Source: Octopus vulgaris
Lineage: Eukaryota
DNA: 64,000 nucleotides
Assembly: GCA_951406725.2 (NCBI GenBank)
Contig: OX597829.1
Location: 35,154,001-35,218,000 of the forward strand
Reading direction: 5' to 3'
Shown piece by piece: positions 1 to 64,000 of the stretch (its first letter is position 1; each line of letters starts with the position of its first letter). The notes beneath the pieces are model-generated. The model made no database searches. It had not been told where the DNA came from and worked only from the letters and a program-made list of their open reading frames with translations. A program made the translations under genes and the position numbers.

Positions 1-39
1 CATACATACATACATACATACATACATTAATACATACAT

Positions 40-215
40 ACATATGCATGAGAATACATACATACATACATAAATGCATACATACCTACATACTTACATA
101 CAACCAAAAATACCATGTTGATGTTGAAATGCCAATGAAAGAACCTTGGATCTAGGTTAGAAACCGGTTCTTTCTCTATTGGCAAGAAATCTTGAAATAA
201 ACTGAATAATGACAT
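40..215 (+). mobile_element. 3' UTR/terminus of R4/Dong-type RLE non-LTR retrotransposon (family A), embedded in (TACA)n
   Basis: 'agaaaccggttctttctctattggcaagaaatcttgaaataaactgaataatgacata' and 'tatgcatgagaatacatacata' match the reverse-strand 3' end of the RLE-coding copy at 26193-27190, and partly the one at 43995-45186. Confidence 0.75.
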
Positions 216-310
216 ATATACATACATACATACATGTATGCATGCACACATACATACATACATACATACATACATACATACATACATACACACATACACA
301 CATACATACA

Positions 311-344
<34 letters not shown>

Positions 345-384
345 CATACATACATACATACATACATACATACATACATACATA
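216..384. repeat. (TACA)n microsatellite
   Basis: direct reading; one of many such tracts in the window. Confidence 0.98.
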
Positions 385-873
385 GAGGTAATTATGCGGA
401 TAAACAAATTGGATAATTGAATACATTAAATATATTAAAAATATTAAATATATCATATAAAATAGTTTTGACTATGAAATACTAAATATGTAAATATGTA
501 TACACGCAAAACGAGAGAAAGCAAAAGGTGGAGACTTTCAGATGATGAATTTTTTAGGTATAAATATATAGATATTTATATTAATGTGTTCAACTCACAC
601 AGAGTGCAAACGACAGTGAAAATTAAAGGGATGGAAGAAGGGTGTTATAAGTCCAACAACTGTTTCTGGGTACTCGGAGATTCATAATAATGCTGGTAGA
701 TGCGAGTCATCTCAATATGTGACCGTAATGGATACAATCAACATTGGATAGTACATACATATACATATCAAGCATATATGCATGAATATGTATGTGTATA
801 TATACACATACACACACATATATATATATATACGCATATATATATACGTATATATATATATATGTATGTATAT

Positions 874-982
<109 letters not shown>

Positions 983-1249
983 TATATATATACGTAAATA
1001 CACACACACAGAGAAATGTATGTATATATACATAAACATAGGTACATACACATGCATGCACACTGACACATATACACACATCATTGTAGAACGATTTCTC
1101 CTATAGACTTTGTGTGTAAACACCATAAATGCTCAAAAGTCACGTCAATGGGTACATTATAGTTGATTATTTTCTTGTTGCACCCGCCCTAGACAGGTTG
1201 TCATGTTACCAGAAAAACTGAAGATTAATCTCTACCATACATTCTTTCT

Positions 1250-1488
1250 AGTCGTTATTTCCTGTTATAGCATTGTTACCATTCACTCCTGTCTTTCCAA
1301 TTCGTCCTGATAGGAAAAAAAAAAAAGATAGGTAAAAAAGAGAGAAAGATGCTAAAATAAAGAAGTTATTGAAAATAGAATTATAGTTAGCCACTTGGTA
1401 GTTGTTGATAGAGAGGTTCAATGGGAGGATGAAAAATCGAGAGGATGAAAAGCAATAGTCAATATCCGGATTGATGGAGAATAAGGCA

Positions 1489-1556
<68 letters not shown>

Positions 1557-2175
1557 TAATAGATATATACGGATATATAAAAGGCGGCGAGCTGGCAGAA
1601 TCGTTAGCATGCCGGGCGAAATGCTTATCGGTATTTCGTCTGCCGCTACGTTCTGAGTTCAAATTCCGCCGAGGTCGACTTTGCCTTTCATCCTTTCGGG
1701 GTCGATTAAATAAGTACCAGTTACGTACTGGGGTCGATATAATCGACTTAATCTGTTTGTCTGTCATTGTTTGTCCTCTCTGTGTTTAGCCCCTTGTGGG
1801 TAGTAAAGAAAGAGATATATACGGATATATGGATGTAATAGCTTTCTCTGCTCAGGTAATATTTTGAAGAAAGTTTTTATACAATTTCCCCTCTACACTA
1901 GTGTTTTCCCTGCTTCCTTGTATCTCAGGTCAAAAGACACATTTGGTTATAATTTGTATCTGTTTGTGTTTGCTTCTCGTAGTTATATGTTTCCGTTCTG
2001 TTATTTTTTCATACGTAAGACTTGACTTCTGTTTTCTTTTTTAACTCGGGCGCTTCAGAGACAAATGATATCAACTTTTACTAGGCATCAAAGCTGCATC
2101 GATTCTGGATCAAATGCTGGCTGATGAAATGGTATGTGGCATTTGTCTGGTATGTGTAATTGTTGTTCTTTGCCA
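1250..2175 (-). mobile_element. decayed Penelope-like element remnant (GIY-YIG region and 3' UTR), interrupted by a SINE and (GA)n
   Basis: broken minus-strand peptides 'CLVKVDII..ARVKKENRSQV' and 'NIT*AEKA' resemble the PLE GIY-YIG C-terminal region; many stops. Confidence 0.4.
1582..1812 (+). mobile_element. tRNA-derived SINE, short family (octopus OR2-like), tail type 1
   Basis: A-box tggcagaatcg, B-box gttcaaattcc, core 'gcctttcatcctttcggggtcgat..aagtaccag'; 18-bp TSD agatatatacggatatat at 1561-1578 and 1813-1830; further copies in window. Confidence 0.92.
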
Positions 2176-2371
2176 TTATATATATATATATATATGTAAA
2201 TGTCGAACGATGAAATGAGTGTTTAATAACGCATTGGTGGATTATAATTTCTTTATTTGTGAATTAAGGCTACCATTGGTTTCATATTTAAGAAAAGTAG
2301 GAAAATATCCCCGTGGCTTAACAATTTTTCAAGCCGATCACATGGAGAAAGGTGTTCGCCTCCATATACAT

Positions 2372-2483
<112 letters not shown>

Positions 2484-2486
2484 TGA

Positions 2487-2703
2487 ATGCGGCAAGCTGG
2501 CAGAAATGTTAGCACGCCGGGCGAAATGCGTAGCCGTATTTCGTCTGCTGTTACATTCTGGGTTCAAATTCCGCCGAGGTCGACTTAGCCTTTCATCCTT
2601 TCGGGGTCGATAAATTAAGTACCAGTTACATACTGGGGTCGATCTAATTGACTTAATCCGTTTTTCTGTCCCCTCTGTGTTTAGCCCCTTGTGGGTAGTA
2701 AAG

Positions 2704-2707
<4 letters not shown>
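2487..2707 (+). mobile_element. tRNA-derived SINE (OR2-like), tail type 1
   Basis: close copy of 1582-1812, inserted in (TA)n. Confidence 0.9.
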
Positions 2708-2748
<41 letters not shown>

Positions 2749-2755
2749 TACATAC

Positions 2756-3490
<735 letters not shown>

Positions 3491-3494
3491 CTCA

Positions 3495-3562
<68 letters not shown>

Positions 3563-3719
3563 TCTCTGTCTTTCTCTCTCTTCCCTCTACTTACATACTT
3601 ACATTTACATATGCATACATACATAATACGCACACATATATTTCAAATTTACAGAAAATAAAAGACGATGGCTCAACAAGCAGGTATATTAGTTTAACGC
3701 TTGGGAAGAATGGAAAAGT

Positions 3720-3755
3720 CTTTTACGTTTCGAACCTACGCCCTTCGACAGAAAG
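3720..3755 (-). ncRNA. degenerate minimal type I hammerhead motif (CUGUCGA core) in a PLE-type terminus (about 3655-3810)
   Basis: rc: cttt ctgtcga a gggc gtag gttc gaaa cg ta aaag; related copy at 29312-29346. Confidence 0.55.
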
Positions 3756-3809
3756 TATTGAAAAGAGAAAAACAGAGAGAGAGAAATGTGCAGACTTCAA
3801 CAGTCCAAC

Positions 3810-5620
3810 ATGACGAGATGCAAACCCTTACTGAAAGACGTACGTGTGTGGTTATCACTTGCTGTCGATGATCATTGTATCCCTTGATCTGCTGCGTGTT
3901 CGCTTGCTTGAGTAATCTAGTTCTTGATTAAAAATTTTGTCCTCACTGTTTTGGATGACCATGTCCCCCATTCTAAAAAGTGTTCAGATATCTGATAAAG
4001 TGATTATCTTCTCAATATGATGGTCAGTCGATAAACGCTTTCATTTCGTCCAGTCAATGTTGCAGAACTTCGAATTCTATATAAACTGGTCCCTGAAGCA
4101 TTTCTTTTGTTCACCTTTCGATCGTTACCCTTGTTTTCTATTGGAAATAGAAAACTTGGTCTGAAAGCTGGTCATCAGTCATTCGTACAAAGTGTCTACC
4201 CTGAGCTTTGATGACAGTTATTTCAATGCTGATAGTTTTCGCTTCATTGAAGATGCTGATGTTTATTCGTTTGCCTTCCCTGCAATTGTCAAGAATGCTT
4301 TGAATGCAATGATGAAGGAAACGTTCCTAATTTTTAAGCTGGTAGTGGTAGATTCCCATTCCTCAGACCTGCAGAGTAGTTATTGTACAACTAGAATCTT
4401 GTAGACAACCCTTTTTGAGATGTTGAAGACCATTGCTTGAAAGCGATCAAAGGCTGTTCCAATATAACGAATTTTGCTCTAAGTCAACATTAGAAAAAAG
4501 ATGGTTGCCAACATAAATTAGTCGACATTCACGAAGGTCTCGTCGTTCAGTTCGAAATAAAGGTATTTGACACGACGCTTCTAAGAGAGGTTTGGAACAA
4601 AATCTGTTTACGTGAGGCTGACGTTCAGTTCTATAGGGATTCTATAAGCATGATCGAGCAATTGGAGCATGTTTTGCAGGTTTTTCTATGAGCAACACTT
4701 TGTCGACTGCATACTGCAAAGCTAGCAGCAAGTATGTAATCTTATTCCTAGATTTCATTTGAATAGCTTATTATTTGTTCCATAGGCGATATCAATGCTA
4801 AATGGTTACTTGTCCGAGATGATAACCATGTTATCGATGATCAATACAGTAGATGGGTAAGTGTGCTGATATATCCTTGTTTTACTTCTTTGTTACCTTG
4901 GAAAAGATGAGATGTATAATTGAGAGAGAACTTAAGTAGAATTTTGACGAATTTTAGGAATAACCAGCCGCTGCAAAAATGCGCGAGAGAAGACTACAAT
5001 GGACGCTATTGAATGCCTCTCTTAGGTTTGTGAATGTCAGATACAGTCAGCTCATACAAGTGTAATATCGAATTACACTTGCAACTGTTTGGCTGAAAAG
5101 ATCACAGTCGTTCCTTGAGATGGTCGAAATTCACTTTGGAACTTGAACAGGATGGCTTCTGTAATTAGTCTGCAGCGAATGTTGACAATGCGACATGGAA
5201 TGTTGTTTGCAATGAGCATCAGGAAGATTCTACAATACTTTAAGCAGTATGCTTTGTGGATGGTATAATCAATGCATCCTTGAGAACGAAAAGGATTTCT
5301 TCTTCAATTTTTCCAGAACAAACCGCGTCAATTCATGATGAGTTGATAAAGTTGATTCTGGAACGATACACATTATTTTGAACCAGGAATGTTATCAACC
5401 ACAGTAGTTTTATTGCCCTTTAAATTTACAAACTTTCCTATGGTGAAGCAGATTTTTTTTGTTGATATATTGTTCAGATCCACACAGATCTCTTGCTTTG
5501 GAAGGAAACTGAGGATTTCGTCTCGTTGATTGTAAAGTTGCGAATCATTATAAATTCAATACCAATTTAACACTACTACCAGCAACAGTCGTAGTTCTTT
5601 GAAGAGTATGTGTTCTGGTG
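3810..5620 (-). mobile_element. decayed RTE-clade (BovB-like) LINE, RT to C-terminus
   Basis: FQSEFRPSQGTTVIFSAKQLQ, LYLTFTNLREAFNSV, LQYAVD (YADD), RMTDDQLSDQVFY, QQKKCFRDQ; many stops and frameshifts. Confidence 0.8.
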
Positions 5621-5639
5621 ATATATGCTCATTTTTCAT

Positions 5640-6070
5640 TTAATGATATGTTGTGGTAGGGTTGTGCGACTTCTTTGGGAATGTGTTTCAGGTTATCAAA
5701 CAACGAATTCTGCTCAAGGAGCTGCCTCCCAAGTCTTATGTATGCAGACTTGGTCAAGGGATGCACTTCGACACTTGGTGATTAAAGATGTTGCTGAAGG
5801 AATATGATACAACACTCAAAGGCAGTTTGGATCGATGTTAAGCCTCTGTCGCTTTGTTTTCGTTTTAGGCAGAGGCGGTCTACGTCACTGTTGATGTGAA
5901 AATTCTGTATAATTGTTAGCATCTTCTGAGTTTTCATGCCAATGGCTTGGATCTCCTCAATCGTCCAATCAAGCAGTCCAAATGTTGCAAATACATTGTG
6001 GGCCTTTGTTTTATTGAATACAGAGCGTTCTGAGCAATTTTATTTATTCGGCCATAATATTCTTTAGTGT
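5640..6070 (-). mobile_element. R4/Dong-type LINE fragment (RT thumb region), family A
   Basis: FGLLDWTIEEIQAIGMKTQKMLTIIQNFHINSDVDRLCLKRKQSDRGLTSIQTAF; homologous to 45060-45186; abuts (TACA)n at its 5' end. Confidence 0.8.
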
Positions 6071-6168
6071 TTGTATGTATATAAATATATGCACATTTCA
6101 TACATATATACATACATGCATGCGTGCATACATACATACATACATACATACATACATACATACATACA

Positions 6169-6197
<29 letters not shown>

Positions 6198-6199
<2 letters not shown>

Positions 6200-6545
6200 G
6201 TTGGCTGCCCCCTCGTTATCGAGTATGGCCATTGCAAGAAGCTTAACCAATGTTGTTATTGTGCAATGCCTGTGCAAGAAGATTTTTTTAAAGTGAGGAA
6301 AGACTGTGCACTGAGTCAATCCCACTCACTAAGCAACAGTAGCCATAATCCGAAAAGAAGAACAAGTCAAAATCATCGGTAACCACTGAGCCACAGGTTT
6401 TATGTCGGAGTTATCCCTGTTACCTGAGTTGCCTTCTCCTAGAAGGATGCCCTAACAAAGGCTAGGAGTCCTTCACTCCCAATGGTTTAACCGCGCGATC
6501 GGGTATTCAGTCCATGTTTTAAGGCTGTATCATGCGCAGGGACAT
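6198..6545 (-). mobile_element. non-autonomous RTE-related element with short 5' inversion
   Basis: rc contains RTE-like 'gggcatccttctaggagaaggcaactc' and 3' end 'atggccatactcgataacgagggggcagccaa'; shares two blocks with 45291-45520. Confidence 0.6.
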
Positions 6546-6564
6546 ACATACATACATACATACA

Positions 6565-6596
<32 letters not shown>

Positions 6597-6699
6597 AACT
6601 GTTAGAGGATATAATTAATGCTGTGGAATTGTCTGGAATTAAATCTCTTCATAGACTTGTATTAAAAACAGAATACAAATCGGATGAGGCAAAATTCGT

Positions 6700-7190
6700 C
6701 GTTGCAGTAACTCACAAGAGCAACACACGTCTTTTGTCTCTGCTGAGGTATGACAGTGCCTATGTATTCGATTGACATCTGTTGCAACTGAATTCATGCT
6801 TTGATATAAAGGAAATAGTAAATAAACATTTATTTCTAGAAAAAATGTGGAGCACACAATTAAAACTGTTCAAATCACAATCACCTACTGTTTATCATAC
6901 TAAATGTATACACATATTTAGAAGGTGTGATGTTAGAAAATTGTCTGAAATAAAAAAAATCTCTTTACCGACATGTTCCAGTTTTGCTACAGCTTCTAAA
7001 ATGCCAGTGAATGTTTCCTTTATATTCACTGTTTCCCTTATAACGAGGCTCAGATTTCATTTAATCAGTGATAATCGGGAGTTCAGGATTGAACCCGCAC
7101 TCCGGTATACATTATCTATGAAGAGATTTTATTTCAGACATTCCACAGCGCCATGCCTTTTAATGATGTGTACATTTACTATGATACTCA
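6700..7190 (-). mobile_element. probable hAT transposase remnant
   Basis: TPD..., NLSLVIRETVNIKETFTGILE (cf. QLSLVIRYV..IKERFLGFLE), FNCVLH (CxxH); decayed. Confidence 0.45.
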
Positions 7191-7292
7191 AATGACGATA
7201 CGCAGACAAATATACATACACACCGTTGATACCTTTGCCTATATAAGCACAAATGTAATTCTTTATGGAAATTAATTGCATTTTAAATTTCA

Positions 7293-7358
7293 GGCTCCGA
7301 TGATTCAGGCATTTAACTCTGAGTCCACTACATCTTATAACAGAAACAGCTGTAAGCT
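7293..7358 (+). ncRNA. hammerhead-like motif with CCGAUGA core, poor stem II
   Basis: ggct ccgatga ... gaaa cagctg ta agct. Confidence 0.5.
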
Positions 7359-7410
7359 AATGAAGTTCATAACATAATCATGGTTTTTTTTCCTGTGTCG
7401 TCTCTCTTTC

Positions 7411-7458
<48 letters not shown>

Positions 7459-7616
7459 TCAAAAATGTTCTAATTTATATATGAAATTTATTTCAGTGTT
7501 ACTAAATTGAATTTTTCCCTGTAAGTTTGGAATAATATTCCCTAATATTATATATATATATGTAAACATATATACATACATGCACGCGTGCATACATACA
7601 TACATACATACATACA

Positions 7617-7647
<31 letters not shown>

Positions 7648-7814
7648 CATACATACATACATACATGCATACAAACTGTTAGAGGATATAATGCCGTGCT
7701 ATTGTCTGGAATTAAATCTCTTCATAGACTTGTATTAAAAACAGAATACAAATCGGATGAGGCGAAATTTTACACTGCTTTGCTTTGTTGTCTCATTTTA
7801 TGTATATATATATA

Positions 7815-8082
7815 CTTTATTTAAAGCAGCAGAAAATTCAACAGTACCTGTTACTCTGAGTTTCACGTTCCCGTTCGTCTAGAAAAAACTGTCCGACGAA
7901 CGGGAACGTGAAACTCAGAGTAACAGGTTTTGTTGAATTTTCGGCTGCTTTAAATAAAGCATATTACTCTACCACTGGTATTTGAGTACTCTCTTTTCCA
8001 CCTTGTTTCACAAGGAGTAAACACATAAATGTGAAACAAGGTGGAAAAAAGAGTACTCAAATACCAGTGGTAGAGTAATATG

Positions 8083-8084
<2 letters not shown>
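7815..8084. repeat. double fold-back of a PLE-type terminus (hairpins 7815-7959 and 7958-8084)
   Basis: two adjacent inverted repeats with arms of about 55-65 bp; unduplicated unit present at 42641-42786. Confidence 0.9.
7889..7926 (+). ncRNA. type I hammerhead ribozyme motif, CCGACGA core
   Basis: ctgt ccgacga acg ggaa cgt gaaa ctc a gag ta acag: stems I, II and III all pair. Confidence 0.75.
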
Positions 8085-8135
<51 letters not shown>

Positions 8136-8311
8136 CATATATATATATAAACATATATGTACTTATAAATATATATCTTTAAATATAAACATACATATAC
8201 ATATATATGTATATATATATATATATATAAACATACATATACATATAAATAAATATCTATATATATTTATATAGATATTTATTTGTAGGACATTTTATAA
8301 AGAGGGGGTTA

Positions 8312-8359
8312 GTCTTACAGCTGTATCAGGGTTATAAAAGATATCCCATCATCAGAGAC
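8312..8359 (-). ncRNA. type I hammerhead motif (GAAA decayed to GAUA)
   Basis: rc: gtct ctgatga tggg...ccct gata cagctg ta agac. Confidence 0.6.
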
Positions 8360-8627
8360 GAAATGAGAGAGTTGAAAAGAAGGAAATAGTAGAGTTCAGT
8401 ATAAAAAGTTATTTTGGAAAGGGAGAGATATAAGAAGTATAAAGGGACATATAAGAATAAAAATAAAGATATATGTTGGATGTTAAATTTGCTGTTCCAT
8501 TATCCAAGGAGTGTGCTTTGTAGAATGGGTAAAAAAGCTTCTTGCCCATGGCATGTAAGTTCCGATAGGAGTTCATATTCTTTGTTTTTATTTCATTATT
8601 ACAGATGGATAGTGTGCAGGAATATAT

Positions 8628-8691
<64 letters not shown>

Positions 8692-8693
<2 letters not shown>

Positions 8694-9476
8694 CAGTTGA
8701 ATAAAGTTAAAGCATGGTCTGGTTTTCATGTTTTTATAATGGTATTCTAGCATTCAAAATATATTTTGTAATGCTCATAAAGTTAAATTAGCGCTTTCAT
8801 AAGCAGTGTACTCATTAGATTTCAAATGTGTTTAACTAGACAGATTTTCGCAAATGCAGATATGAACTGCAAAAGCAGAAATTTGATCTTCTGCATTAAA
8901 TGCGAGGAATTATATGTAGGCGAGACAGGGAATGCATTATCAGAACGCTCACGAGTCCGCCGACAACAAATCCGGAACACCGATGTTCGCCAAATTCCAT
9001 TGAGCGAACATATAGAAACATGTGGTCAGAAAATGTTTCTAATTTTTCCTTTCCACAAACTACATGACGCAAATGAGGTTGGAAGAAAGATTAAAGAAAA
9101 ACGGTTTATTAAAATGAGGAAACCTGTTCTGAACGGAAATAACAGCAATAATATAACAACCAGTGACTGATGTGGATTAATAAATATAAACAAGTTACAA
9201 AATATCGGTAAGCCTGGTAAACCGTGATGTTTAAGCTTCATGTGGATTGGTCACAAAGGTATTCTAAAAATTCAGCTGGTTGAAGCGTTCTAAGAGACGT
9301 TAAAGTTGTCAAGAACCCAACTGTCAGTTAAACACATTTGAAATCTGATGAGTACCCTACGTATGAAAGCGCTAATTTAACTTTATGAGCATTACAAAAT
9401 ATATATCTTTTAATGTTAAAATACCATAATAAAAAAACGTGAAAACCAAACCATGTTTTAACTTTATTCAACTGAT
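8692..9476 (+). mobile_element. 5'-truncated Penelope-like element: GIY-YIG endonuclease plus 3' pLTR, with an inverted pLTR copy at the 5' end
   Basis: ORF 8826-9170 MNCKSRNLIFCIKCEELYVGETGNALSERSRVRRQQIR...HIETCG; inverted repeats 8692-8838 and 9326-9476. Confidence 0.9.
9341..9378 (+). ncRNA. minimal type I hammerhead ribozyme with intact core and palindromic stem III
   Basis: aaat ctgatga gtac cctac gtat gaaa gcgc ta attt; mutated mirror copy at 8785-8822. Confidence 0.85.
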
Positions 9477-9537
9477 ATATTATTCTATACACATTCACAC
9501 AAATTCGAAGCAATACACACACACACGCACACGCACG

Positions 9538-9600
<63 letters not shown>

Positions 9601-9621
9601 ACACACACACGCACACACGTA

Positions 9622-10851
9622 TCAGGCTGAGTAAAAGTAAGCAACATTTTGAAACATGAAATTCAACAATGCGGAAATTTTATTCATCAAAGTAAGTACT
9701 ATTACAATTAGCACATTTTTGACTACGTGTTACAAGTTTGTTCATTCTGGTAACATAAAGATCTGTAGTTCTGGAGCTGATGAACTCTTTGAACGCACTT
9801 TCAGCATCGGTTTGATTTTTGAACTCCTCTCGTAGGAAACCATTAAGGTGCTTGAAAAAGTGGTCGTCGGATGGAAGAAAGTTCTGGGAAATAAGCTGGG
9901 GTGCAGAAGGACTTCGTAGCCAAGTTTCCTCCACTTCTGGGGCGTCATTAGTGAAATGTGTGGTCGTGCATTGTCATGAAGAATGATCAACCCTCTTCTG
10001 TTGACCAGCCTGGGACGGAAGAGTAGCAGTCTGTCATTCTTTTTGGCAATTTCATGGCAATATATTATAGTGGATGAATCCAGCAGTACACCACTAGACA
10101 ATCACCATAACCTTCTTTTGGAAGAGCTCGGGGTTAGGGAAGGTTTTCGGTGCTTCATTTTGGTCCAAACATTGCGAAGCATGTTTTTTATTATTGTACA
10201 GAATCCACTTTTCATCGCAAGTTATTATAATGTCAAGAAATGGATCGCGCTGGTTACGGAGAAGAAGCGACGAGCAAATTTTATATCTGTGCATTTTCTG
10301 AGTTTCATTCAAATCGTGTGGTGCCAATTTGTCGAGCTTTTTTGATTTTTCGATCGCACGCAAATGGTTGCTGGCAGTTTTCTGGATAACTTGAAGTGCT
10401 TTTGCCAGTTCTTGAGTGATTTTACGTGGATCATACTCAATGACCATTTTAATTGGCCGTCATCGATAACAGATGGGCGTCCACTACGCTCACGCTGTTC
10501 AAGGCAGAGGCCTTCATTGCGAAATCGTTTAAATCATTTTCTAGCTGACCACTCGCTGGTCATTTCCCCACCAAACGTTTCGTTGATATTGCGAGCAGTT
10601 TCAGCTATTTTACGTCCTTTTGTGAAGTTGAATAGCAAAATATCGCGCTTTAACTGTTCCATTTCAGATGATTGTAATAACGGTGAAAAATTATCAATGT
10701 TAATTTATTGATGCATTTGGACAAGTCTGCGTCTGTATTATCTGACAATTGCAAACAAAAAAAAAAAATGTTTAAAAAAATTCAAAACTCAGCAAAATCC
10801 GGTACAAAATCTTCATGGTTCAAAACGTTGCTTACTTTTTACTGAGCCTGA
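9622..10851 (-). mobile_element. full-length (about 1.23 kb) mariner with disrupted transposase (Hsmar1/cecropia-like)
   Basis: about 40-bp TIRs tcaggctgagtaaaagtaagcaacattttgaaacatgaa, TA TSDs; transposase 10662 to 9680: RSGRPS, LAPHDL, IITCDEKW, LHDNARPH, CNSTYFDE; stops and frameshifts. Confidence 0.95.
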
Positions 10852-11022
10852 TATATATATATATGTATGCATGCCTGTATGTATGTATGTATGTATGTAT
10901 GTATGTATGTATGTATGTATGTATGTATGTATGTATGTATGTATGTATATATATATATATATATATGTACATCTACCTATATTTACATATGTATATATAC
11001 ATATATACACTTATACACAGAC

Positions 11023-11054
<32 letters not shown>

Positions 11055-11212
11055 GTGCATATGTATATATATATTTATATAAATACAGGCATACATACAC
11101 TAACATACATGTATGTGAGGCGGTGTGAGTGTGTATTATATATTTTGTATCACATTGTGTGATACGGTTTCTATTGGCGTTGTGTCCAATGAAGAAAGGA
11201 TTATAATCATAA

Positions 11213-11289
<77 letters not shown>

Positions 11290-11522
11290 TCTACGTTCTG
11301 ATTTTGAATGCATCATGTTGCTGTTTTCCTTTCTTACCCATGCTTTTATCTATTATTTATGTTTAATATTTTTTTTGTTTAAATCTACGCTTTGCCACTA
11401 TTTATAATGAAGGGAGCTATAATTTTTGGAACACCTTTTGATTGGATTCCGATTAAAAATGAAACATTTTCAACCATCTATGTATTGGTATATTTAAAAC
11501 AATATCACTGTGTGTATGTATG

Positions 11523-11579
<57 letters not shown>

Positions 11580-11640
11580 ATATAAGTATGTGTGTGTGTG
11601 TGTGTATTAATATCTGACTACTTGTGCATATATGTAATTG

Positions 11641-11671
<31 letters not shown>

Positions 11672-11805
11672 ATCTATCTACATTTATATTATATAATGTA
11701 CGCGAATATGTAACTGTATACACATATCTACATCTAACTTTGTGTTCCTGCATTCACACCCGCAGCTTTTGTTTCTGTGTGTGTGTGTGTGTGTGTGCGC
11801 GCATG

Positions 11806-11882
<77 letters not shown>

Positions 11883-12159
11883 TATATATGCACAGACACA
11901 TATAAACATATGTATGTATATAAGTATGTTTGTATGTATGTATGTATGTACCTATATAGGTGAATATATATGAGCCTGCTATGCAGAGAGAGAAAGAGAT
12001 AAAGAGAAAGAGAAAAAGAAAGGGAGAGAGGGAGAAAATAATCTAGGTATATATATATATACGTATATATCTTTCCATATATGTATGTATATTTGTATGT
12101 ATGTATCAATCAATCAATCTATGTGTGTATGTATGTATGTATGTATGGATGGATGGATG

Positions 12160-12250
<91 letters not shown>

Positions 12251-13040
12251 ATATATATATATATACATACACATACATACATATACATACATACTTATAC
12301 ATATATATATATACATGCACACAAATATATGTATGTATACACAAATGAACTTGGTTTTTGTTTGTCTATAATTTCTACCTTACATTAATTCCAAATTTTA
12401 TATAACTATGCATACATATATACACCTATACAAATATATATGTATGTATCAATGTTTGTGTGTATGTATGCGTACTCACAAACACACCCACAAATAAATA
12501 CACACATAGACAAACACACACAAATGTATATACATAAGTATATGTGTGTGTATGTTAGTATACTTAAAAAAAGTAAAGTAAATTCTGTCATATTTGACAG
12601 TTTATTGTGAAAGTGAAAACAGAGTTGGTTGCTAAAATGTCAGTTTGCAATTCCTATGAGTACTTTTTACACACACACGATTTTGTGGTTTGTATACACA
12701 TGTGTGCATATGTGCTAAAGTTTTCAACATGCGCGAGAATTTAAGTTGTTTATGATTATGTCTATCTGTATGTGATTGTTCCAGAGACTTCTATTTGATT
12801 ACTTTTTCTTTTTCCTTTTCGCGAAGGATGTATGTATAATATCTGTCAAGATGTGTGAGCGTGTGTATGTGTGTTTGTCTGTCTATGTGTATGTCTCAGC
12901 GTGTTTGAATCTATATATTTTGAAATACTTATACCACCCAATATAAATATATATTATGCGTGTAGATACAAAAAATAGTTGTGATAAGCACACATTTTCA
13001 TGACTTTACACAAATATACACACACAGGGAACACATACAA

Positions 13041-13078
<38 letters not shown>

Positions 13079-13109
13079 GTTTCTTTGTGTACTTATCTCT
13101 ATATGTACG

Positions 13110-13183
<74 letters not shown>

Positions 13184-13240
13184 CACGTATAAATGAGTAT
13201 GCGTCTGTATGTACATATTGTAAAAGTGTCTACGTATATA

Positions 13241-13279
<39 letters not shown>

Positions 13280-13502
13280 GTGTGTACAGAAGTGACTGAG
13301 TGTTTGGGCGTTTATGGAAAATATATAATTCTACAATTGTGTATGTGTAAGCGTATCTAGGTATATTTTTACGTGTTAGCTTTTTATGGAATGTAAGTGT
13401 AGCTGAACTATTTCTCCAAAACACACACACGCACATATATGCATATGTATGTATTTACGTCTATCAATATAAAAATATATATACGTATATGCATACATAT
13501 AT

Positions 13503-13573
<71 letters not shown>

Positions 13574-14122
13574 TATATATATGTATATGTATGTGTATAT
13601 ATAAATATTCGCGTGTGTTAGTGAAAGTGCGGGTGGTATATTGACGGTCGGTCCCACAAGAAGTCGCTACCAACTCATCAACACAATAAATCCTTAATGA
13701 TTTCACACAAGACTTCTTAAGAGTGTGAACAGAGGAGAATAAAAAAACAAACATAACAAAACAACCCCCCCCCCAGAAAACACCAATATTGAAAAAAAAA
13801 AACAAAAACAAAAAAACAAAAAAACAAAACAAATACATACATAACTAAAAATACGAAAGCAAATGAAAGAAGAAAAAGAAAAAAAAAAAAAAAACACTGC
13901 TAAATCCCTTCCCCCCACCTCAGTGAATAGGAGGAAATAGAAAGCAAACAAATCAGTAAATAAAATGAAACCAAAATCTGAATAAAAAAAAAAAAATCTT
14001 TGTATCCGACTCTGATATCGATTTATTTATTTATTACTTTGTCTTACTTTAGTTGTTTACTTGTTTAGTTTTATTTACTTAATTGTAGATCGTATATGTA
14101 TGTAATGTATGTATACATACAT

Positions 14123-14449
<327 letters not shown>

Positions 14450-14494
14450 TTGATATGTACTATATAATACATACATATATGTATGTACGCATAC

Positions 14495-14528
<34 letters not shown>

Positions 14529-14674
14529 ATGCAACGCATGTATCTATATAGATATAAATGTTAATGAAAATCATGTATGCGTATATATTTACATATATTT
14601 GAGTAGATATATATATATATATATAAATAATCATTTATATACATATTTTTACATATATATACATACATATATGC

Positions 14675-14707
<33 letters not shown>

Positions 14708-14927
14708 CACACACATACATATGTATATACATTCATATATACTAAGATAAATGCAAGGATGTGTACACTTATACACATAAATAATTACACACATACATAC
14801 GTATTTAAAGTTGATATGTTTGTAGTTTTTAAATATTAACCTGCGTAGACATACATACATACAAACATACAGACACGTGCATATAATATATCAGTATATG
14901 TGTCTGTATATAAATGTATGACTGTAC

Positions 14928-15021
<94 letters not shown>

Positions 15022-15136
15022 GTATATACACGCACACACATACATAACATACGCATGTATGAGTGTTTAGAAATATGTTTGTACACATACATACATATGT
15101 GTGTGTGCGTGTGTGTGTGTGTGTGTGTATGTGTGT

Positions 15137-15189
<53 letters not shown>

Positions 15190-15445
15190 TAGGTTTTGTG
15201 CTTTCGGAAGTTAGAAAAATAATTGAAAACAAGTATTTCCACTTTCAGTCGGAATCAATTCCTTAAAAATGGGTTTGAATCTGCTGGTCCATTTTATCCC
15301 TAATCATGATAATTGTTATCATCCGTCGGTCGGTCGGTCCGTCTGTCCGCGTCCGACCGTCCGCCTGCCTACCTGTCTGCCTGCCTGCCTGCCTGCCTGC
15401 CTGCCTATTTGTCTGTTTGTCTGTCTGCTTGCCTGTCTGTCTTTC

Positions 15446-15543
<98 letters not shown>

Positions 15544-16034
15544 AAGTTATGCATTATCTTCCTATATTTTTGTATGTATTTATTTTTCTAGTGCTTCCTA
15601 TTCATATTGTTCGACAAAGTTTGAAGCTGAAAAATATTTTGAATTATATATAACAAATCGGCTACTTACTGCAGAAATGTTGGATGGTTTGAAAGAAATG
15701 AGGGAAGGATAGTGGGGAGTATTACGAATCTGATACAAAATGGAGAGGAGCATGCACTAGAGATAGCATGAGAGAGAAAGAGAGAACTTGAGGGTGCAGG
15801 AGGACGAGTTGTGGAGAGATATATTTGCATCAAGCTCTGAATGAGCGGAACATATGTATTCTAGTTAAGTAGGATATAAATCCCATAACACTAGTTTCAT
15901 TACAGTCTCTTGTTTTAATAATTGTCACAACATCATAGTATGAATATTCTCAAAATAGACGTACACATAGGCAAATACACTTTTGTATACTCAAGTATGT
16001 TATAACAAATATAGAGGAACACCATTATACCATA

Positions 16035-16424
16035 CTAGCTGTATCGCCCGGCATTGCTCGGGTTTCTAAGGGAAATAACTATATAAGCATTTTTAGAGAT
16101 GTAAAGTATAATAGCCATCTCAATATGGCTAACCACAAAGGGGGAGTGTTACTGTAGCTTTTTACGTTATGAGATTTAATAATAAATTTTTAGAGTTACT
16201 TCCCTTATATATGCCAAAAATGCATTAAAAATGGGAAAAATTGATGGTAAATTTTTTAAAAATCGTAGACTCATCGTAGACGCGCGCTAATACCCACAAG
16301 GGCTCTATATGAATCACGACTATAAGATACCCGGTTTTGGTTAAACTGCACCGCAAAATGTGGGAGTAGTTAGGAATCTAAATCGTAGGAGACAGACACA
16401 CAACCTTATTTTTATATATAAAGA
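16035..16424 (-). mobile_element. non-autonomous Helitron (family H1)
   Basis: rc starts A|TC, ends with cccgagcaatgccggg hairpin and CTAG|T; homologous to 19548-20053. Confidence 0.9.
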
Positions 16425-16449
16425 TATATGCGCGCGTGATAAATGAATA

Positions 16450-16489
<40 letters not shown>

Positions 16490-16785
16490 CTGTGACGTAG
16501 CTGGATGGGATATAGAAAAGCAGATCCACCACTTTTCCAGTGTAATTATAACTGTGCAAGTCCATGCTGGCTTCGATCTTTTTGCATTGGTGTGAAAATT
16601 GGAGGCTCGCATTCAACACGGACCGTCGAATCCATGCACTTGAGCATAACTACTTCTGACCTCTTCTATGCATTTCGCTTGTAGACCACATGACAAACAA
16701 GTTTGTGAGATTCCAAATAATCAAATATAATGACAAATAACAACCCATATGAGTAAAAATGCAAATGAATATTCGTAGATATTAC

Positions 16786-17443
<658 letters not shown>

Positions 17444-17543
17444 TCATCATCATCATCATCATCATCATCAATAGCAAATATACAAATAATTAATAATAAC
17501 AATAATATTAGTGGCCATCAAGCAATAATGCCATTAAATGGCT

Positions 17544-17905
17544 AAACAATAATATTTTATAATTAATTTATAATTATAATAGGGAGTCACGAAGTACCAG
17601 CTTGCTAGAAATAAGAGTTAAAATCCTCAAACAAGCCACTATCTCCCTGAAAACATAACGGCCCACCAGAAATCGGGCAAAGGAGCAAAGAAATTCAACT
17701 TAGCAACTCAGCTGAAAGCTGTAGAATGAGGTAATATATATACCTGTATCATGATGTCGAATTATGGGTTATTCCTTAATTCTCCTCAGCATGTTTTTCA
17801 GTGAGATAGTGGCTTGTTCGAGGATTTTAAGTCTTATTTCTAGCAAGCTGGTACTTTGTGTACTTTTGATTATAATTTTAAATTAATTATAAAATTTTAT
17901 TGTTT
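17544..17905. repeat. fold-back/MITE-like element with about 110-bp inverted arms
   Basis: 17544-17656 pairs with 17791-17905 (aagtaccagcttgctagaaataaga / tcttatttctagcaagctggtactt). Confidence 0.85.
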
Positions 17906-18234
17906 ACACACACACATATAGCATACAGGGTAAAATATTTTTCTAAACTCTTATTATATATATATTGCTTTGGTCGAGAGTCAGTAATGTAGTTAAAACA
18001 GCTTTCGTAAACAACATTCATTATCACAATGCTCAATAAATAGATAGATAGATAAATAGATCGATAGGTAGATAGATAGATTGATAAATAAATCGATAAG
18101 TCGGTAGATAGATTACCCTACATATTGCATGTAACTTACAGCAAGTGTTGTTGCTGGGTGTTATAGCTTATTTTGCAGTGAGTGCCTTGAAATCAATGAT
18201 TCTTCATCGGACTTCCTTATTTCTTTAATTTCTT

Positions 18235-18570
18235 TATCGTTAGGGCTCAGTAGAGCGTCGGGATCATAACCATGAGATAGTGTGAGCTTGATTCCCCGAC
18301 CGGTCTGTGTGATGAGTTCTTGATCAAGACATTATTTCACATTACTCCAGTTTACTCAGCTGTAGAAATGAGTTGCGACATCACAGGTGCCAAGCTGTAT
18401 CGGCCTTTGCCTTACCCTTAGAAAACATCGGCGCCATGGAGAGGGGAGGCAGGTATACACTGGCGACTGCTGGTCTTCCATAAGCAACCTTGCCCGGACT
18501 TGTGCCTCGGAAGAAGAACTTTCTAGGTGCATCCCATGGTCATTCATAACCAAAAGGGCTCTTTACCCCC
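18235..18570 (+). mobile_element. older tRNA-derived SINE
   Basis: decayed A/B boxes followed by 'tcttgatcaagacatt..ttcac..actcagctgtagaaatgagt'; related head at about 36000-36130. Confidence 0.6.
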
Positions 18571-18917
18571 TTTTTTTTGCCAGTTCTGATTAATACTCCT
18601 TGAAGCAGTAAATGAGTATTCATGCATGTAGCTCACTGCAGCAGTTCAAGCTTGATGTTTTTCTCTTAATGCAGTGCGCCTCTGTAATATGTGTGTGGTA
18701 TGTCGGGAGACCCTTTCCTTTTTTGCACACGAGTACAAAAAACTGTTTGTATTCTTATATTTCTCTTACAGGTCAGTCTATTTCACTTCTTACGTTGTGT
18801 TGAGCATTAACTATACATTTTTTATTAAAGAACATCTCATGCAAAGCAGAAATACGCAAGTTTACCTCCTCCACTCTATGATGAAAGCTGATTTATACTT
18901 AAATAAAATATTATATG

Positions 18918-19307
18918 CTGGTGGAAGCACTCCGTCGGTTACGACGATGAGAATTCCGGTTGATCCGAATCAACGGAACAGCCTGCTCGTGAAATTAACG
19001 TGTAAGTGGCTGAGCACTCCACAGACACGTGTACCCTTAACGTAGTTCTCGGGGATATTCAGCGTGACACAGAGAGTGACAAGGCCGGCCCTTTGAAATA
19101 CGGGTACAACAGAAACAGGAAGTAAGAGTGAGAGAAAGTTATAGTGAAAGAGTACAGCAGGGATCACCACCATCCCCTGCCGGAGCCTCGTGGAGCTTTT
19201 AGGTGTTTTCGCTCAATAAACACTCACAACGCCCGGTCTGGGAATCGAAACTGCGATTCTATGACCGGGAGTCCGCTGCCCTAACTACTGGGCCATTGCG
19301 CCTCCAC
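18918..19307 (-). mobile_element. tRNA-derived SINE of about 390 bp (octopus OR1-like)
   Basis: rc head ggaggcgcaatggcccagtagttagggcagcggactcccggtc...gtttcgattccc with A and B boxes. Confidence 0.85.
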
Positions 19308-19547
19308 TATCATATGCTACTGTTTGGGGAAGCAATCCACAACTTTTTGAGGACCAAATAATCTTTAAACGCTCTTTCAGGAGACTTTTCACTCTTTCCC
19401 TGTACATCAAAAAGATAGAAGGGATGCATTTTTCTCACCGCTAGGTCGTCTAATATTTACATAACTTACAATGATTTAAGCCAATTGAAACGCACAAGAA
19501 GACAAAAAATAAGACGATTCAGCTAATACATTAGAATGAACGCATAA

Positions 19548-20053
19548 TCTATATATATAAAACTCTAGTTGTGTGAGTGTCTGTCCCCTTCGATTTAGAT
19601 TCCTAACTCCTCCCACATTTTGCGGTGCAGTTTAACCAAATTCGGGTATCTTATAGTCGTGATTCATATCGAGCCCGTCTGACTATTAGCGCGCGTCAAC
19701 GATGAGTCTACGATTTTAAAAATAATTTAACATCATTTTTTATTCCATTTTAATGCATAAAATGCATCGTATGTCGATGGCGGCGGAGTTGGCGTCCACG
19801 CTCACAGCTGCACCTGTTTGCTTCTCCCCCTTCCCTCCCTCGTGAAGCTGTGGGGAAGGGAGTGTAAAGAAATCAACGTCGTAATGCGTTGTGAAGGAAA
19901 CCAGCGTTCTTTTAGAACAACGACTTCATGGCTTGAAGACACCAAAACAAAAATGGCTAAGAAAGCCCGAATTTATAAGGGAAGTAACTCTCTAAAAATG
20001 CATATATAGTTATTTCCCTTACAAACCCGAGCAACGCCGGGCGATACTGCTAG
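19548..20053 (+). mobile_element. non-autonomous Helitron H1, copy 1
   Basis: A|TCTATATATATAAA 5' end; 3' cccgagcaacgccggg hairpin plus CTAG|T; no TSD. Confidence 0.93.
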
Positions 20054-20207
20054 TCTACGTATAATTTAACGAATAAAAATTTCACTGGAACATACGTACC
20101 GAAATGAAAACTTGAACCTGCAACTTAGTTTTAATATTGATTTTCTATCCAACTTTCAAAGATATAACAGAAATTTCATAGATTTATAATCCTTATCTCT
20201 ATAGATA

Positions 20208-20700
20208 TCTATATATATAAAACTCTAGTTGTGTGAGTGTCTGTCCCCTTCGATTTAGATTCCTAACTCCTCCCACATTTTGCGGTGCAGTTTAACCAAA
20301 TTCGGGTATCTTATAGTCGTGATTCATATCGAGCCCGTCTGACTATTAGCGCGCGTCAACGATGAGTCTACGATTTTAAAAATAATTTAACATCATTTTT
20401 TATTCCATTTTAATGCATAAAATGCATCGTGTGTCGATGGCGGCGGAGTTGGCGTCCACGCTCACAGCTGCACCTGTTTGCTTCTCCCCCTTCCCTCCCT
20501 CGTGAAGCTGTGGGGAAGGGAGTGTAAAGAAATCAACGTCGTAATGCGTTGTGAAGGAGACCAGCGTTCTTTTAGAACAACGACTTCATGGCTTGAAGAC
20601 ACCAAAACAAAAATGGCTAAGAAAGCCCGAATTGGCATCTAAAAATGCTTATATAGTTATTTCCCTTACAAACCCGAGCAACGCCAGGCGATACTGCTAG
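20208..20700 (+). mobile_element. non-autonomous Helitron H1, copy 2
   Basis: near-identical to copy 1, ends CTAG at 20697-20700. Confidence 0.93.
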
Positions 20701-21178
20701 TCTATATATATAAAACTGTAGTTGTGTGAGTGTCTGTCCCCTTCGATTTAGATTCCTAACTACTCCCACATTTTGCGGTGCAGTTTAACCAAATTCGGGT
20801 ATCTTATAGTCGTAATTCATATCGAGCCCGTCTGGCTATTAGCGCGCGTCTACGATGAGTCTACGATTTTAAAAATAATTTAACATCATTTTTTATTCCA
20901 TTTTAATGCATAATTTTTCGTGTGTCGATGGCGGCGGAGTTGGCGTCCACGCTCACAGCTGCACCTGTTTGCTTCTCCCCCTTCTTCCCTCCCTCGTGAA
21001 GCTGTGGGAAAGGGAGTGTAAGGAAATCAACGTCGTAAAGCGTTGTCAAGGAGACCAGCGTTCTTTTAGAACAACGACTTCATGGCTTGAAGACACTGAG
21101 TCAACGATTTAAAAAAAAAATTATCATAATTTTTTATTCCATTTTTAATGCATTTTTTTGCTATAACTCTCTAAAACT
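20701..21178 (+). mobile_element. Helitron H1, copy 3 (3'-truncated), fused head-to-tail to copy 2
   Basis: junction ...gCTAG|TCtatatatataaa; lacks the terminal hairpin. Confidence 0.88.
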
Positions 21179-21201
21179 TCCTATTCTCCCTTTTTTGTTC
21201 T

Positions 21202-21262
<61 letters not shown>

Positions 21263-21400
21263 CATCTATTAAATTCCTATTTTGGATATATTTGGGGTAC
21301 TTAATTATGCTTATGACTTAGGGTTTGCTTCTTCCATGGGTATAAGTGGGTATTAAATTTTTTCTTTTATTTCATTTATTCATTTATTTCTTTGCCGCAT

Positions 21401-21461
21401 TTATCACTGACGAAGAGAAGGTTCTTATGAATTAATTCTGAAATCGGGTCCGATATGGTAA
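21401..21461 (+). ncRNA. type I hammerhead ribozyme motif
   Basis: ttatca ctgacga aga...tct gaaa tcgg gt ccga ta tggtaa. Confidence 0.75.
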
Positions 21462-21601
21462 TAACGGAATTTTTTAGAAATTTCTGTCGGTTTTCTTCGA
21501 GACGCATGCTTATGGTGATGAATTATATGGTTATGGACGTTGTGTCTAGTTTTGGCATATTCGGCATTAGAAATTTTTTTTCTTTTGCCCTTGTTTATAA
21601 G

Positions 21602-21643
<42 letters not shown>

Positions 21644-21744
21644 AAACTCGATAAGAAAACCAAGGCGGGACGAGTATTTCAGGTCATTTAGAATATTTAA
21701 TTAGAGTAAGGGGAATCAAAAATGGAGAAGTAGAAGTAATTAAT

Positions 21745-21819
21745 GTCTTACACCTATTCTGGGATATCTCAGGTGATGAGTCAACATCTCCATACACTGG
21801 GTAATCCGTCATCAGAGAC
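21745..21819 (-). ncRNA. degenerate type I hammerhead with long stem II
   Basis: rc: gtct ctgatga cggat...atccca gaa taggtg ta agac. Confidence 0.5.
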
Positions 21820-22125
21820 AAGCGATGTAAGTAGGAAAGTTCCAGACAGAGAATTCACAGTGTATAAGAGAATAAAACAGTAGAGAAAAAAAAACCCCGC
21901 AATGAACATGGAACCTAACGGATGACCAATTATAGCAATTACGTAGCGTACCTATTGGTTTAGACCATCAGTGAATTAAATTCCTCATTTTCTTTATATA
22001 TGTGTATGTATATATATATTATATGTTATATATAATATATATATATATATATATAATTAAAAAAAAGATAACATTAGGACGTGCACAAGAAATGTATTAG
22101 CTTGACGCTCGGTGAAAGGAGAAAG

Positions 22126-22158
22126 TTTGACGTTTCGAGCATAGCTCTTCGTCGGAAA
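22126..22158 (-). ncRNA. minimal hammerhead, CCGACGA core
   Basis: rc: ttt ccgacga a gagc tat gctc gaaa cg tc aaa; sister copy at 30297-30332. Confidence 0.7.
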
Positions 22159-22668
22159 AGAGAAAGGGAAGAATCCAAAGGGAAGAATCCAAAGAAGGAA
22201 AAGAAATCGCCAACGCCATGTATGTAGTTACATTGCAGAAGTGACCGGAAGTAGAAAGAGATAGAGAAAATGCTTTTTTTGACAGGAAAGGGGTCAGTAT
22301 GTGTGTGTGTGTGTTTGCGTGGTAGTGTCTGTGTGCATCTGTGTTTGTGTGAGCGGTATATGTGTGTGTAAGTCGTGTGTGTAAGTCGTGTGTGTAAGTA
22401 GTGTGTGTGTGTGTATGTCTTTGTGTTTGTGTATCTGTGTACATGTGTGTTTTTGCTTGTGTCAATTACCGGGCAGGTCAGTGACGCGCGTGTGGTAATA
22501 TCTATATGCATGTGTGTTTGTGTTTGTATGAGAAGTGTGTGTGTGTGTGTGAGGTGGTATCTGTGTGTGTTTGTCAGTTACCGAGTAGGTCAGTAGCGTC
22601 AGTCGAAAGAGGTGTAAAGTGCGTGAGTGGGTAGGTGTATATACAATTGTATTGTATAATGCCGAGCA

Positions 22669-24000
22669 TCTATACTATAACGGAGAAAGCTGCTTATCAA
22701 TTAGGTATGTAACAATTACTAAAAGAAAGCAATTATTAAATGGATGACCGTCTGGAAATATTTTTAAAAATTTACGTTCTAAGAAATTTCCTATAATTTC
22801 GATTTATCAAGTTTATTGAATGTGCTAGAAGCAACAGCCAAATCGCCCTAAAATCACTCACTTTTCCCTCTGAAAACAATAACAATTAAAAAAATTTTTT
22901 AGTGAAAAGAGTCTTCCCATGGTTTTGAAGTGCCCCCCCCCCCAAAAAAAAAGATTGACCAAAATAAGTCCGAAGTGGGATGATGAAGTGGGGGTGGGGA
23001 GTAAAAAAAGAGTTTTTAAAACTTTTTCCATACAAAGATGCCTCGCCACAACCCCATCATTTCGAAGGCTGTATTTTTTAAAAATGGGGAAAATCCCCGA
23101 TAAACTTTCCCCCACAAATTTCTTTATAATCGTAATCTATGCCGTTTGAAAGGGATTTGTATAAATTTTCATTCAAATATAACCATCTTCGTGAAAGTTA
23201 TAAGGGAAAAAAATAAGATCGTGTGAATTTTCCAAAACTCCTCTCTCCAGCCTCTCGGAAAAATTATTTCTCATAAATCCCTATCTACTCTGAAGCCACA
23301 ACATCCAAGCAGTATTTGTAAAAAAATTGTTAAAACGTATCTGTTTTTCTGGATGTTATGAGGCAATAAAGTCGGGGGCGTATACATCTGTAGTAATGCC
23401 GTTTTATTTATACAATTCTTTCTTTTTATGCTTATTTCATTCATTGTTTGCAATGTTCTCTCTCTCACACACACACACTCTACAAAGCTTACAGATGGGC
23501 TGCTGAATTGAAATCTCTATGTTGCTTTGAGGGGAAGGTAAAACTTGACAAAATGCTTCTCCCTCTGTTGCTGGAGTACCGTGATGTTTGTTTCAAAAAC
23601 GTGATTATGACTGTGATAAAATAATGAAAGCAATATTTACTAAACAAGTGAGCACTATTAAACAAAGAAATAATTAGACGTAAAATATAAAAATGATTAA
23701 AATTAGGAATCAGATGTGAAAATATCATCGAGAGTCTAACAGAAAACCGCCCGTGGGCAGTCTTCCTGATAGTACACATTAATGCAAATATATAAGCACA
23801 GCTTCTGAAATTAATACTACATAAAGAAGATTGTGAAACGGCTGTAATCCTAAGGTTGTTACGTGTTTAAATAAATATATACCCACCGCTCATAACTTCT
23901 CACTTCTATTGTTTATATCTACACATACCTGTGTATATGTATATAAATATATAAATGTTTATATATATTTATATGCTTCTCTCTCTCTCTCTCTCTCTCT

Positions 24001-24061
<61 letters not shown>

Positions 24062-25474
24062 ACGAGTGCGCATGTGTACGGTTTTATCGCAAGAAGTTTG
24101 CTACTGAACCACACAACAATTCCGGGCTGACCAAGATCTTCTGAATGGATTTGCTAGATGGAAACTGATAGAAGCCCAACTGCAAGATATAAATTTCACT
24201 TCAATCTGCACACTTAGTGAAATTTACCTACAAATTTCTTATTCACATTTGCAACGCTTTGTGTATTTTGTTGTTGACGGAATTACCGATATAAGTAAGT
24301 TCATAGTTTACTGACAGAAATAACTTCAAAAATTTCACTTAAATCTGTACATTTAGTTATTTTCCCCAAAAATTTAGTATTTACTTTTCCAACAGTTTTG
24401 TGTTTATCTGTTGTTAACGGCTTTTTTCTGGTTCCTTCGATACTGGCTCTTTGGTTATCAGACAAATTTCGTTTCAACCTGTACAATTCTTTATTTTCCG
24501 CAAAAAATTCTTATTTCCTTTCTGCCCGTCGTATTAAGAAATATAATTTCTGTTACCAAGTTATTTTCATTGTTTACTATCTTCTGCACTCGGTGAGTTT
24601 CTGTATACGCATATAACCATGCTTAGAAGGAAAGTGTCAAATTTGTCTACAATATTAAGGTCAGCCAAAAGAATATCTGTCCAGAAAAAGAGAGACAGCT
24701 GCAGAAAGGGAAGCATACCAAGAAACGTACAGACTGTGCACTACAAAGTGATGAACAGAGGTATGCACCACTGACAAGGAATAAGATCTCCACTGCAGAA
24801 CGAAGAGCAGTTGTAACAGCTCAGAGAAGCAACTTCTATGAAGCAGCTTTCAATCATGACACTAGAGTTTCCATTGGTGCAATGACAACTGAGTGCATAC
24901 ATTATAAAGCAAAGAAGTGGCCTGGAGAGACACTTGTACTGTGCTGCAGTGGTGGAAAGGTTAAATTCCCTGCAATCCTCCAACCTCCAGAGCCATTGAA
25001 GAAACTGTTGTCATCAACTGAGCAAGATTCCAATCACTTCCAAAACAAAATTACCACTACAACGCTGCACTACAGATGACATTATTTGGAGCCACAAGAG
25101 ATTTAACTGAGCTAGGATTCATGCAAACTTTCAAGATTCAAGGTCAGGTTTATCATCGGGTTGGCTTTCTACTACCTCTGTCAATTGAGTCACCCAAATC
25201 GGCCTTTCATTGTTTATGATCTGAACCTGTTTTTGTTTTGGTTACGAAATAAGGTACATAAAAATTACGTGTATTTACTTTATATATACATATATGAGTT
25301 GAAAACTTTCTTTTAACACTTCACTTACCGTCTATGTTCCATACTGGCTTGGGTTGGAGAGTTATTAATGTAGAAAGTTGGTATCTTAGCTACCTGCAGT
25401 TGAGACCCGCAAAATCTAGACGGCGTTTTAAATTTCATTATTCTTTTTAACCTGGGCAACGCCGGGTATTTCTG

Positions 25475-25478
<4 letters not shown>
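22669..25478 (+). mobile_element. deleted Helitron with RepHel N-terminal fragment
   Basis: 5' A|TCTATACTATAA; 24880-25200 encodes ECIHYKAKKWPGE..LCCSGGKVKFP...PPEPLKKLL, YNAALQMTLFGA, FMQTFKIQGQVYHRVG; 3' cctgggcaacgccggg..gcta. Confidence 0.85.
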
Positions 25479-25538
<60 letters not shown>

Positions 25539-26192
25539 CGGCGTATATACATGTCTATCAATATATATAACTATATTTGTATTTTTGTGAAGTTATATAC
25601 ATAAACAGTTAAACATTAATTTGAAGGATCACTCAACACCGTTTAACAGAGTAACATATTTATTAATTTTTAAGAAAAGTTTGGCAGTGACTTCGAAGTT
25701 TCTACTTATCAGTCTTTATGGGACCATGATCTAGTTTAATTTCAAACCGTATATATTAAGTATTTGGTAGTATTTTACTTTGGTAAGTGGTTGTGAAGGA
25801 CGAAGCGATGTAGAAAGACTGAAAGAAAGTATGCATTTGTAGAGTGCCGGTAGCGAAAAAGGGATGGTGGACATAGTTATACTGGTCTCATGCTGGAAGT
25901 ACGTTGTTGCTTCGATTCAGTTAGGCATGGTATGTGATACAGGATAGTAGTGTTCATGCAGCAGATATGCTACAATCAGGTGAAGCTTGAAAGTTTTCTC
26001 ATGACTAAACAAGATCCTTTGTACATAACTTTGTTAGAGGTCGTAAAGATAATATCGTTTCTGTTTATAACAGATCATAGGTCAGAGAAAGAGAGAAGGA
26101 GAATACACACACACACACACACACACATATATAGGGGAGAGAGAATATATATATATATATATATATAAATTCTCTATATCCCCTATGTAAGT

Positions 26193-27190
26193 ATGTTTGT
26201 ATGTCATTGTTCAGTTGTAGTTCAAGATTTCTTGCCAATAGAGAAAGAACCGGTTTCTCTCTACCCTATGTATGTATGTATGTATGTATGTATGTATGTA
26301 TGTATGTATGTATGTATGTATGTATGTATGCATGCATGCATGCATGCATGCATGTATGCATGTATGTATGTATGTATGTATGCATGCATGCATGCATGCA
26401 TGCATGTATGTATGTATGTATGTATGTATGTATGTATGTATGTATGTATGTATATATGCATGTATGTATGTATGTATATATGTGCAAATTTGTGTTTTAT
26501 GTATGTATTCTCATGCATATATATAGTTGCATATCTAGACATGCTTATATATATTTAATTGATAAACTTCTGGAAAGTTTTCAGATTTTTGCAGTTCCAG
26601 TGATGGGTTGGATCTGTAGTCTTTGAATTAGCTTCTTCGTTTCTTGTTTTGAAAAGCCTAATTTTTCAAGATTGTTATTTAGGCAGTGTGTTACATATCC
26701 CAGGGCCCCTATAATTACAGGTATAAACCCGAACTTGTACTCTGGATAGAGTAACTGTAGATTTCTCAATAGTTCAGCATAGGTATTCTCTTTTTCACTG
26801 ATCTTCAGCTTTATTCCAACATCCGCTAGGCAGTTAATTTCCACAACTGTTCACAGTTTCTCTTCTCTGCTCTAAATCATTATAACAGATATGCTTACAT
26901 TTTTTTTTGAGGTCTTTACTGGTACATTCCACCAGTATTCCTTTTTATTATGAGTTCCCATGGCTTCTACCATATTGTGGATTCTTGTTTCTTTGTCCTT
27001 CGGATTATCCTTGCGACAGATTTCATTATAGAGTGTCCTAGGTACAACATCATGTCTCATCGGTGGATAATACCGTAATGACATTTTCGGACAACTGCTT
27101 ATGATGTGCGTGATATCTTCAGTGTGAACTCCCCAAAGTCTTCATCGGTTGTCACATTTTACTATTTTTCCTGAATCTATATCCCTTTTG
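26193..27190 (-). mobile_element. 5'-truncated R4/Dong-type LINE (CCHC knuckle, restriction-like endonuclease, 3' UTR containing (TACA)n), family A
   Basis: [58 protein letters not shown]. Confidence 0.9.
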
Positions 27191-27221
27191 TACATCAGGT
27201 ACTTGGTTGATATTTTCTGTT

Positions 27222-27304
<83 letters not shown>

Positions 27305-27425
27305 AGTGCATGGTTACGCCATTCAAGACACATTATATTTTATAAATAATACACAATGCTTCAAGCGAACTACAATACTCTCCTATATATATACATACGT
27401 TTGTATGTATGTAAGTACGTATGAA

Positions 27426-27483
<58 letters not shown>

Positions 27484-27510
27484 CATACATATATATGTAT
27501 GTATATATGT

Positions 27511-27543
<33 letters not shown>

Positions 27544-27619
27544 TATATATGTATATATATTAAAATATATATTTATGTCTATATACATATTCAAATATAC
27601 ATATATATATATAATCTTG

Positions 27620-27811
27620 TATTTGTTTCACTCAGGTGACTGCGGCCATGCTGGAGCACTGCCTTTAGTCGAAAAAATCGACCCCAGGACTTACTCGTTG
27701 TAAATCTACTACTTATTCTATCGGTCTCTTTTGCCGAACAGCTAAGTTACGGGAACATAAACACACCAACATGGATTTTCAAGCGATAGTAGGGGAAAAA
27801 TAGACACACGA

Positions 27812-27830
<19 letters not shown>
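27620..27830 (-). mobile_element. 3' half of long tRNA SINE (OK-like)
   Basis: matches the 3' part of 35143-35557. Confidence 0.85.
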
Positions 27831-27845
<15 letters not shown>

Positions 27846-28036
27846 ACACACACGCAGACACACATACACACACGCGCACACACCCACACCCACACACAAA
27901 TAAGTATGTACGGAAGTATCCTCAGAGTAGCAAGAGACTGGCATAACCAAATAAAAATACCGTTTATATCTACTGTGGTGTCAGGCACTTTTTTCAGTCA
28001 ACCTTAAGCGGATATATATATGTATATATATATATA

Positions 28037-28470
28037 TACTCTTGCTCGATGAAGTCGAGGTCATCCCAGGTTAGCAGTCTCAGAGGCATCATCGTGTGTA
28101 GACTCGACCAGGTCCACCACTACCACTCCCCCTTTGCTGGCCGTCCCATAACAGCCCCTCAGCATCTTCCAAGGTGGTGTCGAACCTCTGGTGTGGAGCT
28201 TTCCATGAGGCCACCCACCCGCAGCTACTGCGTCAAATGAGAATAAAACCCTGGTAAGATGATCTGTCAGGAGTCAGAGGACATGTCCGAACCACCACAT
28301 GCAGTGGATGGACATGAGACGGTAGGCTGCGGGCTGATGTGTGCGCAGATACAGTTCTTCGTTGGAAATGCGATGTTACCATTTGACGTTTTCGATGGTC
28401 TTCAGGGCTTTACTATCGAGGCGTCGATCCATTTTACTAGGGTCTTCGGGGGGACCCACATTTCTGCTTC
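28037..28470 (-). mobile_element. RTE-clade LINE 3' fragment
   Basis: ALKTIENVKW*HRISNEELYLRTHQP...WWFGHVL*LLTDHLTRVLFSFDAVAAG..PHGKLHTR. Confidence 0.85.
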
Positions 28471-28767
28471 ATACATACATACATACATACATACATACAT
28501 ACATACATACATACATACATACATACATACATACATACATACATACATACATAGATACATACATAAATACATACATACATACATACATGCATACATACAT
28601 ACACATGCATACATGCATATACACGTCCATACGCGCGTGCACACGCATACACACTCGTCCACATTCGCCCCTATTCACACATACACACTCACACGCACCA
28701 TTCTCACATATACACTCGCGCTTGCGGACCTTAGTTCGTTGGGGGCCACTGTTACCGTTATTATTAT

Positions 28768-29130
28768 TGAGTGAGGGAGCAGTGCATGCGATCAAAGTGA
28801 CACTGGGGTAAAATATACGAAGCCAAGTATACTCATCACGACTACCCATCTGATAAGGGTACAGTAGGCACATGCATCATAACCATATATGTGCCACATG
28901 GCGATCCCATATCAAGATTAACAGAGCATGATCTTGCAGGTGGGGCCCAGTTAGAATTTTCTTCAGGTCGAGTAGCCCATTCCACTCAAAAAGTTCCTGA
29001 ATAAGGGCTGTTTAAGGATATTGAACAAAGTACCCATGTTTCCAGAGGGGAATTATCCAAACCCCAAAGAATTCCTCTCAACACATGGCTATGAAGCCAT
29101 GAAAGCCACTGCCTGGTACTGCATCAGGGC

Positions 29131-29131
<1 letters not shown>
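28768..29131 (-). mobile_element. family B (TAA)n-embedded element, internally deleted copy
   Basis: same termini as 16886-17443, with about 195 bp missing after 'acatggctatga'. Confidence 0.8.
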
Positions 29132-29173
<42 letters not shown>

Positions 29174-29426
29174 GTTGTTATTATTATTATTATTATTATC
29201 TCTCTTTCATCCAACCTCTTTTTTAGTCATCTTTCTATTTTGGACCGTTGAACTCTGCACATTTTTCTCTGTACGTTTTTTCCATTCTCTCTCCATTTTC
29301 CCTCTTAATCCATTCTGTCGAAAAGCGTAGACTCGAAACGCGAATAACTTTTCCATTCTTCCCGAGCATCTGTCTGTTGTTCCTACACCTGTCTTCGTCT
29401 TTCGTTTTCTGTAAATTTGAACTATA

Positions 29427-29476
<50 letters not shown>

Positions 29477-29748
29477 AATTAAGGACTGAACACGAAAAGT
29501 GGACAGTCAACATGCTAGATATAGACATCAAATCGTTCAGTCCTTAATTGGTATATATAAATATTTTAATCTTCGGATTCTTTTTTAATATGCTAGACCA
29601 CTGGTTTTAATTGATAAATATCAATTTCAACCCTTAATTAATTTTATATATATATATATAATAATAATATTAGGGAATAAATCCAAACTTACAGGGAAAA
29701 ATGAGATTTAGGATTAAATCCAATTTTATAGTATAAATATATTATATT

Positions 29749-30185
29749 ATATTATATTAAATTAGAGATAAAACCACTATTAGGCAAATCAAACAGTGAA
29801 AAACATGAGCCAATACATAAAATTATTTAAAAATATAAAAGTTAAAAATAAAAAATAAAAAATTATTTAAATAATTTAAACTTATAAATTTTATATATAT
29901 ATACAAATATATATATGTATGTATATTTTTATACTTATATATTATTTAATTAATTAATTTTTTTTAAAATAAATAAATTAATTAATAAATTAAAATAATA
30001 TATAAATATAAAAATATACATACATATATATATATATTTGTATATATATAAAATTTATAAGTTTAAATTATTTAAATAATTTTTATTTTTAACTTTTATA
30101 TTTTTAAATAATTTTATGTATTGGCTCATGTTTTTCACTGTTTGATTTGCCTAATAGTGGTTTTATCGCTAATTTAATATAATAT
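29749..30185. repeat. about 435-bp near-perfect AT-rich palindrome
   Basis: aaccactattaggcaaatcaaacagtgaaaaacatgagccaataca... mirrored about a centre near 29967. Confidence 0.92.
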
Positions 30186-30296
30186 ATATATAACTTTAAT
30201 CCACACATTAAAACACAAATAGAAAACACAACAACGCGAGGACGTGAAACAAGTATAGTGTTATTGGACGGTCAGGAAAACGAAAGAAAGAAGGAC

Positions 30297-30332
30297 GATT
30301 TAACGTTTCGAGCGGAGCTCTTCGTCAGAATC
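30297..30332 (-). ncRNA. minimal hammerhead motif (CUGACGA)
   Basis: rc: gatt ctgacga a gagc tcc gctc gaaa cg tt aaatc. Confidence 0.65.
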
Positions 30333-30404
30333 ATAGGAAAAGGAAAGATCCAATGAAGGGAAGACGAAGGGAAAAATCGCCAACGATACACACGATACAT
30401 ATAT

Positions 30405-31474
30405 ATATATTAATAATATATTATTATTAATATTAAAAATCAGTATCAAAACTTCTCAGAAAGATATACACGTGTGAAAAATAATTGTTGCATAAAAAAT
30501 ATGTAAATAAATAAATATAAATATGCTTAAAAATATATGTAAATATGTATAAGTATGAATACATAATGTATATGACAGCTTAAAAGTTTTGAATTAAGAA
30601 TTTAAAGAATCTTACGATCGTTTCACAGAAGAGTTGTCCCTATAATGAAATCCTATATTGATAAGCATTTATGAACAACGCTTCTGCTCTTCAGAGATAT
30701 AAAATTTGAATTCTGTATAACATATCAAATGGTAGTTTCTTTTTTTAAATTTGAAGTAATATTATAAAATGGTGTTAGTTTGAAACATAAATTAAAAATT
30801 AAAAATTAATGCCTTTGATGAGAGTCTTTAAATCCATATATATACTTTTTTGGTTATTCTTCTGCAATAATCTATAATAGTCATATGTAAAATCCGTTAT
30901 ATTATCTTGTATTCCAAATATATTTCATACAGTTAATTTAGAAATGTGAAATTTGTATATACTTTAGTATGAGAATCTTGAAAGTCATAAATGTCTTCTT
31001 GGTAATTCCTCGGTAGAAATCCATAATACTTTTGTATAAAATTCATTATATTATTCGGTAATCCAAATATAGTTCATAATACAAAATCAAATTATATTTT
31101 AAATTATATGTAAAGTTATAAAATTATAAATTGGTCAAAATATTTCTTTTATATTATTATTTTTATAATTGGAAGATGCCAATTAAAAGTTTAGATTTTT
31201 AAATTTAATGCAATTATAACTGTCCATTTGTTATAGATTAGATGTACCCGGGTTCTAATTCCAAGAATATCTATTCAATCTTTATTTAATGTATAATTTA
31301 TAATTTATGTCTTCTAAATTTACTTATAGTCAAATAATTCTAATCAGTTTATCTATCTATCTATTTGTAAGTATCACCCTTTTAATACAACAGTTATTTT
31401 TCACACGTGTATATCTTTCTGAGGAGTTTTGATATTGATTTCCTAATATTAATAATAATATATTATTAAATATA

Positions 31475-31475
<1 letters not shown>
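30405..31475 (-). mobile_element. PLE-type insertion with about 85-bp inverted termini and an internal hammerhead
   Basis: 30405-30490 pairs with 31388-31475 (ctcagaaagatatacacgtgtgaaaaataa); HHR at 30609-30698. Confidence 0.7.
30609..30698 (-). ncRNA. type I hammerhead with intact core and extended stem II
   Basis: rc: atct ctgaaga gcagaag...cttctgt gaaa cgatcg ta agat. Confidence 0.85.
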
Positions 31476-31506
<31 letters not shown>

Positions 31507-31620
31507 ATCGCTCGTATTAAATATATAAATACTTTAATTTAATAGTATTAACACTTTGATACCATAGAGCACTCAATATAAATTCAGTATATAATATTTT
31601 CATTGAATATATTTAACTAA

Positions 31621-31699
<79 letters not shown>

Positions 31700-31959
31700 A
31701 GTTTAAACGAATATATTATCCGGGCGGATACCGCGGTAACTCTCAGTTGCATTCCACGTTACGGCTAACTGCATAAATTAGTATTTAACGTCTATGACTA
31801 CTCGAAGTTGTCACCCTCGCTGTAAATTCCTTCGTAGTGTAATTCCGTGTTCACTTCACTGGATGGTCATATTATTTGGAGTGTATATTAACTATAATTA
31901 TAACGATCAAGAATATGGAGACTAGTATGTACCAGTCTCTATATTCTCTATCGTTATAA

Positions 31960-33270
31960 TTTGGTACATCCGCAAAATATATTCCTTTTTATTTTACAAT
32001 GTCATACACAGGAGTGGCTGTGTGGTAAGTAGCTTGCTAACCAACCACATGGTTCCGGGTTCAGTCCCACTGCGTGGCATCTTGGGCAAGTGTCTTCTGC
32101 TATAGCCCCGGGCCGACCAATGCCTTGTGAGTGGATTTGGTAGACGGAAACTGAAAGAAGCCTGTCGTATACATGTATATATATATGTGTTTGTGTGTCT
32201 GTGTTTGTCCCCCTAGCATTGCCTAACAACCGATGCTGGTGTGTTTACGTCCCCGTCACTTAGCGGTTCGGCAAAAGAGACCGATAGAATAAGTACTGGG
32301 CTTACAAAGAATAAGTTCCGGGGTCGATTTGCTCGACTAAAGGCGGTGCTCCAGCATGGCCGCAGTCAAATGACTGAAACAACTAAAAGACTAACATATT
32401 TTTATGGTTACAACGACCTACACGTGTCTTCACTGCTCCCCAGAGTATGGGCAGTTGCAATATTCAACCGGGTATAAATTTTCTGTGCAGCTTCTTTCAG
32501 GGTCTTTCAACCAGCTTGGCTTAAAGTGAACTAAATTCAGTTAGTTGTTTGTTAGTTTAGGATTCAGGAGGAAGTGAGGAGAGGTTTTTTTTGAACCTGA
32601 AATCTGATCCGGTTTGCAAACTTTCGTGGTTGATCTCAGTTTCAAAACCAGTTGCTGGCCGAAGTCAGGATTCTATCTAATTTATGTTACTGTTTTGGTA
32701 GGTTTCTTTGCGTATTGTAGTATAGTTCTTGGAATGTAGTGTAGTCTAGGAGATTCAGTTCTATGTTATGTTCTTAGTTATTCCAATATTTTCCTGGATA
32801 GTAGAAAGAAAAAGAAATATATACTAGGTTGGTTAAGAAAAGGCCATGTAGTTGGGGAGTTTCAGACATGCGCTTCCATCTTCACTTTACTAAACATCTG
32901 TGGGTGGGATATTGAAGTTACCTAGAAAGTGTGTCAGATTTCTTAAGGTTTTGGTATGCTTACGTAAGCATCTTAGGGCCTGTTCCAGTCTGCTATTAAG
33001 TATTTTGTGTCTTGATGTAAAGATTTGGTACAGTTCTATATATAACATCAATTTCCCTCTGTTCCACAACAAACAACTAACTGAACTCAGTTCGCTTCGA
33101 GTCAAGCTGGTGGAAAGACCTTGAAAGAAGCTACACAGAAAATTATACCCGGTTGCATATGCAATTACCCATACTCTGTGCAGTAGAAACACGTAAGGGT
33201 CGTCGTAACCATAAAGATATGCCGTACGACATTGTTAAATAAATGGAATAAATTTAGAGGATGTACTAGT
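31960..33270. mobile_element. PLE-type insertion with about 200-bp inverted termini; left arm split by a SINE; variant HHR in each arm
   Basis: 31960-32006 plus 32393-32552 pair with 33067-33270; rc of left arm: gacc ctgaaaga a gctgc...gcagt gaaga cacgtg ta ggtc. Confidence 0.75.
32007..32391 (+). mobile_element. long tRNA SINE (octopus OK-like) with internal (TA)/(TG) tract
   Basis: caggagtggctgtgtggtaag (A box), ggttcagtccc (B box), cttgggcaagt core; five copies in window. Confidence 0.92.
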
Positions 33271-33299
33271 CCCCATATTCTCTACCATTATAATTACTG

Positions 33300-33357
<58 letters not shown>

Positions 33358-34074
33358 AAACACATGCATGTATAAATAGGAGATAGTGGCACAACAAGGT
33401 ACCGATTTTTGCTGGAAATAGCATGTGACTCGAAACTTTTGTATCCATGGTGGAGCTGTCTATGTATGTATATATGTTATCTTATATGTATATAGGTATA
33501 TTTATATAGCTATATATGTGTATTCTTTATATGAGTATATTTTTGCCTATATATATGGATACACACATATATATATATATATACATATAAGATATAACAT
33601 ATACATACACACACACATACATATATATACATATATACATATATTTTATCTATCCCTCTCCATTATTTTACTTCTTAATAATTAATATTGCTTAACTTCT
33701 ATACACCCCCCCCCACACACACACTCACACACACATATATGTATATATATCAGACTGCTTATATAGTCTACTCGGCCACCTAACGTGCAGTGACCTTTTA
33801 AATTTTATCCATATTTTCGATACTTACAATAATTATAAATTATCTATGAATACATTTCTTTATATAGCTATCTTATAACGTATTTCTAAACACTATCTTG
33901 ACCATTCCTATCTGTCTTGTAACGTATTTCTAACCTCTTTCTTGACTAATGCAGCCCATTATTACTCATATCTATTTACCTTATATAGTTTAATGTCCCT
34001 CATCTACCATAATAATTTATGTTACCCTGTCTTCCTTTTCCTAACCCTAATTTTTTACTTTCATTCTATTCATA

Positions 34075-34308
34075 TACTCTTTTACTCTTTACTCTTTTAC
34101 TTGTTTCAGTCATTTGACTGCGGCCATGTTGGAGCACCGCCTTTAGTCGAGCAAATCGACGCCAGGACTTATTCTTTGTAAGCCCAGTACTTATTCTATC
34201 GGTCTCTTTTGCCGAACCGCTAAGTGACGAGGACGTAAACACACCAGCATCGGTTGTCAAGCAATGCTAGGGGGACAAACACAGACACAAAAACACACAA
34301 ACACGCAC

Positions 34309-34367
<59 letters not shown>

Positions 34368-34530
34368 CGACAGGCTTCTTTCAGTTTCCGTCTACCAAAT
34401 CCACTCACAAGGCATTGGTCGTCCGAGGCTATAGCAGAAGACACTTGCGCAAGATGCTACGCAGTGGAACTGAACCCGGAACCATGTGGTTGGTTAGCAA
34501 GCTACTTACCACACAGCCACTCCTGCGCCT
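34075..34530 (-). mobile_element. long tRNA SINE (OK-like)
   Basis: full-length reverse copy. Confidence 0.92.
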
Positions 34531-34871
34531 ATGTTGATATTAATCCCTATATTTCGTAAACACAGCATCTACAAACTCCTCTTTCATTTCATTATTTCCT
34601 CTCGCTTATATTATTACTTTTAGATTACTAGTGTTAAAATATATGACTCTCTCCGTCTATGTCACATTTTATAAAATCTTCCCTTCCACCACCATAACCC
34701 ACTGTTTACTTTCTAATATCTTACTGAATCTCTCTCCTCCTTCGTATTGAAAACTGTTTTATTATTATCATTTATTAATTATTGTCTTCCGTTCATAATT
34801 ATTTCCAAGATATCTTCCTGCTTTTGTATGTAAATATTGAGTTGATGAATGGATGTAACTATGATATTCAT

Positions 34872-35030
34872 TGATCTGAAGAGCAAGCTTTCTTTACCTG
34901 CATCACATTATAAATTGTACAATAGTACTGTATAATTATAATATATACGCTGATGCAGACATGTAAAATAATTTATTATACAATAAAATAAATGATTTTT
35001 CCGATGTTGGCAGCGAAACGATCGTCATCA
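34872..35030 (+). ncRNA. type I hammerhead with about 130-nt stem II insert
   Basis: tgat ctgaaga gc...gc gaaa cgatcg tc atca; decayed paralogue at 57625-57785. Confidence 0.7.
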
Positions 35031-35142
35031 TATGGATATCAACTGATGAAATAAATAAATAGATATATTCATCTCATACCATCTTTCTTTCTTTCTTTCT
35101 TTCTTTTTTCTTTCTTATATATATATATATATATATATATAT

Positions 35143-35557
35143 AGGCGCAGGAGTGGCTGTGTGGTAAGTAGCTTGTTTACCAACCACATGGTTCCGGGTT
35201 CAGTCCCACTGCGTGGCATCTTGGGCGAGTGTCTTCAGCTATAGCCCCGGGCCGACCAACGCCTTGTGAGTGGATTTGGTAGACGGAAAGTGTAAGAAGC
35301 CTGTCGTATATATGTATATATATATGTGTGTGTTTGTGTGTCTGTGTTTGTCCCCCTAGCATTGCTTGACAACCGATGCTGGTGTGTTTACGTCCCCGTT
35401 ACTTAGCGGTTCGGCAAAAAAGAGACCGATAGAATAAGTACTGGGCTTACAAAGAATAAGTCCCGGGGTCGATTTGCTCGACTAAAGGCGGTGCTCCAGC
35501 ATGGCCGCAGTCAAATGACTGAAACAAGTAAAAAGAGTAAAAAAAGAGAAAAAGAGT
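35143..35557 (+). mobile_element. long tRNA SINE (OK-like)
   Basis: full-length copy inserted in (TA)n. Confidence 0.93.
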
Positions 35558-35568
35558 ATATATATATA

Positions 35569-35607
<39 letters not shown>

Positions 35608-35783
35608 ACACACACAATCACACATACATACATTATTTATATAGAATACAGCACATTTCAGAAAATCTGAGCTATGTATAAAGTACATTTCCCAATAGTT
35701 ATTTATTTGAAAGCCTTATCAGTGGGATTTGAAATGATGTGAAAACATCCTAATGTTATCTAAGGAAACAGAAAAAATAATGT

Positions 35784-35823
35784 TCTTACAGATCTGTTTC
35801 AGGATAATTATAATCATCAGAGA
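35784..35823 (-). ncRNA. hammerhead motif, intact core, collapsed stem II
   Basis: rc: tct ctgatga ttataattatcct gaaa cagatctg ta aga. Confidence 0.55.
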
Positions 35824-36301
35824 CACTGCTTTTCCACACTGCCCGAGAACTTTAAATATAAATTGTTATACATTACAGTAGCTTATTAGGATCAATAAAT
35901 AGCAACGTTGCATGTATGCATATATATCATTTAATTTATTACGGTTCTGACTAATGTTTTTTTATGCAAATCAGGATGAGTATTGACATCATAACCCGAG
36001 GAAGCAGAGTGTTTAGATTATTGGGTTTAGGATCATTAAATCGTCGGTTCGATTCCTTGGCTGGGTGATGTGTGGTGTTGTACCTTTGATCAAGACACTT
36101 ATTTTTCCTTTTGCTGAAATGAGTTGAAGACTAGCTCTAATGCTGCTCCCTCTCCTTCCAGCAGTCACATTCTCACTGTTTGACTGAGTACGAGAAGTAC
36201 GAGGACCGAGAGGGTATCAATGTCTGCACGTAATTATATATGCGAAAGCATGGTACATGCTAACAGGTCGTAATAGTTAGCAAGAGTTTTATGTTTATAT
36301 A

Positions 36302-36483
<182 letters not shown>

Positions 36484-36527
36484 TACGAAGTCGAGGCAAA
36501 TATCACCAGCGACCGGTGTCTGCTACT

Positions 36528-36571
36528 CTAGGCCGATGAAGGACAACGATCCTGAAACACGGTGTCCCTAG
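36528..36571 (+). ncRNA. type I hammerhead, CCGAUGA core, all stems perfect
   Basis: ctagg ccgatga agga caacga tcct gaaa cac g gtg tc cctag. Confidence 0.85.
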
Positions 36572-36796
36572 ATGCAGTTCCGGCAGCCGGGGGTGTTTGT
36601 CTCCCCTTCGTATATGTATATAAGGACACAGGGAAAAAATGTGTCAAAGCTATCAGGAGGCGTTCGATGCTTCCTAGGGCTATACAGCGGTGGTGTACCC
36701 CCTACTGTCACGTTCTTGTTAGATTGACAGTATACAACCATTCTATCGCCCCACCACCGTACATGTCTCTACGAGAGATTTAGAAATTCAATATTT

Positions 36797-36869
<73 letters not shown>

Positions 36870-37432
36870 TTCTCAGTGCTTATGACGATATCCGGCGGTA
36901 ATGTAATAAGTAACTACGAGATGTTTAAGCTACATTGGTCGAATGTCTGCTGTTAATGTAGTTATATACAAATAGAAAGCAGTAGATGGTTCCTTGTAGA
37001 TATTTAGAGACGACCCTATACACTCTACGTTCGAATCCTATAGATGTTAGCTATATATTTATTACCTCTTAAATTGATAAACTGAGAATCAAGCTTGTTT
37101 TAATTCGATTAGATCCCATTTTTTTCAAATATGTGGTCCCATATCAATGCAAGATAAAATTGAATGTCAACTTGTGTAATGCAAGATTTTTTCCTTTTTC
37201 TGGTATATCTGTTACTTTATAAAGACTTGTCATGTTTTGCAACATCAGTAGAAACAGCATTAATAGTGTAACTACTAGCGGTGTTGGCAATAACAGTGAA
37301 CGTGCATTGCGGTATAGTAATTGATATGGGCATATTTATGGAGTGTTAGTATAAAGCTAAATACTTTATAACCAACATTAAAACAGTATATCATAGAGAT
37401 GCAGATTACAAAAAAGTATGTAAGGATCTATC

Positions 37433-37529
<97 letters not shown>

Positions 37530-38266
37530 CCTTTTTTCTCCTCCTCTCCCACTGTATCTATGTTTCATTTTTTTTACACTCGCTTCTCTGTTCATCTCTG
37601 CTCCATCCCCTCATGTTTTCTGCTCCTAAGTCATGCAGCTTTCACAAGTCATTAAACATTTCCCCCATTGTTTCTTTAGTCTGAATGTTTAAGATATTTA
37701 ATGTATTTTGCGTAAATGTTTCCATTTTCCATACCAAAAATATTTACACTCCGAAAACAAAATACCATCCCTCCCCGAAAAAAGAAAGAAAGAAAAATAA
37801 ATAAACTATAAATAAAAACGTTGAAACACAATTGGAAAAAAGAACCCCCAAATGAAAAGAAAGCAAAACAAACAAAAACCCAGAATAAAAAAAATGTACA
37901 CGTAACGAAACGAAAAGTACAATAACACATGAATTCACATTTTGAACGACCCCTGTGTCAGCAGACACACAGATCAAAGAATTGCAGATTTCGTTGCATC
38001 GTTGGCATTTCATCTGTTTATTATTTTAGCATAAAAGATCTCCAAACTCAATAAATACAAAAAAAAAAAGCCAACGAAAAGAAAAAAAAGCGCTGCACAG
38101 ATTTATAGAGTTAATGTGGGACACATCAAATGGTTATTCTCTTTCAGTCTTTGTATTTATTTATGTTATTTTCATATTTCAAAAAAAATCAAACTAAAAA
38201 AAATGCGACAGCAGAAATAGTAGCTGTGCCTGTGACGACAATGAAAATGACGGCGATGATGACAAT

Positions 38267-38300
<34 letters not shown>

Positions 38301-38511
38301 GCAGCAAGAATAACAACAGTGTGAATATAGAAAAGAACAACACCGGAACAGAAAACATTGACAGCAACAGCAAGAAGAACAAAAACAATAAACAAAAAAA
38401 AAAAACACCCACTCTTCAGCAACAATAGTAGCAACAATAGCAGCAACAACCAAAGTATCAGCAGTTGCAGCAGCAGCAGCAGCAGCACCGCCACCACCAC
38501 CACCATACTAC

Positions 38512-38554
<43 letters not shown>

Positions 38555-39984
38555 AAAAGCAGTGAAACGGAAACAGTAACAAAAACGAACCAAACAAACA
38601 TAAGCAACAAGAGCAAGAACAACACACACTAACCAAAAACAACAACAACAACAAAAACAACAATTATTTGAGGCAGCAACAAAAGCAGCAGCTATAACAA
38701 GAGCAACAACAATAGTAGGAGAGCAGCAGCAATAGATCGGTCGAATGTTCAATATTTTTACAAGTCCCCCCCACCACCACGCCGTCACCGCAAAAAAAAA
38801 CAACAACAACAAAAATAAGTCAACAAAAAACGAAAAAAAACTTAACAGCGGCATATCTCTGAAAGAGCTATCGATATAGACAAGTAGATAGCCAAGTGCC
38901 CAAAGAACAAATAATGAAGACAGAAGTACAGCAACGTCAACAACACAGAGATTTTTAAAGACGTTGTGGTGTGATATAATAAAGATTTAACTGATAATAC
39001 TGCAGGTCGAGTAATCATGTAAAAATTCCTTAGGAGGAACACATATACTTTGCAAAGTAAACTCCAACCGATATAATCCATGCCTCTGCATGCATGATGA
39101 TAATGGCAGTTTCTCGTTGTCCGAGGAAGACGATTGGTTCTGTTATAACCTTTTATGGGTATGCATCTGATGCGGATGACGAATTCTTACGCGTAGATAC
39201 GATTGCAAGTTCGCATGTGCCACACCTTGTTGGGGCGGAGCAGTTGCTTTTCTCAAAGCAAGGTTTGAGACGCTACGAGAACCGCTCGAAATGAAAGTGT
39301 CTTGCGGCACTGAAGTATCGCTAGTGCCACGTGCAATTGCAGACAGTTTGAAGTTCATGTGATTGAAGTTTGGCCCACTTTCTCTTGGACTTTTGGTCGT
39401 TCTTGTACTCTTGGACTGTGCAAGAAACAAGCACATACAAGGCGTCATACAATACTCTTCATATCGGGATGCTAAGTACGGTCCTCTAATAGAGTGTGTA
39501 TGATATATCTGGATATAATACCTGGTCGTAATTGTAACTATTGACGAGCCATACATTGGAGCATTGCTGCACTCCGACAAGAGAATAACCGAAATAAACA
39601 ATGACATTTCGACAGGGGGACCTCTACGCGGTTATTCGATTTGCTAGCAAGAAAAGTAAACAAATTTTCAAATCAAATGCTACTTTCTAAAAGAAGGGGA
39701 AAAGAGTAAACCATATAGTAGATGTCAGTAAATGTATTTAAATATGTCTGAAAACAAAATGGGATCGCCCACAGTCAGAATGATAATCCGACAAGACTTC
39801 CTATACTTACGCGCCGGATAAATACAATAACAGCAGCAGTAGCAGCAGCAACAACAGCAGAAGCAACAGCAGCAGCAATAGTGTATGTATCTATATGAAT
39901 GTATGCTCTTATGCATGTATTTACGTATGTATGCATGTAAAAATGCATGCATGTAGGTATATATGCATGTATATAGATATATAG

Positions 39985-40584
<600 letters not shown>

Positions 40585-40707
40585 GTTTAATACCTCTAAG
40601 GGATAATTAAATCCAAAGTCGCTCCTGGCCATTAACTGGGTGGGTACAGTCTATTGTAAGGTTGTACGGTAGCAGGTAGTTCGGTCGGTAAACCGGAGTT
40701 TAGGTTA

Positions 40708-41396
40708 TATAAGAGAAGAAAATAGATATAATAACAATGGAAAACTTGTGGTTTTCGCTGGTATGTCTTTAATTAAATACATAGCAAAGAAGGAAGAAGC
40801 AGAGATGAGGGTAGCATTTATGATCGTTTCAATTTACTGGTTTAAGTAAATCACTTCAGAATGCGAATGTAGATGGATGCATCGGTTAGGATGCGAAAAT
40901 AATTGATACATATGTGATGGTAATGTAAACAAAGTAATAATTCCTACATCAAACTTTTGTTCCTGTGCTGGTGAATTCGCTGGGTAGAGGTTTGCTTGTG
41001 GTAGATTGGTCAGTTTCGTTAGATAATTAGGGCGGGGTGAGTATTATTTAAGTGTGGGTTTCCTAGTTTGATTAAGCACATTTTTTCGCACGTGTGAATA
41101 CACACGTTGAATATACAGCGAATTCACCAGCGGAAGAACAAAATTTAATGTAAGAATTACCACTTTGTTTACATTACTATCACATATGTATTAATTATTT
41201 TCGCATCCTAACCGATGCATCCATCTATATTCACATCAATCTATATTCGCATTCTGAAGTGATTTACTAAAACCAGTAAATACAAGCGATCATAAATGCT
41301 ACCCTCATCTCTGCTTCTTCCTTCTTTGTTATCTATTTAATTAAAGACAAAGTAGCGAAAACCTCGAGTTTCCCATTGTTATTATATCCATTTTCT

Positions 41397-41402
<6 letters not shown>
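40708..41402. mobile_element. PLE-type fold-back with about 280-bp inverted arms carrying a decayed HHR
   Basis: 40708-40985 pairs with 41115-41402; rc of left arm: gcatt ctgaagt gatttac..gtaaatt gaaa cgatca ta aatgc. Confidence 0.85.
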
Positions 41403-41427
<25 letters not shown>

Positions 41428-41510
41428 ATGGATAATGAAATGAATCACTTTCACAGTGATCGTTATGTATATGGCAAATGAAAGACGGAAGATGGAGTAT
41501 ACAGGAATTT

Positions 41511-41622
41511 ATTATTAACCACGACAATTGTTTCAACACATCTAGCATCGATTCCTCGTGGGTGGGACACTCAAATACTGGAATCGATGCTGGATGTGTC
41601 GAAACAATTGTCGTGATTAATA
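41511..41622. repeat. hairpin with about 44-bp arms containing an HHR 3' half (gaaa caattg tc)
   Basis: ttattaaccacgacaattgtttcaacacatctagcatcgattcc / ggaatcgatgctggatgtgtcgaaacaattgtcgtgattaataa. Confidence 0.85.
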
Positions 41623-41860
41623 ATACATTCTCGTATGTATATATACATATATATATCTACGAGAATTTAATTCAATTTATCCTAAGTCGAAAGACACCTG
41701 TTGTTATGTCCTGTTATTATTTTTATTGTATTTATTATTGTATTTATATTTGTGTAACTTTGTCCGTTTTTCCGTCCTTGTTTTTGTATACATTCGCTGC
41801 TTTCTTCCAAGGAATATAATGCTCTTAGCTTAGTTTTTCCTTGGGGCTGGTCAAATTGGA

Positions 41861-41925
41861 GCAAACTCAAGAATAATCAACCGAAATTGCGTGGATAATC
41901 TGGTTCTTGACTGAGGGTAGAGGGA
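41861..41925 (+). ncRNA. candidate rearranged (non-circularly permuted) hammerhead, diverged family, core decayed
   Basis: gcaa ac tcaagaa taatcaacc gaaa ttgc gtggataatctgg ttcttga ctgaggg. Confidence 0.55.
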
Positions 41926-42034
41926 TTCGAAGGACTCGTCCTTGTTTTCTTTGTATCGTCTATCTGGATGTTTTGTCCCTTTTTGTATCACCTAGCTGTC
42001 CGGATGTTTTGCATTCTTGTCCCATTTTGTATGG

Positions 42035-42074
<40 letters not shown>

Positions 42075-42077
<3 letters not shown>

Positions 42078-42470
42078 GCTTAACAGCCCTCATCATGTGT
42101 TTCTATTGTGTTATTCTCCTTGTCCTGTCTTTTACTGTTTTTATTTGTATTGTTTTTACTGTCTTGTTTTGTTTTTACTGTCCTGTTCTTGTTACCACTT
42201 TTACCCCTCAGCAAAAAATCCCAAATTTTATTTAATTTGCTTTGCGGGACGGACTGTTTCAACTAAGTTGCGTCTTGCCCATACCTTCGAAACGCGGAGT
42301 AGCCGAAACAGGGGCAACTGAAGAAGGGGAATTTTCCTTGTGTTGTATGTCTTGTACTCTGTTTTTTCGTTGTCTGAAAAAAGGCCGCTTCCATGTTTTT
42401 GTTTTTATGTTTTCGTTTCTCATAGTGTTCAACGTTATTTTGATGTCCTGTACCCATATGTGCATGTATA
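42075..42470 (+). mobile_element. TA-flanked repeat carrying a rearranged hammerhead (PLE-terminus-like)
   Basis: homologous to the reverse strand of about 58085-58500. Confidence 0.8.
42268..42330 (+). ncRNA. candidate rearranged hammerhead ribozyme, intact core
   Basis: ttgcg tc ttgccc ata ccttc gaaa cgcgg ... gggcaa ctgaaga a gggg. Confidence 0.7.
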
Positions 42471-42538
42471 TATACATATAGACGTACGTATGTACATATA
42501 TGTATGTATATATGCATATGTTTTATATATTATTTTGT

Positions 42539-42601
<63 letters not shown>

Positions 42602-42640
42602 CATACATACATACTTACATACATACATACATGCATATAC

Positions 42641-42686
42641 AAAACTGTCCGATGAACGGGAACGTGAAACTCTGAGTAACAGTTTT
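42641..42686 (+). ncRNA. type I hammerhead, CCGAUGA core, 8-bp stem I
   Basis: aaaactgt ccgatga acg ggaa cgt gaaa ctc t gag ta acagtttt. Confidence 0.8.
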
Positions 42687-43994
42687 TGTGATATTTTTGT
42701 TGTTTTTTAATAAAGCATATTACTCTACCTCCGGTATTCGAGTACTATTTTTTCCACCTTATTTCGCATTTATGTTCTTACTCTGGTATATACACACACA
42801 TAAGTATACATATTGTTATGCATATATGTAATGTATGTCTGTGTTGTAGTGAATGTGGTTTAAGAGTGCCTTAAAGGGAAATGATTTGATTTTGTAGGGA
42901 ATGAAATACAGATCACGTAATCATGTATGATTCAATCATTGAATCGGTCGCCTGTCTTCCTTTTTGTTTGTGCTCATCATGTCTGATTCTCAGCCTACTT
43001 TCCCCTTAGCCAGGTTATAACGAAAAAAACATTAAGCTATTATGAAAAAAATATGTGATTTTTGTTCCAGAAATCTTATTGTATGTATGCTTCTGTGGAT
43101 GTAAGCATGCTTGTAATTGCATGCCTGAATCTATGTTACCACCTATGTATGTACACACTTTCATATTTGTATGCCCATACGTGCGTATGCGTGCATACCG
43201 CCGGCTAGAATTCTGCAATATTAAATATTTTTTATAACACCATTAGTGCCTTGTATTGGTAATTTCTTAATTCACTGTTCCCTTACTGTATTTGAAAAGC
43301 ATTTCAAGAATGGGTGCTGAGACACTTAGATACATAACCAATTGTCCCAACAATAACGAGTATAAATCTAAATGTATTGACCAGGTGAAGAATCTGCAAT
43401 TTTTTATTAGTTCGACATAATATTTTTTCTGATTCTTAAAGTTATGTGAATAATTGCTGGGTACGTGATTTTGTTTCTTTTTTCGCCTGGACTGCCATGC
43501 ATATATCTTACTGAAGTTTTGAAAGGGGCATTCCACTTGTTTCTTTCATAACAACCTTTCAATTGAGAAATTAAATTTCATAATTATTCCAGTAATGACG
43601 TTAAATATCTAAACAAAAAAAAAAAAAAAATGAAAATAGATTTGTTATTTTCTGCAAAGCACATTGCCTCAGTAAACTTGACATCAACAAAAATACTTTC
43701 AAACATGATATTCCTCAACAAAAGATAAACTGGTGCATAAAGCTGCTTTCTACAGTTAAGGGTAATGAAATTTTGAGTAGATATAACCGATTTCTGCAGT
43801 AAAAGAGCTAAGAGTGGTTATATCTTTAACATTACTGTAACTTGTAATATCTTCGTATTCAGCTCTGTCTTTTATATAGATGAGATTGTGTAGTGTTTGA
43901 CCACTACAACATGCACCGTATGTATATAATATTGTGATGGCATTGTATGTATGTATGTATGTATGTATGTATGTATGTATGTATGTATGTATGT

Positions 43995-45186
43995 ATTATC
44001 AGTTTTATTTATAAGTTTCTCCCCGATGGAGAAAGATTCAAGGTTATTTCATTGGAATTTCAATGATATCAATAGGATAATTGTGCATGAATGTCCAAAT
44101 ATATGTCAGTGCATGTGAAGATCTGTGTTTTGTTTTTAATGTATGTATACTCATACATATAGTTGTGACTTGACATGTGCATCTTTACTTATATGCTAAA
44201 CTTATGGAAAGTTTTACATATTTTGACAGTTCTATTGATGGCATGTATCTGTAGTCTTCTAGTTAACTATTTTCTTTCTGGTCTTGAGAACCCTGATTTC
44301 TGAAGATCAGTGTTGAGGCAGTTGGTTACATATCCTAGTGCCCCAATAATGACGGCTATAAATATGAAATTGTGAAGCGTAGCTGTAGATTTCTCAATAA
44401 GTGTTTTCTTTTTCTCAGATGTTGACATCAGCCGGGCAACTGACTTCCTCTACTGTACGTAGACTCTCTTCTCATGTTTGATCCATTATGCTTGCATTTT
44501 ATTGAGGTTTTTGACTGGGACATTGCACCAGTGTTCTTTCATATTATGGGTGGTTAAGGTCTTTACCACACGGTGGGTTCTTATATCTTTTGTTTTAGGA
44601 TTATCCTCCCAATAGATGATATTGTTCAGTGTCTTAGCTACAATACTGTTTCATCGACAGATAATAACACTTTGAAACTTTTGTACAGCTGCTTGTGATG
44701 TGGGTGATATTTTCAGTATTAACTCAACAAAGTATGCATTGTTTATCGCATTTTAGTTATTTCCTTTGTCTCTGTCCCTTTTGCTCTGTTCCATTTGAGC
44801 ATCAGGAATTTGGTTGCTTTTCCCTGTTCCCTTAATTGCAAATGTATACCATTGAAAACGAGAATTAGTGATCCGATTGTTTGTCCACGATATACTGCAT
44901 TGATTATCAATGTTACTGTCATCTTGGAATATTTTTTCAAAGAGCCGCTTTCTAAGTCTAATGATAGTATCTGCCTTGTGTATGCAAACTTGGTCAATGG
45001 GCGCACTGCGATACTTAGTGGTTAAAATATGCTGCTAATGGGATAGAATGTGACTTTCAAAAGCTGTCTGAATCAATGTTAAGCTTCTGCCTTCTAGTTT
45101 TTGTTGTAGGCAGAGGCGGTCTCCCTTAATATCTGAAAAGTATTTGTGTTGAGCAGTAGCTTTCGGTTTCCAAATCAATGGCTCTG
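43995..45186 (-). mobile_element. 5'-truncated R4/Dong-type LINE (family A) with (TATG)n on both sides
   Basis: DRLCLQQKLEGRSL (thumb), CILC..NTENITHITSSC, EHWCN, VEEVSCPAD, FIAVIIGALG, conserved 3' end; (TATG)n at 43945-43995 and 45187-45290. Confidence 0.88.
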
Positions 45187-45290
45187 GTATGTATGTATGT
45201 ATGTATGTATGTATGTATGTATGTATGTATGTATGTATGTATGTATGTATGTATGTATGTATGTATGTATGTATGTATGTATGTATGTAT

Positions 45291-45520
45291 TATGTCAGGT
45301 CACTTTCGAGTGCTACTGGTAACATGTAACCCAGTACAACCTGTTGCATGGTCGGGTCGTCGGCGACTAAACCGACAACCCCACCAAGCTTGCTTGCGGG
45401 ATGAAAAACAAAACCCGTCAAAGGGCGGAGGAACTCTTAAGAGTCAACGGCCATCCAATAAATGTCTTAAGGCTGTATCATGCGCGGGGACATAGAAATA
45501 ATCGGACTGAATACCCGATC
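45291..45520 (+). mobile_element. structured 5' leader of the RTE-related element
   Basis: shares 'aaggctgtatcatgcgc.gggacata' and 'gactgaatacccgatc' with 6497-6545. Confidence 0.55.
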
Positions 45521-45733
45521 TTTTGTTTTCTGTCACTCTTATTGTCTCGTACTAAACACTTCATCAGCACTTTCGCATCAAAAATTGATAAAACCTTCCT
45601 CGTTCACGATATTCGAACAGACGAAAGATTTTCCAGGTGAATCTAACTAGTTCGAGAAGGCTTGTAAATATCATGGCAGTTGGGGAGCATCGGTGGATCA
45701 CTTTATTTATATATACATTATATATATTGTATA

Positions 45734-48285
<2,552 letters not shown>

Positions 48286-48779
48286 TATAAATATAATATC
48301 TAAAATGAGACGCTGTACAAAATTAACAATATCCAATATGAACACAGTAACTTCTTTATTTTGTTGATCACGAAGGTATGAAAGGCAATGTTGGCCCGGA
48401 ACAAATACGGCAAGCCTTTTTCTCCTAACTCAAACGACGCGACCAATTTACCACCAAAGATGTTGTCGTTCTTGTTTATCCCCAACAGACTATTGAGCAA
48501 GGATTTCCGTTTGTCACTATCGTCTAATTATTTTCTAGGCACAGCGTATTTATTTCGGACTATATGATCTAATCTGTCGAACGGCTGTGTGTTTTGAGGG
48601 AAAATTTAGCTTCTATTTCTTGAAGTTCGAGCAACAACAACGTAGAATTTCTTGTTGGATCCTTATAATAAATTCTCCTCATAGCTTCGGTTCAAACGAG
48701 GTTCAAGTACAGTATGATATCGAGAAGCAATAGTTGCTTAGCTGTTTTGATGGTGGTTGCAAGGAAGATGAGAATCGCG

Positions 48780-48862
48780 AGAATGATGTAGATGATATTG
48801 TTGCTGATAATGTTGAAAGTAACGATAATGATGGTGATAAAGATGACAGCGATGATGACAGC

Positions 48863-48920
<58 letters not shown>

Positions 48921-48980
48921 GTGATGATGATAGTGATGAAGGGGATGATGATGATGATGGTGATGATGATGATGGTGGTA

Positions 48981-49036
<56 letters not shown>

Positions 49037-49057
49037 AGTAATGATGATGATGACAGC

Positions 49058-49105
<48 letters not shown>

Positions 49106-49380
49106 AGCGCTGAAGATGATAGTAATGATGATGATAAAAGTAACGATGATAGCGATGTTGATAATGGTAGCGGTGAAGACCATGGCAATGTTAATGTTGA
49201 TAACGATGATAGCAACGATCATAGTGATGATGATGATGATGATGATGAAGATGATGACGATGATGTTGATGATGATGATGATGATGGTGGTGGTAGAGGG
49301 GATGATTACTATTATCAACGCTGATAGTGATAATGGTGAAAAGTATGTTGATGATGATAGAAATGGTGACGACGATAAGG
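48780..49380. repeat. degenerate (GAT)n trinucleotide tract
   Basis: direct reading; source of the poly-D/M/I/S ORFs. Confidence 0.97.
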
Positions 49381-49965
49381 AGGCGAGGTTCGTTCTTTTT
49401 GTTTTTCTTATTCTAAAATCCAATTACACGAAAGTCGATAGGCTATTTTCCACTTACACTTTGCCCTTTCTTCATCTTCTGACCCTTTTCTCTTGTTCTC
49501 TCCCTTTTTTTTACTGTTCATTTCTATCTTGTTGTTTTCGCCAACTCCCATCCCAACATGGCATGGCATCACACACTGGTTAAATGAATGATAAATTGAG
49601 AGGTCTTCAATTCGAACGAAAGCATAACAATCACATGTGGGCATTACTTAAAACCGTTCGTTTGTCAAAATAAAATAAAAAGAAGATATAATATACAAAG
49701 AACAGCAATTGATTATGGTATTTGTTTCTTGTAACTACATAGAGTGAAAACTTATATTAGGGAAATTTTTGGCCCGTATTAATTCGATGATTCCGAGGTA
49801 ATAATATATAAGATTGTAATACAACAACAATATGGATCTGGCAAAATAAAGGAGTGGAATAAACAGCAACTAAAATAACAAATTCGGATCGGAAGATAAA
49901 AAAGAACGAAACTGAAAATAGGATTTGACACAAGTTTCAACAAATCAGATTTTGCAACAGAAGTA

Positions 49966-49973
49966 TACTACTG

Positions 49974-50068
<95 letters not shown>

Positions 50069-50079
50069 GCTGCTGCTAT

Positions 50080-50137
<58 letters not shown>

Positions 50138-50138
50138 G
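49966..50138. repeat. compound (CTA)n(CTG)n(CTA)n tract
   Basis: direct reading. Confidence 0.97.
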
Positions 50139-50332
50139 CTTTCTGATTTAGGCACAAGGTCAACCATTTTGATGGTAGGAGGGCCTATCATTACCATTGA
50201 TATCAGTACTGACACTTTATTTTATCGACTCCAGTCATGAAAAGTAGAATTGACATTGACCGGGTTTGAAGCCAAAACCTAATTCAAACAAATAGCGTAA
50301 TAATAATGATTATGATGATGATGATGATGATG

Positions 50333-50379
<47 letters not shown>

Positions 50380-50778
50380 CCATTCTCCTATAGGCACACG
50401 GCCTGAAATTTTGGGGGAGGGAGCCAGTCGATTAGATCGACCCTACTACGCAACTGGTACTTAAATTTATCGACCCCTAAAGGATGAAAGGCAAAGCTGA
50501 CTTCGGCGGAATTTGAACACTGAACGTAAGGACAGACGAAATGCCTATTTCTTTACTACCCACAAGGAACTAAACACAGAGAGGACAAACAAGGACAGAC
50601 AAACGGATTAAGTCGATTACATCGACCCCAGTGCGTAACTGGTACTTCTTTAATCGACCCCGAAAGGATGAAAGGCAAAGTCGACCTCGGCGGAATTTGA
50701 ACTCAGAACGTAGCGGCAGACGAAATACCGCTAAGCATTTCGCCCGGCGTGCTAACGTTTCTGCTAGCTCGCTGCCTT
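50380..50778 (-). mobile_element. dimeric OR2-like SINE: full monomer with tail 1, then a headless monomer with tail 2, within (TAA)n
   Basis: 50546-50778 matches 1582-1812; 50380-50545 repeats B box and core, then ends 'cccccaaaatttcaggccgtgtgcctataggagaatgg(att)n'. Confidence 0.85.
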
Positions 50779-50788
50779 AAATAATAAC

Positions 50789-50899
<111 letters not shown>

Positions 50900-53800
50900 C
50901 CTTTCTTTATTGGCCACAAGAGCTGAACACAAAAACGTATAGGGACAATGCAAAAAACAAGGGACAAGTGGGATTTAAAAAAGAGAAAACATGTAAGCAA
51001 TAAAAACACAAAAATAAACAGTTAACAACAACGAAAATAAAACAACAAAATTCCCCCATAGGGGTGAATTCCACCCAGGATCAACCAGGCACCACACACA
51101 TCCTGGTCACCCCGACTTATAGACGAATATTCAGAGTAGGCCTATTCACGCGAGCCATTTTCGCAACATTCACCCACCTTTTAACAAAATTACTGAAGGG
51201 CAGCACTTCCCTCTCTTTCCTTTTTCAAGTCGAACTTGAAAAAGTCGATGAGGGACCGGCCGAAGAAGAAATTGTCTCCAGGCAGAGGAAAACCGCCTTC
51301 CCTTCTCGGTGAAAAGAAGGCGGCGGGGTGATCCACACACACAATGGACTCGGCTGATAACCGGACCCATCTTACAGGTGGCAACAGCTATTCGACAAAT
51401 CTCCACAGGTCAGTAATGTAGGACGGTTTCATCGCCCTGCGCACACCTCGGACAGGTCTGTCTTACAGCACTTCAGTGTCTGTAAAGCTTATCTCGAACC
51501 GGCAGAGCTCTCCGGTACCACTGCCAGGCCAGGGATTTCTGGAAGTTATCCATAGGTCCCGGCCCAAAAGCCCTGCAGAAAAGACCAGTTAGTTAAACCC
51601 TCTCGCCGCCCAGAGTTTCCCCGAGTTTCCCGTCGTTCTTCCCCTTCACTAATTCCTTATAGAACTCCATAGAACTTCCACCGATCGCGTTGCCCGACTG
51701 GCAGAAAGCTGTGAGCGCTTGCCTATATTCTAGGTGCCAAGCGTCCTTTCTTGTCCTGCGCTTGACCCAGGACTGTAGTTCCATCAATGAGACGTGCTGC
51801 GGAAAGTCCCGTATGACGAACAGCGACCACACCTGCTTACCATGAAGGAAACGCGGGAGATGTTGCAGCCTCAGCGCTTGTCTGCACATCATTAGCTACG
51901 GCATGCCCAGTCCTCCACTCAGCGGCTATTGATAGCAAGATGGATCATCTGATGAGCGGAACGCGTCCCTTCCATACAAGGCGGAAGAGCAAGCGTTCCT
52001 GCTTTATCTGGCACGAAGTGGGGAAAGGGACGACGGTCAGGTGGTAGTATATGATGGAAGCGATGTACGCATTCGCCACCTGCGCCCGACTCTTCCGGTG
52101 CAGCTTCTTCTCTTCCCATTTCTGAGTGAGATTGGCTACCCTGCTCGTCACCTCCCTCCCTCCAGTTCTTGTCAACCTGGAGGTCTGGACCAAACCAGGC
52201 CCCGAGCAATTTAACCGGTCCTTCCGTTCAGTGCCCTGCAACGCTGTCAGCTGGCATAGACCTGTCTCTCCAGATGCCGAGTTGCAGGCCCACCGACTTC
52301 TCCTGGTTGATCTTTGCTCTTGACACCGCTTCGTACTCCCTTAGAGTAGTGCAGACCACCTCGATTTCCGAGGTGTCCGACATTATTACGGTACAGCGTC
52401 CGCATAAGCCGACACGAACCTTCCGCATCCCAGATCACGCGGGATGCCCCTCATAACATCCAACTTCCGCAGCAATGGCTCGAGAGCCAGTACATACAGA
52501 AGAAGCGATAGTGGACATCCTTCACGGATCGAACGAGCGATGCTAAACGATTCCGATAGATTGCCATTTACTTTGACCACTGAGTAGATGTCGCTGTACA
52601 TTGCAGCCTCTAAAAAACGGCACCGAAACCCACTGCCGCGAGAATAGCCTCCAGGTATTTGGTTGTCGACCCTATCAAAAGCTTTCGATTGATTCAAATT
52701 GATCAAGGCCCCACCCATGCTAGTTTCATAACTCACCCTCTTTATGATGTAACGCGGGAAGTGGAGCTTGTCGTGGAGAGTTCTGCATGGGATAGAGCAT
52801 GTCTGCTCGTCATCGACCAACTTATCGACGATAAACACCAACCTCAGACGATCCATCAGACGTTTACATCTTGTGGCACACTGTTTATCCTAATTCTCGC
52901 CGTTTTCTTCGAGAAGTAGGTGGGATACAGGACCCACTCCTCAGTCCACAGGGGTGACACTGCGTGTCTTCGCGCGCAGCCCTCACTTTTAAAGAGAACC
53001 TCAATGCTGGCAAACTGCCTCCCTCTCTGTATGTGAACCACATCGACGTGACTGATGGAAGCTATTTCGGATCTCCTACTTTTCCGTGATACGCATTTAA
53101 AATATACTGTCTTTCTTTTGCTTCTATTATTTCATGAGGTATAGTCACTGATGTCTTGCCCACGACAATTTTGATGATGCTTTTTGCTTTAGAAAGTTCT
53201 CGAATTTTTTCCTCGATAGGAAGCGTAAACATTTCCTTCTTCGTGTTTGCTACATCGGCAAACCTCTTGCTTTTGTTATTGTTTTTGTTGTTGCTGTTGT
53301 TGTTGTTGTTGTTAAGCAACAAGACGGGTAAGGGTGATTAGGTGATGATCTAGGGCTTAAGGGCGGGAGACCCCAGACCTTGGGAAAAGAAAAACTTTGG
53401 TCGTCTTGTTGTAGTCGAGGGCTATTCGTTGACGCCCGGCACCACTGAGAGGTGGCCCTCGAAGTTGCTGGAAATGGAGATCTCCAGGTCCAAATTCTTG
53501 ACGGCTGTTGTTTCTGTCGTCGACGTTGCTCTTGTTGTCGTTGTTTACAGCTGGTGCTGCTGTTGTTGCTGCTGGTGGTAATGGGGGTGGTGTTGTGGCC
53601 ACTTTCACTGTTGCCACCCTCCACACCGCCGTCACCGCCTTCAAATGTAGTATTATTTTCTCCGCTTAAATCCATTGTGTTCTGAATTGCGTTGCTGTTG
53701 CTAATATCACCACTGCTTCTGCCGCCGTTACCGCCTCTGCTATCACCGTTTCAGCCGCCGTTGCTATCATTGCCGTCACCTCTGTTACCAATGCTTTCAC

Positions 53801-54270
53801 TGCTGCTACTATTAGGCGGACTTTGAAGGCGGCGAACTGGCAGAAACGTTAGCACGCCGGGCGAAATGCGTAGCCGTATTTCGTCTGTCGATACGTTCTG
53901 GGTTCAAATTCCGCCAAGGTGGACTTTGCCTTTCATCCTTTCGGGGTCGATAAATTAAGTACCAGTTACGCACTGGGGTCGATATAATCGACTTAATACC
54001 TATGTCTGTCCTTGTTTGTCACCTGTGTTTAGCCACCTGTGGGCAGTAAAGAAATATATTAGGCGGACTTTGATCTTTGGTGCGTTTCTTTTTCTCCCCC
54101 CCCCTCTCCAGTAATGTAGTTTTTTTCTTAAATCTTCCAAGATGCGTTCCGCCATCTTGTTTATTTATATTATATTAAAATGCCCACCGAATTTGTTTGG
54201 GCCGAATATAGCCCTGCTTGGGGCTAAACAAACAGAGGAACCTAATGCCAGATCCCCAGTATTTCTATTA
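50900..54270 (-). mobile_element. internally deleted Tx1/L1-clade LINE (ORF1 start, RT, CCHC, 3' UTR)
   Basis: GALINLNQSKAFDRVD, SIREGCPLSLLLYVLALEPLLRKL, SAYAD, AKINQEKSVGL, CPRCAQGDETVLH; low-complexity ORF1 remnant from an ATG at about 54155; 3' end in (TAA)n. Confidence 0.88.
53827..54056 (+). mobile_element. OR2-like SINE (tail 1) inserted in the Tx1 LINE
   Basis: 17-bp TSD tattaggcggactttga at 53810-53826 and 54057-54073. Confidence 0.93.
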
Positions 54271-54401
54271 ACAAACTGGAACTATGTTTAAACGAAAAAA
54301 CCGCAACAAACGGTTGTAAACTGAAGTGTTAAACAAGACTTTCTTCGCACCTTCGAAAATACGTGTGTCGTGTTCAACAGTAAATAATAATAATAATAAT
54401 A

Positions 54402-54457
<56 letters not shown>

Positions 54458-54635
54458 AGTTCCAAATTTTGGTGCAAGGTCAATAAGTTCGTGGGAGGGC
54501 GTAAGTCGATTATATCGACCCCCAGGCTTAACTGGTACTTGTTTTATCGACCTCGAAAGGATGAAAGCCAAAGTCGAACTCTGCGAAATTTGAACTCAGA
54601 AGGTGAAGACGGAAGAAATGCCGCCAAGTATTTTA
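54458..54635 (-). mobile_element. older OR2-like SINE (tail 2)
   Basis: core 'ggctttcatcctttcgaggtcgataaaacaagtaccag' on the reverse strand. Confidence 0.8.
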
Positions 54636-54902
54636 AGACATTTAATATTGTAAGCAAAGCAATGGCGTATATATTATTTACTTCACTATTTGTGATGACA
54701 AACACAAATAGTAATTGAAATAAAGCGAGTTAGTCAATTCTTCTCATGGTTCGTTGCAAAATAAACCTTCAGATGATATTAACACAGCAATCACACAATG
54801 GTTCATACATGCATATATTTAATATATTTATCTGCTAAAACGAATAGAATAACAAGTGAAATAAGTTAGCCCGTTTTTCTTCATAGCTCGCTTCTACTAT
54901 CC

Positions 54903-55023
54903 AGTCTGCCATCACTTGCATAATGCGAAGTAGTAAACATTAATAATTCCTAGTACTTATGTGCGAAAAGTACCAGGAATTATTAATGTCTATTACTTTG
55001 CATTATAGAAGTGATGGTAGACT
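54903..55023. repeat. hairpin with about 55-bp arms (possibly an inverted duplication of a mariner end)
   Basis: agtctgccatcactt..acattaataattcctagtactt / aagtaccaggaattattaatgt..aagtgatggtagact. Confidence 0.8.
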
Positions 55024-55129
55024 TAATCGAAGAGCCCAGCCATAAAGAAAAAAAACAAAAACAACAACAACAACATTTTTTTATACCTTAATACTCTCTC
55101 CTGTTCTGTTATCTCCTTTCTTTTCTTTT

Positions 55130-55580
55130 CTCCAGCTTTCGCCATTGGTCACCAGAGTCTCAAGTACTCTTGGAATAGAGGTAATGAGTTCAACCATTTC
55201 CCTGCTGTCACCAACGCGTCTTTCCTTCTGTTCGCTACTGAGCAGCCTCGGAAAATACTTTGAACAAATTTTGCTCATGTTCAGATGTTCATGAATAATT
55301 CTGTGTACAGTTATCACACTAATGCTAAAATGTATGCTATTTTGTCTTTATTGACTCACGATGGTGTTCATTCAGAAAATGCAAATTTTCTGAACCAGCT
55401 TTGATGTTTTGCTGTCCCTCTTGTTTCAACACTTCTCATCATCTCTCACTCCGTCTCTACTGTCCTTGAAACTTTTGTGCCAGTGAAAAACAGATGCTCG
55501 GCTCATACAATAATCCATAGGCTGTCTGGAACATTTCATAAGTTTCTGTAGTATTTTTGCCATTAAATACAAAATGCATA
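55130..55580 (-). mobile_element. mariner transposase N-terminal remnant
   Basis: GKNTTETYEMFQTAYG, MSRASVFHWHKSFKDSRDGVRDD, TVHRIIHEHLNMSKICSKYFPRLLSSEQKERR, LVTNGESW. Confidence 0.88.
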
Positions 55581-55929
55581 TCGGATCGGTTCCGGCAGGG
55601 TAAAAAAAAAAAGACGGATCGCATCTCCCAGAGTCGACCCAATTTTTGATCGAAAAGCTCGCTAATTGATTGGCTCTCTTTCCAAAACGCAATCACGAAA
55701 ACTCCTTTTGAACAGGATCACTTCAAACAATGTCTCTTCATGTACACCATCTTCATCTGTTAAATCTAAAATTAAACAAAAATGTATTAGGGGAAAAAAG
55801 AAACAAGGACTTTACAGAGGTCTGTTATACTGCAGTGTACTTTCCCTTACAGTAACTGCAACTGTAGTAGTAATGACAGACATGTTCTTACAGCTGTTGT
55901 ATTAATTTAATTACAGTAATCTCACCCTA

Positions 55930-56500
55930 GCAGCTTACTGTTATTGTCTTCTTTGCGAGGTAGAAAGCCCTCAAGCAACTTTTAAAACTATACGTGTAGG
56001 AACTGTGTTTTCTTCCTTGCATTACTAACCTGATTGATCTCTCTAATTCCTCAAATGCAGATAATTCTGTAAGCGTTCTTGTGATGTTTGAAGTCGTGAA
56101 TATCGATGTCAATCCCACATACTGTTACAGTTCACTTTCAAGGTAGAAAAGTCCACTATCACCCCCCTACCACTGTTCTCACTGAAAATTTGAGCAAAGC
56201 GTTGGAAAACCATACCAATCTGCTTGGAATCCAGTAGGACGAACCCATCTTGGTCAGGAAAATTTTGTTACGCTGCATCTCCACCACAGGAGTCCATTAA
56301 ATAAGTTTCGTCCTGCTATATCTTAGAGCATATGCTTTAGTATTGACACCGCAACCTTCGTGTTTCGCGTTAAAGGAACGTTAATCGTGAGTTCTTTCAT
56401 AGTCGCTTCTAATTGACTAATTCCCTTGTAACTATTTTACTCTCAGTGGTTTTAAAGAAATCATTAAAACTGTGAAAAAGAAAAAGATCTCCCAAAGAAT
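55930..56500 (-). mobile_element. possible Tc1/Tc3-like transposase remnant
   Basis: weak matches: FNAKHEG, KFSVRTVVGGDSG, VMQGRKHS; heavily decayed. Confidence 0.3.
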
Positions 56501-56599
56501 AAATGTGGCAGAACCCTGCAAGAAATTCTGTGCACTGTAACACAGTACCTGAACGTTAACAGAATGAACGATCTAATTCATTTAGTGAGGTTGATGGTA

Positions 56600-57360
56600 C
56601 TGGAGTGGGTGCCGTAAAGGGTGTATAATTTTAACAAGCAACTCACTTGTGATTCAAGCTATTATAGGAGACAGCAAAGAGGAAAACAATCCATAGAGTG
56701 GCCAGAAAGGAATACCGAAAAGACTTGATAGTGTTTTACACTCTTGGGAACCGAAAGTACACTACATGAAGAAGCAACCCCAGTTGCTTCATAAAAAAGT
56801 TGGCTGTGTAAATATTTAAAAATTGAATAGGATTGAAGGGTTGCTCTAATTTGAGTTTACTTACTATTGTGGTCACTAATAGTAAAAACAAAAAGCGAAT
56901 TAAAAGTAGAAAGGAAAGGGAATACAATACCTATATTTTATTTAGGTTTAAAACTAACCTTTGGACTCTCAGCTTCGGGAATTTGAGTAAAAGCCTATTC
57001 TAAGAAATACAACACTATAGATTTATATAGATTTAGATACAATACTCTATAAATATCTTAGTAAACTATAAACTGATCTTTGAACTTCAAAACAAGCAAA
57101 AGATCAAAGGACATTAGTTCAATCATACACAAATATATTTCAATGAGGAAATTATAATGGAATAGCTTTAGTTCTAGCTACAATACATTGCAATACACAC
57201 CTAAAAATATCATACCCACCATCTCACATAGTTTATACCCTACCCACTTTCACACATCTAACTAACTTTAACTGAACCCTATCCAAACACCATGTTTCTT
57301 CCTTACTTCCACTATCCTGAATAGCTTAGTTAAGGATAAAATAAAGTAGACTGTAAACTT

Positions 57361-57423
<63 letters not shown>

Positions 57424-57900
57424 TGTGCGTGTGTGTTTCTATGTGTGTATGTGCATGTTTCTGTGTTTGTGTGTGTGTATGTGTGTTTAGAATACAAAGA
57501 AAGTCAGGAGGTGTGAAATGAATGTATTTATTTCACCAGTTGAGATCCATTGGATGGCGGCAGCTGATTTTGTTTTGTATGTGTATACTGGAATCGAAAA
57601 ATTGATGTAGCCACGAAACTCTATTGATCGGAAGAGCTAGCCTTCTATATCTGCATTCGTTTGTAAAACATACAATTGTACTATGAAAGTTACAGCATAA
57701 ACACTAGTGCAGACATGTAAGATAATTTATTATACACTAAAATAAATTGTTTTTACTTGATGTTGGCTGAGAAACGCCGTCACCTTATGAATATCAATTG
57801 GTGAAATAAATATATTTATCTCTTACCTGCTGACTTGCTTTTCACTCTATATGCTTCTTATGAAATAATTTTCACTGACTGGATTTACTGTATTTCATCT
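56600..57900 (+). mobile_element. decayed PLE 3' region with HHR paralogue at 57625-57785
   Basis: 57625-57830 aligns to 34872-35075; possible GIY-YIG remnant upstream. Confidence 0.5.
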
Positions 57901-58038
57901 GCTTATTACACTCTATATCACACTATCCTATGTACTAGTTTACAATGTGTTTAGAGGACTGGTCCATTAAAGGAGCTTTCTTATGATTACTTTTAGATTA
58001 TATAAATCCATATACTGTCCATTATATATACGTATATA

Positions 58039-58069
<31 letters not shown>

Positions 58070-58304
58070 ATATATATGTGTATATATATAATATAAATAA
58101 CATATAAATATATGCATAAATACATACATATATGTACATACCTACATATATATGTATATATACATGCATATATGGGTACAGGACATCAAAAAACGTAGAC
58201 AAAATGAGAAACGAGAACATAAAAAACAAAACCATAGGAAACGAATTTTTTTCGAACGAAAGACACAAACAAACGGAGAAATGAGACAGGCAACATAAGG
58301 AACA

Positions 58305-58368
58305 TTCCCTTCATCAGTTGTCCCGGGTTTTATCTACTCCGCGTTTCGAAGGTAGGGACAAGATGCGA
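58305..58368 (-). ncRNA. candidate rearranged hammerhead ribozyme
   Basis: rc: tcgca tc ttgtccc ta ccttc gaaa cgcgg agtagataaaaccc gggacaa ctgatga a ggg. Confidence 0.7.
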
Positions 58369-58701
58369 CTTAGTTAAAACAGTCCTTCCCGCAAAGCAAA
58401 TTAAATACAATTTGGGATTTTTTGCGGCGGGTGAAAGTGGTAAAAAAAACAGGACAGTGAGAACAAAACGGTAAAAACAAACGGTGAGGACTGTTAAGCC
58501 CAGGCGATGTGAAGTGGGGAACGCTGGAAAAACGAGCTTTGAGAAGAGACAGGTAAAAGCACATCTTGTCTTTAGGAAGGAAGTGGAAGTAAGAAAGATG
58601 AATGGCCATTGGTCTCATGTGAGCAACGAGAGAGTCAAGGAAGAAAAGTGAGAGAAAGACAGCGGGAACGGTGAAGGAGAGCGGGAACGGTGAAAAGTCG
58701 A

Positions 58702-59055
58702 CATACATAGGAATAATTTATCTTTTTATAAGAAACAGTTAATAAGAACAGTTTTCTTTTCATTTAAGAGACTCTATATGGTTACCATTGTTTTGAATAC
58801 ACATTGCAATACATTTGCTCCACTCATTGTGAACTCCTAAAAGTACATCTGGTGATACTTGTGCAAATGAGTTGGTGATACGTTCCTTCAAATGATTTAT
58901 GTCTTTTATCTTTCCGCGATACCCCATGCCTTTCAAATGTCCCCAAAGACAGAAATCAAGAAGGGTCAGATCAGGGGATCTAGAGGATCTTATAAACTGT
59001 TTCTTATGAAAATATAATTTTTTCCTATGTACGGGGACTTCTGAATCTCCCTGTA
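58702..59055 (-). mobile_element. deleted Tc1/mariner (maT/DD37D-like) element with long inverted repeats
   Basis: RSPDLTLLDFCLWGHLKGM and IQNNGNHIE on the minus strand; IR 58704-58745 / 58988-59031; terminus ...tccctg|ta. Confidence 0.75.
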
Positions 59056-59059
59056 TATG

Positions 59060-60922
59060 TCTAAGACAATGACCGTTGTTACCACCACTGCTACCCCCCC
59101 TACCTCCCTACCCCCCTACCCCCCCTACCACCACCACCACCACCACCACCACCACTAACACCAGCCACAGAAGTACCAAAGCCGGAAAAGAAGGAAAGAA
59201 CTAACCTCTCATCCCCCAACAACCTATATATCGCATCCCAACAGCCAGCAACCAGCACTAACAACAGAAGCAACATTTGCATTAACACACACAAATCGAT
59301 CCCAAATCCCTTCCCCACCCACTTTCTGATTCCTCTAATATGTCATCTGATGAAGACAACGCAGAAGAATGGCAAATGGCCACAGTGGGAAAAGAAAAAA
59401 GTGGGGTGGGGGTGGGGCGAAATGATCAGCGACGCCAGACTCTCCAACCCGTGGTCCCTGAAGCCCATTTTCAGCGGACAATTCGACATTTATTTTTCTC
59501 CGCATCTGCCGAGAATGGACGGTGGTGGTACCGCGGTGCTTTTTTGAAAGGGTCTGGATCTCAAAGTAAGGGCAGTATTCCTAGATCTGGAGGATAGGCT
59601 GGTCGTCTTGGATGTCGATGGTAGCAATAGGTTTGCTCTCCAACAGATAACGGTATACGCATCGTACTTATCAGGTCGGCCGGATTTCTTTCCACGTCTA
59701 GAGGTTTTCCTGGGAACGTCCCGACCTTTACTTTCAGTAGGGGATTGGGACGCTATCTTGGATATGCGTCTAGACTATGTAGGTATAGATTGGAAGAAAG
59801 AGAAGGGTATGAAAATGCCTAAAAGACCTGCTCAGACGTTTCCAACTATCCAACAGGTACCGACTGGGTTATCCATATGTGCCAATGTGGACATAGACCA
59901 ACCGCATTGGGTCGTCCAGATTGTATTTAGATAGAGTATTCTGTAGACTGGGATAGTGTAGGTTATCCACAATTTCACATACTTAGCTACACAGATTACA
60001 AATTCGTGACGTGTACACTCGACTTAGAAGAGAATCATAGGCAGGGTCCCAGAGACTGGAAGGCGAACGCACCGCTCTCGGCGCGACATGCTTAGAGTAA
60101 CCGGATTAGCAGATTAGTTAGAAGGGTTTACTCTAAAGTGGGCAATTAGCGATCGATCGAACAGGGCGCGAGTTACTCGAGCCCGAAAGGATGTATGAGG
60201 CCTGTCAACAACATTTTGCCTGACTGTTCGGGATAACTGGTCGATCGGAACGCAGGATAGACTTTGGAGCCTGCCACGACTCTCGGCAAGAGATGCGGGG
60301 TGTTGTCAAAATGCCATTACAGCCGCTGACGTGCGGGATGCAATGACAGGCTGCGCAAGACACAAGTTACCGGACTTAGATGGTCTGCCCATCGAGCTTT
60401 ATTGTCATACGCCAGACTTGTTTGGAGGTGTCTTGGCAAGAGTCTACTGCAACTGGCAGCAAAACGGGAGTATCCCCAGTTTTGTGAGGCGAGGACCGGT
60501 GACACTGTTAAAGAAAGATCCGATCAAGGGGAACGTTATAAATAATTTCCAACCCAATACTCTGCTCAACGCAGATTTGAAAATTTTGGCCAAGGTGCTA
60601 GCTGAGAGGTTGGTGCTTGTCATCGAGAAACTGGTCGACAAGGTGCAAACATGCGCCGTACCGCGCAGAAGTATTCATGACAATCTCCACCTCATGCGCT
60701 ACAAGCAGAGTAGTTAAGGAACCTGGCATGGGTGGGGCTCTTATCAATTTGGATCAATCAAAAGCTTTCCATATGGTCGACCATCGATACGTGGCAGCTG
60801 TCCATAGGGCGGCTAGTTTTGGTCCAGTCTTCCGCAGCTGGATCGCTGCCTTATACAGCGGTATCCGCTCAGTAGTTCAAGTAAATGGCCATCTACCTAG
60901 ACCATTTAGCATCACGCGTTCG
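59060..60922 (+). mobile_element. deleted Tx1/L1-clade LINE (ORF1 piece, AP endonuclease, RT N-half)
   Basis: LLSVGDWDAILD, YLDRVF, YTDYKFV, DLDGLPIELY, FQPNTLLNADLKILAKVLAERL, QTCAVPRRSIHDNLHL, GALINLDQSKAF. Confidence 0.92.
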
Positions 60923-60961
<39 letters not shown>

Positions 60962-60962
60962 A

Positions 60963-61051
<89 letters not shown>

Positions 61052-61332
61052 GCTATACATACATACATACATACATACATACATACATACATACATACAT
61101 ACATACGTACGTACATACGTACATACATATACATACACTTCTGCATACTGTGGCCGTTAGATACACGAGTGTTCCTTTCATTTTTCTTTTCCCCTTTTAT
61201 TTCTCTCCTTGCATATTCTTTCAGAAGAAGTGTGTATACTCAAACATAAATGACTTTTCCTTCTACTCATTTCAATTTCCTGAACGGAAGCCTTATACAC
61301 TGCTTCTTTTCGTATTATGCATATATTTTGCA

Positions 61333-61370
<38 letters not shown>

Positions 61371-62081
61371 ACACACACACACACGCACACGCACACGCAC
61401 ACGCACACGCACACGTACACACACACACACGTATGCATGTATTTTTACTCGTATAAGAACACACATATACATACACAGGTATAAATTATACACTAATCAG
61501 CGAATATACCTTATATATTTAATTTTCATATAACAATCGAAAGAAATATGTGTGCGCTATAAAAATATTTAAAACTGTCGTTGGAAAATTTTGAGAATGG
61601 GAGCAGAAAGAATGTGTTACTTTTGTAATTGAAAAATTTCTTGAAGGCTTAATAAATATAAGAGTTAAGTGGATTTTGAAATTATTTCAAATATATATCC
61701 TTAAGTGCACATTAAAACCATGTAATTAAATCCTACACACAGAAATCCTACACACAAAAGCATAAATGCATGTATGTATATATGTATATATTTAAATATA
61801 CATATATGTATACATATATGTATATATATGCATGCATATGTATATATGCATGTATATGCGTGCATATGTATATATATATATATGTATGTACATATTTAAA
61901 TATATATATGTATACATATATGTATATGTATGCATATGTATATATGTATGTATATGTGTGCATATGTATGTATATATATATATATATATACATATATATA
62001 CGCACTTATATAATCTTATCTATATACTTATGTATATGTATTATTCCATGTATAAATATATGAATACACACAAACACACAC

Positions 62082-62151
<70 letters not shown>

Positions 62152-62699
62152 TTTGCATTCATATTTACATATATGGATGTACAACGATCTTAGAATTAGA
62201 CACACATGCAAAAAATATATATATATATAGTGCATATAACAACAAAAGTAAAGCAATTCCCTATAGAATTATCACTTGTTGGAAAAATAAACTCAATCAG
62301 TGTTTGGAATCGGTAAGAATCTGAAGGTTATTTAGCCTATGATTACAATATTTTGCCTGAAAATATATTGTGTAAGAAAGCAAATTGCTGCGAATGTATG
62401 AATGCGGATTTGGTCTCATCACGGGTCACGAATCACGTATTTAGATAGAATTTATATTTAGTAGGTAAGCAGATGAATTATAATTAATAAATTTTATATA
62501 GCAAAAAATGAAAAGCAAAAGAGTTATTTTTAGTAAATAATTAGCTTTAGAAAAAGATTAGATAGTTTGTAGATAGTCTAAAGTAGGCTTGTGGTAGAGA
62601 CATAAGACTTGTGAGGAAGTCAGTAGTTGTCATATTTTGGATGTTAAACATGAAAATTATATTCCTGGACGCCAAGAGCGTGTTCTAAAACACGCTTAC

Positions 62700-63690
62700 A
62701 AGTTACCAACAGAAGTGTTTACCACGTGGAAAAAGATGCTTTGTGGACCATTTATGGTTTATAGTTTTGCTGAATACTGAGATAGATATGGCCAACGAGC
62801 AACTAGAGACGTTAGTGGACTTCTGAACGTACGAGTGGAATCTCCGAATACTGTAGCCTATAATGAACAAGGATCTCACATTGGTAGAAATTCCTAGACA
62901 TTGAGCATATGTAAGAGTCTTGCCACAACTTGTTTCTATTGTTATGAATGTTGGGTAATGACCGGAAGTGTACGATGGCGAATATAAGCAGCCGAAGGAT
63001 TTCTGAAGTAACATTACTCGACAGGATGTATAGCTCGGAAATCAGGGTTCTCATCAAACAGAGTCGCTACTACCTCGCATTCAGAAGTCACAGCTCCGGT
63101 ACTATTAACACGTGAAGTAAATGTCGCAGAAAAGAATCACAAGACGAAATTTTCAAGCTAAGACCCGAGGGTAGAACAAGAATGAAATTGTTCGATAATA
63201 TCCACGCATCTCAGTTTGTCATGATTGGGAGTCCAGCCGGAAATGACGGCTGCTGCTGAGAAGACTGTGCGAAGGAGGTACCCGAGGACTTTACCACCAC
63301 GTCTCTCTTGGGGATAGTGGGCGGAGAAGATGGATAGATTGATGGAGGTTTCTTTGACTGAGCTGTTGTTCTGGATCAAGTGTAAATCAAGTTTGTGCAC
63401 CTTGACGTATTGGATGAAGCTCGGTATTCATAACCTCTTATGAATTGCTTAATGCAGCTCTCTATGAAACCTTAATTCTTTTCTTTATAAAGATAAAGGA
63501 GGTGTTTGCATCGACCTCTTTGAGGAGACTCTGGGTGTTGATGGGGATGTACTGAATGTAGTGATTTCTGGAAGAGTTCAGATCGTGGTTTATAAATAAT
63601 ATCTAAAACTTCTTTGCTTATCAGTGAAACAAAATTGCCAGTACGGAACGAACGCTTCAGGAATAACAGTTGCAAAAGCCAGACCAATCA
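62700..63690 (-). mobile_element. heavily decayed Penelope-like ORF (RT C-terminus to GIY-YIG)
   Basis: DIIYKPRSELFQKSLHSVHP (cf. YKPT..QYL...S.HP), FIRGY, SSNVT..AAYI, NIHNNRNK, VARL, FPRG. Confidence 0.55.
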
Positions 63691-63712
63691 GATGAATACA
63701 CACACACAAACA

Positions 63713-63757
<45 letters not shown>

Positions 63758-64000
63758 TATATATATATATATAATATATATAATATATATATACATACAC
63801 ATACATATATATATGTATATACACATACATATATATATGTATATACACATACATATATATATGTATGTGTGTATGTATATATATATATATTTCATTTATT
63901 TATTAGGGAATAAAAATTCCGGCATCACAGGGGTTCAAATTATTCTCAGTGAGGAAATATATGTTATTTAGAGATAGTAGTCCCCTTCATCCCACCATAT

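Follow-up and report, generated by a model that had tools for sequence, protein, structure and literature searches.

Among the hammerhead ribozymes reported so far, the closest to the one considered here is type SGC, which was described and validated by Eckert et al. in 2023 from environmental sequence only (PMC10085705). In the text and descriptors of that paper, a linker of approximately 3 nt joins stems I and II, an extra helix (the 'I' helix) is required, and block C (stem I-CUGANGA-stem II) is assumed to be indivisible; only two examples of type CSG are given, and none of the RNAs comes from the genome of a known organism, except for one GCS candidate in a bacterium. Naiads have been reported to lack canonical hammerheads, and the consulted description proposes no fold, while the accompanying supplement of Craig et al. 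2021 flags eight Naiad consensuses as 'HHR_half_core' and ten entries as 'HHR_core' (PMC8557442). For hammerheads of other Penelope-like elements, trimming of the template has been proposed (PMC4209133). A paper of November 2026 cites, in the portion available, only Eckert et al. and two others for hammerhead variants, and our survey of the open-access literature returned no report of the split layout described below, or of non-circular hammerheads in animal genomes.

The window analysed here is a stretch of 64,000 nt from the 2.8-Gb genome of Octopus vulgaris. At 42076-42545 on its forward strand (the ends are approximate), it contains a 5′-truncated, non-coding copy of a Penelope-like element, assigned to subfamily A1 and bordered by (TA)n on both sides. 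An earlier note on this DNA had recognised in this copy a non-circularly permuted hammerhead outside types I-III, and re-reading of the sequence bore this out: CUGAAGA, GAAA and UH are all present at 42268-42324 in the order S-G-C, which is neither CGS, GSC nor SCG. The 5′ strand of stem III, with U16.1 (42273) and H17 (C42274), occupies 42268-42274 and is followed by the stem I strand at 42275-42280; the predicted cut falls after C42274, as in the note. A 3-nt linker between the far ends of stems I and II (42281-42283) leads into block G (42284-42297), which comprises the 3′ strand of stem II (42284-42288), GAAA (42289-42292) and the 3′ strand of stem III (42293-42297). The ribozyme ends with one half of block C (42312-42324), namely the second stem I strand (42312-42317) and CUGANGA (42318-42324). 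Stems I (42275-42280/42312-42317) and III (42268-42272/42293-42297) lie where the note had drawn them, and stem I is supported by pair counts and by the majority sequences of the subfamilies.

Stem II has to be drawn differently. The note had paired cttc with gggg in the extra A and G-tract that follow the core (42325-42340), a segment that may form a local hairpin and is a weak rival partner for 42284-42288. A strand located 70 nt upstream, at 42248-42252, starts with G10.1, pairs with the bases preceding GAAA and gives the better stem II in all families counted, and from these counts the stem II of the note is probably wrong. In family copies the majority sequence GAAGG forms five of five pairs with CCUUC before GAAA; the window copy reads GACGG, with an A-to-C change at 42250. 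All three hammerhead stems abut the core, stem II from upstream, with one stem II mismatch in the window copy. A fourth helix, corresponding to the 'I' helix, is formed by 42254-42260, right after the upstream stem II strand, and 42305-42311, right before stem I, as supported by pair counts and by the minimum-energy folds of A1 and B copies. With the upstream strand and this helix, the chain begins at G10.1 and ends after A9. The interval 42268-42330 proposed in the note therefore holds the core, whereas the upstream stem II strand and the fourth helix start outside it. The linker is short, as the note had remarked, but, since the RNA has a separate helix that covaries, it does not stand in for the contact of stem I with stem II. 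Between the fourth helix and stem III lies a purine-rich internal loop (42261-42267 opposite 42298-42304; GAAG opposite GAGUAG), which is retained in subfamilies A-D and in family E (see below) and is a candidate hinge or tertiary contact.

The hairpin composed of stem III and the fourth helix is the predicted minimum-energy fold of one A1 and one B copy; the minimum-energy structures of the window copy and of one Naiad copy differ from it. Damaged in stem II, the window copy is a decayed member of its family, and its own cutting may be weak. Canonical readings through a second GAAA (42306-42309) or a GAAA further downstream were rejected by eye, being without a matching cut-site block or stem II, and a hammerhead on the reverse strand was rejected because CUGANGA is absent from that strand. 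Over the window, the best 150 of 429 Rfam matches included nothing relevant and were microsatellites, and a local Rfam scan gave seven weak matches, with no hammerhead family among them. Elsewhere in the window, a Penelope-like repeat carries a canonical minimal type I hammerhead on the minus strand (30290-30335; position 30328), with a palindromic stem III loop and the extra A after the core (CUGACGA) that the note had ascribed to other Penelope-like hammerheads; a related stretch lies at 31299-31483, and similar hammerheads flank loci L009, L028 and L040. Decayed frames at 9742-10459 (minus strand) and at 52130-52919 and 59065-60717 look by eye like what we take to be a mariner-type transposase and LINE-type reverse transcriptases, respectively.

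How does this RNA compare with types SGC and CSG? Their non-circular order, linker of about 3 nt, 'I' helix and, often, extra base after A9 all recur here, and the order, the short linker and the placement of the 'I' helix are those of SGC. The same puzzle recurs as well, in that the 'I' helix is joined directly to stem III, which Eckert et al. noted (PMC10085705). The differences are that the stem II strand is detached from CUGANGA instead of lying within 1-2 nt of it, where weak wobble pairing is possible in A-D and E; that both strands of the 'I' helix connect to stem III; and that our RNAs were found in retrotransposons and an animal genome, and theirs in metatranscriptomes and metagenomes. 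The note had placed the arrangement outside types I-III; type SGC had in fact already been published (PMC10085705), but the detached stem II strand is not in the SGC description, and relative to SGC and CSG as given in the text and descriptors of Eckert et al. the split core is new. Their SGC descriptor, re-implemented here, matched 2 of 280 loci. The published descriptors are restricted to CUGAUGA(U)G with a contiguous stem II, which is why a RefSeq search with them would miss the split form. The rearranged hammerheads in Xenopus that the note mentioned could not be traced to any report in the open-access literature.

The motif belongs to a dispersed repeat with a unit of approximately 750-780 bp, whose 3′ end is fixed 276 nt past the predicted cut; the reference's 3′ end is reached by 25 of 30 D copies. 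In the manner known from Penelope-like elements (PMC8557442), the repeat is truncated at variable 5′ positions, lies between (TA)n stretches and also occurs inverted or in partial head-to-tail arrays, and the note's attribution to a mollusc Penelope-like element holds on these grounds. A pattern with the exact A/D spacing matched the genome 760 times, against 0 for the reversed-pattern control. The 122 distinct copies were assigned to subfamilies A1 (45), A2 (18), B (28) and D (31), with 93.5-97.4% identity to their own majority, and a further homologous family, E, turned up in a descriptor scan. That scan covered 1.2 Mb, consisting of the window and loci that had been chosen for carrying the motif, and found 75 S-G-C cores, 49 of them with all four helices; five shuffles of the same 1.2 Mb gave 0-1 cores and 0 full motifs each. 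The family is also present in contigs of four sequencing runs with four organism codes (999, 5246, 4095 and 18 contigs), and a protein word search for it and a search of viral contigs gave nothing. The paralogue reported in the note exists on the minus strand: a damaged ribozyme of subfamily B at 58311-58388, in an element copy at about 58081-58697, with a predicted cut after 58362. In stem III this copy has lost the pair adjoining the cut triplet, and its fourth helix carries two changes. Beyond A-E, further subfamilies with their own compensatory stems were noticed (L316, G000:C1:129751354; L113:669-772). At the tail-head join (L016:1025-1075 and other full units), a splice-donor-like AAGTAAG lies inside a short GCATC/GATGC inverted repeat, and at L160:600-1350 a truncated D copy lies immediately next to the 3′ end of a different Penelope-like element, one whose C-terminal frame is GIY-YIG-like.

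Which element moves this family? No reverse transcriptase was found in a coding frame adjoining the A-E copies, which finish in a tandem tail or (TA)n, and tblastn on their flanks gave just two endonuclease-region matches. The ORF of Naiads, with an N-terminal GIY-YIG and a C-terminal reverse transcriptase, is absent from A-E, and their insertion habits ((TA)n, a fixed 3′ end, 5′ truncation, partial tandem or inverted copies) are those of Naiads. The mobilising partner of the A-E family is likely to be a Naiad.

The pairing was examined first within the family. On contig C1, all 60 matches, which were selected on stem II and the core only, were 94.5% paired in stem I, 90.6% in stem III and 93.9% in the fourth helix, with 110 two-sided cells compared with 38 after shuffling. 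A set of 111 copies (the 122 minus 11 with indels) was 90.8% paired, with 143 two-sided cells compared with 53 after shuffling, in an alignment where a misplaced gap counts one stem I pair of subfamily B as U-G. This excess of two-sided changes across the genomic paralogues is consistent with the covariation in stems I and III that the note had claimed. In the fourth helix, three of six pairs had two-sided changes; in D, its first pair is lost and two distal pairs are gained. No pair of stems I-III is missing from the majority sequences of the subfamilies. These within-family counts are inflated by the kinship of the copies. On a tree of the copies, three two-sided pair-keeping changes fell on internal branches, with nine one-sided breaks; of the 20 column pairs that covary most, 16 were outside the helices, the top two being helix pairs. 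The C-G to U-A change in stem I that the note had cited is a real difference between subfamilies, but it is weak evidence by itself, because changes within the family represent few independent events. In the majority sequences, core variation is confined to N7 (A or U between subfamilies) and H17, the latter being C in 34, A in 20, U in 1 and G in 0 of 55 copies. Only 30 of the 111 copies have an intact core with all pairs; breaks shared by several copies are A13 to G (6 of 37 A1 copies) and one in stem III (10 of 27 B copies), and 3 of 28 family E copies have a C-A mismatch in stem II. Among single representatives, conservation of the ribozyme exceeded that of the 5′ flank in 10 of 10 and of the 3′ flank in 7 of 10, a weak signal.

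We consider that the decisive support for the helices lies between families rather than within them. Stem II is invariant in A-D and shows no covariation there, so that a test between families was needed. Its 5′ strand covaries between A-D, E and the Naiad family, and 3 of 5 stem II pairs are altered on both sides between A-D and the homologous family E. With the upstream strand, the mean number of Watson-Crick stem II pairs was 4.67 of 5 in 67 A-D copies, 4.39 of 5 in 28 E copies and 4.94 of 6 in 33 Naiad copies, compared with 1.79, 1.93 and 1.06, respectively, with the downstream strand.

Naiad_Ovul, one of the consensuses flagged 'HHR_half_core', and Naiad_Obim form, as read by eye, the same four helices from unrelated sequences (PMC8557442). 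A pattern built from the Naiad_Ovul motif, but leaving out its upstream strand of stem II, matched the octopus genome 218 times (exact matches; control 0), and in several genomic copies a decayed reverse transcriptase lies upstream, relatives of which have an N-terminal GIY-YIG. In the inspected places of the same supplement, the split layout fits eight published Naiad consensuses by eye: Naiad_Bfor from a ctenophore (stem I of only 2 bp, fourth helix of 15 bp), three entries around Naiad_Aacu/Naiad_Anas (one of which carries mismatches), one entry each in parts 12 and 19, Naiad_Obim and Naiad_Ovul (PMC8557442). Naiad_Esco has the split layout with a stem II mismatch. The hosts of Naiad_Aacu and Naiad_Anas are, we presume, corals. 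An intact CSG layout with an 'I' helix fits five Naiad 3′ ends in parts 13-16 by eye, two of which, assigned by file order, are Naiad-2 and -3_Nbra from a nematode; one 3′ end in part 17 fits SGC by eye, with three extra bases after A9. Three Clytia Naiad 3′ ends gave no fit by eye, and six further 3′ places gave no clear layout. These readings cover 58 of 62 CTGATGA, 30 of 43 CTGAAGA and 23 of 23 CTGACGA places in which the motif stands on a single line of text. Other scrambled layouts were seen by eye in a CUGAAGA entry of part 16 and in parts 17-19, including a stem II that forms a hairpin of its own in the interval from the cut block to GAAA, and cores closed by an 'I' helix with a distant GAAA.

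Among 80 metagenomic loci with a Naiad-type reverse transcriptase, the full split motif was found in one (L233), which is 1 of 20 among those with 1 kb of 3′ flank; only these 20 loci had such a flank, and so any generality of the motif is tentative. In L233 the stems comprise 6 bp (stem II), at least 10 bp (fourth helix), 4 bp (stem III) and 6 bp (stem I), and the motif lies on the sense strand, 1.1 kb downstream of the reverse transcriptase frame; motifs of this type numbered 0 in the antisense strand, in the ORF and in 10 shuffles. The frame at L233:2-1762 continues into a long C-terminal stretch, and P0009 has a similar extension; the stretch in L233 resembles what we take to be a ubiquitin-hydrolase-like cysteine protease. 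Three other loci with Naiad-type reverse transcriptases (L219:3562-3626, L228:3095-3159 and L232:1913-1977) share a conserved 3′ motif, which was set aside as SECIS-like, with scores of 28-32 bits, below the gathering score of 35. At the level of sequence, these comparisons establish the block order, the four helices and their covariation, and the 3′ placement in both Naiads and the non-coding family.

We consider it likely, judging from these alignments, that the RNA is a non-circular hammerhead of the SGC/CSG class that has been opened at a new place, inside block C. Its layout would read stem II 5′ strand, fourth helix, stem III-UH-stem I, a linker of 1-5 nt, stem II-GAAA-stem III, fourth helix, and stem I-CUGANGA. 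If A9 and G10.1 were linked, type CSG would result; the split form is therefore a circular permutation of CSG, with the break within the core. We found no test, in the open-access literature, of whether the backbone can be interrupted between A9 and G10.1. In hammerhead chemistry, G12 serves as the base and G8 as the acid, and the usual chemistry would cut after H17 (C42274). Such a cut in tandem or read-through transcripts would make the 5′ end of the template, and the RNA would then begin at the cut and run through the 276-nt tail into the next unit, as a partial-tandem pseudo-LTR; if the last copy were cut, the short tail alone would be inserted.

The spatial arrangement is the least certain part of this proposal. 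Stem III and the fourth helix would form one long hairpin, whose loop would carry the cut site and GAAA and whose base would carry the stem II strand and CUGANGA; stems I and II have their far ends on the other side of the core, and the far end of this hairpin would have to reach them. If the base of one copy docked on the loop of another, which would be the simplest fit, no bend would be needed, and one cut per pair would result. A monomer would require a U-turn, which the 7 × 7 purine-rich loop of the A-E family could supply; the join between stem III and the fourth helix measures 0/3 nt in L233 and 1/0 nt in the part 19 entry, where a U-turn is hardly possible. We regard two-copy docking and a sharply bent monomer as evenly balanced. 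If true, docking may account for the steric problem posed by the published SGC ribozymes as well.

Does this fold still cut? It might instead be derived from a hammerhead and no longer cut, and serve the Naiad protein as a signal for binding or packaging; the clustered ends of genomic copies would then be made by stalling of the reverse transcriptase. We reasoned that a cut RNA should yield copies that start at or just past the cut. In 30 copies of the young subfamily D, picked by their downstream sequence, six starts fell at +1 to +11. We then took the first 100 of 243 downstream-pattern matches of D, of which 48 ran on past -115, 4 were duplicates and 48 gave ends: 14 ends fell at +1 to +11 (828 nt at risk) compared with 34 elsewhere (8353 nt), p=6e-5, for an interval that was set after the first 30-copy look and with a few copies common to both sets. 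The peak lies at +6/+7 (nine ends) and not at +1. Three ends that had been placed at -5 belong, by eye, at +1 to +9 and are artefacts of TA repeats, and three at -114/-115 are possible edge effects; after such artefacts were read by eye, the D, B and Naiad sets contained no true ends at -1 to -17. The two smaller replicates were not significant by themselves, with three ends at +1 to +12 in 29 B copies (p=0.14; two of them at +1 and +2) and two at +1 to +12 in 29 Naiad-family copies (p=0.25). Ends are also dense at +12 to +27, as expected from stalling on structure and in accordance with a fold that no longer cuts; minimal Penelope-like hammerheads, moreover, cut poorly in vitro according to the accessible text of their description (PMC4209133), and most copies are damaged. 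However, a reverse transcriptase moving 3′ to 5′ would already have passed the last helix at +10, so that stalling fails to explain the 11 of 48 D ends at +2 to +8, and the confinement of variation to N7 and H17, with G avoided at H17 (0 of 55), is what catalysis predicts. A non-cutting fold is thus unlikely, and the places where genomic copies start suggest self-cutting by the split hammerhead. Because 48 of 100 D copies run on past -115, this cutting would be at most partial.

A second alternative accepts cutting but retains an ordinary type SGC, with block C intact, stem II made with the G-tract and the upstream strand acting as an off-switch or being incidental. The G-tract is indeed conserved (46 of 60 identical over 8 nt), contiguous downstream pairs average 3.4-3.6 in A-D and E, one downstream pair shows a two-sided change between A and E (G-C to U-G), and the published Naiad 3′ end in part 17 of the supplement fits SGC by eye. 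Yet the pairs of the G-tract are mostly wobble pairs, with -2.6 kcal/mol compared with -4.6 kcal/mol for the upstream strand; the Naiad family forms two downstream pairs; L233 and the non-cephalopod consensuses, as far as these could be read by eye in the supplement, are without a usable downstream strand; and the fourth helix begins right behind the upstream strand, the same position that the 'I' helix takes relative to its stem II strand in types SGC and CSG. We therefore think this reading quite improbable. The segment G8-A9-A-G-G can pair with 42284-42288 as strongly as does the upstream strand (-4.6 kcal/mol each), and, together with the conserved G-tract, this competition for the stem II strand makes a switch possible. 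That short motifs were arranged by chance and copied by a repeat is highly improbable and largely refuted: although a single ancestor accounts for all A-D copies and the published consensuses were read by eye, all helices are kept by unrelated stem sequences in the Naiad family, E and L233, and shuffles and pattern controls give 0 full motifs.

The split hammerhead can also be set beside the ribozymes of other retroelements. With Naiads, as far as their description goes (PMC8557442), the window's family shares a motif in the 3′ region, insertion into (TA)n, and copies that are 5′-truncated, partially tandem or inverted; it differs in being without an ORF and in having a sequence unlike the Naiad tail. 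The minimal dimeric type I hammerheads of Penelope-like pseudo-LTRs (PMC4209133) resemble it in host class, in their place in a terminal repeat and in the proposal of two copies, but they are of circular type I with a tiny palindromic stem III, whereas the stems here are long and stable and the block order is opposite. Animal non-LTR retrozymes (bioRxiv 10.64898/2026.07.22.740005) are likewise non-autonomous, hammerhead-bearing and tied to Penelope-like elements; their type I hammerhead is absent here, and although some tandems were seen, our copies are mostly dispersed and truncated, from a unit of 750-780 bp. The consulted part of that preprint mentions no permuted ribozyme or cephalopod.

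On balance, we lean towards the wider view that the split, discontinuous core is a regular feature of Naiads from comb jellies to cephalopods, that it cuts in vivo, and that Naiads, far from having lost their hammerheads, carry non-circular ones of split, CSG and SGC layouts. The split core breaks the three-block rule by which hammerhead layouts have been listed, and existing descriptors therefore miss such RNAs. With these findings, non-circular hammerheads move from anonymous environmental contigs to animal genomes, where their copy numbers run from hundreds to thousands. Given the clustering of 5′ ends shortly past the predicted cut, in vivo processing of templates by these ribozymes becomes testable from genomes, and the split hammerhead is a possible answer to the apparent lack, in Naiads, of the hammerhead found in other Penelope-like elements.
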